A stretch of DNA of 60,019 bases, filler included, from Theionarchaea archaeon (GTDB taxonomy: Archaea; Methanobacteriota_B; Thermococci; Methanofastidiosales; SZ-28-30), in NCBI GenBank assembly GCA_018992565.1. It is 4 parts of 4 records of this genome, joined end to end, with 100 filler letters (N's around TTAATTAATTAA, not from the genome) between each part and the next. Parts side by side here need not be neighbours in the genome. Positions count along the whole stretch, not along the records: positions 55,188 to 60,019 come from JACVGW010000129.1; 3 more parts are not named here. One strand, given 5' to 3'. Positions 1-60,019 of this stretch are shown piece after piece. Within the stretch, counting starts at the first letter, position 1. The number at the start of each line of letters is the position of its first letter. Position numbers and translations under genes: made by a program. The notes under the pieces were generated by a model, which did no database searches, was not told where the DNA came from, and was given only the letters and a program-made list of their open reading frames with translations.

Positions 1-171
1 CTGTTCGTGATTCCAGGGAAAATAGAGTTCTGAGAACTCCGCAAGATACAGGTCAGCTTCTGCACCTTTCCTGATACGTATCATACAATCACTTCACAAC
101 CAGGTCATGTTCATCCACACTGGTTGACTCCTTCCTTTTTCTGATTACCTGCCCAGCACTTATATACTCGT

Positions 172-1281
172 ATGTTTATTAAGAGTAATCTGCAGAATGA
201 GGATGTTGAAATGGAAATGAACACAAGCCGTCCCTTGAAAACCCAGGTTATGGCTGTAGACAGAGAGAACCCAGACCTCAACAAGATCAGGATTGCAGCA
301 AGAGTGATAAGAGAGGGTGGGCTGGTGGCATTCCCCACAGAAACTGTCTATGGATTGGGCGCCAATACGTTTGATGTGGAAGCTGTCTTGAGGATTTTCC
401 GGGCTAAGAACAGGCCATATGACAACCCGCTCATTGTCCACGTGTCTGAGAAAGATGCTGTGTACGACCTCGCGAGGGAAATCCCAGATACAGTAGAGGT
501 TCTCACAAGAAGGTTCTGGCCCGGTCCGCTCACTCTGTTGTTGAAGAGGGCTCCCCATGTGCCGAGACCAGAAAATATAGACGAGATAACAGTGAGGATG
601 CCCGACCATAAGGTAGCTCTGGCACTCATTGCAGAATCTGAGGTTCCTATATCTGCTCCCAGCGCAAATATCTCAGGAGGTGTCAGCCCCACCACAGCTC
701 AGCATGTATATCAGGACCTGGCAGGGAAAATAGAGGTTATCCTGGATGGGGGGCGCTGTGATGTGGGTGTTGAGTCTACGGTTCTGGATTTGACAGGAGA
801 GGTGCCTACTATACTGAGACCTGGTGGCATCACGCTGGAAGATCTCAAGGCAGTCCTGGGCAACGTGGAAGTTCACCCTGTGGCTGCTGCAGAAGGAAAA
901 ACGGAAGCTGAAGCACGTGCACCCGGTATGAAATACAAACACTATTCACCTCATGCTGACGTGATTGTGGTGGAAGGAGAGGTGCAGCGCATGGTGAACA
1001 AGATTAACCAACTCGTAGACCAGAACATACGCCAGGGATTGAAAGTGGGTGTCATGGCCACAGGAGAGACAGTTCAGTCCTACAGTCACGGGCTGATCAA
1101 AGTAGTAGGCTCTCGCCAGAATCTGGAGACTGTAGCCAGGAATTTGTTTGATGTGCTTCGCGCCTTCGATGAACAGGGAGTGGACGTTGTCATAGCAGAA
1201 GGGGTTGTCACCACCGAGATTGGACTGGCAATCATGAACAGATTGAGAAAGTCAGCTGGATTCAACATCATACGGGTCTAG
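172..1281 (+). CDS. sua5: L-threonylcarbamoyladenylate synthase (YrdC + SUA5 domains)
   Basis: VAFPTETVYGLGA, KNRPYDNPLIVHV, APSANISG and PGMKYKHYSP motifs; true start may be a downstream ATG (211 or 217). Confidence 0.95.
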   Translation: MFIKSNLQNEDVEMEMNTSRPLKTQVMAVDRENPDLNKIRIAARVIREGGLVAFPTETVYGLGANTFDVEAVLRIFRAKNRPYDNPLIVHVSEKDAVYDLAREIPDTVEVLTRRFWPGPLTLLLKRAPHVPRPENIDEITVRMPDHKVALALIAESEVPISAPSANISGGVSPTTAQHVYQDLAGKIEVILDGGRCDVGVESTVLDLTGEVPTILRPGGITLEDLKAVLGNVEVHPVAAAEGKTEAEARAPGMKYKHYSPHADVIVVEGEVQRMVNKINQLVDQNIRQGLKVGVMATGETVQSYSHGLIKVVGSRQNLETVARNLFDVLRAFDEQGVDVVIAEGVVTTEIGLAIMNRLRKSAGFNIIRV

Positions 1282-1302
1282 TATCTTCATAATATATGCG
1301 GG

Positions 1303-2277
1303 CTACATCTGGCGCCAGATGACGTCGACTTCATCAGTCCGCCACTTCTGAATGACTACTGTGTCTTCGAGGTTCATTCTTCTCCCATGGCAATATTCCA
1401 GCAGCCCCTGGTAAGCGATCATAGCGCCATTATCCCTGCACAGGCTTTGAAGGGGTACAAAAAAAGAAGCTCCTCTCTCCTGGCACATGGTATCACACAT
1501 CTCCTGCAATCGAGGAGAAGCGGCAACTCCTCCAGTCAACAACAATTCTGTTTTCTCAGTATGGGCCATGGCTCTTTCAGTCGCCTCCACCACCATAGCA
1601 TATGCATGTTCCATGAGTGATTTGGTAGCATCTCTCAGGTTATATTCCCGGACCATTTTCAAGGCCTGTGTCAACAATCCGGAGAATGAGAAGTCATTTC
1701 CTTTCACAGTGTAGGGAAGCCCAGGGATATACACACCTGTCCTGACCATTTCATCCACTTCTCTGTAACATGGGAAGGACAGGCCTGCTTCCCTCCCAAA
1801 CATGTCCTGCATGTTACCGATCCCGACATCCAGGGTCTCTCCAAATACCCTGTATCTCCCCCCTGCATAGGCGATGATCTGCGTATTTCCTCCAGAGACA
1901 TATAATGTGACAGGATCAAGAGCTCCCGTGGTCCATCTCCCTACCTCTACATGCGCAATGCAGTGGTTCACTCCCACAATGGGAATACTCAATCGCAATG
2001 AGATGGTACGAGCACATGTAGCTGCAATTCTCAAACAAGGACCAAGTCCAGGCCCTTTTGAAAAAGAAACTACATTAACGTCAGCAATTTCAATATCTGC
2101 CTTTTTCAAAGCCTTTCTCAGAACACATCCAACCGATTCAGCGTGATGGTCTGCAGCTTCCCGGGGATGGATACCTTCTCCTGAATAGCTGTCACTCTCG
2201 TTTGCCAGAACTTCATTCTCTGTGACAATCCCCACGCCAAACGTGTGAGCCGTACTCTCGATACCCAGGCAGATCAT
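1303..2277 (-). CDS. kae1: tRNA N6-adenosine threonylcarbamoyltransferase Kae1/TsaD (standalone, not fused to Bud32)
   Basis: LGIESTAHT, GPGLGPCL, VNHCIAH, YVSGGNTQ and DNGAMIA motifs. Confidence 0.95.
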   Translation of the reverse strand: MICLGIESTAHTFGVGIVTENEVLANESDSYSGEGIHPREAADHHAESVGCVLRKALKKADIEIADVNVVSFSKGPGLGPCLRIAATCARTISLRLSIPIVGVNHCIAHVEVGRWTTGALDPVTLYVSGGNTQIIAYAGGRYRVFGETLDVGIGNMQDMFGREAGLSFPCYREVDEMVRTGVYIPGLPYTVKGNDFSFSGLLTQALKMVREYNLRDATKSLMEHAYAMVVEATERAMAHTEKTELLLTGGVAASPRLQEMCDTMCQERGASFFVPLQSLCRDNGAMIAYQGLLEYCHGRRMNLEDTVVIQKWRTDEVDVIWRQM

Positions 2278-2427
2278 ATCTCAGGAAAGGTCTCAGAGTA
2301 TAAGATACTTTTGTCAATGCTCAGAAGAACCTTCTCATCTTCTTCTCAATGCAACCCTCTTTTGCCTACAGAAAAAGCTTCGATCGAGGTGATTTGACAG
2401 AAGCCCTGAAAATGGGCCAAATCAGGC

Positions 2428-2580
2428 TCAGCTACCTTTCCATTTGGTGTATCCACATCTTCCACAGGTATAACGATCCCCATGATCCGCCATAAATGTC
2501 CCCTGACCGCAGCGGGGGCACAGAGGATTCTTTCTGGACAATTTGCCATCCTTCAGCTCATATAGTTCACTTGGCTTCAT
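2428..2580 (-). CDS. rps27ae: 30S ribosomal protein S27ae (50 aa)
   Basis: [23 protein letters not shown] zinc ribbon; start reset to ATG at 2580, overlapping the rps24e end. Confidence 0.95.
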
Positions 2581-2866
2581 CAGATCCCTCCACGAGTCCA
2601 TTCTTCTTAATGACATGATTTGCTTCCACAGTCTGCAATCTGTCCTTGGACTTATAAACCTTGAGCAGGCAGCGCGATTCATTCATCCCATACTCTGCCT
2701 TCATATTTTGGATCACAAATAAAGACTCATCCAGTGAGAGTTGAGCAGCAATTTTCCTTCTTACATCAGCTATCTTGGGGCTTCCAGCATCCTGAATTAT
2801 TCTCAGTTGAATTTCCCTGCGTTCCAGTAATGGATTGTTCTTTTCTTCAAGAATCTGAATTTCCAT
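2567..2866 (-). CDS. rps24e: 30S ribosomal protein S24e
   Basis: [20 protein letters not shown]-terminus; conserved rps24e-rps27ae-kae1 gene order. Confidence 0.93.
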
Positions 2867-3014
2867 GTGAGTAGTCTGTGATTCTGTTTTAAAAAGGTTT
2901 CTGTCACCCCGGAAATCCTGCAGGTTACGGACGATCCAGCCTCTAACAGGCTAACTGATGCAGGCAGCCATTCGAGCTGGGGACTCAACAAAAAAGGAGA
3001 AGATATATGAGGTT

Positions 3015-3510
3015 TCATCTTTCTCGAGGGGGTATGAGGTCTTCAAGCTCCCTCAGAATTTCCGTTTCCACATCAATAAGTATGTTCTCCTTGACTCTTC
3101 CCACAACTGATGCTGGTGCCTGCAGGACATCCTCTTTAAACACTGTCTTTCTACCAGATTCACTGGATCTCCTAACAGCCTCTGTAGCAATCCGGTGAGC
3201 AAAATTCTCTACGATATCTCTCANNNNNNNNNNNNNNNNNNNNNNNNNNNNNNNNNNNNNNNNNNNNNNNNNNNNNNNNNNNNNNNNNNNNNNNNNNNNN
3301 NNNNNNNNNNNNNNNNNNNNNNNGGACATCCTCTTTAAACACTGTCTTTCTACCAGATTCACTGGATCTCCTAACAGCCTCTGTAGCAATCCGGTGAGCA
3401 AAATTCTCTACGATATCTCTCAATTCAAGAGCGGCATCTTTTGACACTCTCTCAGCACCCGCTTTTCGCAAGATTCTATCCACTGGTGCAAGGGCAATTG
3501 GCATATTCAT
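3015..3510 (-). CDS. Archaeal histone with a C-terminal extension, interrupted by a scaffold gap
   Basis: IALAPVDRILRKAGAERVSKDA and GRKTVFKEDV histone-fold motifs; merging the 99-bp duplicate flanking the gap gives one ORF of about 98 aa. Confidence 0.85.
3224..3323. other. 100-N scaffold gap flanked by an identical 99-bp sequence (3125-3223 = 3324-3422)
   Basis: Direct comparison of the two flanks. Confidence 0.95.
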
Positions 3511-3638
3511 CACCTCTTATCTGTAACATTAACATATATTACTAATCGATACAATATAAATGTTTTGGTAACCAGCAGTCAAATCCTAACACGGAACGAA
3601 GGTAGATCCTCGGTGAGAAAAAGAGGAACCTTTGAAAA

Positions 3639-4853
3639 TCAGGTTCCTACCACTTCATCTTCATCCAGGATGAGTCTCATGGTATCAGGGTCAGGAGGCA
3701 TCTTCTCCAGGAAGTCCCTGGATGCCTGGTAGGGATCATATGATCGGATGATGTACCTGCCCACCACAATGATGTCAGCACCTTTGGTCAGTGCTTCTCC
3801 GCAGGTCTGAGGAGTGATCCCACCGGCCACAGAGACCAATTTCACAAGCTTCTTAATGGGTGTAATGTTTCCCCATTTGGTTTCTGGCTCCTCCCCTCGC
3901 TCTCTGGCCGCAGTTTCCACATCCACATTTCGATGAATGAGGGCAATATCAGGCTTATATTTCAGAGATTTAAGCTTTTCTTCAATATCTGGAACATTCA
4001 TGAAGTCTACAATGGAATAGATACCCTGTCGGTATGCTTCTTGAATAGACTTCTCTATGGAAGCATTTGGGCCGAGTCCAGATATACACACTGCATCTGC
4101 CGTGGCATCTGCTGCCATCTTCACCTCCAGTCTTCCAACATCCAGCGTCTTCAAATCCGCAATGATGAAGGATTCCTGCCGCATCGCCCTGATCTTCTCC
4201 ACGATCTCAATGCCACAATTCTTTATGAGAGGGGTACCCGCCTCCAGCAGTAGGCGCTCTCTGAGAGGTAGCTTCTCGATAATCTTTCTCACCTGTTCTT
4301 CACTGGTCAGATCCAGGGCTACCTGCAGATACGGTGGGTTCCACAGTCGATACACTCTGAATCCCATGATGGGGTGAGTTGCTCTGTCCTTCTCCTTCAT
4401 GACCTTGTCAACAGAGGGATAGTTGTCCATAGCCCTCTTTATGGCCAGCTTTGTTGCTCCATAATTGTACTGATAGATTTTCCTGTAATCAGAAGCATCT
4501 TTGTGAACAAACACAGAGACAATGACAACCCAATCCTCGCAATGTTCTCGCGGAATGAGCCCTTCCTCCACTGCATCTGCCACTGCCTTGGCAACTCCTG
4601 CCTGGGCAGGACCGAACATCTTGCCTGCATCCTTGAATCCTCTTATGGTGACTTTGGGCACAATAAGGGTGGAGGGTTTGGGAGGTAGGTTTGGACGAAT
4701 GACGCCCAGCATAGGGGTGTGACCATGAGAAGGCTGAGCAAGACTGCTTACAAAAGCCTGTCCTACTGCGCTGTCCTTTTCTCCAATAATCAGATCAATA
4801 TGAGCGACTTCCAGTCCATCCCCTACTAAGGCTTCTCCAATTTTCATAATCAT
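3639..4853 (-). CDS. fae-hps: Bifunctional formaldehyde-activating enzyme / 3-hexulose-6-phosphate synthase
   Basis: N-terminal [16 protein letters not shown] and [14 protein letters not shown] (Fae); C-terminal [14 protein letters not shown] and ADLKTLDVG (Hps). Confidence 0.93.
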
Positions 4854-5249
4854 TATTATTCATATTCCTATATAAGGTTATGGCTCCTCATGTAAAGGGA
4901 TTCCTCAGTCCCTTTCTAGGAGCAACCATTCGAAACTCGGTGGATAATTGCACAAACGCCTATTGACGGTGCTACGGGGAAGGTGATTCCAGAGTCCACT
5001 CCATGGGTTGAGAATTCTCGCAGTTACTATTCCATATGTTTATTATGATGCATGGGCTGAAGACTCGTGGAGCAGCCTTTTTGCAACACAAGAGATACCT
5101 CACAATCATGGGGCTCACGTTTCTTTCTGGTTCCCTAGTACCCTTTGGACTATCCATGGTTCAGTGATTCAACATACAAGATGTACCTTTCCTATTCAGT
5201 GAAAGAAAAGTCTATATGTTCTGCTTCCAAAAGACAATATGGTGTTCCC

Positions 5250-5705
5250 ATGAAGAAAGTGATTGGAGTTGTAGTGCTGATCCTCCTTACAACATCAGTT
5301 GTACATGCAGGAACGGTTCCGCGGGTTGTTATTCAGCGTCCGCCGCAGGCAAAGGTGTTCATCTATCCCCCAATTTGTGAAAGCAGAGAACTTCCTTCTA
5401 TTCCCAATGATGGGGTTATCTACCTCCAGGTGTACACCTGTGGAGCACATGAGCTGTACATTGAGTTCAATGGTCAGCCCATCAGGGACGAAGCTGGAAC
5501 CATTATCTACTATCCAAAAACCGGTCCGGTAACTCTGGAGATCATTCCTGTTATCATTGAAGAACAGCACCAGCACAAGCCCTGCTATATCATGGCCAGA
5601 GCAGTAAACCAATACGGGCCAAACACCGTCTATTCAGCATTTATACCCATTCCTACCGGAAAAGGTGAACTGACTGCTGCTTACGGTTGTACCACCATGT
5701 ATTGA
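5250..5705 (+). CDS. Secreted hypothetical protein, paralog 1
   Basis: Signal-peptide-like MKKVIGVVVLILLTTSVVHA; strong similarity to the next ORF; start reset to ATG 5250. Confidence 0.75.
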   Translation: MKKVIGVVVLILLTTSVVHAGTVPRVVIQRPPQAKVFIYPPICESRELPSIPNDGVIYLQVYTCGAHELYIEFNGQPIRDEAGTIIYYPKTGPVTLEIIPVIIEEQHQHKPCYIMARAVNQYGPNTVYSAFIPIPTGKGELTAAYGCTTMY

Positions 5706-5876
5706 CTGGCTGCCTCCTTATCCTGCCTTTTCCTTTTTCCAATTTCATCCTTCTTATCTTCCATGCTGCACTCTGAGAACGATGTCCCCACTAATTTCAG
5801 GTAACGCGATTCTTTAAAGAAAACGAAAGGTATATAAAGGACCAAATTAAATATAGAGTAAGAATGAGGTGTAAAT

Positions 5877-6320
5877 ATGAAAAAAGGAATATTTGCAGCC
5901 TTTGTTGCTTTGGCGATCTTTACATCATTTGTAGGCGCCGGTGAAGTCCCACGGGTAGCCATCATCCATCCCAAGCAAGTCACAATATTCGTTCATCCTG
6001 AACAGTGCAAAGAGGTGGAGCTGCCGTCTATTCCTAATGGAGGCGTAATTTACCTTCAGGTGTATACATCAATTAACGCTAATGAATTATACATCGAATT
6101 TAATGGTATCCCTGTCCCCGGATATGGTCCGAAGTATGGACCTGATCGATTCGAGAGAATCCCTCTGTCAATCAGTGATGATGAACAGGGGGAGGTCGCC
6201 TACATTGGTGTCTCTGCAAGCAACGAATTTGGGACCAATACAGTGTATGCTGCCTTCATTCCAGTGCCCTATAATCCTGGAAGCCTGGGACCGGCAGTTG
6301 GATGCTCAACAATGCACTGA
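5877..6320 (+). CDS. Secreted hypothetical protein, paralog 2
   Basis: MKKGIFAAFVALAIFTSFVGA signal peptide, GAGGTG RBS, shared ELPSIPNxGVIYLQVYT and ELYIEFNG blocks, poly-T after the stop. Confidence 0.8.
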   Translation: MKKGIFAAFVALAIFTSFVGAGEVPRVAIIHPKQVTIFVHPEQCKEVELPSIPNGGVIYLQVYTSINANELYIEFNGIPVPGYGPKYGPDRFERIPLSISDDEQGEVAYIGVSASNEFGTNTVYAAFIPVPYNPGSLGPAVGCSTMH

Positions 6321-6365
6321 GCTCCCTTTTTTTCTTTTGCCCTTAATTTTCTGTCTCTCAGGCAG

Positions 6366-7070
6366 TTATTCCAGCAGGGATTCAGAAGGATAGACCTCGA
6401 TGCCCCTCTTTGTTATCTTCATGGGGCGAGCTTCTTCGTCAAATCCAGTCCCTCTCATTTTCTCTACCAGGATGGAGCGCTTCCTCTTCCCATTAAGGAA
6501 AATCGTCTGCAGTCTGACAGTCCCCCTTGCCAGGAAGCTTTCCACTTCCACAGCATCGCCCAGGGACTCGCTGATCAAAAGCGATGTGCATCTGTTCTCG
6601 GAAAGATAGTTCATGAGAGACAATAGATCCACTCGTATGTCCCTCTCTCTTTCACAGAGCTCCTTCAGGGCAGTAATGGAGTCAATAACGATATTCCCTA
6701 CCTTATGCACTGTCAATTCAGTGGTTATCAAGTTATTGAGGTTGGCCACATTGAACCGAACACTCTCCAGTAATCCATCTGTGGGAAGCACCCACACACC
6801 TGTCCCTCCTTCAGGAGACACATCCAGGATCCTGATTCGAGAAATGTCCCATCCAAAAGCACTCATATTGTCTCTTATTTCTGCTGCTGGCTCAGATAAT
6901 GAAATATACAGCCCCTTCACACCATCCTCAATTCCCTGAAGCAGGAAATGCATGCCTAAGATAGTCTTCCCTGAACCAGGGGGACCAACCAAGACATATG
7001 GTCTCCCCGCTATCAGTCCTCCGTGGAGCATCTTGTCCAACCCAGGTACGCCCGTCTTCACTCTTCTCAT
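6366..7070 (-). CDS. KaiC-like / RecA-superfamily single-domain ATPase
   Basis: TGVPGLDKMLHGG, Walker A GPPGSGKT, Walker B IVIDS, VEKMRGT. Confidence 0.9.
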   Translation of the reverse strand: MRRVKTGVPGLDKMLHGGLIAGRPYVLVGPPGSGKTILGMHFLLQGIEDGVKGLYISLSEPAAEIRDNMSAFGWDISRIRILDVSPEGGTGVWVLPTDGLLESVRFNVANLNNLITTELTVHKVGNIVIDSITALKELCERERDIRVDLLSLMNYLSENRCTSLLISESLGDAVEVESFLARGTVRLQTIFLNGKRKRSILVEKMRGTGFDEEARPMKITKRGIEVYPSESLLE

Positions 7071-7805
7071 TTAACCACCTTGAATTCTGTACACAACATC
7101 CGCTACTTTGTCTCTAAAGCTGTTTGCCAGGCTCTCGTCAATGAACAGCGTGACAATACGCTGCACTTCAGAACATGCATCTATCAAATCCTCTTTGCTG
7201 GTGAAATTTTTCTGCAGGCGCTTCTTCACCATGATGTAGTCATCTCCCAGCAACTTCCTGGCAAACCCTTCAATTTGAGCTGCAGCTTCAGCCGGGCTGA
7301 GCGAAGATTGTCCTTCAGCACTCTCTTTCTGTTTCTCAAAAGTAATGGTGATTTTGGGAACTAATCCCCTGTTCCTGGCCAGCTTCATCAAGGTAAGCCT
7401 GGCAATCAACTCCACCTGCTTGGTGGCCTTGGACCAGTCTTCTGCTGACATGAATATGGAAGTGGTTCCTTTCCATCCATATCCTTTTTCCCGCATATCG
7501 CACTGAATACTCTGGACAACAAATGTACCCAGGTTCTGGGCTTCTTTCTGCAGCACTTCACTAATGACTCTTTCAGTTCCGGAAAGACCAGTGGGAGAAG
7601 CTGCCAGATCAGCCAAAATACTATCAATGTTCTTGTTAATCCTTTCAATTTCTCCAGGAGAAAAGGATTCCTGCACATCTTTTCTGATCAAATATCCAAT
7701 GCCTTCCCGTTCAAGGAGTTCCTCAAATTCCTCGTCTTTCGGTAGGGAGATCCCCAGTTTTTCAAGTAGTTCCTGGCGTTCTTCCTTCTGCAGCTCCTCA
7801 CTCAT
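7071..7805 (-). CDS. Hypothetical protein co-transcribed with the KaiC-like ATPase
   Basis: 244-aa ORF with GAGGAG RBS and an upstream TTTATA; its stop abuts the ATPase start. Confidence 0.75.
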   Translation of the reverse strand: MSEELQKEERQELLEKLGISLPKDEEFEELLEREGIGYLIRKDVQESFSPGEIERINKNIDSILADLAASPTGLSGTERVISEVLQKEAQNLGTFVVQSIQCDMREKGYGWKGTTSIFMSAEDWSKATKQVELIARLTLMKLARNRGLVPKITITFEKQKESAEGQSSLSPAEAAAQIEGFARKLLGDDYIMVKKRLQKNFTSKEDLIDACSEVQRIVTLFIDESLANSFRDKVADVVYRIQGG

Positions 7806-7993
7806 AGTCTCCTCTTAGAGCTGTCAAATATAAAGGTTTGTTGTACTGCAGAATTCCCAACGCCCATGTAGGTTCCTCTTTTTTGACTGAGCCTCCATGA
7901 AGAAAGAAAAGGCTCTCAGTTAAAAGAAAAGTTGTGCAAAGGTGTTGCATAAATAATCGAAACCTTTATAACTCTCCTGCAGGCATTGCTCCC

Positions 7994-8377
7994 ATGGATG
8001 AACGTCAACGTATTCGTCAAGAAAAACTGGAAAAGCTTCAGAATGAGGCGAGTATGCCTCGAACCCCCATCAAGGTTACAGATAGCGACTTTGAGGACAC
8101 TCTCCGGAAGTATGATGTTGTGGTGGTGGACCTGTGGGCAAGCTGGTGCATGCCCTGCAAGATGATCGAGCCTTCTGTGGAAGCGCTGGCTGAGAAAATG
8201 GCGGGAAAAGTGGTATTCGGGAAGTTGAACGTGGACGAGAACCCAAGGACTGCTGCTCGCTACCAGGTCATGAGTATCCCCACACTGCTGGTGTTCAAGA
8301 ACGGTTCACCGGTGAAGCGTATTGTGGGAGCTGTTCCACAGCAGCATCTGGAGCAGCAGATTGCGGAGGCACTGTAA
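7994..8377 (+). CDS. trxA: Thioredoxin
   Basis: WASWCMPC active site and MSIPTLLVFKNG; start reset to ATG 7994, downstream of TTTATAA. Confidence 0.93.
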   Translation: MDERQRIRQEKLEKLQNEASMPRTPIKVTDSDFEDTLRKYDVVVVDLWASWCMPCKMIEPSVEALAEKMAGKVVFGKLNVDENPRTAARYQVMSIPTLLVFKNGSPVKRIVGAVPQQHLEQQIAEAL

Positions 8378-8736
8378 TGCGGTTTCTCATGAACGAGAAC
8401 CTGTGCAGTAAGCTGCAGATTGACAAGATGGACGAAGACCGGCTATTATCCTGTCTTCTTTCACTGAATGATCTGGAGAGCACGGTCCTCTTCTACCTTT
8501 TTTCACATCCCGGGGTCACTGCAAGAGACATTGCCCAGGCAGTGGAGAGACATCGGAGTACGGTCCAGAAAGCACTGGACCAGTTGATGAGCCAGGGACT
8601 GGCCGTAAGGCGAGCTGATAGTCTAAAGAGAGGATATATTTACAGATATTCTGCCATATCAAGAAAGAAGTTGAAAGAGGCCATAATAGAAGAAGCGAAA
8701 GAGTGGTGCAAGATGATTGAAGAAAAGCTGGCCTGA
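8377..8736 (+). CDS. HTH transcriptional regulator (TrmB-like winged helix)
   Basis: TARDIAQAVERHRSTVQKALDQLMSQGL helix-turn-helix and RGYIYRY wing; TAATG overlap with the thioredoxin stop. Confidence 0.8.
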   Translation: MRFLMNENLCSKLQIDKMDEDRLLSCLLSLNDLESTVLFYLFSHPGVTARDIAQAVERHRSTVQKALDQLMSQGLAVRRADSLKRGYIYRYSAISRKKLKEAIIEEAKEWCKMIEEKLA

Positions 8737-8801
8737 ATGTTGTGGCTGCAAATTGACCGGGAGTCAGGCTAGGTTTATAACTTTGTAATCGAATATGGAC
8801 T

Positions 8802-9917
8802 ATGCGCACCATGACCAGACGTCAATTCTTCCAGGAAAGTGCTGGACTACTTCTCAGTGCATCATTACTCAGGAGAATTGGAGGATATACGCCGGCATTG
8901 AACACCTCTTCTGGACCACAACTGGTGATTGCGCGGAATGGAGTCCCAGGAGAACTCCTGAATGCTGCGCTTGAAGAGGCTGGAGGTATCGGAAGTGTGG
9001 TCAAAAAGGGACAGAAAGTCGTGATCAAGGTTAATATGTCATTTAACCAGCCACCAGTGCGGGCAGCCACCACCAACCCAGAATTGGTGGAAAGGCTCGT
9101 AGAAATGTGCAGGGAGGCGGGGGCCTCAGAAGTTGTGGTGATTGATCACACCCTGGACAATGGTCAGATGTGCATGGATACGTCAGAGATAGAGAATGCT
9201 GTAACCCGGGCTGGAGGGGATATCAAAGTCATAAATTCCCACGGAGACTACAAGACAGTGGATATTCCCAGGGGGAAGAACTTGGAAAGAACGGAGTTGT
9301 CAAGAGAGGTTCTGGATGCAGATGTCTTCATCAATGTTCCCATAGCGAAGGTGCACGGTTCTGCTGTTATATCGGTGTCCATGAAGAATTTGATGGGTAT
9401 TGTATGGAATAGGGGGGAATTTCACAGCAAGGGGTTGAACCAGTGCATAGCTGATTTGAGCAGTCTGGTGAAGCCCGATTTGATTATACTGGATGCGTAC
9501 CGAATCTTGATGAGTAATGGGCCTCGAGGCCCCGGAAAGGTGAAAGAGGCAGGAGAGGTTATAGTAGGAGTGGATCCTGTGGCCATTGATGCATATGCCT
9601 GTCAGCTTCTGGAGCAGAATATTGAAGATGTACGATATATTCGGGCAGGATATGATTTGGGACTGGGAGAAATGGATCTGGATAAGGTTCAGATGGTATA
9701 TGTGGATGTCCAGAAAACGCAGGAAGGAAGCCAGGTTGAACCAGATGAAGGTGCGCCTTCAGATTTTGAACCTGTGTCTTCTCCGGAAGAACCTCTCTTC
9801 CATGAAGAAGAAGCTGACGAAGAGAATGAAGTGGGAATTCCTGCCATCCTGCTGGTACCGGCCATTGTCGTGTCTATCCTCATTGGGCTGAGAATGCGCA
9901 GGCATAGTAAGGAGTAA
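8802..9917 (+). CDS. DUF362-domain protein with Tat signal and C-terminal membrane anchor
   Basis: TRRQFF twin-arginine motif; VVIKVN, TTNPELV, INVPIAKVH, SMKNLMG and DPVAID motifs; acidic linker, TM helix and basic tail. Confidence 0.8.
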   Translation: MRTMTRRQFFQESAGLLLSASLLRRIGGYTPALNTSSGPQLVIARNGVPGELLNAALEEAGGIGSVVKKGQKVVIKVNMSFNQPPVRAATTNPELVERLVEMCREAGASEVVVIDHTLDNGQMCMDTSEIENAVTRAGGDIKVINSHGDYKTVDIPRGKNLERTELSREVLDADVFINVPIAKVHGSAVISVSMKNLMGIVWNRGEFHSKGLNQCIADLSSLVKPDLIILDAYRILMSNGPRGPGKVKEAGEVIVGVDPVAIDAYACQLLEQNIEDVRYIRAGYDLGLGEMDLDKVQMVYVDVQKTQEGSQVEPDEGAPSDFEPVSSPEEPLFHEEEADEENEVGIPAILLVPAIVVSILIGLRMRRHSKE

Positions 9918-9979
9918 CCTGGTGCTTGGATATGGACTATGAACCCAGTACTGCAACCTGTGGCTGTAATACGAATCTC

Positions 9980-10465
9980 TCATCGACTGGCAAGCCGTTT
10001 CCTCAGCATGGGTAGCAATCCACCTTGTCGAATCAATGTCTCTTCTGCTGCAGTCAATGTGAAAGTGTGATCTTCTCCTGTGGCTGTGTCATATACAGTT
10101 TTCCTGTCTACATCAATCGTCAGGGTATCATTCTTCTTGATCCCTGAAGTATCTATCTGTACAGACAGTAATGCATTGTTGAACGCATTTCTTTTGAAGA
10201 TAGGAGCAAAAGACATGGCCAGAACTGCTTTAACATCTGCAAAGAGAAGGGCAAACACAGCTTCCTCTCTGGATGATCCGCAGCCGAAGTTGTGGCCAGC
10301 CACAATGATCTTCTCTGGTACATCCTTGAACCCTGGTATAGTATGATAGAAGGCATAGTCAGCGAAGGTTCTAGGATCCCTTGATTTCTGCAGCGCAAAT
10401 GTGGGAATAATGAGGTCAGTGTCAACATCGTCTCCTACAATCAGAGCAATCCCATCAATTTTCAT
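9980..10465 (-). CDS. 3-isopropylmalate dehydratase / homoaconitase family small subunit (LeuD/HacB-like)
   Basis: GDDVDTDLIIP, AGHNFGCGSSRE, SFAPIFKRNAFN. Confidence 0.88.
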   Translation of the reverse strand: MKIDGIALIVGDDVDTDLIIPTFALQKSRDPRTFADYAFYHTIPGFKDVPEKIIVAGHNFGCGSSREEAVFALLFADVKAVLAMSFAPIFKRNAFNNALLSVQIDTSGIKKNDTLTIDVDRKTVYDTATGEDHTFTLTAAEETLIRQGGLLPMLRKRLASR

Positions 10466-11673
10466 GGTAAGACCTCCCTGGGATCAGTTATTGTCCCTGT
10501 TATTGCAGACGCAGCTACTGTGGCGGGAGAAGCAAGATATACTCGGGCGTCCTTTGAACCCATTCTTCCGACGAAATTCCTGTTTGCTGAAGAAATACAC
10601 ACATCGCTGGGTCCCAGGACCCCCATATGTTTTCCAAAGCAGGCTGCACAGTTTGGAGGAAGGATAACAGCACCAGCCTGGATAAAGGTGGAAAGAATAC
10701 CCTCTTCCTGGATTTGTTCATATATCTTCCGGGAACCAGGTACAATATACAGGTCTACAGTGTCTTTGACTTTCTTACCCTTGAGAATGGAAGCTGCGAC
10801 CTGCAGATCTGAGAACCTGCTGTTGGTGCAGGATCCCAGAAAAGCTTTTGTAATCTCTACGTCAATTTCAGTAACTGATTTTCCATTCAGTGGAGAATGT
10901 GGAACAGCCACATAGGGTTCCAGCTGAGAGATGTCAAAAGTGAATCTATCTGCAACATCAGCTTTCAGGTCTTCTTTCATTTTGTACGGCATGATCCCTG
11001 TCTTGGCACTGATTTCTGTAGTCATGTTACATACGGTAAGCATTCCATCTAAGGGCATTGAAGCAAACACTGAACCACTGAACTGAAGTACTTTATTCAA
11101 CACTTTTTTCTGATCAAGGTGGGACAGCACATACAGAATAAGGTCTTTAGCATAGACGCCTTTTTGAAGCGAGCCTGAACAGGTTAAAAGGACTGTTTCT
11201 GGCACTATGAAGTTGTAGAAGATCCCCGTGAACATCACAAACAGTGCATCTGTGATCCCAACGCCGAAAGCGAAACATCCCACAGCTCCATTAGTGCATG
11301 TGTGGGAATCTGTTCCCAGTAGAATGTCCCCCGGCTTGACGAGATTGTTCTCTGGAAGTAAAACATGTTCGATTCCCTGTCCTTCTTTGAACAGGTTCAA
11401 GTGTAGGGTTCTGGCAAACTGCTTTGTTCTGTACAGATTGTCAGCTATCATAGAATCACAAGGAGGAACGACATGATCCAGTACTACAAATACAGACGAA
11501 GGATCAAAGGGCTCAGGGTTCAAATCTTTGACTTCCCTGTAAAGCTCCACCAGCTGGACTGCTGCTACATCATTCACCAGCAGTCTATCCACGGGCAGTT
11601 CCTCAATCTCGTCCCCTGCTGCAACGGATGATCTCAGGTGCTTTGAAACGATGGTCTCAACAAGCGTAGGCAT
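10462..11673 (-). CDS. 3-isopropylmalate dehydratase / homoaconitase family large subunit (LeuC/HacA-like)
   Basis: DHVVP, GTDSHTCT, GSCTNSR, CAACFG, NRNFVGRMG and YLASPATVAAS motifs. Confidence 0.9.
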   Translation of the reverse strand: MPTLVETIVSKHLRSSVAAGDEIEELPVDRLLVNDVAAVQLVELYREVKDLNPEPFDPSSVFVVLDHVVPPCDSMIADNLYRTKQFARTLHLNLFKEGQGIEHVLLPENNLVKPGDILLGTDSHTCTNGAVGCFAFGVGITDALFVMFTGIFYNFIVPETVLLTCSGSLQKGVYAKDLILYVLSHLDQKKVLNKVLQFSGSVFASMPLDGMLTVCNMTTEISAKTGIMPYKMKEDLKADVADRFTFDISQLEPYVAVPHSPLNGKSVTEIDVEITKAFLGSCTNSRFSDLQVAASILKGKKVKDTVDLYIVPGSRKIYEQIQEEGILSTFIQAGAVILPPNCAACFGKHMGVLGPSDVCISSANRNFVGRMGSKDARVYLASPATVAASAITGTITDPREVLP

Positions 11674-11844
11674 ACTGTAAACTAGTGCATACAATATAAA
11701 AGGTATGGTCTACTACCCTGGGCAGCTCCATGTATTAGAACGGGGGGTGGAAGAATCACTTGAAAGGACCTAAACTGTACACCACCCAATACATATCTGA
11801 AAAGCACAGATCAAATGAAAGAATGCCAGAAATCTTTATAAACA

Positions 11845-12117
11845 ATGAGCCAAAAACAACATATGGCATTAGTAATTACACTGGCCATGCTTATCCTGGT
11901 GATCCTCGTTGTTGTAGCTATCTACTATCTGGCCAAGGCCATAGTATACCTGGCAGCGAATACTATTGTCGGCCTGATAATTCTGGCCGTGCTCAAGTGG
12001 CTGGGCTTGCTCTCAGGATTGAACATTGGACTCTGGGATGTCATCCTGACGGCCATTGGCGGAGTAGTCGGAGTCTTTATCATCATACTGCTGTACTTTT
12101 TGGGATACGATATTTAA
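11845..12117 (+). CDS. Small membrane protein, BofA-family-like
   Basis: Three hydrophobic segments; NTIVGLIIL and AIGGVVGV pattern; TTTATAAA just upstream and poly-T downstream. Confidence 0.65.
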   Translation: MSQKQHMALVITLAMLILVILVVVAIYYLAKAIVYLAANTIVGLIILAVLKWLGLLSGLNIGLWDVILTAIGGVVGVFIIILLYFLGYDI

Positions 12118-12312
12118 TTTTCTTTTTTTCTTGATATTATTTGTGAGTAGTCTTTTGAGGAAAAATAAAAAGAGATAGGAGGTAGATTGGTAGCATCACA
12201 GCTCCAACAGCTTTTATAGAGTTTTCATCCTTTATAAATATATCGATGTATGAAGTAAAGGGAACTTTTTCTTCATAGCATGCGGATTCTGAGATGGATT
12301 CCTCACATCCAC

Positions 12313-13038
12313 CTATGGTACTGGATCAATGCCCATAAGGTTCCACTCTGGTTTCATGTACTTCTCTCTGAGCAGGTAGTCTGCCAGGCCCCGTTCCTCC
12401 TGAGTGATCTTTCCTGGTGTAACCTTTGCATCAAGCAAGTTCCCAACATTCCGAGCTATCCGAATCAAAATGTCTTTCAGGTTTTTTCCGACATTGGTCA
12501 CTTCATGGGCAGTACTGCGTGTTCCACTCTGGACTGAATTCCCTGGTGTCAGAGCCCTCATCAAGTCCATATCACATGATACCAGCAACGTCAAGTGATG
12601 GAACAGAGAGCCCCACTTCTTGCAGCCAGCAGCACCTGATACCTTCTTCCCCTCTATGAACAGGTTATTCTTTTCGTCGATCTCAGCCCCTATGGCATCA
12701 CCAACACACTCGCTCAAAGCATGAAATATATCTAGCGGGTTCTTCTGCAGTGGAAGACAAAAAGCAAGACATGTAACGCCCTCATCCAGGACGACAGCTC
12801 CCCCACCTGTAAACCTCCTCAAGACGGGGATCTCTCTCTCGCTGCAGTACTCACTGTCTACCTCCTCACCCGCTTTCTGGAATCGCCCCACAACCACGCA
12901 TTTGGAAGTAACCCACACCCTGAAGGTTGGTATGCCACATCTGGCTATGGCCTCCTCAAACGCCAGAGAAACAGCTGGATCACCGTGCTGGTACAGCAGC
13001 CGGACCTCACTTCCTTGGTAAATTGAAGGCATTTCCAT
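12313..13038 (-). CDS. lplA: Lipoate-protein ligase A family protein
   Basis: VVVGRFQ, RRFTGGGAV and GKKVSGAA motifs; last gene of the dehydrogenase operon. Confidence 0.88.
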   Translation of the reverse strand: MEMPSIYQGSEVRLLYQHGDPAVSLAFEEAIARCGIPTFRVWVTSKCVVVGRFQKAGEEVDSEYCSEREIPVLRRFTGGGAVVLDEGVTCLAFCLPLQKNPLDIFHALSECVGDAIGAEIDEKNNLFIEGKKVSGAAGCKKWGSLFHHLTLLVSCDMDLMRALTPGNSVQSGTRSTAHEVTNVGKNLKDILIRIARNVGNLLDAKVTPGKITQEERGLADYLLREKYMKPEWNLMGIDPVP

Positions 13039-14323
13039 GAATATCTAACCCCGCATCCCTTATCATTTCAACCATAGTAGGATGAGCACACAGTAAAGAC
13101 GACAGCTCATCAATGGTAGCTTCCAATCTCATAGCAAACCCAATCAACTGAATCAACTCAGAGGCGCCCTTCCCCACTATATGAGCTCCCAGGATTTCAC
13201 CATATTTCCTATCTGCAAGCACGGTGACTCTCCCTCTGAGAGCTCCCACTGTCTGAGCTCTCCCTGACGCTCCATAAGGAAAATTCCCCTTGACCACGTC
13301 ATATCTCTCTGAGGCTTCTCTCTCTGTCAGTCCGATCACTGCAGCCTCTGGAGCATAGAGTACCTTAGGGACAGTTTTATAATCATACGCAACCGCATTC
13401 CCGGCTGCATGTTCAGCTGCCACTACTCCCTGAGCCATAGCATCACCTGCAGTGTAGCTCCCTGTGATGTCTCCCACTGCATATACTGTGGGGATAGCAG
13501 TCTGCATGTATTCATTTACCGCAACACGTCCATTTTTCACAAGCCTCTGAGGAATCCCCTCCAGTACGGGTTTCCTGTTCATCCAAATAAGCTCTTCAGC
13601 AATAATCTCCTCTTCTCCAATTTCCACCAGTTTCTGTTCTCCCTGTTTCTTAATGGAGGCAATTCTGCCCTGCACAAACTTCACTCCCCTATTCTTGAGA
13701 TAGGATGCTATACGAGTCTCAATATCCTCAAAATCCTTTTCCAACAGATTCCCAGCCACCATGGTAACCTGAGACCCCAATTCCAGGAAGAACCAAGCCA
13801 TTTCCACAGCAAATACCCCGCCATGTACCACCAGAACACTTCGGGGAAGATATTGAAGCTGAAAAACCTCCTTATATGTCACAGAGAGCTCCTGGAATAA
13901 GTGAGGCACCTCTGGCTGACAGCCGGTAGCCAGGATAATCTTTTCACAATCAATATTTCCTCCGGGACGTGCAACCGTATGTTCATCAACCATTCTCCCC
14001 TCTCCATGCACAATATTTACTCCGTATGACCTGAGTACATTTTTCAATCCCATGACTAACGCCTGCTTGGCCTCATCTTTTCGTTCCCCCAGCCGTTTCA
14101 TATCAAAAGGGGATGGTTTGGCAAAAACACCGTAGGATTCTGCAAACTTGAGCTGGCTGTACATTTTAGAACCTTTCAAGAAGACCTTGGAGGGAACGCA
14201 GCCCCAGTTGAGGCAGGTCCCCCCCACTTCCTCTCGTTCTATGAGCGTTACTTCCGCACCAAGTTGGGCAGCCCGGATGGCAGCCGTATACCCTCCAGGA
14301 CCCCCACCAAGTATAGTAATCAT
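13007..14323 (-). CDS. lpdA: Dihydrolipoamide dehydrogenase (E3)
   Basis: GGGPGGY, redox disulfide GGTCLNWGCVPSK, AVGD and C-terminal HPTxxE. Confidence 0.9.
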   Translation of the reverse strand: MITILGGGPGGYTAAIRAAQLGAEVTLIEREEVGGTCLNWGCVPSKVFLKGSKMYSQLKFAESYGVFAKPSPFDMKRLGERKDEAKQALVMGLKNVLRSYGVNIVHGEGRMVDEHTVARPGGNIDCEKIILATGCQPEVPHLFQELSVTYKEVFQLQYLPRSVLVVHGGVFAVEMAWFFLELGSQVTMVAGNLLEKDFEDIETRIASYLKNRGVKFVQGRIASIKKQGEQKLVEIGEEEIIAEELIWMNRKPVLEGIPQRLVKNGRVAVNEYMQTAIPTVYAVGDITGSYTAGDAMAQGVVAAEHAAGNAVAYDYKTVPKVLYAPEAAVIGLTEREASERYDVVKGNFPYGASGRAQTVGALRGRVTVLADRKYGEILGAHIVGKGASELIQLIGFAMRLEATIDELSSLLCAHPTMVEMIRDAGLDIHGNAFNLPRK

Positions 14324-15900
14324 GGGCCTTCCTCCATCAGTAGTTTGTAGGGATGTTCCAGGAGATTCCTGACTTCCTTGAGGAAGAGAGCTGCAGGAAC
14401 CCCATTGACAATCCGATGATCGAAGCTCAGGGACAGCGTCGCTACCTCCCGTATTTCAATTCTATTCTTCATCACCACAGGTCTCGGCGAAATTCTCCCC
14501 ACGCCCAGGATTGCAGCTTCTGGAGGATTAATGATGGGTGTAAAAAAGTCTATGTTATACATACCCAGATTGGATATGGTGAAGGTACCGTCCAGGACAT
14601 CCTGTTCCGTCAGCTGATCCTTGCGGGTTCGCTCTATTATGTCTGCCGTCACCTGGGAAATCTTCTTTAGAGATAGAGTATCCGCCCTGTGGATCACAGG
14701 GACCAGCAGATCCTCTCCTCTGGCAACTGCAACTCCAATATTGATGGTGTCTCTCAGCACAATCTTGTTCTCCATCAAGGTGGAGTTCAACTGGGGATGA
14801 GTTCGCAGCGCCAGGGCCACAGCCTTAACCAGAATATCCGTGTACGTGACAGCAAGAGAACTCTTTAAGTTGCCCGCCTCTGTCATGTCTACATCCATTC
14901 CGAGAGTCAGATGCGGAGCCTCTCTCTTGCTCCTGCTCATTCTCTCTGCAGTGAGTTTTCGTATCCCTGCGAGAGGAATAGTCTTTCCTTTCACTTCATG
15001 TCTGATGGGTTCCTCACCATGTGCCATGGGTTCCTCAGCTACATCTGCTGGCTCTGCCGTCCTGGAAACAGGCTGTGGTGATGGCAGCGGCTGTACGACA
15101 GGCTCTGGCTTCATCTCCGGTCTTTCAATTGCCTGTTCTAATTCAATCTCAGAGGGCTTCTTTATTCTTGGCTTCTCTTGTTCCCATTCTCTCTCTATTC
15201 CTGGTTTCTCTTCCCATTCTTTCCGTTCCTCTGGCAGCGCAGGTCGTTCCCTTCCCTCTATATGTTTTTCTTCAAAATGTCTCAAAACATCTTCTTTTGT
15301 TATTTTCCCGTCCAATCCTGTCCCCCTAACCCTGGACAGATCGACACCCTTCTCCCGGGCAATGCGTTCTGCAAGGGGCGAAACTGAAAATGAACCTGAC
15401 TCAAAAGCTTCTTGAGATTTTTGTTTTCCAACATAGGCAAGTACATCTCCTTCAGTGACCGCACCATCAGGTCCAGTTCCTCTCACGTTTTTCAGCAGAA
15501 CGCCATGGTCATCAGCCGCTTTTCGGGCCCTTGGAGATGCAGGTATCCTCTCTTCTTGTGCAGAAATCTTCACCACCTCTCTTTCTGGCTCTACTGGTAT
15601 GGGCTCTTGCTCCTTCCACGGGACTTCCTCTTCACCTCGATGAATCTCAGCTCTTCCTGTGGCTTCTTGAGCTTCTCCTTCAATGAATGCGATAATCTCT
15701 CCCACCGGTACAACGTCATCCACCTCTCTGAGGATCTTCAAATATCCAGATGCGGGTGCTTCTACTTCAATATTCACCTTGTTGGTCATGATCTCCAGAA
15801 TTATCTCACCCTTCTCAACGAATTCACCCTCTCGTTTCTTCCAGTCTGCAATGGTGCCTTCCTCCATTGTCATTCCCATTTTGGGCATTACCATCTTCAT
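14320..15900 (-). CDS. Dihydrolipoamide acyltransferase (E2): one lipoyl domain and two E1/E3-binding domains
   Basis: MPKMGMTMEEG and EIMTNKVN lipoyl domain; two SPxA..A...GV....GTG..G.(V/I)T..DV domains; FDHRIVNG catalytic motif. Confidence 0.92.
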   Translation of the reverse strand: MKMVMPKMGMTMEEGTIADWKKREGEFVEKGEIILEIMTNKVNIEVEAPASGYLKILREVDDVVPVGEIIAFIEGEAQEATGRAEIHRGEEEVPWKEQEPIPVEPEREVVKISAQEERIPASPRARKAADDHGVLLKNVRGTGPDGAVTEGDVLAYVGKQKSQEAFESGSFSVSPLAERIAREKGVDLSRVRGTGLDGKITKEDVLRHFEEKHIEGRERPALPEERKEWEEKPGIEREWEQEKPRIKKPSEIELEQAIERPEMKPEPVVQPLPSPQPVSRTAEPADVAEEPMAHGEEPIRHEVKGKTIPLAGIRKLTAERMSRSKREAPHLTLGMDVDMTEAGNLKSSLAVTYTDILVKAVALALRTHPQLNSTLMENKIVLRDTINIGVAVARGEDLLVPVIHRADTLSLKKISQVTADIIERTRKDQLTEQDVLDGTFTISNLGMYNIDFFTPIINPPEAAILGVGRISPRPVVMKNRIEIREVATLSLSFDHRIVNGVPAALFLKEVRNLLEHPYKLLMEEGP

Positions 15901-16871
15901 AGTACAATCTCCTTTACTGCCTTCTTGATTCGTTCTTCATCTGGCGCCACCCACTTTTCCATTACTGGAGCAAATGGAATGGGCGCATCTTTTCCCGCCA
16001 GTATCTTAATGGCATCCAGATAATAAAAAACTCTCCTTACCAGTGTTTTGGTGATCTCGCCTGATATCCCGCCAGTATCGCACGCCTCGTGAACGATGAG
16101 AACCTTACCTGTCTTCCTGGCTGAGGCGCAAAGCTCCTCCTCATCCAGTGGCCTCACAGTGCGTGGATCAACAACTTCACAGGATATTCCTTCCTCTTCC
16201 AGAGCTGCAGCAGCCTTGAGTGCTCTGTCCACCATTAGAGAGGTGGCAATGATGGTAATGTCTTCACCTTCACGTGCTACATGGGCTTTCCCCAGGGGGA
16301 CCACATAGTCCTCCTCAGGGACAGTCCCTTTCAGTCCGTATACGAACTTATGTTCACAGAACACCACCGGATTATCATCTCTGATGCTCGCCTTGAGCAG
16401 CCCTTTGGCATCGTATGCATTGGAGGGCTGCACCACTTTCAGCCCCGGCACATGAACGAACCATGCTTCCAGGCTCTGTGAGTGATGAGATGCATAGGAT
16501 CCACCCGCCCCAAAGGGAGTCCGCAACACCATGGGTACACTAACCTGCCCCCCTGACATGTAGCGCAGCTTTGCGGCCTGGTTACAGATCTGATCCATTG
16601 CCAGAGCCACCAGGTCTCCGAACATAATTTCAGCTACAGGTCGCAGCCCAGTCATGGCAGCACCCACAGCACATCCTGCAATTGCATTCTCTGATATGGG
16701 TGTATCCCTGACGCGCTCCGGACCGAATTCCTCTTCAAGACCCTTTGTCACCTTAAAGGCTCCCTGCCAGTACTTCCCAATGTCTTCTCCCAGCAATACA
16801 ACGTTCTCGTCCCGCCGCATTTCTTCTCTCAGCGCCTCGTTCAGTGCTTCAACCACAGTGATCTCTCTCAT
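15897..16871 (-). CDS. 2-oxoacid/acetoin dehydrogenase E1 beta subunit
   Basis: LGEDIG, RVRDTPISE, GLRPVAEIMF and HHSQSLEAW motifs. Confidence 0.93.
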   Translation of the reverse strand: MREITVVEALNEALREEMRRDENVVLLGEDIGKYWQGAFKVTKGLEEEFGPERVRDTPISENAIAGCAVGAAMTGLRPVAEIMFGDLVALAMDQICNQAAKLRYMSGGQVSVPMVLRTPFGAGGSYASHHSQSLEAWFVHVPGLKVVQPSNAYDAKGLLKASIRDDNPVVFCEHKFVYGLKGTVPEEDYVVPLGKAHVAREGEDITIIATSLMVDRALKAAAALEEEGISCEVVDPRTVRPLDEEELCASARKTGKVLIVHEACDTGGISGEITKTLVRRVFYYLDAIKILAGKDAPIPFAPVMEKWVAPDEERIKKAVKEIVL

Positions 16872-17815
16872 TCTACCACCCACACATCCTTGAGTGCGTC
16901 TTCAGGCTCCGGCAGTGGACTTTCCTCAGCAAATTCAACAGCTTCCTCAATTTCCGTTTCTACTGTAGATTCAATTTTATGCAGGAATTCTTCTGGAATC
17001 CCTTTGTCCAGGAGCTTATATCTGAACGACTCTATTGGATCTCTGGCCATCCATTCAGCAACTTCCTCCTGGGGCCGGTACTTTGCTGGATCAAATCGAG
17101 AATGGCCCTTATGCCTGTAGGTCTTACATTCAATCAGAGTTGGGCCGTCTCCATTTCGAGCTCTGGTCACAGCTCTCTGCGCTTCTTGGTACACTGCCAT
17201 GACATCATTTCCGTCCACTGTCGCTCCTGGTATTCCGTATCCTGCTGCTCTCTCTGATATGTCTTCAATGTTCATAACCAAGGACTGCCTGGTCCCCATG
17301 GCGTACAGGTTATTCTCACAGACAAAAATCACAGGGAGATCCCAGACTGAAGCCATGTTTATCCCTTCGTGGAACGTCCCCTGATTTGACGCTCCATCAC
17401 CAAAAAAGCACACAGTCACACGTTCAGGATATTTCAGCTTGCATGATAATCCAGCTCCCACAGCAATGGGAATAGCACCTCCAACGACTGCATTTGCTCC
17501 CAGCATGCCGATATTCTTGTCTGTAATATGCATGCTGCCTCCCTTTCCTTTGCAGTAGCCTGTTTTCTTCCCGAAGATTTCAGCCATCATCTTCTTGAGA
17601 GAGGCACCTTTGGCAATGCAATGGCCATGTCCCCGGTGAGTGGAGGTAATAAAATCATTGGGGGTGAGAGCTGCACATACTCCAACAGCCACAGCTTCTT
17701 CTCCCATGTATAAATGCATGGTTCCAGGTATGAGGTTCTGGGTGAAAAGGTCATATACTTTCTCCTCAAACTTTCTGATTTCCAGCATTTTCTTATACAT
17801 TTCAATATCTTCCAT
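16868..17815 (-). CDS. TPP-dependent 2-oxoacid/acetoin dehydrogenase E1 alpha subunit
   Basis: HLYMGEEA, STHRGHGH, GKGGSMH and TPP motif GDGASNQG...ENN. Confidence 0.93.
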   Translation of the reverse strand: MEDIEMYKKMLEIRKFEEKVYDLFTQNLIPGTMHLYMGEEAVAVGVCAALTPNDFITSTHRGHGHCIAKGASLKKMMAEIFGKKTGYCKGKGGSMHITDKNIGMLGANAVVGGAIPIAVGAGLSCKLKYPERVTVCFFGDGASNQGTFHEGINMASVWDLPVIFVCENNLYAMGTRQSLVMNIEDISERAAGYGIPGATVDGNDVMAVYQEAQRAVTRARNGDGPTLIECKTYRHKGHSRFDPAKYRPQEEVAEWMARDPIESFRYKLLDKGIPEEFLHKIESTVETEIEEAVEFAEESPLPEPEDALKDVWVVE

Positions 17816-18004
17816 TCACTCACCTGTCTGTATAATCATCATGCACCTACCATGGTAAAACTTCCTTAAATGTCTTACTGTGGCAACCTATCCTGCGAAT
17901 ATGAAGACTGGAAAGAAGTAATAATGGGCCATTATCCCATGGGCATGTAAGAGAAAATTCAATAGAAAGTAAAAAAAAGGTCCAAGAAACGAGGATAATT
18001 CGAA

Positions 18005-18205
18005 CTAACTTGCAGCAATCTCCTTCAAGGTATGCTGTCCCTGTTCGACAGGTATTCCAAACAACTCTCCCAATACAGCCTCTTTTTCTGCCAAAGGACG
18101 TTCTGTGTGCAGAATCCCTTCCACAAGCAAGCGAGGAAAGGGCAGGTTTCTCCTATTGGCTTGGATCTGAGGCTCCATCTTGAGGAGCAGTTCTTTTTCC
18201 GCCAT
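18005..18205 (-). CDS. Small hypothetical protein (66 aa)
   Basis: ATG preceded by a GGTGGTG RBS and a TTTTATAT TATA box near 18235-18243. Confidence 0.55.
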   Translation of the reverse strand: MAEKELLLKMEPQIQANRRNLPFPRLLVEGILHTERPLAEKEAVLGELFGIPVEQGQHTLKEIAAS

Positions 18206-18433
18206 ATTTACACCACCTATTCAGGAGATTCACTATATAAAAGCATGTACCGAGAGCACAGGAAAAATATTCCTTCATGTAATCCCAGCAAGGAAGAGGA
18301 CTCGATTTCTATTTATCCACCGAGTTTCGAATACTGTGTTAAATTTGCGGTGGATAATTCTTCATATCGAGAAGAAAAAGAGCATCTGATTAGGATTCCT
18401 GTCTTCACACAACATGGAAGTCCTCTCTTCCAA

Positions 18434-19141
18434 TCAGATGATTCTTTCTGGATGTGCAAATGCAACTGCATGATCCTCCTGAGTGTATCCCAACAATGTT
18501 ACGCCCAGGTTGTGAGCTGCTGTGACTGCAGGTTCAATGACTGTTGACCGGGACGCAACAATGGGAATCCCCACATTGGCGGCTTTGATGACCATGTCTT
18601 CAGTGATTCGACAACTCAAGACAGCAAAGGCTAAAGAGAGATCACGAGAATCCAGGACTGCCTGACCGATGGATTTATCAAGTGCGCTGCGTCTTGAAAC
18701 ATCCTCAACCAATTGGATGAGGGTTCCGTCTTTCTGGAACAATGCAACAGAATGAGTTGCTCTTGTTTTCCTCCACGTGAGGGAATCTTTCTGGAGTCGT
18801 GAAGCTGCATGAACGAGAAGTGATGCTGGAATTCTTGGTGAACCAGCAGTCAATGAATGCATCTTCTGAGGAGGGCTCTGTACGAGTTCCACGGGGCTTT
18901 GATTTGCACCCACAGTAATTGTATTTCCCTGTACACGTACTGCCTCACAATCGAAGGTGATCCCTCTTCCGGCCAGATATCCAACAGCAAGCTGTTTTTC
19001 CATGCCAGGAGATGCATGAAGCAATGTGACTTCATGACCATCAAGTATGAGGTGATATTCTTGCTCTGTAACTACCCATTCTTCGGCTTCTGTTTTCGTT
19101 TTCCGGATCGTGTCAAATCGGATAACATGGACTTTTCTCAT
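18434..19141 (-). CDS. fdhD: FdhD/NarQ-family formate dehydrogenase accessory protein, divergent
   Basis: LAVGYL, EDVSRRSALDKSIG and GIPIVASRS motifs; divergently transcribed from mobAB. Confidence 0.8.
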   Translation of the reverse strand: MRKVHVIRFDTIRKTKTEAEEWVVTEQEYHLILDGHEVTLLHASPGMEKQLAVGYLAGRGITFDCEAVRVQGNTITVGANQSPVELVQSPPQKMHSLTAGSPRIPASLLVHAASRLQKDSLTWRKTRATHSVALFQKDGTLIQLVEDVSRRSALDKSIGQAVLDSRDLSLAFAVLSCRITEDMVIKAANVGIPIVASRSTVIEPAVTAAHNLGVTLLGYTQEDHAVAFAHPERII

Positions 19142-19284
19142 CTCTATGAAGAGCTCTCGTTTCTATTTATAGCTTCTCACGGGGGAACCTCACATGGGCT
19201 CCACGGAAATCAAGTGAACAGACGTAACCATACAGTCTGCCCTTGAGAGAGGGCAACCCTTTTTAGTACTATATCCATTTCAAA

Positions 19285-19881
19285 ATGATGAGAGCTGCGC
19301 TTATTCTGGCAGGCGGAAAATCGCTTCGCTGCAAGAAAGAACAGAAAGCACTCCTACCTTTGAAAGGAAAGCCGCTCCTTGAGTGGGTGCTTGAAGCAGT
19401 TCGTCCCTGTGTAGATGAGATCATACTCTCTGGAGACTGCACCCTCCAATCCTTTGGACACACTGTGGTGAAAGACAGAATCTCTGGCATTGGTCCTCTG
19501 GCTGGGCTCCAGGCGGGATTTTCAGTAATAAAGTCAGAATACACCTTTGTAGCTGGATGCGACATGCCATTCATAGATCCCAAGGTTATTGCATTTCTGT
19601 TTGAAAATGCACTGGGTTATAGCTGCTGTCTTCCTCGAGAGGGAGAATTCATAGAACCCCTGTGCTGCGTATACCGAACCCGTGACGCCAGGGAATGCTC
19701 AACGGTAGTCATGAATCAACACATGGCCCGGCTGCTAGACCTTGTCCAGCACCTTCCTCTGCCCCGATTTGTTCCCTTTGAGGAGGTTCGGACCCTTGAT
19801 CCTGATCTCTTAAGCTTCAGAAACATTAATACATTATCAGACTTAAAGGCTGCAGAATCAATCATGGAGGAATTACTATGA
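19285..19881 (+). CDS. mobA: Molybdenum cofactor guanylyltransferase
   Basis: ILAGGKS, KALL, GPLAGL, GCDMPF, EPL and FRNINT motifs. Confidence 0.92.
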   Translation: MMRAALILAGGKSLRCKKEQKALLPLKGKPLLEWVLEAVRPCVDEIILSGDCTLQSFGHTVVKDRISGIGPLAGLQAGFSVIKSEYTFVAGCDMPFIDPKVIAFLFENALGYSCCLPREGEFIEPLCCVYRTRDARECSTVVMNQHMARLLDLVQHLPLPRFVPFEEVRTLDPDLLSFRNINTLSDLKAAESIMEELL

Positions 19882-20312
19882 GTATTGTGGTGTCCGTAGT
19901 GGGCAACTCAAAAAGTGGAAAAACAACACTGCTGTCCCGAATCATTCCGTTACTGAAAAAGAGAGGGTATACTGTGTGCGTGATCAAGCATTCTGGCCAC
20001 CTCCTCTCCCACACAGATTTTGACCATGAGGGTAAGGACACGTTTACCTTCTCTCAAGCGGGAGCCGATGAAGTGTGGTTGACCTCTTCTGGACTGACCT
20101 ATCATCTCATCTCTGAAGAGCGTTCCCTAGAAAGAATGGTGGCTTCCTCTCAAGCTGACGTTATCCTCGTTGAAGGGTTTAAGTCAGCACCCACAAAAAA
20201 AATAGTGCTCATAACTCCCGGTGAGCCCATTGACATTGCTGGAACAATTCTTGAAATTGTACAGGGAGAATACAATCCAGAGGACATTGTAGAGAAGATT
20301 ATTCATTCATAG
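19878..20312 (+). CDS. mobB: Molybdopterin-guanine dinucleotide biosynthesis protein B
   Basis: GNSKSGKTT, VIKH, GKDT and ILVEGFK motifs; ATGA overlap with mobA. Confidence 0.9.
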   Translation: MSIVVSVVGNSKSGKTTLLSRIIPLLKKRGYTVCVIKHSGHLLSHTDFDHEGKDTFTFSQAGADEVWLTSSGLTYHLISEERSLERMVASSQADVILVEGFKSAPTKKIVLITPGEPIDIAGTILEIVQGEYNPEDIVEKIIHS

Positions 20313-20482
20313 GTTTTTTTCTCGTATTTAGAGCACTTCATCCATACCGAAAAATAGTCACATCCCCAGCAGTCACCAGACACCCGTACTTCTGTAGAAC
20401 CATCAGAATATGTGATCTCCTTGATGACAGCACCATCCCTCTCTGTGCACGGTCGCTCCGTGACCTCAACCACCTGGCGCAT
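20303..20482 (-). CDS. Unannotated 59-aa protein with four cysteines
   Basis: Hand translation MRQVVEVTERPCTERDGAVIKEITYSDGSTEVRVSGDCWGCDYFSVWMKCSKYEKKTYE; below the ORF-track size cutoff; fills the gap after mobB. Confidence 0.55.
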   Translation of the reverse strand: MRQVVEVTERPCTERDGAVIKEITYSDGSTEVRVSGDCWGCDYFSVWMKCSKYEKKTYE

Positions 20483-20568
20483 GCAGGTTCTATACCCTCT
20501 GTTCCTTAAGACAGTACCGATTCACAGTTAGAAAGCTGCGGTGTGTACGCACAGTCAATGTCTTCTCA

Positions 20569-20844
20569 CTACCTGTGGTCACTAATAGCGTGTCTCATAG
20601 TCCTGCCTGAGGCGACAAAGAAGGTAAAGAACAGCCCAAACCCTAGCACGAGATAGTAGAGTGTCCACGTATCACTTCCGGTGAAGTGCTCATGAACTGC
20701 CAGGGTAGTATATATCACCAGAAAGGCAACTGCCAATCCTGCATAGATTCGCGCGGACGTGTGGTCCATCAATCGTCGAATTTCATCTGCCATAGCCAAA
20801 AGTACACCAGGGTGCATTAAAGCCTTTTCATAGGAGGATGTCAT
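20569..20844 (-). CDS. Small two-TM membrane protein
   Basis: Two hydrophobic helices; ATGA overlap with the upstream ORF (start uncertain). Confidence 0.6.
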   Translation of the reverse strand: MTSSYEKALMHPGVLLAMADEIRRLMDHTSARIYAGLAVAFLVIYTTLAVHEHFTGSDTWTLYYLVLGFGLFFTFFVASGRTMRHAISDHR

Positions 20845-21995
20845 GCCACATGCTTCACCAAGTCCTGGATGTAATCAGGCGCACTCTCTTTGACCTGTGT
20901 CAGCTTCTTTTGATCAGCCAGAAAGGCTCCCAAAGCAATAGCACTCTTCTCCCTCCTGAGAGTCCTGCGCATGTTAAACATGCGGATCATTCCCAGACTT
21001 GCAACCAGCCCTTGCTTGTCAATTGAGGTGTCACATTGAGAAATAGCCTCCAGCCCTTCCAAAAAGACCAGATCTCCTAGAGAGAGGATGTCCCAGAAAA
21101 TACCTGCTTTTTCCAGGTTGTTCACAATAGCCTCAGTCTTCTCAGAGACAATGTCTTCTTCAGACAGTAACCCCTGTTCCATTCCCAGGATAATTGCAGA
21201 ATTCACAGAATTAGTTCGGATGTCTTCTCTGATGTCCTGGATATCGTCATAGAGCAGATATGACTTGAAGATATAGTCATTCCCTTTTTTCAATGAAGGA
21301 CTGCCGTCCTGGCTCGAAAAGTGCAGATCAACATCAATCCACATGTTCCCAATGCTGCGTTCGCATACCCGGGAGAGATATGTCTCTATAGAAGGGTAGT
21401 CCCCTCTCTTGTGCTGGAGGGAGGCAATCTGTCCTGATACCAGTAATCCAATGTCCCGGGTACATGGAGGGGTACCACACCTGTTCAGCATGATAGCGTA
21501 TACCCAAGAAGCAATCTCGTGCGCAGAACATTCAGCCCGTGTAATATCAGATGTACCATCGGGATCGTACATTCCCCTTGTGAGAGCAGACTCATATGCT
21601 GATAGGGAATGTACTGCCTGGGGGTATGTATGGATCATGTCATTGAGGTTATCCAGGAGTTTTGCACTGGTACTCACTGACGCTTTGGCACATATTGCCT
21701 GAATCAATTGCTCTTCACTGGCAGTATTGTACAAGACTGGGAGAGAAGTAACTGAAGCCATGAATACTCCAATTCGCCAGTATTTCTCCTTGAGCAATCC
21801 ATGCCTCATCAGCGAAGTGCTTCCCATGCAGTGAGGATTCTCTGCCAGTGAATTCATCCTGCCCCCATAAGCGGTCAATGCCCTGTTAATCAAAGGCAAT
21901 GTCCTGCTGAATCTAAGGGAGACATGTTTGTTTGACAGCAGCATCCAGAGGATGCTCATCGTTGTGGAAAGGGCTTTTCCTTCCTCTCGAGCCAT
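20841..21995 (-). CDS. Class I isoprenoid/terpenoid-synthase-fold protein, divergent
   Basis: Two aspartate-rich motifs, LLDNLND and LYDDIQDIREDIRTN, in a helical-looking sequence. Confidence 0.6.
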   Translation of the reverse strand: MAREEGKALSTTMSILWMLLSNKHVSLRFSRTLPLINRALTAYGGRMNSLAENPHCMGSTSLMRHGLLKEKYWRIGVFMASVTSLPVLYNTASEEQLIQAICAKASVSTSAKLLDNLNDMIHTYPQAVHSLSAYESALTRGMYDPDGTSDITRAECSAHEIASWVYAIMLNRCGTPPCTRDIGLLVSGQIASLQHKRGDYPSIETYLSRVCERSIGNMWIDVDLHFSSQDGSPSLKKGNDYIFKSYLLYDDIQDIREDIRTNSVNSAIILGMEQGLLSEEDIVSEKTEAIVNNLEKAGIFWDILSLGDLVFLEGLEAISQCDTSIDKQGLVASLGMIRMFNMRRTLRREKSAIALGAFLADQKKLTQVKESAPDYIQDLVKHVA

Positions 21996-22318
21996 TGTTG
22001 ATACCCTTTCCTTGTCCTATATAAATATGACTGATGGGGAAGTGGGAACATATCATCAAGAATGGGACATCCCGCCTCTAAGAGAGAACCAGCGTTACTG
22101 GTCAAAAGAGAACCAGGGAGTTCATGTGAACCTACCTTTCCACAACAGGAGTAGAGCCGAATTCCTTTTTCCTTCTTATTCTTTTTGTATGTACATCAAT
22201 AGAGGAACTACACCCAAAATTAGTGTCAAAAAGAGGAATTTCTCCATATGGGCCCGATCTCTGAGCACATAACGCAAAGCAGCATAAACATTATATACTG
22301 TTGAGTCATTCTAGAGTC

Positions 22319-23767
22319 ATGAAATACTGGAACCCTGAAATCGAGACCATGGACACAGAAACAATGAAATCAATGCAGGAACGGAAACTACACAACATGG
22401 TCAGACTGGCATATCATCACAGTCCTTTCTACAGAAAGTTGTTTAAAGAGAATGGGCTATCTCCAGCAGACATCCGAACGCTTGATGACCTGACCAAGAT
22501 TCCCCTGACAAAGAAAGAGAATTTGATGGAGCAGCCAAAGGATTTCATTTTACAGCCCACAGAAGTCACCCTGAGGAAAACCCTTCCAACGTCTACCAAG
22601 TTGAGAGCTGCTTTCTATGACAAACTCATGAGCATGCAGAAGGTTACCTCAGAGCTCAAAGAGGAATATAAACCCGTCATGTTTGTGGTATCATCAGGTA
22701 GGGCATCCGGTATGCCTACTCCCGTCTTCTACACCAAGAAGGATTCGGAGATTCTTTCAGAGTGTGGAGCACGAATTGGGACTACTATTGGAGGCACTGA
22801 AGATTCTATTTTCCATATTGCTTTCCCTGCTGGACTACACATGGCGTTCTGGCAGTGTGTGGCAGCCTCTGATACAATTGGTGCCTTGTCTATCCGGTTT
22901 GGAGCCGGAATGACTGACAAGCAAGTTTTGATTATTGATAAGTTTGGTGTCACCGACATGGTAGGAGTCCCAACGTATACCAAGCATCTATCAGAAGCAG
23001 CAGTCCGTATGAAGGAAGAGGGCCATGATGTCTCATTTTCCAACCTAAAGAATGTGTTGTGTGCGGGCGAACGATTTCCAGAAGGCATGAAGAAGCGAAT
23101 ACTGGAGAATCTTGAAGCAGTGGGCGCTGATTGCCGCGTGCTGGAAGGGTATGGATCCTCCGAATGTAAGACCAGTTTTGTTGAATGTGCTCCAGGAAGT
23201 GGGTTCCATCTCCATCCCGATGTGCACATTTGGGAAATTCTGGATGAGAAGACACTGGAACCTGTCGGTGAAGGGGAGAGGGGGGTTCTGGCTTTTACCC
23301 ATATTGATTTCAGAGGTACAGTGTTCTTGCGATTTCTCACTCATGATGTGGCGGAACGAGGAATTGTCTATGAGAAATGTGAATGTGGAAGGACATCTCC
23401 CCGGATCATGAGTCCTATTGGGAGAATGCATGAGTATTCTACAAAGATCAACATTGCAAGGGTGAAGGGAACCAACCTTGACTTGAATGCAGTGGACGAT
23501 CTCCTCTCAGAAATCCCGGGACTCGAGGCATATCAGGCCATCATTACTAAGACTGATCCAAAGGATCCATATTCACTGGATGAGGTCATCATCAAAGCAG
23601 GCATAGAAAAAGGGAAGGAATCCGACATTGAGAAACTTATCATCTCCCGGATCAAGAACAGCTTTGAGATCACACCCTCCATCATGAGCATAGACACTCT
23701 GACTCTAGAAGACGAACTTGTGGAAAAGTGGAAAGCAGTGCGGGTGGTAGACCTGCGAGGAGTTTGA
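22319..23767 (+). CDS. Phenylacetate-CoA ligase / F390-synthetase family adenylate-forming enzyme
   Basis: YWNPEIETM, SPFYRK, IPLTKK, SSGRASG P-loop, GYGSSE and CECGRT motifs. Confidence 0.85.
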   Translation: MKYWNPEIETMDTETMKSMQERKLHNMVRLAYHHSPFYRKLFKENGLSPADIRTLDDLTKIPLTKKENLMEQPKDFILQPTEVTLRKTLPTSTKLRAAFYDKLMSMQKVTSELKEEYKPVMFVVSSGRASGMPTPVFYTKKDSEILSECGARIGTTIGGTEDSIFHIAFPAGLHMAFWQCVAASDTIGALSIRFGAGMTDKQVLIIDKFGVTDMVGVPTYTKHLSEAAVRMKEEGHDVSFSNLKNVLCAGERFPEGMKKRILENLEAVGADCRVLEGYGSSECKTSFVECAPGSGFHLHPDVHIWEILDEKTLEPVGEGERGVLAFTHIDFRGTVFLRFLTHDVAERGIVYEKCECGRTSPRIMSPIGRMHEYSTKINIARVKGTNLDLNAVDDLLSEIPGLEAYQAIITKTDPKDPYSLDEVIIKAGIEKGKESDIEKLIISRIKNSFEITPSIMSIDTLTLEDELVEKWKAVRVVDLRGV

Positions 23768-23988
23768 ACTAGCAGCAAAGACCATTCTGACCCAATCAAG
23801 TCGTAGAGTCTGTGAACAGCCCACGAGAAAAGCGCGCAAGTATTGTGAATTTTCAGGTATGTCTCCTCTTGTCGGTATAATAGAAACGAGTTGTAGACTA
23901 TTCATTCTCTCAGGGGGAAACCTGAATGTCATGAAAGAGTCTGAGTGTCCCTGGGAAAGATCGGAAGAGGAGTATGGATACAGGACAT

Positions 23989-24801
23989 TCATCGGGAAGT
24001 GTGGGCTATAATGACTTTGACTGCTTCAAGAGTGCTGTTGACAGAGAAAGAATCGCCATCTTCAGAAGCGAACCTTCCATCTTTTTCTTGCCGGGTGAGG
24101 AGTTCTGTGAATGCTCTCCTGACGAAAGGGATACTCGAGGGAATACCAGCCAGGGAAAAACACCACAGCATCCAGCTTATTTGGGAGGCTTCCCATTGTC
24201 TTGGTGCACGTTCATCCAAGCAGGACAAGGCTCTCCTGACAGGGTTCACTTTCCAGTCCTTCTCCATGGCCAGTACTGAGGCACCGATCCAGGTCGTGTG
24301 TAAGAACCCAGGGAATCTGCCAGATTCGTCCTGAGAAGATTTGAGAAAGGTGCATGCCCTCATGAAAGGTTCTTCTTTCAGCCCCCCGACTCCCAGCCAG
24401 AATGCAGAATTGGCAGTTGTGAAGGCGATGGCATACTCACTGTGGGGAAGTGCCCATGGAGGAGGCCCATAGGACATGATTTCATCCTTCTCGTCCCACG
24501 TACCATCTGGGCTCTGCATGGACAGTATGAATCGGAATGCTTTTCTTCCTGCCTCTGAATCCAGAAGCGCCAGATCGTGGAGCCACACAAGCACGAATTC
24601 TGTTGTATTGAGGGTGGATGCCTTGCCAGGCTCCATGTTGTACGGGAAGCCGCCATCGTCGTTCTGCAAGGCCCCGATAGCCTCCAGAACATGGGGTGGA
24701 TTCCGCTTGAGGATACTATCCAGCCTTGCTGTCTCAATGCGTGTCCCATTGCTGTATATGAAGTCTATCGCTTTTTCCAAACACGTGGCAGCTGTGTTCA
24801 T
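23989..24801 (-). CDS. Prenyltransferase/squalene-cyclase (QW) repeat protein
   Basis: Repeats QNDDGGF, QSPDGTW, QDESGRF and QEKDGRF. Confidence 0.8.
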   Translation of the reverse strand: MNTAATCLEKAIDFIYSNGTRIETARLDSILKRNPPHVLEAIGALQNDDGGFPYNMEPGKASTLNTTEFVLVWLHDLALLDSEAGRKAFRFILSMQSPDGTWDEKDEIMSYGPPPWALPHSEYAIAFTTANSAFWLGVGGLKEEPFMRACTFLKSSQDESGRFPGFLHTTWIGASVLAMEKDWKVNPVRRALSCLDERAPRQWEASQISWMLWCFSLAGIPSSIPFVRRAFTELLTRQEKDGRFASEDGDSFSVNSTLEAVKVIIAHTSR

Positions 24802-24975
24802 GTTACCACTGTAAATGACTATCTTCACGTTATATAAGCATGTGCACGACCCCCTTCTTCTGGTGCGGGTTCCTTTTCTCAACGGGAGAACTATCAGTGA
24901 GAGAGTTCGTCTTTACCACTATCTTTAAATAAGACAAGGTAGTTACCTACATAACTCAAGAAAAGGTGTATTGAA

Positions 24976-25006
24976 ATGAGAATACTGGCTATACACTCGG
25001 ATTTTG
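24976..25006 (+). CDS. thrS: Probable 5' end of archaeal threonyl-tRNA synthetase (or its editing domain), truncated at contig end
   Basis: ATG after AGGTG reads MRILAIHSDF, matching the archaeal ThrRS N-terminus MRxLxIHSD; only 10 codons are visible. Confidence 0.55.
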
Positions 25007-25106
25007 NNNNNNNNNNNNNNNNNNNNNNNNNNNNNNNNNNNNNNNNNNNNTTAATTAATTAANNNNNNNNNNNNNNNNNNNNNNNNNNNNNNNNNNNNNN
25101 NNNNNN
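25007..25106. other. Artificial contig linker
   Basis: N-run + TTAATTAATTAA (stops in all six frames) + N-run. Confidence 0.97.
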
Positions 25107-25756
25107 AAAAACTCATACAAAGGCAGACAGGGACATCTCAGTTTGAAAAAGGAGGTTTTTTTTCTCTTTTGGTCATGGATAAATGAATATGCTCCAAATT
25201 CTTCTTGCAAGATACTTTTTGCATCATCTATGACCTTTTTGTCACGACTGAAGATAACAACTTCTGAAATTTTGTTCTTCTTATTGAAGTAAATATGCCC
25301 GGAACACGTTATGTACCCCAGCAATCTCGCCAACTTATAGGTCATTTCCTGGGGAAATCGTATCCTGTTCATGGTGAGCGTGTGCTCTAAATGGTTCCCG
25401 CCTGTAATATGATATCTGGGGACCCCTGGAACGCAGAGATCACTGTGTGCCTGTTCTGCAGGAATAGTCTGGATCTTCCCCCGGTCATATACGAAGATGG
25501 GATGTTCTGGGGTGACCGTGATTTCCCTTCCATTTGAGTAGCGTATTCTGACAAATCGATCTGGAGCTCTGTGCCTGCTCACTTTCTCTACCGGTATAGC
25601 CCCTTTCATTGAAACCAGCTCATATCCAGATACAGGCAGGATCTGACAGTCTATTCCCCTGACTGGCTCCTGGGTTTCCATGAATGAATCCACAAATTCC
25701 CCGATTTTGACCTTCTTTCCAGTTGATAGTATGAGTTCAGTTTCAGGGTGGTATGA
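25107..25756 (-). mobile_element. Intein in MCM with a LAGLIDADG-like homing endonuclease, truncated
   Basis: MCM homology breaks after EALEQQ; block A SYHPETELIL, block B ITVTPEHPIF, endonuclease-like LARLLGYITCSGH. Confidence 0.9.
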
Positions 25757-26989
25757 TTGTTGTTCCAGTGCTTCATGAATGGCTGATCTGTCATCAGTGG
25801 ACATCTTATCCAGTTCGTCAATTGCACACAGCCCTCCATCTGCCAGTACCAGGGCACCTGCCTCCAGAGCCCAGCCCCCTGTCAACTCGTCTCTCACCAC
25901 AGCAGCTGTCAATCCCACTCCAGATACACCCTTTCCAGAAGTATACACCCCTCGAGGGGCCAATCGTGCTACATACTGGAGGATTTGACTCTTTGCAGTC
26001 CCCGGATCTCCCACAAGCAGTATGTTGGAGTCTCCTCGAAGCCGCGTCCCATCTGAGAGCACTCTGAACACGCCCGAAAACAGCTGGAGAGCAATCGCTT
26101 CCTTCACATCTTCATGACCATAGATGGCAGGAGCTATAGAAGACACGATTTTCTCACAGATGAAGGGTTCTGAACCCAGCCTTCTGATTTCTTCTTCATC
26201 TTCTTTGGAAATTTCAATTTCCTCCACCACTTTCTCCCGCATTTCCACATGGTTGACTTCAGCATATATATGAAATGTTGTTTTCAGCCCCCGTGATGCT
26301 GTTTCCTGCTGGGTCTTGAGAATTCCTACAATGTTTACCCTGTTTCCTGCCTGTGCCCGATCTACAATGTCGTCCCGTATGATGCAATCCACTGATCGAG
26401 GCATCTTACCCCCTCGCAGTCTCTCAGGCCGTTCCTGGACTTTTACTGACTGCCAGTCCACAAATTTTGACTGATTTTCAATGAGTTTGAAGGGACCCTG
26501 CCTTCCACACGCTGGGTTGGTGCACATGGTAGGCTTCTGGAAGATGTGGGAATCCTGTTCTACAATCAGGAGCTGACCGCACCTCTGGCATTCGAATACT
26601 GCCTCAACAATTTCTGGCTTCACCTCGGATATTCGCCTTACTACCCCCTCAATCTGCACCAGTTTGTTAATATGTTCAGAACGCAGATCACGGATTTCAA
26701 CTCTGGCAGGTGTGACATTATAGAACCGCACATGTAAATCGATTCTCTGCTCAGGGCGGTACAGTGTTTCAAGAGCAGCGTCACATGCAGGGAATGCAAA
26801 CATGGGTTCATCAATCACCAGCTGGGCAAGTTCATAATCATGATCCAGCAGGTGCTCAAAATCCACACTCAATGATCTCAAATAGTTGACTCTGCACCTG
26901 TTGATCTCCTGCATGTAAACTGGATTGTCCATGGAGGGAAATGTCTCCAGAAAGTCCCTGAATCTATTCATTGCTTCTTCGAATTCCAT
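25107..26989 (-). CDS. mcm: Replicative MCM helicase, intein-containing, 3'-truncated at contig end
   Basis: CQRC/CTNPAC zinc finger, IAPAIYG, Walker A GDPGTAKS, GLTAAV, Walker B IDELDKM, HEALEQQ. Confidence 0.96.
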
Positions 26990-27384
26990 GGTCGTATCAT
27001 CTCTCTCCCTTCTGCTGCACTCCAAATGATTCCAACTGCAGCTGCTGCGGGATTGGTCACAGCGTACTGAAATCTGCTACTGTACTAGAGGCTATGTGTC
27101 CGGTGTAGTGAAATCACTGATTGGGGGAGGGTATAAAAGCTTACTTGTTACATCTGTGTAATGGTCGTGATGGTTCTGTAAGAGCTGAACTCAGATTATC
27201 TGGGTTGTTCCCCTCTGAAATTGATCACCCCATTTTCGATACACCTTCATACAGCATCAACCTCCACCTTATTCAATCCACCGCTTATGTGGAGGATACT
27301 GGATTGCACAGTATATGAGCTTCATGGTGTTCTTAAGAGCTAGCCGCCAGCACCGGAAAAGTAATCATCAACTGCACTCCTTCA

Positions 27385-27828
27385 TCAGTCCTGGTGAAGT
27401 ACTTTTCGTACAACATCTTTTTTCCAGGTTGCAACGAGCTCTGTAATCTGTGTGTACAGAACCTGCTCCTCGTCAGGGAGCTCGAGATCTACTGGATGAC
27501 AGGACATCTTTGCTATTTTTTCAAGTCTGACGTCCAGTAACTGAAGAAACGCTTTCTGGGCTTCCCTGTCCTGGGAGAATTCCATTCTATCATAAAAGTC
27601 GTCGGGGATTTCGGCCAGCTTGGGTCCCCTCTCCTTCATGAGCATGGCTTTGATTTCGCTGGATTTCAGAGGGACACATTCTACATCAAGCATGGGGACT
27701 AACCACTTAGGCAGTTCAATAAGCTCGCCTTCTTTTAATGTGTATTCTTCCCCATTCATTTCTACGGTCTGCTCCCTTCTTGGTATTACTGGGATCTTAG
27801 TTGAGTGCATCAGTATATCTTTGTCCAC
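27385..27828 (-). CDS. GINS complex subunit (Gins23/Psf2-like)
   Basis: ELPKWL, LAEIPDDFY, RLEKIAKM and LPDEEQVLY patterns; directly upstream of mcm. Confidence 0.75.
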   Translation of the reverse strand: MDKDILMHSTKIPVIPRREQTVEMNGEEYTLKEGELIELPKWLVPMLDVECVPLKSSEIKAMLMKERGPKLAEIPDDFYDRMEFSQDREAQKAFLQLLDVRLEKIAKMSCHPVDLELPDEEQVLYTQITELVATWKKDVVRKVLHQD

Positions 27829-28078
27829 ACTTTAAAAAGGTTAGACTTCCTCCTGAATTCTCAGGCCGGGGAGGGATGTCCCTCATGACTTTGATATCCT
27901 CGAAAACATATGACGCACTATTGGAGTATAGAAATGAGAGGGCTCTTCCATAGACTCATCTAGTGGAGCCCTTCTGCAAACCACAGGCCTCTATCCCTAC
28001 CTGTATGAATCATCAACCCGCACACCTTCTGACCGTACGCAATGAAAAACCTTATTACTCCCTGCAAAAAGTAGGAGC

Positions 28079-29620
28079 ATGGACCCTGTAGAGCAATTGC
28101 GAGAAAAGGCAAAGCAGGCAACCCTTGGCGGTGGAAAAGAGGGGATTCAGAAGCAGCACGAAAAAGGAAAGCTCACTGCTCGGGAGAGAATAGAGGCCCT
28201 GCTTGATGCTGATAGATTTGTGGAACTCGATCGATTTGTCGTTCATCAATGTCATGATTTTGGCATGGACCAGAGGAAAGTACTGGGAGATGGAGTAGTC
28301 ACGGGATATGGCACTATTGACGGTCGCCTCGTCTATGTATTTGCTCAGGATTTCACCGTATTTGGAGGATCTCTGGGCGAAATGTACGCCCAAAAGATCT
28401 GTAAAATAATGGATCTGGCCATGAGGACAGGGGCTCCTGTTATCGGACTGAATGACTCTGGAGGGGCTCGCATTCAGGAAGGCGTTACGAGTCTCGGAGG
28501 GTACGCAGAGATTTTCTGGAGGAATGTCATGGCCTCAGGTGTTATCCCCCAGATTTCAGCAGTTCTGGGCCCCTGTGCAGGAGGAGCAGTGTACTCACCT
28601 GCCATGACTGACTTCATTATCATGGTAGATGACATCTCTCATATGTTTATCACCGGACCTGAAGTAATAAAGACAGTGACAAAGGAGGAAGTGACCTTTG
28701 AAGAACTGGGAGGTTCCCGTACTCACGCTACCAAGAGCGGAGTGGCTCATTTTGCCTGTGTGGATGAACAGGAGTGTTTCACGACCATTAGACGGTTAAT
28801 GAGGTTCATCCCCCAGAACAACATGGAAGATCCGCCCGTCATAAGATCAGATGATGATCCCAACAGACAAGACGTGGAATTGGCCTCCATTGTTCCTGAT
28901 TCTCCAGAGAAACCCTACGACATCAAGGATGTCATTGTGCGTGTGGTAGATAACAGCGACTTCGTGGAGATTCACCGGGACTATGCTCAAAATATCGTGG
29001 TGGGATTTGCTCACCTTGATGGGAGACCAGTGGGTATTGTGGCCAACCAGCCCAGTGTACTGGCGGGTGTTCTGGACATTGCAGCCTCAATGAAAGGAGC
29101 CCGGTTTGTACGGTTCTGTGATGCTTTCAACATTCCACTGGTGACTTTTGTTGATGTTCCTGGGTTCCTTCCAGGAACGGATCAAGAGTGGGGAGGAATC
29201 ATTTCGCACGGCGCAAAGTTGCTGTACGCTTTCTGCGAGGCAACAGTACCAAAGTTGACAGTGATTACCAGGAAAGCATACGGTGGAGCCTATGATGTGA
29301 TGAATTCAAAGCACGTGAGGGCAGATTTCAATGTCGCCTGGCCCCAGGCTGAAATTGCCGTGATGGGCCCCCAGGGTGCTGTCAATATTATATTCAGGAA
29401 AGATGTGCAGAAGGCAGATGATCCTCAGAAAAAAGTAGATACTCTGGTAAGGGAGTACAGGGAGAAATTTGCAAACCCCTACGTTGCAGCTGAGAAAGGG
29501 TACATTGATGATGTCATTGAGCCCCAGGAGACTCGACCCAAGTTGATCAGTGCACTCCAGATGCTGCAGAACAAGAGACAGACTCTCCCTCCCAAGAAAC
29601 ATGGGAATATACCTCTGTAG
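28079..29620 (+). CDS. Acyl-CoA carboxyltransferase (methylmalonyl-CoA decarboxylase alpha / propionyl-CoA carboxylase beta)
   Basis: [39 protein letters not shown] and KKHGNIPL motifs. Confidence 0.95.
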
Positions 29621-29777
29621 AGTATTTGTCCGTGTTCAGAGAGCCCGTACCTCCAAAACCTGTGCTTTTCCTTTCCTTGATTTCAGTTCTTCCTGTATTG
29701 ATAATGCGGTCCACATACTCCGTCGATGCTAACATTAATAAGGGATGTGTGCAATAAGAATCAGGAAGAGGGAGAGG

Positions 29778-30578
29778 ATGAATGTGCTTGCACAGCGAGA
29801 ATTCGAGGACTTGGTCATAGGGTCAGATGAGGTCGGCCGGGTTCTGGGAAAGATCAGGAGGGAGAAACGTACCGGGTATTTAAAGGTTGAATTTCATAAC
29901 CTGCATTTTCTGCTGTTCTTTGAGAACGGTGTTTCTACTTATGGGTTTCGGATGATGGAAGATCAACTTTTTTCCTATTCTTGCCTGCCAGATATGCTGC
30001 CAATGCTGAATGAGGGCCATATGGTTTTTTTCGACACTCATCCTGGTGTCCTGCAGGCCTTGCTGGATAAGAAGTACGGAGAACGGATCTATGGGGATCT
30101 GTACACAAGCTTTACGAATGCGGAGAAGTTTTTTGCGATGTTGAAGCAGAAGACTCTCACAGGATGTGTGGAAATAGATCTACCTTCTGCTCATTGCTTC
30201 ATCCTTCTGGAGAAGGGGGACCCTGTCCAGGTCTTGTGTTCTGAAGGAGAAGAAAAAAAGGGAGAGCCTACGTCGCTGGGATGTGTTCTGAAGAAGATGC
30301 TCACTGAGAATGGGGTGATTAGAGTGTTCGAAAGGAGAAATCCCCCCACTGTGCTGTGCCCAGATCTTGAAGAGGTTTTTGTCTGGTCAGATCCTCGTCG
30401 GCTGAAACTTGAATTTGCATACGGGCAGCTGGGAAAGGAATTTGAAGAGTTGCTGGATCAGGAGATGACTGTATCCCAGATTTTGAATACGCTGCACGTT
30501 GACTTTGAAGAGATAGCTGACATGTACACATACCTATCTGCAAAGGGATATATTGCTTCCAGGAAGGATGTCAGCTAG
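29778..30578 (+). CDS. Hypothetical protein with two DUF4388/PATAN-like repeats and a C-terminal winged helix
   Basis: Repeated TGxxxx.......(F/L)ExG units; C-terminal MTVSQIL...LSAKGYI. Confidence 0.6.
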   Translation: MNVLAQREFEDLVIGSDEVGRVLGKIRREKRTGYLKVEFHNLHFLLFFENGVSTYGFRMMEDQLFSYSCLPDMLPMLNEGHMVFFDTHPGVLQALLDKKYGERIYGDLYTSFTNAEKFFAMLKQKTLTGCVEIDLPSAHCFILLEKGDPVQVLCSEGEEKKGEPTSLGCVLKKMLTENGVIRVFERRNPPTVLCPDLEEVFVWSDPRRLKLEFAYGQLGKEFEELLDQEMTVSQILNTLHVDFEEIADMYTYLSAKGYIASRKDVS

Positions 30579-30693
30579 GAGCCCGTGCCCCTTTGAGGTG
30601 TTCAGCTGACAGATGTGATGACTCATATCTTCAGGATGTACAGAATCAGGAAGAATTCTCACAACGCTCAATGTCTTCATGGTCTGACGTCCA

Positions 30694-31548
30694 CTAGCCC
30701 AGAAAGTGTGCAACTATTTTTTCTGCTATACAGAAATCAGTAACACATTGAAGTCCTTTCCACCCTGGAATTGAATTGACCTCGAGCACATAGTCCTGAC
30801 CAGAGCCATGGAGGAGATCCACACCAGCATAGCGACAGCCAACCACGTTAGTAGCAGCAACCGCCATGTCCACCACCTTGCGGGGCAATGCAGCCTTTTC
30901 TACAGAGGCCCCTCTTGCGAAATTCGTCTTCCATGTTAAACCTCTCCTTTTCATGGAGGATATCGCCTCATCCCCAATTACAAAGACCCTGAAGTCCTCA
31001 TTATTGTGAGGTATGAACTCCTGGATACAAAAGACGCAGTTGCCATAATCCAGAATGTGAAATAGCCGGTGCGCCAGGTCCCTGTCCTGTATTCTCATTA
31101 CCCCCAGTCCCTGAGACCCAAAGAGAGGCTTCACAACAACATCACCCAGTTCATCAAAGGTATCCATAGCCATCTGGTAGTGCTCTGTGCATATTGTCCG
31201 TGGTGTGGGAATACCTGCATCTTCCAGGAGGGAACAGGTGTAGTACTTATCAGCGCACTGCTCAATGCTCCTGGATGGATTGATGATAGGGATTCCCAGG
31301 TTTTCCAATCGATGTAATACATCCATCCTGAAAACAACCTGTTCTGCAGAACCCCCGGGAACCCACCTTACAAAGACTGCTTCCATGTCATCCACAATAA
31401 CATTTCCCCACGTGACCTTTTGAGTTGCTGAAACCTGGGCCAGAACCTCGGTAATGGGGAATACTATATGCTCTTTGCCTCTGCTGGCAATTTCCCTCAT
31501 CAGTTCTCTCACATTCCAGTCCAGTTCGCTGGCAATAATTCCTATCAC
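30694..31548 (-). CDS. RimK-family ATP-grasp ligase, likely tetrahydromethanopterin:alpha-L-glutamate ligase (MptN-like)
   Basis: DKYYT, VVKPLFGSQGLG, WKTNFARG and LEVNSIPGW motifs; GSAEQVVFRMDVLHRLE; in an operon with mch. Confidence 0.82.
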   Translation of the reverse strand: MIGIIASELDWNVRELMREIASRGKEHIVFPITEVLAQVSATQKVTWGNVIVDDMEAVFVRWVPGGSAEQVVFRMDVLHRLENLGIPIINPSRSIEQCADKYYTCSLLEDAGIPTPRTICTEHYQMAMDTFDELGDVVVKPLFGSQGLGVMRIQDRDLAHRLFHILDYGNCVFCIQEFIPHNNEDFRVFVIGDEAISSMKRRGLTWKTNFARGASVEKAALPRKVVDMAVAATNVVGCRYAGVDLLHGSGQDYVLEVNSIPGWKGLQCVTDFCIAEKIVAHFLG

Positions 31549-32600
31549 GATGCCTCCTCCCGAGCTATGCGCGCTGCTTCCACCATATTATGCAGCTTCT
31601 CCTGGCAGATGGTCAAAGCCACATCTTCTGTGAGCTGTCCTCTGATATACCCCCTCAGTCCCCCAAACCCACAGTCGGGATCCAGAATAATATTTTCTGT
31701 TCCCCACCGCTCTACAGCGTCATGAATCCGCTTTCTTATCACAGAGACAGGTTCCACCACCCGCTGCCACTTCCCATCTTTCTGCACCTGAATAAGCGAG
31801 TCGGGCTCCATATTAGTCTCTACACATCCATATCCCACGACCTTTCCCCAGGAAACCAGATCTTCCTTGTGGTACATATCCAGGTTCTTTGGGAGAGCTG
31901 CGAACTCATGGTCCAGAACCCGTGCCTTTGTGGAGAGGGCAATATCTGTGATATTTGTGTTCATCTCACCGCAAACATGGATAGAAGGAACAGCGTTCTT
32001 GATTCCTTCCAGGGATTTATTAATCATTTCAACGCAGAATTCAGGTTCTAACCCTACGTATAGTGCATATACCAGAGAAGGTTCATCCACACTGATAATG
32101 GAAGCTCCTCCCTGATCATACCCTCTGGCAATGTGAGCCACAAAGGTACTCAGTTTTTCCACCACCTCAGGATACTCAATGGCAGGTGTTTCTCCCACTT
32201 TCACTGTTGCAGCAAGAGTGAGAGGTCCTGTTACAGGCATTTTGACTCCCTTCACCGGAAAAAACTTCCTGGCTATCTGCAGATATTCAATTCCTGGGTA
32301 TCCCCGTGGAATCTCAATGTCGCCCACTACCTCAAATCCTTTTCCCGCAGGGCTCAGCCCATGTCCCAGGAGATGTCCCAGGAACATAGAACACATGTCC
32401 TGCGGCTGGCCGTAGCTGGGGTAGTCAACCCCTGCCGTGCACTGGATTCTGAGTGCTCTGAATATGCCAGGGAGAAAAGGGTCATCTACCACCACTTCCC
32501 CATCAGGGACTACATCAGTGTACGGGGCAAAATCCTGCTTCACAGGATAAAATGGGAGCACGGGAAAGCTCCCCACGACTGTTGTGTCTAATTCGTTCAT
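31545..32600 (-). CDS. Single-barrel (core) MetE-family methionine synthase
   Basis: TTVVGSFP, TGPLTL, VDEPSL and Zn ligands HVC, E and PDCG; lacks the N-terminal barrel. Confidence 0.82.
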   Translation of the reverse strand: MNELDTTVVGSFPVLPFYPVKQDFAPYTDVVPDGEVVVDDPFLPGIFRALRIQCTAGVDYPSYGQPQDMCSMFLGHLLGHGLSPAGKGFEVVGDIEIPRGYPGIEYLQIARKFFPVKGVKMPVTGPLTLAATVKVGETPAIEYPEVVEKLSTFVAHIARGYDQGGASIISVDEPSLVYALYVGLEPEFCVEMINKSLEGIKNAVPSIHVCGEMNTNITDIALSTKARVLDHEFAALPKNLDMYHKEDLVSWGKVVGYGCVETNMEPDSLIQVQKDGKWQRVVEPVSVIRKRIHDAVERWGTENIILDPDCGFGGLRGYIRGQLTEDVALTICQEKLHNMVEAARIAREEAS

Positions 32601-33568
32601 TCTACACCCAGTGACTTTTTGAGAACATCCTCGTTAACTCCTCCTGCATGGTAGCAGCTCCCTGTCGTCACATTGTTCACAAAGATTTCTGCAGGTGAGA
32701 ACAAATGAGGATCTATCTTATAGAAGTCCTTATCGTATTTCTTAAAGATGTCGTAAAAGGGTTGGCCATAGTCTCTGGAAGCAGAGGATGGAACCTTGTC
32801 AATGATTTTTTCAACCTGCTGGTCTTCAGTGCTGACGAAGTACCGGGTTTGCCCGCCGTACAGTATGCAGTCATTGGTGATACCCATCGCCTTCAGGTCT
32901 GACTTTGCAATGGGTGCCACAGGGCAGGTACCGTATCCTGAAAGGACTGCGTCCAGCGGGAATCCAAGTTCATGGAGTTTGTGCAGCCCCGTCTCCACAA
33001 TGCGCGCTGAAATCTGCACAGAACCCACCAGGGATGCTGTCGGTGCCACCAGGATGTACAGCTTTTCAGGGGCTACCCCTGCTTTTTCAGCAATGTACGA
33101 GGCCACCTCACTGGAGGGCATGGTCCTGGTTTCTAACGCAATCACAGCTTCAGGGCAATTATCCTGATATCCCAGCGTCTTGAAGAGCTTTTCATCTCTG
33201 GCCAGAGAACGCGCAGGTCCACTCCCCAGAGCAAAGAAATCTCCCACCTTGATTTTCCAGCCTGCAAACTGGGACCCCATGCACGCTTCTTTGGGATAGT
33301 CTGTGGATACGTTGACATTCATCCCGAACCGGGTGTAGGAGAATTCCACCTGGGCCAATCCGCCCATGCATGCTTCTGAGAAGAGCTTGCCAGCCATGAT
33401 GCCGCCCTCCCTGTTGACGCCACAATCCACAATAAGAGCGCCATTATCCAGGGATTTCACATCTATTTTGAATTCGTCTTTTTCCAATACCATTCTTCTT
33501 GCTATGTGTGCTGCCTTTTCATTAACACTAACCACAGAATCACCAACTGACAGAAGACAAAGGCTCAT
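32597..33568 (-). CDS. mch: Methenyltetrahydromethanopterin cyclohydrolase
   Basis: SVNEKA, ACMGSQFAGW, GSGPAR, VQISARIVE, TNDCILYGG and DFYKIDPHLFSPA; true start is probably a GTG near 33535. Confidence 0.95.
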   Translation of the reverse strand: MSLCLLSVGDSVVSVNEKAAHIARRMVLEKDEFKIDVKSLDNGALIVDCGVNREGGIMAGKLFSEACMGGLAQVEFSYTRFGMNVNVSTDYPKEACMGSQFAGWKIKVGDFFALGSGPARSLARDEKLFKTLGYQDNCPEAVIALETRTMPSSEVASYIAEKAGVAPEKLYILVAPTASLVGSVQISARIVETGLHKLHELGFPLDAVLSGYGTCPVAPIAKSDLKAMGITNDCILYGGQTRYFVSTEDQQVEKIIDKVPSSASRDYGQPFYDIFKKYDKDFYKIDPHLFSPAEIFVNNVTTGSCYHAGGVNEDVLKKSLGVE

Positions 33569-33667
33569 ATAAATTTTTGCGTTGAGTGATTTTCAAGGTC
33601 ATATCCCTCTACAAACGTAAATATTCCTTTTTCTGGACAGGTGCTTGAAGACATCCAGGACAATGAC

Positions 33668-33785
33668 AAAAAAAGAGATGGGGGGCTCAAGGAGCCCCTT
33701 TCGATTTGCTCCAGCTAACCATTGACGCCTTCACAGCACAGGAGTCTTTCCAGTTCTCCAGCGCCTCCCCTTCTCAAGCTGGATA
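33668..33785 (-). ncRNA. Candidate structured small RNA (about 118 nt)
   Basis: TTTAAATA box at 33814-33807; long imperfect hairpin (TCCAGCT/AGCTGGA, TTGA/TCAA, GCGC/GTGC, GGAG/CTCC); second hairpin GGGGCTC-ctt-GAGCCCC, then T7. Confidence 0.5.
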
Positions 33786-34229
33786 CTACTATTAATGAGT
33801 TTGTACTATTTAAAGCTATCTGAAGGTCTGCTGCAGAAAAAAAATGGAGAGGGTTCCTTCTCGTTCTTATGCAGTAATTGATGAAGGATCCACCGTTGAT
33901 CAGCAGTTGCACTGATGAATGGAGAACTGCAGTGTTTCTTGTCCTGAAGCATGAAGGCCCTGGATCACACGTCTTGTGACGAGAGATGAGCTCACTGCTG
34001 GAAAGCACATATATTCTTATCCATTGTTACAAGAGCCGCTCTTCAGAACTCTGTCCGAATGAGGTGAATACTATTAGCACACGGTTTCAGGTAACCGTCA
34101 CGGGGCATAACTGTTGCCATCGAAGACTATTTAAATACTGGTCACTCCTGTGGGACGCAAGAGATACCTCAGCCAGTACTCCAAAATACCTTTACCAGGT
34201 GACTGACACCAGATGAGGTGAGAAAAAAA

Positions 34230-36608
34230 ATGTGGAAAAGAACCGGTATATTCATTTTTTTGTTGCTGACACTGACTGCAGTACCTGAGACTGCAGCGAG
34301 TCCTGCACTTGATGTGCGGATGAGTGAGAATCCTGTCGCAGTAGCTGCAGGAAGTCCTGTTACAATCCAGGTAACCTATGAGAATGTGGGAGATTCTGAT
34401 CTTCACATATACCTGGTGATCTTTGATGAGGGAAGTAATGCACAGTCTCCTCGGCCAGTCCTGGTGTACGGAGGACAGCCCTTCACCACAGCCATCAATA
34501 CGGGAGTAATCTTTGGTGAAATGAATCTTTCTGTGGGGAAATTTGAGACTGTTAACATTACCTTCCAGGTTTCCGACACTGTCACTCAGGGAGATTACTC
34601 CATGCGCATGGCAGGATATCAGGAAAAAGTCGGAGATACCTACATTGGATATGGAGAGGAGGAATTCGTGATACAGGTTGGCCCTCCTATGCTGTCTGCT
34701 CCAGGGTTGATAAGTCCTCAGAATGAGGCGCAGGTGACAGGCACCCCTGTGCTGCAGTGGTCACCAGTCTCTGGTGCAGAAGGGTATGCATATGAACTAT
34801 CAATGAGTCCCGATATCGATGAGAATGGCCACTTTCTCGCTGGCGTATGCTCTGGCTCTACTACCAATCTATCCATAGGAGTCACCTGCAGTCTGCAGAA
34901 GAACACGTGGATTTACTGGCATGTATGGTCTTATGCAGGGGAAGAAACGAGCCCAGTCAGCTCTGTTTTCAGATTCATGATTACGGACTTGAACACAGCT
35001 CCTGTTGTTCTAGATGCTTCAGTTTCTCCACAAACGGGGGATTCTGATACTGTATTCACCTTCGTAGTCAAATACCAGGATCAGGACAACGATCCGGGGA
35101 TCGTCCATATTTATATTGACGGTATCGAATTTGAAATGGTTCCCAGAGATCCCACAGACACCGTGTACACAGATGGCTTCACATATCAGCATGAAACCAC
35201 ATTGTCTGAAGGTGTCCACAATTATTATGTTATCTGTGAGGATGGAAGAGGGGGAACCAGGCGGTATCCCGAATCTGGCACTGTGACAGGACCTGTTGTC
35301 TCTGACGGAGCGGTCTTGACCCAGCCCATACTGGTGAATCCTCAGAATGAAGCCAGCATAGATTCTGTCCCTGTTCTGACCTGGTCAGTGGTGTCAGACG
35401 CTGAAGGATATGCATGGGAAATGTCATTGAGTCCTGATGTAGACCAGAATGGCAGGTTCTTGAGCATCGTCTGCTCGGGTTCTTCTACCGCACCCAGTGC
35501 TGCTGTTGCCTGTGATCTGCAGAAGAATACCTGGATCTACTGGCACGTGTGGGCCTATGCGGGGGAAGAAATAGGTCCAATCAGCACAGTGTCCAGGTTC
35601 AAGATTGTGGAGCTGTTGCCAGCTCCTGTATTGAATTCACCTGCCATAAATGCAGTGGAAGTGGAATTGAGGCCCACATTTTCCTGGAGTGCTGTAGAAA
35701 GGGCATCATCGTACACTATACAGGTGGCCACCGATCTCTCATTTCAGAGAATCATAAGTGATGAGACAGTGAGTGCTACCTCATATGTCTCGTCTTTTGA
35801 TCTGCAGGAAACTACTACATACTACTGGAGAGTGAGGGCGCACTCTGATGGCCAGGTCAGTGAATGGGCGTCAGGTTATTTTACCACGCGTTCAGTCTCA
35901 GGATTGCTTCACCCCCCATCCCTATCATATCCTTCCAATAACGTGAAGGATGTGGAACTGCGTCCAATTTTTTCCTGGAATGTGGTTGAGGGAGCAGGAG
36001 CGTACGTTATCCAGGTTTCTACCAGTTCTTCTTTTTCGTACTTTGCTATTAATGAAAAGGTCACAGCATCATCGTACATGACCTCTTTTGACTTGGAGCC
36101 TGAAACCATGTATTTCTGGAGAGTGAGAGCCGAAAATGAGGACGGTCCCGGTGATTGGTCTTCATACTGGTCTTTTGAAACAACAGGTGTGGAGAAAGAC
36201 GTTCTGGAATCACCTATTGTGGCGACTCCAGATGGCGAAGAAGGAGAAGGAGGAATCAGATTATCATGGAATGCAGTTGGTGATGCAGATTTGTACGAAA
36301 TCCAGGTGAGTAAGACAAAGACATTTCCTGAGAGTTCACTGGAGAAGATCAATTCTGTTACCACCCTGGAGGTGACCACCACCTCTACAGAGGTGAAGCT
36401 TGCTGCAGGAACCTATTTCTGGAGAGTTCGAGCAAAGAATGATGAAGGGAGCAGTGAGTGGTCAAAAGGGGATCACTGGTTTGTCATTGCTCAGATGAAT
36501 ACGCTCAAGACTGTCGTATTTGATCCTCTGGTACAGGGCATGGTGGTAATCTCAGCTGCGCTTTCCATCATCTATGTGCTGGTTCCCTTTTTCAGGAAAA
36601 AGAAATAG
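34230..36608 (+). CDS. Cell-surface protein with multiple fibronectin-III/Ig-like repeats
   Basis: Signal peptide; five repeats of P.L..P...W..V..A..Y....(Y/F)W(R/H)V; C-terminal TM helix + RKKK. Confidence 0.85.
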   Translation: MWKRTGIFIFLLLTLTAVPETAASPALDVRMSENPVAVAAGSPVTIQVTYENVGDSDLHIYLVIFDEGSNAQSPRPVLVYGGQPFTTAINTGVIFGEMNLSVGKFETVNITFQVSDTVTQGDYSMRMAGYQEKVGDTYIGYGEEEFVIQVGPPMLSAPGLISPQNEAQVTGTPVLQWSPVSGAEGYAYELSMSPDIDENGHFLAGVCSGSTTNLSIGVTCSLQKNTWIYWHVWSYAGEETSPVSSVFRFMITDLNTAPVVLDASVSPQTGDSDTVFTFVVKYQDQDNDPGIVHIYIDGIEFEMVPRDPTDTVYTDGFTYQHETTLSEGVHNYYVICEDGRGGTRRYPESGTVTGPVVSDGAVLTQPILVNPQNEASIDSVPVLTWSVVSDAEGYAWEMSLSPDVDQNGRFLSIVCSGSSTAPSAAVACDLQKNTWIYWHVWAYAGEEIGPISTVSRFKIVELLPAPVLNSPAINAVEVELRPTFSWSAVERASSYTIQVATDLSFQRIISDETVSATSYVSSFDLQETTTYYWRVRAHSDGQVSEWASGYFTTRSVSGLLHPPSLSYPSNNVKDVELRPIFSWNVVEGAGAYVIQVSTSSSFSYFAINEKVTASSYMTSFDLEPETMYFWRVRAENEDGPGDWSSYWSFETTGVEKDVLESPIVATPDGEEGEGGIRLSWNAVGDADLYEIQVSKTKTFPESSLEKINSVTTLEVTTTSTEVKLAAGTYFWRVRAKNDEGSSEWSKGDHWFVIAQMNTLKTVVFDPLVQGMVVISAALSIIYVLVPFFRKKK

Positions 36609-36622
36609 GTGGTCACACGGAT

Positions 36623-37066
36623 GTGAGAACCCATACAGCACTCCACGTGCTGAAGGGAGCTGTCCAGAAGGTTCTTCAGGTGAGGTGGACTGCAGGTGTA
36701 TGGGTCGAAGGCCTGAATGGGAGGCTTACTGTCCTGGCTGATAGGAATCCAACGCAGCAGGAGCTGGAGGATATTGAACGTGAAGCCAATGAGAAGATAA
36801 GAGAAGACCAGGACATTGTGGAGTATACACTGGATAGGAACGAGGCAGAAAACCGGTGGGGAGATTCAATATATGACATGTTTCCTCTCCCCGAGGGGAT
36901 AACAACTGTGACGGTGGTGTGTATTCCAGGCTGGAACGTCAACTGCTGCAAGGAGAACCACACCAGGACAACTGGGGAGATTGGAAGAATCACTCTAAGG
37001 AAAACCAGGTTCAGAAAGAATAAAAACCTGCTGGAGATTTCATTCTCTGTTGAACCAGGGTCCTGA
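36623..37066 (+). CDS. alaX: AlaX-S alanyl-tRNA trans-editing protein
   Basis: RTHTALHVLKGA (HxxxH) and NCCKENH (CxxxH) zinc motifs, TTGEIG. Confidence 0.88.
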   Translation: MRTHTALHVLKGAVQKVLQVRWTAGVWVEGLNGRLTVLADRNPTQQELEDIEREANEKIREDQDIVEYTLDRNEAENRWGDSIYDMFPLPEGITTVTVVCIPGWNVNCCKENHTRTTGEIGRITLRKTRFRKNKNLLEISFSVEPGS

Positions 37067-37105
37067 CTTCAGAGCGGTGTCCTTCACCATATGTCATATG
37101 TTGCG

Positions 37106-38653
37106 TCATTCCATTCTGCTGAACCGTCTCTTTCCCATCAAGAGGACACCAATTCCCACAGCCCAGACAACAGGAATGACAAGGTAGAATACTCCCTTCT
37201 CGCCAAACATTATGAGACTGCCAAGCACGAAAAACGCTGATCCCTGAGCAGGTATCATCATGTTCAACATGAATTCGCTGCCTCTTTCGTCGTAAGCCGG
37301 TCTCAGCAAGAACATTCCCAGAGCTAGAATGGTATGTGCTGCTGCGTACAGTATTATTGCTCCCGTATATATGACACCAGACGTAACGGTGGTCCCAGGA
37401 ATTAACTTCACTGAGACTGCCATCAGCACACCTGCTACTACCGGAACAATTAGCCATCCTTGGACAACTCGTGTCTTAATCAACTTCCCGACTCCAGAAG
37501 GGACCTTCTTGTACAGAAAGAATGTTTCTTTCCCTCTCAATGTCATGTCGCTGGCCACTGCTACAGCCAGCAAAGGAAAAATGAAACTGCTTGTCAGGAA
37601 GACAGGGAAGAGGTCTTGGGGCTTCATGAGGAATATGTTCATGAGGGCAGCCAGTGCCACGATGTAGACAATCCAGGACAAATTCTGGAACCTTCTCACG
37701 TAGGTCTTAAAGGTTGAAGTCAGGAGGATGCCGAAAGAGTTCTTTCCTCCGATGTAGTTCACAAATCTATAAAAGGCACCATCAGGCCCCACCTGAGCAG
37801 CAGTGAAGGTGGTAATCTCCGCGCTGTAGGCACGACCAGCCAGCCTCATTCCGATCCAGAAGGAACCTCCCAAAAAGACGATACTACCTGCGAGTCGAGG
37901 CACAACTTCCAACCCAATAGTCCCCGGGTGGGCTGCAAACTGGGTGACAATACCAGCCGCCCAGGAACTGGGGAATATCCGAAGTATGTTCCTGATCATG
38001 GTGCCGGCCTCAGGATCGGCAAGTCTTTCAAGCACATTTCCTCCAAGGAACGCATAGACGACGGCAACAAGGGGCACAACAAGCATGAGCGATAGTGCCT
38101 TCGCCACATCTTTGCTGCGCGATGATCTCCCTAATCTCGTTCGTAAGAGAGCAGCAATCACTGTGCCAATCCAGAGAGCAGATGAGAGCGTAATCATAAA
38201 GCTTGTGACAATCACTGCCTTCTGTGAATTAGTTACTCCCAGGGGATCAAAAAGAGCGGTTATAAATCCTGTGAATATGGTCATAATAATAATATACAGA
38301 GGCAGTTCCCCCAGAAACTCTCCCAGGAGAATGTCACGCGGGTTCACCGGAGCAGAGAGAAGCAGCACTTGCTGTTCAGACCTGACATCCCTCAGCATTA
38401 AAGTAATGGGAAACCATATGAAGATCAGAAAGAACATGAGAAACAGAATGGGCACAAAAGCCACAGCTACCTGTGACAGAAGGAATGCTACCAGTTCATC
38501 TGTGAAAAGATCAATGAGTGCGGGGGCGATATACAGGACAAAGACCGCAAGAATTCCCAGCATTATGAAGGGAAAGTACCTGCGTATGGATCGTATACTG
38601 CTGGTCCGTGCACGATAATCACTTTGTGCAATGACAAACCACTTATGTGTCAT
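37106..38653 (-). CDS. ABC transporter permease (multi-TM)
   Basis: Many TM helices; LLLSAPVNPRDILLGEF and PSSWAA; overlaps the ATPase gene. Confidence 0.8.
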   Translation of the reverse strand: MTHKWFVIAQSDYRARTSSIRSIRRYFPFIMLGILAVFVLYIAPALIDLFTDELVAFLLSQVAVAFVPILFLMFFLIFIWFPITLMLRDVRSEQQVLLLSAPVNPRDILLGEFLGELPLYIIIMTIFTGFITALFDPLGVTNSQKAVIVTSFMITLSSALWIGTVIAALLRTRLGRSSRSKDVAKALSLMLVVPLVAVVYAFLGGNVLERLADPEAGTMIRNILRIFPSSWAAGIVTQFAAHPGTIGLEVVPRLAGSIVFLGGSFWIGMRLAGRAYSAEITTFTAAQVGPDGAFYRFVNYIGGKNSFGILLTSTFKTYVRRFQNLSWIVYIVALAALMNIFLMKPQDLFPVFLTSSFIFPLLAVAVASDMTLRGKETFFLYKKVPSGVGKLIKTRVVQGWLIVPVVAGVLMAVSVKLIPGTTVTSGVIYTGAIILYAAAHTILALGMFLLRPAYDERGSEFMLNMMIPAQGSAFFVLGSLIMFGEKGVFYLVIPVVWAVGIGVLLMGKRRFSRME

Positions 38654-39425
38654 TTACATCTTCCCTCCATGCCAGTAGTTCACCCTCATGTATCCCGCCG
38701 GTCAATTCAATGAAGGCTTCCTCCAATGTGGTGGAATTCGTGCGCCCGATAATGTCACTGACAGTTCCCACTGCAACAAGGGCGCCCTGGTGAATGATGC
38801 CAATTCTGTCACAGAGTTCCTCCACGATGGGGAGGATGTGGCTGCAGAGAAAGATGGTCCTTCCGGCTTTCTGTGATAAATCTTTGATCAGGTCCTTCAC
38901 CATGAGGGCTGCCCGGGGATCCAGAGTAGAAGTTGGTTCATCAAGGAACACAATTGGAGGGTCATGGACCAGAGCTGCTGCAAGGAGGACTTTCTGTTTC
39001 ATTCCCCGGCTGTATCCTTCCAGGAGATAATCACGTCTTTCATCAAGTCCAAAGAGTTTAAGTAGATCATCTACCCTACGGGGCAATATATCGCCAGGAA
39101 CATCATATAAAGCTCCCATGAATTCCAGGAATTCTCGAGCACTTAATTTTTCAAACAATCCGGGTGACTCAGCAAGTAATCCAGTAATCCGTTTCACCTC
39201 TTGTGCCTGAGTGAGAATATCAAATCCGTGCACAGATGCTGTTCCAGAGGTGGGTTTGATGATGCAGTTCAGCAAGTTGACAGTTGTGGTCTTCCCGGCC
39301 CCATTTGGACCTAAAAGCCCAAAGGTTTCTCCCTCATAGACTGTGAGGTTCAGATTGTCCACTGCTTTGATTTCGCCCTTTCCGTAGTATTTGGAGAGAT
39401 CTGTGGTAAGTATGAGTGGTTTCAT
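38643..39425 (-). CDS. ABC transporter ATP-binding protein
   Basis: GPNGAGKTT, YSRGMKQK, LDEPT and SH motifs. Confidence 0.95.
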   Translation of the reverse strand: MKPLILTTDLSKYYGKGEIKAVDNLNLTVYEGETFGLLGPNGAGKTTTVNLLNCIIKPTSGTASVHGFDILTQAQEVKRITGLLAESPGLFEKLSAREFLEFMGALYDVPGDILPRRVDDLLKLFGLDERRDYLLEGYSRGMKQKVLLAAALVHDPPIVFLDEPTSTLDPRAALMVKDLIKDLSQKAGRTIFLCSHILPIVEELCDRIGIIHQGALVAVGTVSDIIGRTNSTTLEEAFIELTGGIHEGELLAWREDVNDT

Positions 39426-39799
39426 ACGGGGCCGGTCTCAGAGAGACTTATGAATGTTTCCCTCCACTCGCACTTCCATTTCTACTTTTTCAATGTGGAA
39501 TTCAGGATGCGGGCACTTCCTGGGACTCCACTTTCAGTCTTTCTGGAACCCGGGACATCATCATTTTCTTCCGCAGGTGAAAGGGGGATCTCAGAAATAC
39601 AACGAGTTGACATTGGGGCTATCAAGACAGTGATTACCGGATCAAGGACTATGGAATGCAGAAATGATGACCAGATGTTCTCGCAACCCGTTCCGCACGA
39701 CCACATCACATCAGGAACCTTTAGTCAATAGGTCAGAGAACAAAAATCCCTTTTTCTCGAAGGAATTCTCTTTATTAACCTCCTGATAAGGGGTATACC

Positions 39800-40333
39800 A
39801 TGAGATACTCAGTGATTTTTCTTGTCCTGCTCCTAATGGGCTGTATAGAACAGCAGACAGAATCTGTAGACGAAGGCATAACTCCTCTTGAGGACTTCTT
39901 TGTTATGGATTCAGGAGTTATCCCGGATATTGACAGTACTGGATGGGTGCTTGAGGTGACAGGATTGGTAGAGACCCAGCTGGCGCTCACATATGAAGAG
40001 GTGCTGCAGGTTCCTTCTGTGACTCAGGTTACGCATCTTTATTGCATGCCCGGCTATGAAGGCACGGGAAAGTGGACAGGTGTCCCTCTACGATCTGTGC
40101 TGGAGAAGGCAGGGTACTCAGAGCAAGCAGGCGCTGTGGTCATCTACGCTGCTGATGACTTCTACACCAGTATCTCCCTGGAGAAGGCTCTACAGGAAGG
40201 TACGATACTTGCTTATCAGATGAATGGTGTTGTACTCCCCAGAGAACACGGATACCCTCTCCGTCTTGTTCTGCCTGATGAAGTAGGCAGCAAGTGGGTC
40301 AAGTGGATAGTACGAATCGAAGTAGTGGAATGA
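39800..40333 (+). CDS. Molybdopterin-dependent oxidoreductase, sulfite-oxidase family, lipoprotein
   Basis: Lipobox LLMGC; Mo-ligand LYC, WTGVPL, HGYPLRLV and KWVKWI motifs. Confidence 0.85.
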   Translation: MRYSVIFLVLLLMGCIEQQTESVDEGITPLEDFFVMDSGVIPDIDSTGWVLEVTGLVETQLALTYEEVLQVPSVTQVTHLYCMPGYEGTGKWTGVPLRSVLEKAGYSEQAGAVVIYAADDFYTSISLEKALQEGTILAYQMNGVVLPREHGYPLRLVLPDEVGSKWVKWIVRIEVVE

Positions 40334-40600
40334 AGATGCAGGTGCACTGTACGCAGAATCAAGGTTTTACGCTAATTCAGAAGCTGAACAGGAACTGGAC
40401 GTTGAAAGATTGCTTTATGCGGGCGAAGAGAGTAGTATTCCTTACTACCCGCAGGAAGAAAGGAGGGTGGAAAGAGAAATGAAATCGCTACGTATTTATG
40501 CAGGGAATGTCATCTTCTCTTATGGATAAAGGGACTATCTTCGTGAAGGAAACGCCTTCACCTTGGCAGAGACTAGAAACGGATTTTAAGGAGGACTCAC

Positions 40601-41383
40601 ATGGCTAACTGGCTCGTATTTCTGTGTCTTTTTGTGGTCTCCATTCCAGGTATTGTTGTCACTGTACCAGGTGCAATTACGTCAATGGAAGCCAGGATAA
40701 AGGAAAGCGCCCCTCCTGGCAAGAAAATACCCTCTATGAGAGTGATACTAACTCTTGGCATACTGCAGAGCCTCGTGCTCGTTTTGATTGCAGATGCTGC
40801 AGGGACAATTACCACCCCTTCAATAGGATTTTCTGCACCCTTTTTTGAGGCCCTGGTAACTGGTGAACACATTTGGAATTCCCTGCAGCCGCAGCTTCTC
40901 CCTTCTTTTGTGCTTGGAATTGGTGGTGGAGCGCTTTTTGTAGCCTTATATTACCTTGTGTTTCGGCCACGTCTTGATGATGAGACTGTCAAAGTCATGG
41001 AAAAGCTGAGAATGGACCTGGGTCTCTCAGGAAGAATATTGTATGGTGGTATCGTTGAAGAGGTCTTGACCCGATGGGGCTTGCAGAGTGTTGTGATTTG
41101 GGTGGGGAGCCTCATTACAGGTGTCGTCACTCCCGCCACTATCTGGGGTTCCATCATCATTGCAGGGATCCTGTTTGGACTTGGGCACCTTCCTTCATAC
41201 CTGGGAGCAGGCTGCAGAAAAACGCCACTGTTCATAGCGTTCGAGATAACCTTGAATTTGTTGGCATCCCTGATCTTCGGCTGGCTGTTCTGGAACTATG
41301 GGTTACTGGCTTCTATGATTGCACATGCATTGTTCCACGTGGTGTGGTACCCCTTCGACGTCCGCACGTATAAGGAACGGTAA
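40601..41383 (+). CDS. CPBP (Abi/CAAX) family intramembrane metalloprotease
   Basis: EEVLTR, FGLGH and AHALFH motifs. Confidence 0.88.
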   Translation: MANWLVFLCLFVVSIPGIVVTVPGAITSMEARIKESAPPGKKIPSMRVILTLGILQSLVLVLIADAAGTITTPSIGFSAPFFEALVTGEHIWNSLQPQLLPSFVLGIGGGALFVALYYLVFRPRLDDETVKVMEKLRMDLGLSGRILYGGIVEEVLTRWGLQSVVIWVGSLITGVVTPATIWGSIIIAGILFGLGHLPSYLGAGCRKTPLFIAFEITLNLLASLIFGWLFWNYGLLASMIAHALFHVVWYPFDVRTYKER

Positions 41384-41573
41384 TGTGATGGGATGTCTTT
41401 CCTTTTTTTGGCTTTTGGTCTCTTAATAGATATGATATCATTCCTGTAGGACATCCTCCAATCAAGAACCATGCTCTTTCACTAGCTCATGGTCTTCAAT
41501 TGCTCTTGCTGGTCACGAAAGGAGGGACATGTGAAGAGTCAATCTTTTTATTGATGCGGGGTGTTTTCCTGGC

Positions 41574-42049
41574 ATGGTGATGACGTTCTTCATGAAAGGA
41601 CTTATTATCGGCATTTCGATAGCTGCACCTGTGGGCCCAATCGGTCTCCTTTGCATCCAGCGGACCCTTTCTGAGGGACGGATTTCAGGGTTTGCTTCGG
41701 GCATGGGAGCTGCTACTGCCGATGCGATTTACGGATGCATTGCTGGATTTGGAGTAACGACTGTCTCATCGTTCTTGATGAGTCAGCAGCTGTGGCTCAG
41801 GCTGCTTGGGGGCGGATTCATAGTCTTTTTGGGAATCAGGGTTTTTTTCCTGCCACCTGCAGAGAAAACTGCTGTACCAGGAGGAGGGAGTCTTTTTGCG
41901 CATTACGGATCTACCTTTGTCCTCACACTCACTAATCCTGTGACTATTATCTCTTTCGCAGCTATATGCGCAGGACTAGGGGTTGCTGCCTATGGGGATG
42001 CAGGGTTGTTGGTTCTGGGAGTTTTCATGGGATCAGCGTTGTGGTGGTT
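41574..42049 (+). CDS. LysE-family translocator, 3' end lost in a scaffold gap
   Basis: IAAPVGPIGLLCIQRTL, GAATAD, LTLTNP and GSALWW motifs. Confidence 0.9.
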
Positions 42050-42149
42050 NNNNNNNNNNNNNNNNNNNNNNNNNNNNNNNNNNNNNNNNNNNNNNNNNNN
42101 NNNNNNNNNNNNNNNNNNNNNNNNNNNNNNNNNNNNNNNNNNNNNNNNN
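42050..42149. other. 100-N scaffold gap
   Basis: Run of N. Confidence 0.97.
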
Positions 42150-42471
42150 CTTTGTCTCTATTCAATCTTCAACAAGATTTCATCCAGTATCCAGCGATTT
42201 CAATGCAGGCAAAACAGCCTTGTACTAAAGTAATTGAGAAAATTCTATTCTTATCACTCTTCGTGAATTCATAACCTAATAAAAGAATTAAATGTCTGCT
42301 GTTTTCACTGAAATTACCTTTCTTCGTAGTGGAAAGGTATATATACGAAAACTCAGATACCCAAAACCATGATTCAGGAGGGATGACAATGGGAAGGAGG
42401 AAAGTTGTTCTATTCGGATATGAAAGTGTGCGTGGATTCTCCAGCGACTTTGAACTCTTGGAGGTGGTATT

Positions 42472-44112
42472 TTGAGAGGGAATCACAGAAAGTCTCTTAG
42501 CATGGTCTTGTGGTTGGTATTATGGATTGGCTTCTTCACTTTCGCTTTACGTGAGGCTGTATCGGCTCAGCCGGAAGAAGGAAAAGGGCCCTCTGAAGAG
42601 GGTATAAAGGGTTATTTCGATTCCATACTTGTTCTATCAATAATCGGAATATGCATCTATATCGGGTTCAAGAGAGCACCGAAGGATCAGCATAAGGAAG
42701 TAGATACGTCTCGAGTTGCGATTCTAGGGTTCAGTCTGATTTCAATTGTCGTCTTGAGCTTTGTGATAGGGTATTTTGTGTTTCGTTCCGTAGTGAATTA
42801 TCAAATGGATCATCTAATGTATCAATATCCTTCAATGAATGGTGGAACGGTCGCTCTGCTGATTTTTGCTCTGCCACTGATCATTTCCCTCGTATTATGG
42901 TATCTGTTGCCTTCCATCATTATACGATGGTATGCTCTCAAGCCACTACCTTCAGAGTATAAGCACGTGCACGATTCTGTGCAGAAAATCGCTTTGAGAA
43001 TGGGGATTCCCCCTCCAGCAGTTCTCTACACGCAGAGGGATATTGCCAATTGCTTTAACATCGGGAAAAGAGAGGGCGAATCGGCCCTCGTCACAAGTGA
43101 CTGGCTAATGAATCATCTGGATATGAATGAACTAGAAACCGTCTTTGCACATGAAATGGCACATACAAAGAATAGAGATGTAACCTTAATGGCGTATCTC
43201 GCTGTTGCCCGGAGAATCCTGCTGCTTTTTCCAATTCTTATTTTGGCTATTTTCCTCAACAGCGTTCTTCGGACTGGATACCCTGATCTTCTGACTGCAC
43301 TCTCACCTTTTTTCTGGTTACCCATTATTTTTCTCTTTGCGTTGTATTTTCTTCTAGTCCTGGGAATCCAATGGTTTTCCCGGTTGAGAGAGGCCACAGC
43401 AGATGCACAGGCTTCTCTCGTGGTAGATAAGCATATTCTGAAGAGGGTTCTCTATAAACTTGCAAATGCACGATCTGCACGCATGCTACTCATATCCTCC
43501 AGTCTGATGATATCTGGAACCCGTCGATTTGAGGGCGTCTTCTCTGCTCATCCTCCTATCTACAAGAGATATGAAATGCTTGACAAGAAAAAACACATTA
43601 TAGACTATGAGAAACCGCTCTCTCTCAGGGGTTGCTTCACCACTGCACTGAGCATATACGTATTCCTGCAACTTATCAACTATGGGTTCTCTGCGCTGGT
43701 TCTCGGGGTAAAAGGGGATCTACCCCAAGGTGCACTTGTATATTTCCTTAACCCCGTTATCATAGCTACTCTTTTCGTCCTTTATTATGATTTTATTTCG
43801 CTGAAGTATGTAGGAATAATACCCCTTCTGATTGGGTTCCTGCAATTTGCAGTATTCCTCGTTCTAGGGGTACCAAGTTTTCTTTTTGGCAAATATGTCG
43901 TAGCGCCTACAGTCAAACCAGTTCCATCTGGAGTGGACAATGTCATGGTATTTGTCGCAGAATATACGGAGAGTTTCTCAGAAATGATAAGAACGGCTTT
44001 TCTTGTAGATTTGCTGCTTTTTTCTGTTATTACAGTCGTGGCAATCATTTCTTTTAGATATTTCAGAGGGATGCACAAGAAGCCAGATTCAAGATCGTTC
44101 AATGGCAAGTGA
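42472..44112 (+). CDS. M48 (HtpX-like) membrane zinc metalloprotease with extra TM regions
   Basis: ELETVFAHEMAH, SRLREATAD and SAHPP motifs; start uncertain. Confidence 0.85.
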   Translation: MRGNHRKSLSMVLWLVLWIGFFTFALREAVSAQPEEGKGPSEEGIKGYFDSILVLSIIGICIYIGFKRAPKDQHKEVDTSRVAILGFSLISIVVLSFVIGYFVFRSVVNYQMDHLMYQYPSMNGGTVALLIFALPLIISLVLWYLLPSIIIRWYALKPLPSEYKHVHDSVQKIALRMGIPPPAVLYTQRDIANCFNIGKREGESALVTSDWLMNHLDMNELETVFAHEMAHTKNRDVTLMAYLAVARRILLLFPILILAIFLNSVLRTGYPDLLTALSPFFWLPIIFLFALYFLLVLGIQWFSRLREATADAQASLVVDKHILKRVLYKLANARSARMLLISSSLMISGTRRFEGVFSAHPPIYKRYEMLDKKKHIIDYEKPLSLRGCFTTALSIYVFLQLINYGFSALVLGVKGDLPQGALVYFLNPVIIATLFVLYYDFISLKYVGIIPLLIGFLQFAVFLVLGVPSFLFGKYVVAPTVKPVPSGVDNVMVFVAEYTESFSEMIRTAFLVDLLLFSVITVVAIISFRYFRGMHKKPDSRSFNGK

Positions 44113-44453
44113 AGAGAGATGATTACTATTTCCTGAGAGACGAATTCCATGAGGAAAAGAGGACAAACTCGAAATAGTAGAGGAACACCAAGATCTAGGT
44201 TCAATGTTTCATGTACCCAAGGACAGGAAGAATGACAGATAGCATATGTCGTTCAATAGTGAGATAATGAACGAAAAGGTCTCGGAATGGCATAGAGCAT
44301 ATACAGGAGAAATCGAATTTTTACAAATATATTCTAAGTAAAATTACGAATTTTAGAGAATAGCCGATAGCTTTTACTCTTTTTTGTTCAAGAAACTATG
44401 AAAATAGTAGACATGAAACGAAATCTTTTTAAGGACAGTAGGAGGTGATAATC

Positions 44454-44894
44454 ATGAGAAGATGGACTTTGCTCATTGTGCTACTGCTTCTCAGCAGCTG
44501 TATATCTCAGGAATTCAGGTTGGCAAATGTAGCATTTTGTACCTGTGAGCCCGGCAAGAGGGAATGCGACAGGCAGCCTCATGCAACCTACAGACAAGGT
44601 GAGATCATCTGGATGTATACAGAGTGTTACAAATTCCGGTACATAAAAGATTCTGAAGAATATATGTCTGAATTCGATATTACTATTGAAATATTCGATG
44701 ACCATGGGACCAACGTCCGTACCATTACGGAGTCTTTTGAAACTCCACTAGATGCGGAACCTGATTTTGTGTGGTTCAAGCTGCCAGTCAAGAGTGAAGG
44801 TCTTGAGAGGGGAAAGTACACTGTCTTGATTACTCTTGTGGACAAGTACTCTGGTAACATCGCCACAAAGGAGGCTGTCTTCTACATAGAGTGA
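44454..44894 (+). CDS. Putative lipoprotein, Ig-like beta sandwich
   Basis: GGAGGTGA RBS, lipobox LLSSC, LERGKYTVLITLVD. Confidence 0.7.
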   Translation: MRRWTLLIVLLLLSSCISQEFRLANVAFCTCEPGKRECDRQPHATYRQGEIIWMYTECYKFRYIKDSEEYMSEFDITIEIFDDHGTNVRTITESFETPLDAEPDFVWFKLPVKSEGLERGKYTVLITLVDKYSGNIATKEAVFYIE

Positions 44895-44986
44895 GTGTTC
44901 AATTTGATTCAGACATCTGTAATGATACAGCACGTCCTACTATAGACTCTGTCCATCGGGTTATCCTTTGCTGTCCAGGGTTGTTT

Positions 44987-46345
44987 CTACACATTCACCC
45001 ATTCTTTTATCCTCATTACCTTCCCCCATGTACAGGTATCTCCCAATCTTCTGTACATGAGAACACCATTACAGAAACATTTATCACAGTGGAGCAGATA
45101 CGTGCAGTCTCCACATATTTCTTTGGAAGGAAACCGGATTTTTGAGAAAATACTTGCACGTTCTCCACTGAAGGCACTGTGGAATTCGTCTTTCAAGAGG
45201 TTTCCGCACACCAGATAGTCTTCATTGAGATAGGTACACGGACGCAGGTTTCCAGTAGGTCCCACTACCCACATTGTTCTTCCAGCACCACAGTCTCGTG
45301 ATGTGAATTCAGACCTTGTTCTCTCATAGAAGATGGAAAGCAAATTCGCGTACTTTTCTGCCACTTCATCTATTTCTTTAATCCATCTTAGAGCATCATC
45401 TGGGTTGACTCCCAATTCTCTCCCTCTCCCTGTGTCCCGCGCTATGTCAAAATTGATACCTCTTACTCCAAGTTCATTGGCAAAGAGGAGAATTTCTTCA
45501 AAATCCCCAATAGTGTCTTGTGTGATAGTGACTTCAACACGGGTAAATATCCCTTCAGATATGAGGTTGTAGATGCCCTGCACAGCCTTGTTATGAGCAC
45601 CGTTGACTCCTCTGAACCTATCATGAGATGCTGGGTCATAGCTGTCAAGACTCACCTGGACGAGAAGGTTTGTCAGTTCAGCAAGGCTTTTTGCCACTTC
45701 TCTAGTTATTAATGTACCATTTGTTGCCAGTATTACCTCATAGAACCTGTCGCAGCACTTGTCTATTATATTGAATATGTCTTTTCTGAGCAGCGGTTCT
45801 CCGCCAGTTATCTCGAAATCTCTGGTTCCATTGTCAGAAAGCGTTTCCACAAGTCCGAACAGGTCTTCTTTCTTCATATCTGTTCCACCTGCAGTTCCTG
45901 CAGACACGGCACAGTGCTTGCATTGCAGATTACATCGTGTTGTCACTTCCGTTAGCACTCTCAGGGGGTAGTAGCAATCAAATGTCCCGCAACACGTCAC
46001 TTCGCGAGAAGCAGGTTCTTCGAGGAAATCCATTTCGAACTTCAACGATGCGTTCTCAAAGAAGTTCAAAATCGAATCTCTGAATTGTTCTGATTCCTCC
46101 CGGTATATGCTCTTTGCTATTTCTTCAATAGTCTTCTCACCATTGCACTCCAGCAGAAGTCGTGCTCCGAAGGGGTTCAGTCTTCCCCAGAGCGTGGTGT
46201 CAGCAGGGTTCAGTTCAGCAACACTCACACTCTTATAGAGGTTGTAGCTCTCTCTCCACATATCCTTGGGAAGCACAATCCCCCCGTCAGGATTTTTGTA
46301 TATACTCTTCTTGAATACAGGGTACGTTCCAGCATCAATTTTCAT
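44987..46345 (-). CDS. Radical SAM/SPASM peptide maturase with a PqqD-like RRE (SkfB-like)
   Basis: RLNPFGARLLLECNGEKTIEEI RRE; CNLQCKHC; GGEPLL; CGAG...RPC and CxxCxxxxxCxxC SPASM cysteines. Confidence 0.88.
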   Translation of the reverse strand: MKIDAGTYPVFKKSIYKNPDGGIVLPKDMWRESYNLYKSVSVAELNPADTTLWGRLNPFGARLLLECNGEKTIEEIAKSIYREESEQFRDSILNFFENASLKFEMDFLEEPASREVTCCGTFDCYYPLRVLTEVTTRCNLQCKHCAVSAGTAGGTDMKKEDLFGLVETLSDNGTRDFEITGGEPLLRKDIFNIIDKCCDRFYEVILATNGTLITREVAKSLAELTNLLVQVSLDSYDPASHDRFRGVNGAHNKAVQGIYNLISEGIFTRVEVTITQDTIGDFEEILLFANELGVRGINFDIARDTGRGRELGVNPDDALRWIKEIDEVAEKYANLLSIFYERTRSEFTSRDCGAGRTMWVVGPTGNLRPCTYLNEDYLVCGNLLKDEFHSAFSGERASIFSKIRFPSKEICGDCTYLLHCDKCFCNGVLMYRRLGDTCTWGKVMRIKEWVNV

Positions 46346-47231
46346 CACTCTCACCTCTCCAGTCAATTGGCAGGGTCATGAAAACATTCACGGCCCAGTG
46401 AGATATCATGGTATACATCACGTTTCTTGTATAGTAGAATATCAGGGCCAGCAAGACTATTCCGATGATGTTGTTCAACCGTTCCCTGAGATGGCCTTTC
46501 TTCACTGGTTCGAAATAGAGCCAGAGCAGCAGCAGAGATACCACTATGTAGATTAAAAGCCCCTGTATGGAGTAGCCCATATATGCTTCAATATACAGCT
46601 GGAGGAATCCGTTGAGTAGAATGTTCTGAGGCATGGAAAGAAATGCGCACAACATGACAAAGGCAACCACGTTTTTCACAGAAACATTCCCGAGCTGCCA
46701 CCCCATGAGAGACACGTCTGAATGAATCTTATGTTCTCCCCACGATGACCTCAACCCCTCATCGAGGGTGAGAAGTGGAAGCGCACCCAGTGACACGCCC
46801 AGCATCATCAGTACATAGAGCAAGACACTGTCCCAGTTGAACATGAACCCGATTCCTCCCAACCGCAGTTTCATGAACACCAGCGGTATGACTACATACG
46901 AGGACAGAAATGCTGACGACCCAGCCAGAGGGTTTTTCAGAAATGATATCCTGTTCATAGCATGGAATGTGGCAGGAAAAGCTAAGATGAGAACGAGAAT
47001 TACGTCCATGAGAAGGTATTCAGGACGTACGTTCAGCAACTGCGGATCAACCCGGGGCGTCTTATCAAATATCACAGCCATACTCGCAAGAGAGAGGACC
47101 ACAACAGCCAGAGTATAGACTCTGTGAGTAACAAGTGTTGCAGATCTGAATATATTCCCTTTCTTAATTTTCGTCTGGAATCCTGCTAGGACAGCAAGAA
47201 AAACAGTTACGATCAAGATTTCAATGTACAT
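46335..47231 (-). CDS. Multi-TM protein, degenerate CPBP/Abi-like
   Basis: PQNILLNGFLQ aligns with EExxxRGFLQ; C-terminal SHWAVN aligns with HxxxN; AGGTGA RBS. Confidence 0.55.
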   Translation of the reverse strand: MYIEILIVTVFLAVLAGFQTKIKKGNIFRSATLVTHRVYTLAVVVLSLASMAVIFDKTPRVDPQLLNVRPEYLLMDVILVLILAFPATFHAMNRISFLKNPLAGSSAFLSSYVVIPLVFMKLRLGGIGFMFNWDSVLLYVLMMLGVSLGALPLLTLDEGLRSSWGEHKIHSDVSLMGWQLGNVSVKNVVAFVMLCAFLSMPQNILLNGFLQLYIEAYMGYSIQGLLIYIVVSLLLLWLYFEPVKKGHLRERLNNIIGIVLLALIFYYTRNVMYTMISHWAVNVFMTLPIDWRGESDEN

Positions 47232-48489
47232 TTTTATCACCTATCCAGCATATGGGATCTTCCCCATAGAGGTCATTCGTCCTTATGTACGACTCAGCTC
47301 TACACCCACCTCTACATGTAGGGAGAAATGAACAGGAAGAACACTTTCCCCCGACTTTCTCCGTTATATGTCTCATATCTTCCATGATTTCACAACCCCA
47401 AATCTCTTCCATATTCCCCTCAATGAGGGTTCCAACCTTGAGCGGAATCTTCTCACACAGCTTTACTGTACCATCAAAGTCCACCATGCATCCTGACGAG
47501 CCTGCCGTGCATATGGAGCGATCAAAGATGTATGCACCATCCTTTATGTGTATATATGGTGAATGCATGAGGATCTTCTCTTCTTGATACTGCTCCTGAA
47601 GTGCCTGTACGGTTCGTGCGACTTTCATGTATTCTTCTCTCGAAAGTGCATAATCTGGCAAGTTCTTGCTTCTTCCAAGGTTATCAATTGTAGTAAATTT
47701 TATCCTGTCTCCTTGTTTTAAAGCCAATTTTGCAATTTTTTTAATTTCATTCATATTCTTTCTATGAAGAACGCAATTGAATCGAATATCCACCCCGTTT
47801 TCCTTTAGAAGTGCGGTTCCCTTCATCATTTTCTTGAATGATCCCTCAACTCTGGTCATGTGGTCATGCATGCTTTCAGATGAGGAATACATGCTGACCT
47901 GGGCTGATGGACAATTTTCAGATATCCTCTGTGCCATACTGCTGGTGATGAGTGTGCTGTTTGTCTCAAGCAAAATGTCTGTTCCCTGTCTTTTGAGTGT
48001 TTCAAGGATAACGAACACTTCTTCTCTCATTAATGGTTCTCCACCAGTCAAAATAACGAGAAAAGGTCTTATCTTCTTTATTTTTTCCAATATTATCATC
48101 AGTTCCTCTTTTCCAGTCTCCCGGCAGCTGTAATCTATGTAGCAGTGCCTGCAAGAGAGATTGCACTTCTTTGTTATACACCACGTCAGGTACGTGGGAA
48201 GGTTGGGGAGGAAATCCCCATAGGGTATTTGCAAAGGGTATCCTTCCAGAATGCCGTATTCTTTGAATTTTCCAATGATCCTATCAGTGTCTCTCCTGAC
48301 CCTCTCGATATCGCCCACTTCAAAGTGACTATCCATTTTCCTTGCAATGTCCTCAGTGCTGGTTTTCCCATTGAGCAAAAGAAATGTGAAATACGCACTT
48401 TTGTTCAGGTAGAGTGTAGTACCTTCTATAAGAATAAGATAACCAATACCTTCTTTTCGTATCCTTGCGTTTTTTCTCTTTAGAAGCAT
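47221..48489 (-). CDS. Radical SAM/SPASM protein with an N-terminal PqqD-like RRE
   Basis: LNKSAYFTFLLLNGKTSTEDIA RRE; CNLSCRHC; CTAG...KLC and CSSCSFLPTCRGGC...PIC. Confidence 0.9.
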   Translation of the reverse strand: MLLKRKNARIRKEGIGYLILIEGTTLYLNKSAYFTFLLLNGKTSTEDIARKMDSHFEVGDIERVRRDTDRIIGKFKEYGILEGYPLQIPYGDFLPNLPTYLTWCITKKCNLSCRHCYIDYSCRETGKEELMIILEKIKKIRPFLVILTGGEPLMREEVFVILETLKRQGTDILLETNSTLITSSMAQRISENCPSAQVSMYSSSESMHDHMTRVEGSFKKMMKGTALLKENGVDIRFNCVLHRKNMNEIKKIAKLALKQGDRIKFTTIDNLGRSKNLPDYALSREEYMKVARTVQALQEQYQEEKILMHSPYIHIKDGAYIFDRSICTAGSSGCMVDFDGTVKLCEKIPLKVGTLIEGNMEEIWGCEIMEDMRHITEKVGGKCSSCSFLPTCRGGCRAESYIRTNDLYGEDPICWIGDKNVH

Positions 48490-48522
48490 TGATGGACATC
48501 TCTTGCAGCTACCAAACCAACA

Positions 48523-49653
48523 TCACGTCAAGAGATATTTTTCAGGGAAAAGCCCAGAATCGTATAGCTGCTGGCACAGGGGGCTGGGTAGATCAATGTC
48601 ACCCATGTCGATCGCCAATTTCTTGCAGACTCCTGAACATGTATCTTTGAAATAGCACTTCTTGCAGATTCCCTTTTTCTCTCTCTTGAGAATCTCCATC
48701 ACTTTATCGCACAATCCTGAGTTCCTCCACAGTTCTCTCAGGCCTTTCCTCTTTATGTTCCCCGCCCTGAGAAACGTATCTGTCATGACGGAACAGGGAG
48801 CTATATCCCCTCTTGAATCCATTCCTACCAGAGTAGGAGATAAGCAGCTTCCAAGGTAGGGGAAGAACGACGGGACCTCCACTGGGAGAAACACTGGTTT
48901 CACCTGCGTGCCTATGGAGTACCTGGGGTTCTCTTCAAAAAGACCTATGAGGCTTCTAACAACTTCAAGAATCTCTCCTGGAGAAGGATAGTGTTCAGAG
49001 AGCTGCCACGCCCTGCCGCAGGGCATGAGACTCTGAATAGCATACATGTCTGCCCCAGTATCGATGGCGAGTCGGGCAACATCTTTGATCTCATGTACGT
49101 TGAATTTTGACACAGTAGATTTCACCAGAATTCGGGTATTTTTGAACTTTTCAGATGCGATACGAATGCTCTTGAGAGTTTTGTCAAAGCACCCTGCAGT
49201 GTTTCTGAACCTGTCATGAGTTTCTCTCAATCCATCCACGCTGAACTGCATTTCATAGATTTTCAATTGGGAGAGTCTCTCAATCATTTCCTCATTCAAG
49301 AGAGTTCCGTTGGTAAGCAAGACAGTTGATAGACCGTAGTCTGTTGCATATTCTATGATGTCTATGGTATCTGACCGTGAAAAGGGTTCTCCACCAGAGA
49401 TTACAATGTACAATCCACCTTCTGCATAGAATTCATCTATAAACCTCAATATGTCACCAAATGAAAGTTCGTCTTTTCTCACCTGTCCAGCAGAGACGCT
49501 ACAATGGAGACAATTCAGGTTGCATCCTAATGTGCACTCGATTTGAGCCTTTTGCAATGGTATTTCACCGTCAAAGATCTGGAGCATATCGTCAAGGGAC
49601 GTACCATGAATGCGCAGATTCTCATTTTCTATTGAAAAGCTCTTGTCGCTCAT
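48523..49653 (-). CDS. Radical SAM/SPASM protein without RRE
   Basis: CNLNCLHC, SGGEP and CKKCYFKDTCSGVC...PLC. Confidence 0.9.
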   Translation of the reverse strand: MSDKSFSIENENLRIHGTSLDDMLQIFDGEIPLQKAQIECTLGCNLNCLHCSVSAGQVRKDELSFGDILRFIDEFYAEGGLYIVISGGEPFSRSDTIDIIEYATDYGLSTVLLTNGTLLNEEMIERLSQLKIYEMQFSVDGLRETHDRFRNTAGCFDKTLKSIRIASEKFKNTRILVKSTVSKFNVHEIKDVARLAIDTGADMYAIQSLMPCGRAWQLSEHYPSPGEILEVVRSLIGLFEENPRYSIGTQVKPVFLPVEVPSFFPYLGSCLSPTLVGMDSRGDIAPCSVMTDTFLRAGNIKRKGLRELWRNSGLCDKVMEILKREKKGICKKCYFKDTCSGVCKKLAIDMGDIDLPSPLCQQLYDSGLFPEKYLLT

Positions 49654-50018
49654 ATAACGTGTAATGGGTTGGGATTTATAAAGCTAACGTTTTTTTACAG
49701 AATTTCTTGATAATTTATGTCTTCATTGAGTATAAACGTAAAACTCAGGACCTACATTGATAGAAATAAAGTCAATTAATATTATACAATAACAGAAATA
49801 TGCTAGAAAAAGTGATTAATTATTTCATTCGTTATTGAATTTCTCGGATATTATATTTTCTAAGAAGATGTATGATCTTACATCTTTTTTTGTCGTGATA
49901 TCGCAGATTCAGTTCAAGTGTCAAAATGTAGAAGCAACACTGTATGGGGAATTGCCAGTTCGTTGCCTGTATGCAGTAGAAACCACTGCCACATCGGGCG
50001 AGGTGGTGAGGTATTCCA

Positions 50019-50118
50019 NNNNNNNNNNNNNNNNNNNNNNNNNNNNNNNNNNNNNNNNNNNNTTAATTAATTAANNNNNNNNNNNNNNNNNNNNNNNNNN
50101 NNNNNNNNNNNNNNNNNN
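50019..50118. other. Artificial contig linker
   Basis: N-run + TTAATTAATTAA + N-run. Confidence 0.97.
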
Positions 50119-51790
50119 GGGCCACATATTTGATGAGAATTTCTTGATGACAGTTGCCACTACAGGTGCTATCCTCATTCATCAGCTGCCAGAGGCTGCG
50201 GGAGTCATGCTCTTCTTCTCGGTAGGAGAGTATGTTGAAGACCTTTCTGTCAGCAGATCCCGGAAATCTGTGAGAGCACTCCTGAACCTTCGCCCCGATT
50301 CTGCCACTCTCGTACATGGTGATAGCACCCTGCAGGTGAATCCTCGTGACGTGAAGGTTGGAGATATAATCCTGGTGGCTCCTGGAGAAAGAGTCCCCCT
50401 GGACGGCGTTGTAATCGAAGGACACTCCATTATGGATACCTCTGCACTGACTGGAGAAAGTATGCCCAGGGAGGTTGAGGAAGGGGGGACGGTACTGGCA
50501 GGAATGATAAGTAAGACAGGTGCTCTCACTGTGAATGTCTCGAAGCCCTTTGGAGAGTCATCTATGTCACGCATCCTGGACCTGGTGGAGAATGCTGCAG
50601 CCCGTAAGGCACGACCTGAGAAATTCATCACGCGGTTTGCCAGAGTCTATACTCCTGCAGTAGTAGGTGCAGCAGTATGTGTGGCAGTCATCCTCCCCGT
50701 GATCCTGGGTGCCTCCTTTCTGGAATGGACCTACAGGGCTCTGGTGCTCCTTGTTATTTCCTGTCCCTGTGCGCTGGTCATATCCATACCGCTGAGTTAC
50801 GTGGGTGGTATTGGCAGAGCGTCCCGGGAAGGTATATTGATAAAGGGAGCCCACTTCCTGGATGTTCTCACTGACCTCGCAGCAGTGGTATTTGACAAGA
50901 CAGGCACCTTAACCAAGGGATCTCTTGCCGTTTCCCAGGTGGTGCCTGCTGAAGGGTTTACTGAAGACATGGTCTTGAGACATGCTGCTGTAACAGAGCA
51001 GTATTCCTCCCATCCCATTGCCCGTTCAATTGTGGAGAAATACCCGCAGGAAGAAGGAGATACAGTAACAGACTATCAGGAAATTCCTGCCCGCGGTGTC
51101 AGGGCTTCAGTGAACGGAAATACTGTCTTTGTGGGGAATGACAGACAGCTTCATGAGGAGATGATATCCCATGATACGTGCCACGTGGAAGGCACAGTAG
51201 CACATGTTACAGTGAATGGTACGTATGCAGGGTATATTCTCATCAGTGACACGATAAGAGACGATGCAGGAAAGACCGTAGAAGCCCTCAGGGAAATGGG
51301 TATCACCTCCATCATGCTCACAGGCGATAGCAGTGATGCAGCTGAATGTGTGGCACAGTCACTGGGAATCCTGAGGTTCCACAGTGAGCTCCTGCCTGAA
51401 GAGAAAGTCGTGAGACTGGAACAGATGAAAGAGAGTCTCAGCTACGATAAGAGGACGGTTGCCTTTGTGGGAGATGGGATAAATGATGCTCCCGTCATTG
51501 CTCGAGCAGATGTCGGGATTGCCATGGGGGCACTGGGAAGTGACGCAGCTGTGGAAACTGCAGACATTGTGATTATGACTGACCATCTCTACAAGGTGGT
51601 GGAGGCAGTTAGAATAGCCAGAAAGACCAGCACAATCGTATGGCAGAACATCGCACTGGTCCTGGGGGTCAAGAGCATCTTTATCTTCATGGGGATCCTG
51701 GGAATGGCCACCATGTGGGAAGCAGTGTTTGCAGATGTGGGGGTGGCTCTCATGGCAGTGTTCAATGCCACCAGGATCAGGGTATACTAG
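50119..51790 (+). CDS. Heavy-metal P1B-type ATPase (CadA/ZntA-like), 5'-truncated
   Basis: DENFLM, LTGES, SCPCAL, DKTGTLT, HP, GDGINDAP and FADVG motifs. Confidence 0.95.
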
Positions 51791-51840
51791 CGTTGTTGCA
51801 CCATGCCTTCTGATACAGTCACTCCACAACAACTGGAAAC

Positions 51841-51888
51841 TACTTTGTAATGCAAAGCTTTATAAACTGTAGACTACATTACATAGTA
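51841..51888 (+). promoter_or_regulatory. TATA box (TTTATAAA, 51859-51866) flanked by an inverted repeat, candidate operator
   Basis: TACTTTGTAATG (51841-51852) and CATTACATAGTA (51877-51888) are 11/12 reverse complements; the first site also holds the CTTTG-N5-CAAAG palindrome. Confidence 0.6.
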
Positions 51889-51900
51889 AGGTGATAGAAA

Positions 51901-52539
51901 ATGACGTCAGATATGAACCTCAAGGAACTGGAGAGAAAGGCCTGGACCGCCTATTTTGATGACGGCATACTGGACATTTCTATAGGGCTCTTTGTCCTAA
52001 CCTTTGGAATAGGCATGACCACACAGTATAGTGCCTTGACAGCATTGGCCTGGATGGTTGTCTTTTTCTTTGCAGCTGCCAAGAAATCAATAACACTGCC
52101 CAGGGTTGGCCTGGTGACGTTCAGCCCGGAGAGAGAGGAACGAATGAAGAAAGAGAAATCATTTTTCGTTGTCTTCTTCTCAATAACTGCTCTTCTGGGT
52201 CTGGTATTCTTCCTGGTACTCACCACTGACCTGCCGCAGTCAGTAAGGAGCATGGTGGGGGAAATGGCACTGGTAGGCTATGAACTGATTATTGCTGTGG
52301 CAATCTTCCTTGTGGGATACTGGAAGCAGATCAGACGCTTCTATGTCTACGCTGGATTCTTCCTGGTCGTCATAGTGGCTGGAGTGCTCTTTGATGTCCC
52401 TGGAGTCAATCCTTTGACAATCATGATGTACCAGTTCATAGGGGCAGGAGGACTAATCCTTCTCAGTGGGTTCATTGTTTTGGCCCGCTTTTTCAGGAGA
52501 TATCCGGGGCGAGAGGGCGGAGGATATGTCGCGAGATGA
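51901..52539 (+). CDS. Membrane protein, about 6 TM
   Basis: AGGTGA RBS; hydrophobic profile; YFDDGILD and PRVG motifs; overlaps the downstream regulator. Confidence 0.75.
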   Translation: MTSDMNLKELERKAWTAYFDDGILDISIGLFVLTFGIGMTTQYSALTALAWMVVFFFAAAKKSITLPRVGLVTFSPEREERMKKEKSFFVVFFSITALLGLVFFLVLTTDLPQSVRSMVGEMALVGYELIIAVAIFLVGYWKQIRRFYVYAGFFLVVIVAGVLFDVPGVNPLTIMMYQFIGAGGLILLSGFIVLARFFRRYPGREGGGYVAR

Positions 52540-52855
52540 GGGAGATGGCCTGCGGCATATCTCAGAACTTGACAAGCTCGTCCATGAACCTGCAAGGCTT
52601 GCTATCATGGCGCAGCTCTACATTGTGCGCAGTGCAGACTTCCTTTTCCTTCTTCCCCAGACAGGGCTCACCACTGGCAACCTTTCCCGACATATCAGTA
52701 AGTTGGAAGAAGCAGGGTATGTCAAGGTGGAGAAAGAATTTGTCAACAAGAAACCCCACACCATCATACAACTGACAGAAGAGGGCAGAGCTGTATTTAG
52801 AGAGTACATAGAAACCATGAAAGATATCATGAAGGAACTGTCAGGAAGCACATGA
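52526..52855 (+). CDS. Winged-helix transcriptional regulator (ArsR/MarR-like, HTH_34 type)
   Basis: LDKLVHEPARLAIM, LTTGNLSRHISKLEEAGYV and LTEEGR; GGAGG RBS. Confidence 0.9.
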   Translation: MSRDEGDGLRHISELDKLVHEPARLAIMAQLYIVRSADFLFLLPQTGLTTGNLSRHISKLEEAGYVKVEKEFVNKKPHTIIQLTEEGRAVFREYIETMKDIMKELSGST

Positions 52856-52908
52856 TCTCGCTTTCTTCTCCAAAGAACCTGTCCTGTCAAAAGAAAAGGG
52901 AACCCTTG

Positions 52909-54063
52909 TTACAGGATGCCCCTGTCTTCTGCCACGGGGTTACCATCTGGTGAGGTCTCTTCAATCCGTGAGGAGACCAGCAGGCTCATGACAGCACAGA
53001 TGGAGGCAGCCATGAACGCATTTTCAGCACCGATGGCATCTGCCAGGTTCCCTCCCACGAGTCCTCCCAGAAAATTACCTAATCCAATGGATGAATTGAG
53101 AATCCCTACCCCTCTCCCCCGTTCTTTCTCTGAGGTCAGGTCAGATACTGCAGAGGTAGACGCGATAATGAAGAGGGCATAAAAAGGAAGGATCCACAGC
53201 ACGATCTTCAACACCACATTCTCCACCAGGCCAATACCCATCCACATGACAATGTACAGGACAGGAGCGGCCAGCAACAGGGGACGCCGACCAATCCTGT
53301 CGCATGCTTTGCCCACTGCACCTGCCACCAGCAAGAAGGTCAGACTCGTCAGTGAACTGACGTACCCGATAATTTCCCGGGATACTCCACCATTGCTTAA
53401 GTACACATTGAAAATAGAGGAAGGGATTGCCCCTCCTGTCATCAAAATCACAGCATATAGGCATAGAATGAGTATTTTCCTGGATTCTCCAAACACCAGA
53501 AACTGCTTGAATCCCTTCTTATCTTTTTCCCTTGGCAGGTCTTCAACGAAAGAGAAGACAACACAAAACAAGAGGGATAAAACACCAACAATTCCAAAGA
53601 ATACATCAAATCCCATGCTGGCAGCATGTCCAGAAAGAACCCCTCCAATAGTCCACCCGATGCCAGTTGCCACATTATACTGTCCCAGGGCTCTTCCCTT
53701 TGAAGAGGGAAAATACTCTGTAATCATGGCAGGTATCAGAATATACGAGGAATAGAAGAATGTCTGTACACTCCTGAAGAATAAGAGCCCTGAAATACCC
53801 ACAAACGGAAAGACGAAGTACAGGATGGAGGCCACCACATTGGAGGCTACTATGACTGACTTCCTGGTTCCCAGCCGGTCTGACACAGACCCCCACCCAA
53901 AATGCATGGCTACCATGATCACAGAGGGCAGTGAGAAAATGTACCCTGCATATGCGAATTTCCCGCTGATCTCATAGGCATATATGGGGAGGAAGGGGAA
54001 TAACATCCCCTGTGTTATATTGAGCACCAGCGATGAGATGAGGACTTTGGAATAATTGTCCAT
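52909..54063 (-). CDS. MFS transporter
   Basis: GSVSDRLGTRK and GKACDRIGRR motif A copies; about 12 TM helices. Confidence 0.92.
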   Translation of the reverse strand: MDNYSKVLISSLVLNITQGMLFPFLPIYAYEISGKFAYAGYIFSLPSVIMVAMHFGWGSVSDRLGTRKSVIVASNVVASILYFVFPFVGISGLLFFRSVQTFFYSSYILIPAMITEYFPSSKGRALGQYNVATGIGWTIGGVLSGHAASMGFDVFFGIVGVLSLLFCVVFSFVEDLPREKDKKGFKQFLVFGESRKILILCLYAVILMTGGAIPSSIFNVYLSNGGVSREIIGYVSSLTSLTFLLVAGAVGKACDRIGRRPLLLAAPVLYIVMWMGIGLVENVVLKIVLWILPFYALFIIASTSAVSDLTSEKERGRGVGILNSSIGLGNFLGGLVGGNLADAIGAENAFMAASICAVMSLLVSSRIEETSPDGNPVAEDRGIL

Positions 54064-54245
54064 GGAGGTATTTTCTGAATCGCTTTAAAAGGATATCTCA
54101 CGCATGAGGGTTCCCCGGTTGTAGTGGTGGGATGTTGATTGACTTGTGAATGCCTGTACATCTCAAGGTGGAATGAACCAGTTGGATTACCTACTGTGCC
54201 AACAGAATAAATCGCTATATACCATAGTGAACTCTCCAACAGTGG

Positions 54246-55043
54246 TCAGAGAACTTCCCTGGGGTCAATTCTGTGAGGCAGCTCAAACTGAATACCTTCG
54301 TCCGTCTTATAGTAGAGGAGTCCTGTTCGTATGGTAGTATGAGGGATAACCTTGAAGTTGAAGGTAGTTCTTTCCATTTTGATGAAGCGCATCCGGGTGA
54401 TCAGCTCTGTTCCTCTTTCCAGTTCCACAAACCGTATGACACCATCAGCCAGATCTGAGATGGTAGCGACTGTCTTGGTATCATGAACACCATCCACCAG
54501 CAGCATGAAGTACACACCCCCGTAAATCTGTATGCAGTAGTGCAAATCCTCCAGAAACCTGAGTATCTGGGCCACCTCATTTGTTCTCAAGAGGTATGAC
54601 AGGTTGTCCAGGACGCCCCGGACTTCTCCATTTAAAGTCTTCATCTTGTCTTTCACAAAGATGTCAAGTCTCTTCAGAGTATTTATTCTCCAGAAGGGAT
54701 CATTCTCGAAATCAATCTTCCCTGCAGGGACCAGGTTATGTTCTACTGCGAATTCTTTGAGGCGGGCGCTGTAATCATCAACAAAGGTGAGGCTCCCGGA
54801 TGAACAGTAGTCTTCTACTCGACCGTCGATCCTCTTCATTGCCTGGAGAATCTCCTTTGCAGTCCTCCGTAGTGTGAAGTACACACCATTTGAGCCATTT
54901 GACAGGCCATAACACATGAACTGCTGTGCAAATTCCTCGAATCCGCAGCCAGGGAACCCCTGAATCACAATAAGTGAACCATCAGGGAATCCTCCCCCCA
55001 GAAGATTGTCAAGAATGCGAATACCCGCCGGAAGCAGCTTCAT
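54246..55043 (-). CDS. KaiC/RAD55-like protein with a degenerate Walker A
   Basis: GIRILDNLLGGGFP, GFPGCGFEEF in place of GxPGxGKT, VLDNLS, LADGVI and FIKMER. Confidence 0.8.
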   Translation of the reverse strand: MKLLPAGIRILDNLLGGGFPDGSLIVIQGFPGCGFEEFAQQFMCYGLSNGSNGVYFTLRRTAKEILQAMKRIDGRVEDYCSSGSLTFVDDYSARLKEFAVEHNLVPAGKIDFENDPFWRINTLKRLDIFVKDKMKTLNGEVRGVLDNLSYLLRTNEVAQILRFLEDLHYCIQIYGGVYFMLLVDGVHDTKTVATISDLADGVIRFVELERGTELITRMRFIKMERTTFNFKVIPHTTIRTGLLYYKTDEGIQFELPHRIDPREVL

Positions 55044-55087
55044 AGTGCTTGTAGAGAGCCCTAACCTTATAAGCTTTGCTCTGTCAC

Positions 55088-55187
55088 NNNNNNNNNNNNN
55101 NNNNNNNNNNNNNNNNNNNNNNNNNNNNNNNTTAATTAATTAANNNNNNNNNNNNNNNNNNNNNNNNNNNNNNNNNNNNNNNNNNNN
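55088..55187. other. Artificial contig linker
   Basis: N-run + TTAATTAATTAA + N-run. Confidence 0.97.
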
Positions 55188-55708
55188 TCTGCTCCTTTGA
55201 CTAGTTCTTCCAGAGAACTGCAGTATCCTGAATCTCCAGTGACGGCCACTGTTTTATTCTTGAAGGTGATTCTGTACCCTACTGCCGGCATGGGGGAGAG
55301 AACTCCTTGGGCTGTTGAACCTGCATGAACAACGAAAAAGGGTTGTACAACAGCGTTTGAGAGGGTGTAGAGGTGCCTATCCTCAACTATGGTTATTGTC
55401 ATGGGATAGGGGAGGGTATCCTGATAGCAAGTCTTGAATCCTTTAATGACGGCATCTACTTCACACGCTCCAGGGTGGAAAATGTTCAGAGGGGTTTTGT
55501 GGCCTATCATTCGCAGATATCCTAAGAGGGAATGTAACCCACCCATGTGGTCGTAATGGCCATGGGTGATCAAGACGGTATCAAGGGTCTGGAAATCGTA
55601 GGATGCTGTAAGAAGGTCACGAAGGGTTCCATCCCCCACATCGACGAGTATATTGTCCAGGAGAATTTGGGTGGCTATGCCAGCCTGTGAGAATAATACG
55701 GGATCCAT
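55188..55708 (-). CDS. Metallo-beta-lactamase-fold hydrolase (RNase Z-like), 3'-truncated
   Basis: LVDVGDG, THGHYDH (HxHxDH), GYRI and TGDS motifs. Confidence 0.85.
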
Positions 55709-56087
55709 AGTACGGTAGTGACTGTGATATTTTAAGGTTGAGGGTAGGATAGGACATTGAATTCATTTCATGAAATGATTTTTGTTGCTTGGAGAACCAT
55801 CCTGAAGAAGACTCTGTCTTGGAACATCCATAGCCCTAGTGCTTGGAGTTGAACATAGATTGAAGCATCGGGTTCATCTCATGGTCTGATTCAAATAAAT
55901 ATTGTGTATCCACGAGCATGCTATCATACCGATCCATTTCGCATTCTCACTTGTTACGTTTCTGCAATAGCGAATTATCTTTCTACAGATATCCTTTCTC
56001 CCGTTCCTCTTCAGTGAGGTACACTACGAACCTTTTGTACCCTCTGTATTGCTATTCAACTTACCATATACAGAATGCGATATACTG

Positions 56088-56138
56088 GCGAAAACTATAA
56101 AAGGCTGCTCTGCATGAGAAACAGAAACAAGGAGGTGA
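56088..56138 (+). promoter_or_regulatory. BRE/TATA-like promoter and RBS of the precursor gene
   Basis: GCGAAAAC-TATAAAA at 56088-56103 and GGAGGTGA at 56131-56138. Confidence 0.6.
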
Positions 56139-56142
56139 TAGG

Positions 56143-56382
56143 ATGAGCATGAGAGCATTGAATCCCGATAGAGAGAAAGTTGAAGAAAGCTTCACACGAG
56201 CATTCTGTGCAACTCTTCCATCAGAGAAGGAGGTCTCAGAGACATCAAAAGCTTTCTGCGCTACGCTCCCCGGGGAACCTGATGCGAGGGCAATTACCAA
56301 GTCCTTCTGTGCGACTCTCCCTTCTGAGAAAGATATTCGTGCTCGAGCACGCGAAGCCCTTAAATCCATGCTGAAAGAATGA
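56143..56382 (+). CDS. Putative multi-core RiPP precursor peptide with three FCATLP(S/G)E repeats
   Basis: Cys at residues 22, 39 and 56; repeats conserved in protein but with synonymous codon differences; strong RBS; directly upstream of radical SAM genes. Confidence 0.85.
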   Translation: MSMRALNPDREKVEESFTRAFCATLPSEKEVSETSKAFCATLPGEPDARAITKSFCATLPSEKDIRARAREALKSMLKE

Positions 56383-56443
56383 AAGTCCATGAACGTTGAG
56401 GATGGTTATCCCTCTTTTTCTCTTTTATTTATCAGGTGACCCC

Positions 56444-57784
56444 ATGTATGTGAGCAAATACAATATAATCCTGGATGTAGACAACCACACAGAAAAAATA
56501 CTCATTAATCCCCTTTCACAATCCATAGATGTAGTGGATGAAGACGACGAGGTGTGTGCTTTCTTGAAAGGTGCAGGGGCTCTTGAGAATGTGAAAGGTT
56601 CAGATCGAGACTACCTTCTTCAGAGAGGATACCTTTTCAATGAGCCTGAAGAAGAAGAGAACCTTATTCGCGACGTGATCAGAAAGGATGATCGTGAAGA
56701 ATACCCGTGTGACTTCCTATTGTATCCCACCTTTCACTGTAACTTCAGGTGCACATACTGCTTCCAGAGTGAGCTTCCCAAATACTCTTTTATCTCAACT
56801 GACTATGTGAATAAGGCTTTTGAGGCTATAGAATCCATAAGCAGAGACGCAAGAGCTGAATCTCCCCTCCTCTACTTATTCGGGGGAGAACCTCTCCTCA
56901 AGGGGAAGAAGGCTAAAGAAACTATAACATATATACTGCAGCAGGCCTGCAATAGGGGATACAGAACTGCAGTAATCACCAATGGCTCCAATGTACAGTT
57001 GTATTCCTCTTTACTGAGAAAATATGAAGTAGAGTTCATTCAAATCACGCTGGACGGACCCCAGCACATTCATGATAACCGACGTCTCTATGCTAATGGT
57101 AAAGGAACGTTCAACAATATTAAAAAGGGTATAGAAAGCCTTCTTGGTTCAGATGTAAGAATATTAATCAGAATGAACTTAGATTCGCAAAATATTGATT
57201 ATATACCAGAATTTGCTGACTTCGTGTATGAATCTGGTTGGGACAAAGACAATGTAACAGTATTCGTGGGCCCGTATCGAGACCTCCTGTGCAGGAGTTA
57301 CGAGTATCAATTGCCAGAACACGTGATGCTTGAGAGGATGTTCACCTTTTACCAGGAGAATCCCGCAACTAGAATCATTAAATTGCTGGCATGGCCTGGT
57401 GCAGATTACATCCTGCATTTCCTGTACACGAGAGAGCTTCCCCCGCCGCGGGTGAGTTACTGCATTTCCAGTTATGGAAGGTTTGGGTTTGACGCAGAAG
57501 GATATATGTACGCATGCGGTAATGCTGCAGGGAACAAGGACTATGCAATAGGGAGGTACTACCCAGAGGTCACACTTGATGAAGAGAGGGTACGAATGTG
57601 GAGGAAGCGGAGGGTTGAAACCATTCCTTCTTGCAGAGAATGTGAACTCGCTTTCCTGTGTGGAGGGGGGTGCACGCTCCAGTCTCTCCTGAAGTTCGAT
57701 GGGGAAAAGCCCTTCTGTCCTGAAATTCTTCAAAACTTGAAGGTGGCTGTAACCCATTATTTTGATGAGATTGTAGGTGATTAG
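56444..57784 (+). CDS. Radical SAM/SPASM peptide maturase
   Basis: CNFRCTYC, FGGEPLL, TNG, QITLDG and SPASM YC...YAC...CRECELAFLCGGGC...FC; start reset to ATG 56444 after AGGTGA. Confidence 0.92.
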   Translation: MYVSKYNIILDVDNHTEKILINPLSQSIDVVDEDDEVCAFLKGAGALENVKGSDRDYLLQRGYLFNEPEEEENLIRDVIRKDDREEYPCDFLLYPTFHCNFRCTYCFQSELPKYSFISTDYVNKAFEAIESISRDARAESPLLYLFGGEPLLKGKKAKETITYILQQACNRGYRTAVITNGSNVQLYSSLLRKYEVEFIQITLDGPQHIHDNRRLYANGKGTFNNIKKGIESLLGSDVRILIRMNLDSQNIDYIPEFADFVYESGWDKDNVTVFVGPYRDLLCRSYEYQLPEHVMLERMFTFYQENPATRIIKLLAWPGADYILHFLYTRELPPPRVSYCISSYGRFGFDAEGYMYACGNAAGNKDYAIGRYYPEVTLDEERVRMWRKRRVETIPSCRECELAFLCGGGCTLQSLLKFDGEKPFCPEILQNLKVAVTHYFDEIVGD

Positions 57785-58921
57785 ATGTATTTCAGTAGAT
57801 TCAATTACGTCTCGGACTATGAGAAGGATGGCCAGAGACTCTTGATGAATTTTTTGAGCCAGTCGTGTGATATTGTTGATGAAGAATCAGCCTCACACTT
57901 TTCCCAGGAGAAGGATGTTTCTACAGAGGAAAGGGAGTATGCGCTCCAGAGAGGATATATTTTCCAGGATGAAGCTGAGGAGTTGATACTGCTCCAGAAG
58001 TTGTATCACTATGAGCTTCAGAATAAGAGAGTCCTCTCTGTGGTTCTCTTGGATACCTTTGATGGGAAGGGATTGAGAGAGGTTCTGAAAGACATGAAGA
58101 ATCGAAATAGTCAATGCGTTCTCTTCACTGAGCATCCATTGGATGATTCATTGCCGTTCGATCACTTTGACAACTTGTTGACACTGCACATTGTCACAAC
58201 TCATGAGAACCTGCGTGCATTTGAACCCTTTTTCATGAAAAACATGGTTTCAAAGGTCTCATTGTTGCTACCCCTATCGGGTTCTATACTCTTTGCTGAA
58301 GAAGTTGAATCACGTGTCGATACTCTGGTGGAATCTGGAACTCTTGTTGAAATCATTCCCAGAGTCCAGGAGAGTGAAGTTGAACTCCTGAGACCCCTGA
58401 TGAAATACTTCATTTACAAGGGATGGCCCTTTCTGGAGAATTTCACCTGCAGCCTGGAACCCAATCCCAATGAAGGATGCATCTTTGGGCGCTGGTATGG
58501 TACCGAGAATCTAGTTCGTCGTATCTTTAGGGAGTATGCTGCATACCCTCAGACAGAATTCTGCAGTATAAAGAACTGGGTGGGAGTGAATCCCATTCAT
58601 TCACTGATCTGGACAGGAAAACCGTCTCCTCCTTCCTTTAATTTCTGTGAAGCATCCAAAGGGCTGACAGCTCTAAAGAGATGGTGTGAAGTTCCCTGCC
58701 CCTACCTGGATTCAGGTAAATTCGAGGCAGAAAATCCATCTGACTGCCAGGTCTGTACTTTTGCTCTCACATGCGGAGGAGGATGCAGGTTGAAGTCAAC
58801 CCAGAAAGCGGAACGGTGTCCCCCAGTAAAAGAACTGATTGAAGCATCTCTCGAATACTATTTTGACGAGTTCCTGCAGCGAATAACCTTTGGTGAGCAG
58901 TATCATGGAGGGATCCAATGA
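57785..58921 (+). CDS. Degenerate paralog of the upstream radical SAM/SPASM protein, lacking CxxxCxxC
   Basis: Shared N-terminus (LSQS.D.VDE, LQRGY.F) and C-terminus (CxxCxxAxxCGGGC...CP...YFDE); no SAM-cluster motif or GGEP. Confidence 0.8.
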   Translation: MYFSRFNYVSDYEKDGQRLLMNFLSQSCDIVDEESASHFSQEKDVSTEEREYALQRGYIFQDEAEELILLQKLYHYELQNKRVLSVVLLDTFDGKGLREVLKDMKNRNSQCVLFTEHPLDDSLPFDHFDNLLTLHIVTTHENLRAFEPFFMKNMVSKVSLLLPLSGSILFAEEVESRVDTLVESGTLVEIIPRVQESEVELLRPLMKYFIYKGWPFLENFTCSLEPNPNEGCIFGRWYGTENLVRRIFREYAAYPQTEFCSIKNWVGVNPIHSLIWTGKPSPPSFNFCEASKGLTALKRWCEVPCPYLDSGKFEAENPSDCQVCTFALTCGGGCRLKSTQKAERCPPVKELIEASLEYYFDEFLQRITFGEQYHGGIQ

Positions 58922-60019
58922 AAATCTCTTTAGTAGTCCCGAATGTGGCAAAACACATCCACGGTGAAACTTTTGAGCCACTTGGTGTCTTGTACATTGC
59001 TTCAGGGCTTTGCACCGAACATGAGGTGCAGATTGTGGACAGTTTCAACAGAAAGCTGAATCTAGAAGAAACAGTGAAAGAAGTACTCTCATTTGAACCT
59101 GATGTCGTGGGAATCAGTATTACCATGAGTCCCACAGCTCTTTTTGGAAAAAAAGTAGCACAAGAAGTGAAGCAGGCATTACATATTCCTGTAATCGTGG
59201 GTGGTACCCATGCTACCTTTGCAGCAGAAGAATTAGCTCTCAATCCGAGTATTGATATTGTGGTTCTGCATGAGGGAGAAGTCACTTTTCAGGAGATTGT
59301 GAACTGCCTGCAGGGGGATATTGCTCTGTCCACTATTAGGGGAATAGCATTTCAGCATGATGGGAACACACTAAAGACACAGATACGGGAACCTCTGAAA
59401 GATCTGGATAGCATTCCTTTCCCTGCACGGCATTTACTCCCGGATCACCGCATATACAGCAGAAACCACATACTGTCAAGCCGGGGCTGTGTCTTCAAGT
59501 GCATTTACTGCGCCTCTTCAGCCATGAATCAGTACCGGTGGAGATCCCGAAGTCCTGAAAATGTTCTGGAGGAAATGGAAATCATGGCTTCAGAGTACTC
59601 TTCTACCTTCTACTTTGCGGATGACAATTTCCCTGTGAACCAGGAGAGGACTCTGACACTCTGCAGAGAGATTGTGGAAACGAACTTGTCGGTAACGTGG
59701 GCGTGTCTATCCCGGATTGAATTCATGGATGATAAGGACTTATTACAGGCCATGGCCCGCGCTGGATGCAGAGAAATCTTTATTGGAGCAGAATCAGGAA
59801 GTGACCCGGTACTCAAGAAATTGAAGAGAACCTATACTGCTGAAGATATAAAGAGAGTGGTGAAGTTGTGTAATGACACAGGTATTTCAACGACAGTCTC
59901 TTTTATTGTTGGGAATCCCTTTGAAACTCTGGAAGACGTCAGAAGAACCTTCGAAGTGGCAGCAGAACTTGACACTCCCAATGTGGCTTTCCACATTTTT
60001 ACACCCTATATTGGAACTC
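58918..60019 (+). CDS. Cobalamin-dependent radical SAM enzyme (class B methyltransferase-like), runs off the window
   Basis: Hand translation: PLGVLYIAS, PDVVGIS, VGGTHAT, HEGE, SRGCVFKCIYC, ADDNF, IGAESGS, FIVGNPFET; ATGA overlap with the previous gene; absent from the ORF track. Confidence 0.93.
   Translation, partial: MKISLVVPNVAKHIHGETFEPLGVLYIASGLCTEHEVQIVDSFNRKLNLEETVKEVLSFEPDVVGISITMSPTALFGKKVAQEVKQALHIPVIVGGTHATFAAEELALNPSIDIVVLHEGEVTFQEIVNCLQGDIALSTIRGIAFQHDGNTLKTQIREPLKDLDSIPFPARHLLPDHRIYSRNHILSSRGCVFKCIYCASSAMNQYRWRSRSPENVLEEMEIMASEYSSTFYFADDNFPVNQERTLTLCREIVETNLSVTWACLSRIEFMDDKDLLQAMARAGCREIFIGAESGSDPVLKKLKRTYTAEDIKRVVKLCNDTGISTTVSFIVGNPFETLEDVRRTFEVAAELDTPNVAFHIFTPYIGT

Follow-up and report, generated by a model that had tools for sequence, protein, structure and literature searches.

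The window, that is, the whole stretch of 60,019 nucleotides of a Theionarchaea archaeon that was analysed, is not contiguous DNA, being composed of several contigs joined by N/TTAATTAATTAA linkers. The locus described here lies on one 4832-bp contig (G000:C132), which corresponds to window positions 55188-60019. Since this contig starts at 55188, the genes to the left of that position are not its neighbours. The contig carries on its plus strand a short precursor peptide gene, A1 (56143..56382), followed by three larger genes, B (56444..57784), C (57785..58921) and D (58918..60018). The host genome is an 88%-complete assembly of 2.8 Mb in 154 contigs. As mcrA has no match in this 88%-complete genome, the host is not called a methanogen.

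Translation of A1 from 56143-56382 on the plus strand yields a peptide of 79 aa, MSMRALNPDREKVEESFTRAFCATLPSEKEVSETSKAFCATLPGEPDARAITKSFCATLPSEKDIRARAREALKSMLKE, or of 77 aa with the ATG at 56149 as the start. Most orthologues start, in the alignment, at the position equal to this second ATG. The peptide consists of a leader, three units and a variable C-terminal tail. The three units have the form K-[AS]-F-C-A-T-L-P-[SG]-E and follow each other at a 17-aa period, with a single Cys in each FCATLP motif. The motifs, all on the plus strand, are located at 56203..56220 (TTC TGT GCA ACT CTT CCA), 56254..56271 (TTC TGC GCT ACG CTC CCC) and 56305..56322 (TTC TGT GCG ACT CTC CCT). The initial annotation had described FCATLP codons starting at 56203, 56254 and 56305 with a 51-nt (17-aa) period and exclusively synonymous differences, diverging spacers and a leader of about 17 aa. 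The description is accurate: the codons read identically, the 17-codon units share 25-30 of 51 nt with 6-9 non-synonymous codons per pair, and the leader measures 18-20 aa, or two fewer from the ATG at 56149. In the host genome, read in all six frames over 2.8 Mb, FCATLP is found at these three places only.

Sequences resembling expression signals surround the gene. The Shine-Dalgarno sequence AAGGAGGTGA (56129..56138, plus strand), read directly, is the ribosome-binding site of A1, and GGAGGTG also stands before the start codon in the homologous loci L011-L016. About 35-48 nt upstream of the start codon lies the box CTATAAAAGGCTGC (56095..56108, plus strand). A box of the form (C/G)T(A/T)TAAAAGG(C/G)T occurs at equal upstream distance in the window, in L011-L014 and in L016, and from its sequence it would be an archaeal TATA/BRE-like promoter element. 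Between A1 and B, a T-rich tract, tctttttctcttttatttat (56413..56432, plus strand), was read directly; a similar tract precedes the maturase gene in L016. It is possibly a partial archaeal oligo-T terminator. In one metatranscriptome run, a single contig of 312 nt matches 56153-56464 with 0 mismatches. It comprises A1, the spacer and the first 21 nt of B, and it reads through the T-rich tract to 56464. The rest of the 4.8-kb stretch has no cover in this run, which is not evidence of silent enzyme genes. As one strandless contig from an RNA library, a kind of library that can contain DNA, it fits a strongly transcribed precursor gene. The gene would have been doubtful, according to the initial annotation, if neither transcript or peptide evidence nor homologues preserving the core had been found; the homologues do keep the core, and the RNA-library contig covers the gene.

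The motif is conserved at the level of the peptide. In 10 loci, all 36 copies read FCATLP and are encoded by 33 distinct 18-nt versions. The variable nucleotide columns of the motif are all synonymous sites, namely third positions and the first position of Leu. Because FCATLP is unique to three sites in the genome and invariant in 36 of 36 copies, chance is excluded. A simple estimate of pN/pS in the sense frame, made on a block of 162 nt without gaps from 8 loci, gives 0.155. A coding signal of this kind could also belong to a 109-aa antisense ORF (56061-56390), which is uninterrupted in the window and most of the low-GC loci and whose pN/pS is 0.221, or to a non-coding repeat. However, the antisense frame has the same wobble positions as the sense frame and thus inherits its signal. 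The synonymous-site test alone cannot separate the sense frame from a wobble-matched antisense frame, and motif variants and stop codons are needed for the purpose. The antisense motif peptide exists in 7 variants over the 36 copies versus 1 in the sense frame, and the antisense frame is interrupted by stops in L009 and in both genes for a second precursor, A2 (described below); the plus strand is therefore the coding strand. Moreover, the Shine-Dalgarno sequence, the promoter-like box and the operon order with the enzyme genes all belong to the sense strand, so that an antisense or non-coding origin of the signal is highly improbable. The view that selection acts on the peptide and not on a DNA repeat, already expressed in the initial annotation, is borne out by the single peptide from 33 coding versions, the pN/pS value and the variation of the antisense motif. 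At the sequence level these data establish A1 as a real gene, with strong purifying selection on the three K-[AS]-F-C-A-T-L-P copies.

A word-seeded search of 5.8 billion proteins returned 20 precursor relatives of 67-92 aa. The sources name them only as "hypothetical protein", and the MAGs are labelled Theionarchaea, Candidatus Methanofastidiosia and Methanosarcina sp. Three intact motifs are present in 19 of the 21 aligned precursor sequences; K36, F38-P43, K53 and F55-S61 are invariant, and F21-P26 are at least 90% conserved. Pattern scans yielded 2 loci in species-representative genomes and 9 in metagenome contigs, while a pattern scan of genome contigs with B as the query gave no relative, which is a limit of the pattern method. 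No precursor was found in 60 relatives of the host genome, the best E of 0.036 being noise. A word search for forms of 140-2000 aa found none among 304 candidates, so that no form above 139 aa came from this search. One of the two species-representative loci, L010 from a Pseudomonadota MAG, consists of a single KAFCATLPG word in an implausible high-GC frame and was dropped as chance. A profile search of 1.84 billion representatives gave 13 proteins at E <= 0.001; P0027, P0029, P0030, P0031, P0033 and P0034 were dropped as unrelated repeat proteins in which the Cys motif is matched poorly or not at all. Another protein, P0032 (316 aa), has 11 AAFCAMRP copies (the last one AAFCAVLP) at a 15-aa period behind a domain of ~130 aa with no match in Pfam, and is a distant lead only. 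The A1 peptide itself has no match in Pfam, and its sole NCBIfam match, UspF, is attributable to chance (16.6 bits against a cut-off of 166).

The number and spacing of the motifs vary. The second precursor, A2 (42 aa), is encoded between A1 and the maturase gene in L014, L015 and L016, and was not found in the window or elsewhere in the host genome. It has its own ribosome-binding site, begins with M-x-[KT]-A-L-T, which is related to the A1 start, contains two motifs 14 aa apart and ends 3 residues past the last of them. The precursor of L019 has 113 aa and five motifs spaced by 13, 17, 17 and 17 aa. The alignment for repeat number, which the initial annotation had proposed as a check, gives 2 (A2), 3 or 5 (L019) motifs and spacings of 13, 14 or 17 aa. 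Given this variation and the single Cys per motif, each motif is expected to be modified once, and the size of the product is not expected to be fixed. Two types of spacer, SE+EV and GE.D, take turns along the peptide, giving a 34-aa super-repeat, and each type is conserved among orthologues.

The first gene after A1, B, encodes a radical SAM/SPASM peptide maturase of 446 aa (56444..57784, plus strand; Pfam Radical_SAM 3.6e-15) with a putative RRE-like N-terminal domain. Six orthologues all keep C99/C103/C106, GGEP 147-150 and 7 SPASM Cys unchanged. The best NCBIfam matches of B, all below cut-off, are CefB (NF038107; 1.4e-40, 139.5 bits against a cut-off of 600), TIGR04463 (3.9e-39, 134.6 against 525), Clo7bot and PapB (NF047865; 8.1e-34, 117.3 against 340). 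The SCIFF maturase model TIGR03974 gives 9.9e-23, with 80.7 bits against 425. CteB (5wgg) is the best solved relative, at 3.2e-17.

C (378 aa; 57785..58921, plus strand) is a paralogue of B, to which it is ~21-23% identical by BLASTP with E values of 1e-19 to 1e-22, and it has no match in Pfam. In the alignment, all 6 orthologues have a deletion in place of the CxxxCxxC loop and no longer carry GGEP. Conversely, the N-terminal ~90 aa are kept together with seven SPASM cysteines (C288, C305, C321, C324, C330, C334 and C345), which are invariant. Judged from these residues, C is a catalytically dead yet retained paralogue. Its AF2 model (pLDDT 74) matches anSME, CteB, SuiB, ChlB and SkfB and has an N-terminus of three strands then three helices over residues 7-79. 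The Pfam RRE/PqqD models gave no match to the N-terminal 91-95 aa of B and C even at E 10. The N-termini may nevertheless be called RRE-like, in view of the three-strand/three-helix topology of the model and of a homology that extends over the full length to families described as having an RRE, the alignments of B with CefB and TIGR04463 starting at its residue 1.

D is a B12-binding radical SAM enzyme (58918..60018, plus strand) with two Pfam domains, B12-binding PF02310 (4.2e-22) and Radical_SAM PF04055 (3.6e-26), and is truncated at the contig end, where 367 aa have been read. Through 99 nt of exact overlap, C132 connects to another contig of the genome, G000:C67, on which D residues 336-428 continue; a short-chain dehydrogenase gene and then unrelated genes come after D on that contig. 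The full length is 428-429 aa in L014 and L016, and the L014 copy gives the same two Pfam domains. D shares 81-83% identity with its counterparts in L014 and L016 and 56% with those of the high-GC loci. The best NCBIfam matches, ApyD (162 bits against 750), BchE and HpnJ, are all below cut-off, and TIGR03975 scores 87 against 282. The solved relatives of D are AprD4, OxsB, CysS, TsrM and TokK.

The order A-B-C-D is found in the window, L012 (where D is cut), L014, L016, L009 and L018, and in each of them the precursor gene is adjacent to and co-conserved with B. The five loci outside the window comprise three of low GC (L012, L014 and L016) and two of high GC, L009 and L018, with 64% and 69% GC; L009 is labelled as an Azospirillaceae MAG. 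The high-GC proteins are 46-47% (B), 28% (C) and 56% (D) identical to those of the window or L014. The genes on either side are different in each locus and include those for an MBL-fold protein, an ECF-S component, an M14 carboxypeptidase, a NiFe hydrogenase and a GGDEF-EAL protein. The cassette seems to be mobile, and its distribution patchy.

These surroundings bear on the fate of the peptide. In cyanobactin and dikaritin pathways, dedicated proteases recognise conserved flanking sites, and the precursors resemble A1 in their identical cores, diverging spacers and variable copy number. On this model A1 would be cut between units after modification, releasing 3 (or 2, or 5) near-identical small products. 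Indeed, its cores are identical while the spacers drift, its copy numbers of 2, 3 and 5 are as in multi-core precursors, and the K at -2 and the [SG]-E after the motif are largely conserved and could be cleavage signals, the K being invariant in units 2 and 3 of three-motif forms. An M14 carboxypeptidase gene is divergently adjacent in L016 only. Yet the flanking residues are not universal: in units of A2 and L019 the K gives way to T or N, P-[SG] may be followed by E, D, P, A, Q or N, and TTF and NSF are found before the motif and SP, SD, GP, GA and SQ after it. In contrast to the cyanobactin and dikaritin systems, no conserved protease or exporter is present beside the cassette across the 5 flanked loci (window/C67, L014, L016, L009 and L018), all of which have different neighbours. 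The conserved alternating spacers and a helix chain predicted along the whole peptide fit a single functional unit better, and release of several products is considered unlikely. The initial annotation had left the choice between a multi-core precursor cut into three products and a beads-on-a-string peptide recognised through a follower. A repeated-core precursor beside modifying enzymes is retained from this proposal, and beads on a string is the form that fits better; the cleavage lacks a conserved protease and universal flanking residues, and the follower is not supported either.

The follower had been proposed as an amphipathic C-terminal helix by which the enzymes would recognise the peptide, instead of the leader. 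In the AF2 model built on the precursor alignment (pLDDT 86), helices are predicted at residues 10-24, 28-40, 48-57 and 62-78; in each unit a helix ends with FCAT, and the following one is capped by LP[SG]E. The segment 62-78 is thus predicted to be helical, as the fourth of a series, with a block-mean pLDDT of 86-92, and in most three-motif homologues the tail is charged, measures 13-24 aa and includes a Leu of moderate conservation (0.57). However, the helix is only moderately amphipathic, since its hydrophobic moment of 0.45 is ordinary and is reached by 15% of shuffles. The mean pairwise identity is 0.50 in the leader, 0.82-0.90 in the motif units, 0.44 and 0.33 in the spacers and 0.28 in the tail. 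The comparison of leader and follower, also among the checks first proposed, therefore sets a leader at 0.50 with an invariant L6 against the least conserved region of the precursor. The leader start M-[RK]-P-L-[NT]-P is conserved (M3 0.72, position 5 0.89, L6 1.0), and its residues 3-6 are far better conserved than the tail. The tail varies in length and sequence, contains proline in the five-motif form and is missing from the 42-aa A2 peptides of the same operons, so that recognition through it is very improbable. N-terminal recognition is favoured, because the leader is better conserved than the tail and because A2 has no tail. A complex prediction of B and C with A as the partner, run without controls, gave scores of 0.26 and 0.10 against a mark of 0.32, which weigh neither for nor against binding and do not bear on the choice between leader and follower.

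The chemistry at the motif may be considered in the light of the relatives of B. A Phe-centred three-residue cyclophane (F-C-A), a sactionine (S to alpha-carbon) or an anSME-like Cys oxidation would each be an alternative to a thioether on a side chain. B also matches the cyclophane-forming YhhB (9.6e-18; 64.2 bits against a cut-off of 445), GrrM/OscB (8.6e-15; 54.6 against 310) and FxsB (1.9e-13; 50.2 against 370), with only the radical SAM core aligning, as well as anSME (2.1e-18). The F of the motif is as invariant as the C, and P0032 shares A-F-C-A-x-x-P, with M and R in place of the residues at i+2 and i+3. The six catalytic-site proximity positions of B are F107, F146, I178, T202, G359 and N360. 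In the part of the published comparison that is accessible, the profiles are F, F, T, S, H, Q for CteB and Y, T, I, S, K, L for the sactisynthase StsB (PMC10288494). Two positions of B are identical to CteB and one to StsB, these being the only two profiles compared, and the profile of B sides with no chemistry type. On the other hand, the Cys-peptide maturase families (1e-34 to 1e-40) match B 20 or more orders of magnitude better and in full-length alignment, and the closest solved structure is the thioether-forming CteB. Moreover, in TIGR04463/CrpC, the nearest archaeal enzyme family to have been characterised, the acceptor can be M, D or V, and L or R at i+3 therefore raises no conflict. 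A chemistry other than the side-chain thioether is accordingly rather unlikely.

It is very probable that A1 encodes the substrate of a peptide-modification pathway not described so far. With a probability of roughly 0.55, A1 is the precursor gene of an undescribed radical-SAM-modified RiPP family in which the peptide is leader-directed, has a repeated core and is modified in place, remaining in one piece. The extreme N-terminus of the leader, M-[RK]-P-L-[NT]-P, would dock on the RRE-like domain of B and/or C. B would act once per motif, most probably joining the motif Cys to a nearby side-chain carbon in a ranthionine-type thioether, as in related maturases. If modelled on the C-x-x-acceptor motifs of CrpC, the acceptor could be Leu i+3 or Thr i+2. 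D may, at a guess, methylate unactivated carbons, with one or more methyl groups. As for C, which is unable to cleave SAM, it would probably serve as a peptide-binding adaptor or an electron-transfer partner, and by a further guess it might hand the peptide over to D, an enzyme that lacks an RRE. A single peptide would result, in which three small modified "beads" mark where predicted helices reach their C-terminal ends. Since protease and exporter are absent from the cassette, the product is probably retained in the cell, or else dealt with by genes not linked to the cassette.

A more specific form of this pathway can be imagined, although it is speculative and the odds are against it. The product would be a modified helical peptide whose FCATLP units are stapled by the Cys thioether and methylated, C would be an obligatory adaptor or electron relay to D, and the peptide would act inside the cell in a cofactor-like or regulatory capacity and not as a secreted antibiotic. 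If so, C would have kept only a peptide-binding domain and two auxiliary iron-sulfur clusters, and the product would act in anaerobic sediment archaea and bacteria. To our knowledge, a "pseudo-enzyme" role such as that proposed for C has not been described for radical SAM RiPP pathways.

Radical SAM RiPP pathways are a main source of new peptide chemistry, and few archaeal examples are known. One of these systems is that of CrpC from Methanococcus voltae (TIGR04463), which, according to the available text, installs ranthionine links in ACAGM, CAVD, PCAGD and CPLVL motifs (PMC13692751). The substrate of CrpC has a 17-residue repeat and CrpB a 34-residue repeat; CrpC is described as carrying a predicted RRE and depends partly on the first 5 N-terminal residues of the substrate, which are the predicted RRE recognition sequence (PMC13692751, same portion). 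As far as that portion goes, the likeness to the present cassette extends to an archaeal radical SAM/SPASM enzyme, TIGR04463 being the second-best family match of B, to a Cys motif each 17 residues, to intramotif C-x-x-acceptor thioethers (proposed here by analogy), to an N-terminal recognition element and to a cluster without protease or exporter. Unlike CrpC, B is not a TIGR04463 member, with 135 bits against a cut-off of 525. The peptide studied here has 77-92 aa and one Cys per unit in FCATLP, whereas the Crp substrate, in the same text, is a protein rich in Cys that carries C-x-x-Q/D motifs. According to the description given there, the Crp cluster comprises three genes, without a dead paralogue or a B12 radical SAM enzyme.

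The ranthipeptides, represented by thermocellin/SCIFF with CteB (PDB 5wgg/5why) and by freyrasin with PapB, are another related class. CteB is the closest solved structure, the PapB and SCIFF-maturase models match B, and ranthipeptide clusters are also minimal, like this cassette. Freyrasin-type products are strings of small Cys-to-side-chain rings. In contrast to these systems, B is below the cut-offs of PapB (117/340) and the SCIFF maturase (81/425), one Cys is present per 17 aa as opposed to Cys-dense cores, and the extra partners C and D are conserved. A precedent for modification motif by motif is TvgA/TvgB, where, in the accessible text, a short repeated motif of variable repeat number is modified independently in each copy by one radical SAM/SPASM enzyme (PMC9062424). 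The repeated-core precursor and the variable number of repeats are shared with A1. The same text indicates the differences: the bond in TvgA is a C-C bond within the Val of TVGG, the 4-aa units are contiguous without spacers, and the cluster has oxidase and peptidase/transporter genes.

Literature searches gave no description of this cassette, and the string "FCATLP" was absent from 8.4 million papers searched in full text. Precursors with repeated cores that serve radical SAM/SPASM enzymes are known from TvgA/B and CrpA/C; the present family is distinguished by the motif, the retained dead paralogue and the B12 enzyme. The substrate is clean and easily synthesised, with three identical 6-aa motifs and one Cys each. 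The compact four-gene cassette occurs in archaea and bacteria and offers natural variants with 2, 3 and 5 motifs, and the retained dead paralogue C provides a direct route to the role of non-catalytic radical SAM relatives. The 4.8-kb stretch is also contained in DNA runs from 7 studies, which sampled estuary, marine sediment, mangrove and soil.

The number of FCATLP motifs in the precursor family varies between loci. A second, shorter precursor of 42 aa (A2) lies between the three-motif precursor gene (A1) and the radical SAM/SPASM maturase gene in three homologous loci, at positions 10565-10693 of L014 and 3087-3215 of L016, and as the same gene in L015. It carries two FCATLP motifs, 14 aa apart, lacks the C-terminal tail and is absent from the genome from which the window derives. 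At the other end of the range, a precursor of 113 aa (L019, 834-1175) contains five FCATLP motifs separated by spacers of alternating types; its contig is 1.6 kb in length and holds no enzyme context. Only in L016, among the loci, is the precursor adjoined divergently by a gene for a Big_7-containing M14 zinc carboxypeptidase (242-2110, minus strand).

A more distant protein of 316 aa (P0032), recovered by profile search, bears the repeat AAFCAMRP eleven times at 15-aa spacing, with the final copy reading AAFCAVLP. The repeats are preceded by an N-terminal domain of approximately 130 aa with no Pfam match. P0032 could represent a relative of the FCATLP precursor family on the scale of a whole protein.

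An antisense ORF of 109 aa (56061-56390, minus strand) overlaps the precursor gene and is open in most low-GC loci. Its apparent conservation is only a product of its wobble positions coinciding with those of the sense frame.

The window consists of several contigs concatenated via N runs (3224-3323, 25007-25106, 42050-42149, 50019-50118 and 55088-55187), some of which flank the linker TTAATTAATTAA, and gene neighbourhoods are valid only between these joins, never across them.

Metagenome-assembled genomes labelled Methanofastidiosia and Theionarchaea encode close homologues of the peptide, yet the window's own genome, which is 88% complete, has no match to mcrA (TIGR03256). Outside the window, tblastn with the B12-binding radical SAM enzyme (D) gives seven matches at 27-34% identity on a single contig of this genome (G000:C49, approximately 7500-28600), which suggests a cluster of putative B12 radical SAM paralogues.

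Follow-up and report, generated by a model that had tools for sequence, protein, structure and literature searches.

A conserved, most likely non-catalytic radical SAM paralog in a four-gene FCATLP-repeat peptide cassette of an archaeon

What does a protein do that is homologous to a radical SAM (rSAM) peptide maturase, is encoded directly behind one, and has no motif for the cluster with which such enzymes cleave SAM? This question is raised by a gene of a Theionarchaea archaeon in the window analyzed here, a stretch of 60,019 nucleotides consisting of contigs of a metagenome-assembled genome (MAG) with N/TTAATTAATTAA linkers between them. The gene lies on the last piece (55188-60019), which represents an entire contig of 4,832 bases, so that there is no readable sequence past 60019 in this genome. 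On the plus strand of this contig, a precursor peptide gene, an rSAM/SPASM maturase gene, the gene in question (pseudo-rSAM) and a gene for a B12-binding rSAM protein (B12-rSAM) follow each other consecutively (Table 1); an exporter or a peptidase was not seen in the cassette. A first-pass annotation had described the third gene as an intact frame of 378 aa with an AGGTGA ribosome binding site of its own, and both could be confirmed on the plus strand at the positions given in Table 1. The binding site is located four bases before the ATG (57785), which in turn follows immediately after the TAG stop codon of the maturase gene, and the stop codon of the pseudo-rSAM gene overlaps with the ATG of the B12-rSAM gene (ATGA). 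For the maturase gene, we consider the ATG at 56444 to be the start codon and a TTG further upstream (56396) to be the less likely alternative; the orthologs of the maturase begin at MYVSKYN.

Table 1. Features of the four-gene cassette, with positions counted along the window, and omega values for three parts of the pseudo-rSAM protein.
Feature	Position	Strand	Basis or value
Gene for 79-aa precursor peptide with three FCATLP(S/G)E repeats	56143..56382	+	Strong ribosome binding site aaggaggtga upstream
rSAM/SPASM maturase gene, catalytic, 446 aa from ATG	56444..57784	+	RRE-like N-domain, CNFRCTYC, GGEP, SPASM domain
Ribosome binding site AGGTGA of pseudo-rSAM gene	57775..57780	+	Within final codons of maturase gene
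Pseudo-radical-SAM paralog, 378 aa	57785..58921	+	Homology to maturase, conservation, AF2 model
RRE-like N-terminal domain, aa 1-80, predicted fold of three strands and three helices	57785..58024	+	Secondary structure of AF2 model
Site of deleted CX3CX2C loop, aa 90-96 DTFDGKG, right after barrel strand 1	58052..58072	+	hhalign gap
Best-conserved block, aa 196-285: YFIYKGWPFLENFTC.LEP..NEGCIFG.WY ... PQTEFCS..W.G.N..H.LIW.GK	58370..58639	+	Column conservation
SPASM cysteine region: C288, C305, C321-x2-C324-x5-C330-x3-C334, C345	58646..58819	+	Family alignment
B12-binding radical SAM gene, first 367 aa, cut by contig end	58918..60018	+	Pfam B12-binding and Radical_SAM
N-terminal RRE-like domain, residues 1-80			omega 0.04-0.12
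First part of barrel, residues 81-195			omega 0.30-0.37
SPASM domain and C-terminus, residues 286-378			omega 0.18-0.24

Relatives of the pseudo-rSAM protein are found well beyond this genome. A word-indexed search recovered 30 homolog clusters at E <= 0.001 with 35-100% identity, most of which are 370-424 aa long and cover the entire query, with three shorter ones (224, 243 and 355 aa); the few named members among them originate from MAGs of Methanofastidiosia or Theionarchaea. An exhaustive search of 50%-identity representatives, which yielded 51 proteins at the same threshold of E <= 0.001 and ten below 1e-30, contributed seven new relatives (P0034-P0040), three of which are GC-rich; CX3CX2C is absent from all seven, and identity goes down to about 29%. 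Those of the weaker matches past this score break that we read or included in a tree were ordinary rSAM/SPASM enzymes of 437-503 aa. Two alignments were used for the analyses below, an archaeal alignment of the query and 22 of the 30 hits, from which P0004 (identical), P0006 and P0007 (near-duplicates) as well as P0013, P0016, P0023, P0027 and P0033 (three of these being fragments) were left out, and a 30-member family alignment consisting of the query, the 22 hits and P0034-P0040. The nearest cluster to the pseudo-rSAM protein in the Protein Atlas is an unnamed bacterial family of 436 aa (score 0.94).

The pseudo-rSAM protein and the maturase align almost end to end with BLASTP (E 4e-20, 20% identity, 447 columns), and the four pairs of segments from which their relationship had originally been noticed (MYFSRFN/MYVSKYN, REYALQRGYIF/RDYLLQRGYLF, CQVCTFALTCGGGC/CRECELAFLCGGGC and YYFDE/HYFDE) are all contained in this alignment. 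Comparison of the 30-member pseudo-rSAM family with a 35-member maturase family using hhalign resulted in a probability of 100 (E 1.3e-51, 390 columns). To judge from these alignments, the likeness of the two proteins is far above chance and they are homologous along their full length. The maturase itself is recognized by the Pfam Radical_SAM profile (E 3.2e-15, 57.1 bits), and its best NCBIfam matches, CefB, TIGR04463, Clo7bot and PapB, all remain far under the respective cut-off.

The most telling difference between the two families is a gap of about 21 residues in the pseudo-rSAM protein exactly opposite TFHCNFRCTYCFQSEL of the maturase, the CX3CX2C loop. Accordingly, the motif is absent from the pseudo-rSAM protein and from each of the 30 aligned family members (0/30), in agreement with the first-pass annotation, which had also noted the lack of GGEP; here, LFGGEPLL of the maturase aligns to VLFTEHPL. 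With the loop deleted, the SAM-cleaving [4Fe-4S] site is lost and no 5'-deoxyadenosyl radical would be expected from the pseudo-rSAM protein, which is thus, as far as its sequence tells, most likely unable to cleave SAM. In addition, no Pfam family including Radical_SAM matches the protein at E <= 1. Active members of the Radical SAM superfamily (PF04055) are characterized by CX3CX2C, or a variant three-cysteine motif, after barrel strand 1 and by a match to the profile, neither of which the protein shows; it belongs to this superfamily by descent and fold, as indicated by its six strand-helix units, which correspond to the partial (beta/alpha)6 TIM barrel of rSAM enzymes, by rSAM/SPASM proteins being its top structural matches, and by the hhalign result.

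A still active enzyme that holds its SAM cluster by unconventional ligands is effectively excluded by these and further data. The six-stranded barrel has been kept, and the glutamate of the GGE motif and the threonine at the strand 3 position are at least 90% conserved in the archaeal alignment, which would fit such an enzyme. However, the very loop by which the cluster is held is missing, and the SAM-binding half of the barrel is the least conserved part of the protein (0.45) and shows the highest omega. Moreover, an alternative SAM-binding cysteine motif, the discovery of which would have overturned the first-pass annotation, was not found among the 30 members: residues 1-200 contain one to five cysteines per member, none of which is conserved, including C28 and C111 of the protein encoded in the window.

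The predicted structure suggests that the remainder of the protein has retained the organization of a peptide maturase. The AlphaFold2 (AF2) model calculated from the 30-member alignment (pLDDT 87.3, pTM 0.87) consists of an N-domain of three strands and three helices (strands 7-9, 17-22 and 27-32; helices 33-41, 47-56 and 63-79), six strand-helix barrel units, a cysteine-rich C-terminal region and a final long helix. The top PDB matches of this model in a Foldseek search were anSME, CteB, TigE, SuiB and ChlB. Alignment with VIA-align gave a Z of 17.2 for TigE (rmsd 5.1, 338 aligned residues, model residues 1-367) and a Z of 14.7 for CteB (320 aligned residues), and both alignments begin at model residues 1-4. 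Since the model aligns with TigE and CteB, the architecture of RRE, barrel and SPASM domain appears to be kept. According to the available text of the respective study (PMC10878394), the RRE of TigE is composed of three strands and three helices; the Pfam RRE models matched neither the N-domain of the pseudo-rSAM protein nor that of the maturase. The AF2 model of the maturase (pLDDT 92) contains six barrel strands and matches CteB (5wgg) with a Z of 27.2. Because the match of the pseudo-rSAM model to CteB is so much weaker, the pseudo-rSAM protein has, on the evidence of the two models, diverged much further from the shared architecture than the maturase. The earlier description of its barrel as shortened is correct insofar as the protein is 68 residues shorter than the maturase, a deficit that hhalign attributes mostly to three deletions (of the cluster loop, of the loop past strand 4 and of a linker in the SPASM domain), but no strands were lost, as there are six in both AlphaFold models.

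Comparison with characterized structures illustrates what is shared and what is not. TigE (8vpo), CteB (5wgg) and SuiB (5v1t) appear to have the three-domain fold in common with the pseudo-rSAM protein, whereas anSME (4k39) is without an RRE, and all four show the CX2CX5CX3C motif in the SPASM domain. In contrast to the pseudo-rSAM protein, in which CX3CX2C is missing from the sequence, these enzymes bind a third cluster via this motif and cleave SAM. TigE also resembles the maturase system described here with respect to its substrate, as its precursor TigB contains short repeats (TIGSVS; available text of PMC10878394), similar to the FCATLP repeats of the cassette precursor.

Retention of the SPASM cysteines, as proposed in the first-pass annotation, is borne out by the family alignment. 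C232, C288, C305, C324, C330, C334 and C345 are present in 30/30 members, C321 in 29/30 and C222 in 28/30. Together with C232, the cysteines of the SPASM region (Table 1) represent eight predicted ligands, which could be enough for two [4Fe-4S] clusters. In TigE, according to the available text of PMC10878394, the first three cysteines of CX2CX5CX3C ligate the cluster Aux II and the last one ligates Aux I; if this scheme applies to the pseudo-rSAM protein, its eight cysteines would be able to ligate two clusters fully. We thus infer Fe-S binding by this protein from its cysteine pattern. The seven-cysteine SPASM pattern (TIGR04085/PF13186), including CX2CX5CX3C, is found in the sequence, with the TIGR04085 profile itself scoring 16.6 bits (E 0.0082), where the cut-off is 27; among the 30 family members, 20 match this profile at E <= 0.01, the best with an E of 6e-9. 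All matches of the pseudo-rSAM protein to NCBIfam models are weak and confined to the C-terminal SPASM part; the best one, to the model NF038107 for CefB, a Cys-every-fifth rSAM/SPASM maturase, reaches 27.9 bits over residues 317-366 only, compared with an equivalog cut-off of 600.

Loss of a catalytic motif and a dN that is about 1.5 to 2 times that of the maturase are features one would also expect from a decaying pseudogene that arose from a duplicated maturase gene, but this explanation is refuted by the data. Most of the 30 homolog clusters are full-length, there is no stop codon in the pseudo-rSAM gene across seven related loci, and seven cysteines are invariant. Absent or frameshifted orthologs would have pointed to decay; instead, intact orthologs with 28-100% identity to the window's protein exist, and an alphaproteobacterial MAG contains the gene, flanked by the same genes as in archaea, with 28% identity of the encoded protein. 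We determined dN/dS for these seven loci by the method of Nei and Gojobori; as most pairs are saturated at synonymous sites, the values rest on essentially one pair, L009-L010, the least diverged. For this pair, dN/dS is 0.219 for the pseudo-rSAM gene (dS 0.305), which is similar to the values for its two enzyme-encoding neighbours, the maturase gene (0.187) and the B12-rSAM gene (0.172). The pseudo-rSAM gene is thus firmly established to be under purifying selection and to be tied to the four-gene cassette, and its interpretation as a retained pseudoenzyme is well founded given the intact orthologs, the selection acting on them, the fixed position in the cassette and the invariant SPASM cysteines.

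Selection does not act evenly along the protein. By omega (Table 1), the RRE-like domain is its most constrained part. Column conservation is lowest at aa 81-152 (0.45), which correspond to the SAM-binding half of the barrel (strands 1-3) in live enzymes, and highest at aa 196-240 (0.71); the two portions of the best-conserved block, aa 196-285, which comprises barrel helix 5, strand 6 and the bridge to the SPASM domain, score 0.71 and 0.67. According to this pattern, the SAM half of the barrel is dispensable, and what is kept are the RRE-like domain, the barrel's second half and the cysteines of the SPASM domain.

How closely the gene is linked to its neighbours becomes evident from other loci. 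Relatives are encoded in six metagenome loci, among which L011 and L012 encode the same proteins and should be counted as one. All five metagenome loci that have upstream sequence contain the maturase gene directly upstream, all six contain the B12-rSAM gene directly downstream, and genes outside of the cassette vary. FCATLP peptides are encoded upstream in three of the four scanned loci with upstream sequence (L009, L012 and L014), and none was found in L013 within the 236 available upstream bases. A seventh locus (L015), detected by scanning genome contigs with GC-rich family members, belongs to an alphaproteobacterial MAG (Azospirillaceae) and comprises all four genes; its pseudo-rSAM protein is 28% identical to that of the window, and both gene junctions overlap, including the start of the B12-rSAM gene over the stop of the pseudo-rSAM gene. 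A peptide with three FCATLP repeats is present in L009, L012, L014 and the bacterial L015, and L012 and L014 each contain an additional gene with two repeats. All loci whose flanks could be read, L015 included, show the same order of the four genes. Furthermore, pairwise identities of maturase, pseudo-rSAM and B12-rSAM proteins co-vary across loci (r 0.77-0.99), which fits inheritance and transfer of the cassette as one unit.

At the level of genomes the cassette was encountered only sporadically. In the archaeal class to which the window's genome belongs, it is present in 1/133 genomes, namely this genome itself, and in 1/401 sampled genomes of the class of the Azospirillaceae MAG, again only this MAG; it thus seems to be rare or patchy among species representatives, which include incomplete MAGs. 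A search of genome contigs with the archaeal alignment confirmed no locus, and a search of viral contigs with the 30-member family found none. In a quick maximum likelihood tree of 64 subsampled rows (16 of the 30 pseudo-rSAM members, 10 of the 26 maturase orthologs contained in the 35-member alignment and 38 other rSAM/SPASM proteins), the pseudo-rSAM family forms one clade (SH-aLRT 100) and the maturase partners form another (99), and the two clades are not sisters. The loss of the SAM site therefore is a single and old event. For the same reason, we rejected the possibility that the pseudo-rSAM gene arose from the neighbouring maturase gene by recent tandem duplication.

Pseudo-rSAM proteins adjoin real peptide maturases in several curated families. 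The members of TIGR04150 (pseudo_rSAM_GG, GG-Bacteroidales) are, like the pseudo-rSAM protein described here, encoded beside an rSAM/SPASM maturase (TIGR04148) and a precursor gene (TIGR04149); they presumably have no SAM-cluster cysteines, and to our knowledge no experimental function has been assigned to them. The family TIGR04347 (pseudo_SAM_Halo) comprises, by its name, pseudo-radical-SAM proteins of archaea, as is the case here. The concept of pairing an rSAM enzyme with a pseudo-rSAM protein is thus already known, with both families curated in NCBIfam, and the first-pass annotation overstated the case when it called the present arrangement an unusual architecture for a RiPP cluster. Indeed, the available text of an in-silico survey (PMC4573289) reports TIGR04148 and TIGR04150 pairs beside TIGR04149 precursors in Bacteroides. 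This survey was the only work on any pseudo-rSAM protein that our literature search retrieved, experimental studies not being among the results, and a search for dead rSAM paralogs or SPASM pseudoenzymes returned nothing relevant.

The protein described here is nevertheless distinct from both curated families. The TIGR04150 model (cut-off 250 bits) did not match the pseudo-rSAM gene in a search of the genome at E <= 10, nor any of the 30 family members at E <= 0.01, and the cassette differs from the TIGR04150 system in its FCATLP repeats, in the presence of a B12-rSAM gene, and in its hosts, which are archaea and an alphaproteobacterium. The TIGR04347 model (cut-off 525 bits) matched 99 places in the genome, including the upstream maturase gene, but never the pseudo-rSAM gene, and 0/30 family members. 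By its sequence, the pseudo-rSAM protein would represent a new, uncatalogued family of a recognized, functionally unexplored kind, and the compact cassette with FCATLP repeats, found in some archaea and at least one bacterium, is undescribed.

With regard to its function, the pseudo-rSAM protein most likely is a non-catalytic, Fe-S-bearing and peptide-binding accessory subunit in the maturation of the FCATLP peptide, and we favour, at somewhat less than even confidence, the view that it acts as a heteromer with the paralogous maturase on the multi-repeat precursor. It would contribute an RRE-like domain for recognition of the peptide, a six-stranded barrel in trimmed form and a complete SPASM domain whose eight cysteines could hold two auxiliary [4Fe-4S] clusters, and translational coupling to the genes on both sides would keep its amount in a fixed ratio to that of its neighbours. 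The dead subunit might then grip one part of the multi-repeat precursor, its clusters possibly feeding electron flow, while the live maturase would modify another FCATLP unit. Peptide binding is suggested by the strongest constraint being on the RRE-like domain, and two retained Fe-S clusters, either structural or redox-active, are suggested by the invariance of the SPASM cysteines. Binding of the peptide and any physical contact with a partner are inferred. The roles put forward in the first-pass annotation, namely heterodimer partner, precursor-binding scaffold and Fe-S relay, are all plausible, and the curated rSAM and pseudo-rSAM pairs provide precedents for such a heteromer.

Several observations do not sit easily with this heteromer. 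The maturase owns both an RRE-like and a SPASM domain, so that nothing obvious is missing for the paralog to supply. In the tree the pseudo-rSAM and partner clades are not sisters, so that the two proteins did not simply arise by recent tandem duplication and remain a dimer. A fused rSAM-pseudo protein was not found among proteins of 663-2000 aa, although this is weak evidence. Finally, an identical 312-nt contig of an RNA library spans positions 56153-56464, comprising the precursor gene and the start of the maturase gene, and a second contig covers an inner piece of the maturase gene, but none of the RNA-library contigs falls on the pseudo-rSAM gene. The first of these contigs is weak evidence for expression of the precursor gene; as the RNA data consist of contigs only and carry-over of DNA is possible, they have no bearing on whether the pseudo-rSAM gene is silent.

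The possession of an RRE-like domain by the maturase, which makes a second one unnecessary there, is one of several points that draw attention to the gene on the other side. Full-length orthologs of the B12-rSAM protein (427-429 aa) contain only B12-binding and Radical_SAM domains (in the window, E 4.2e-22 and 3.6e-26, respectively, with Pfam) and thus show no peptide-recognition domain. The pseudo-rSAM protein might therefore be an adaptor, which would use its RRE-like domain and its conserved cavity to capture the precursor, perhaps once this has been processed by the maturase, and would hand it to the B12-rSAM protein. The RRE-like domain being the most constrained one is in line with this role, as is the B12-rSAM gene following the pseudo-rSAM gene in 7/7 related loci with downstream sequence, its start overlapping with the pseudo-rSAM stop in both the window and L015. 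However, an adaptor would leave the invariance of eight cluster-binding cysteines unexplained, and the pseudo-rSAM precedent in Bacteroides adjoins an rSAM/SPASM enzyme, a B12 enzyme not being mentioned in the available text of the survey (PMC4573289). We regard this role as the main alternative, though less likely than the heteromer with the maturase.

Known systems in which a separate, non-catalytic polypeptide supplies the peptide-recognition element to an rSAM enzyme, as proposed here for the pseudo-rSAM protein, are PqqD with PqqE and StsC with StsB; the available texts describe PqqD as a chaperone for PqqE (PMC8939145) and StsBC as rSAM and RRE proteins (PMC10288494). PqqD and StsC are small and consist of an RRE only, in contrast to the pseudo-rSAM protein, which is a full-size relic with a barrel and two predicted Fe-S clusters. 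In addition, unlike the enzymes in these systems, the maturase beside the pseudo-rSAM protein has an RRE-like domain of its own.

The distribution of conserved residues also bears on a third role, a neo-functionalized, non-radical Fe-S enzyme whose new active site would be made up of the block of aa 196-285 together with an auxiliary cluster. Such a site might, for instance, perform redox or sulfur chemistry on the cysteine of FCATLP, without cleavage of SAM. The best-conserved columns are located in helix 5, strand 6 and the bridge, above those of the RRE and the SPASM domain, and include the family-specific motifs KGWPFLENF, PQTEF and LIWxGK, which are absent from the maturase; furthermore, nine cysteines are conserved although eight would suffice. 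The same block may equally be a surface for binding of another protein or a peptide, however, and searches against Pfam and NCBIfam detected no catalytic motif of known families. A new enzymatic activity of this kind is possible but improbable.

An extended form of the favoured heteromer would be an obligate machine, in which the dead paralog, with an RRE and two Fe-S clusters of its own, pairs with the maturase and also bridges to the RRE-less B12-rSAM protein, resulting in ordered modification of two or three tandem FCATLP cores. We consider this a tentative idea on the doubtful side.

Regardless of the exact mechanism, the cassette is a compact test case for pseudo-rSAM function, as it has four genes, its core motif is short and invariant, and the orthologs range from 28 to 100% identity. 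Annotation would benefit as well if the contribution of the dead subunit became clear, as such genes are currently labelled hypothetical or, wrongly, AslB. The role of the dead subunit would bear on how rSAM maturases handle precursors with multiple cores and on how B12 enzymes without an RRE find their peptides. If the obligate heteromeric machine proved true, a mechanistic role would be assigned to the pseudo-rSAM class for the first time, and this within a compact cassette of four genes that passed between Archaea and Bacteria while its core motif stayed the same.

The window is discontinuous: of its five breaks (3224-3323, 25007-25106, 42050-42149, 50019-50118 and 55088-55187), three are 100-base N/TTAATTAATTAA linkers between separate contigs and two are plain N-run gaps. 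Because separate contigs have been joined, no gene lying before 55188 is a neighbour of the pseudo-rSAM gene. The genome itself carries a very large number of radical SAM genes, and a profile search of the whole genome with TIGR04347 (pseudo_SAM_Halo) alone matched 99 places. Tandem rSAM/SPASM genes of 450-480 aa occur on several contigs (e.g. C128 7751-10207, C13, C30, C62); these appear to be full-size enzymes and not additional pseudo copies.

The C-terminal tail EQYxGGIQ is kept among archaeal members of the pseudo-rSAM family, with E371 and Q378 conserved at 90% or above in the alignment of the protein with 22 of its homologs, and is placed with low confidence in the predicted model. In the crystal of TigE, a RRE-rSAM-SPASM maturase, the protein's own C-terminal tail is described as occupying its RRE groove (PMC10878394). 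The pseudo-rSAM tail might likewise dock into an RRE, either its own or that of the partner maturase.

Positions of the pseudo-rSAM tail, the FCATLP precursor genes and a transposase-like fragment (L009, L012 and L014, metagenome loci with pseudo-rSAM relatives; L015, cassette locus of an Azospirillaceae MAG)
Feature	Sequence	Position	Residues
C-terminal tail EQYxGGIQ	window	58897-58918	371-378
Precursor gene	window	56143-56382	
Precursor gene	L009	1404-1637	
Two precursor genes	L012	about 5890-6120 and 6460-6590	
Two precursor genes	L014	about 2575-2810 and 3100-3225	
Precursor gene	L015	about 2980-3237	
Transposase-like fragment after cassette	L015	7273-7656	

The core motif FCATLP is identical in the archaeal loci and the Azospirillaceae MAG, and it is the spacers between the cores that differ across loci. 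In two archaeal loci the precursor is accompanied by another, shorter one that has two repeats and ends in ...FCATLPSDP. The modification may be a thioether from Cys to Thr, or a methylation. The metagenome locus L013 carries a more divergent cassette, whose pseudo-rSAM is 54% identical. Since the short upstream stretch readable there (1-236) lacks an FCATLP peptide and instead has a small frame that contains FWCLAYGF and SWCLI, the core motif may differ in this branch.

Horizontal acquisition of the Azospirillaceae cassette fits with the transposase-like fragment that follows it, the unrelated genes upstream and its patchy distribution, the cassette being found in one of 401 genomes sampled from the class of this MAG.
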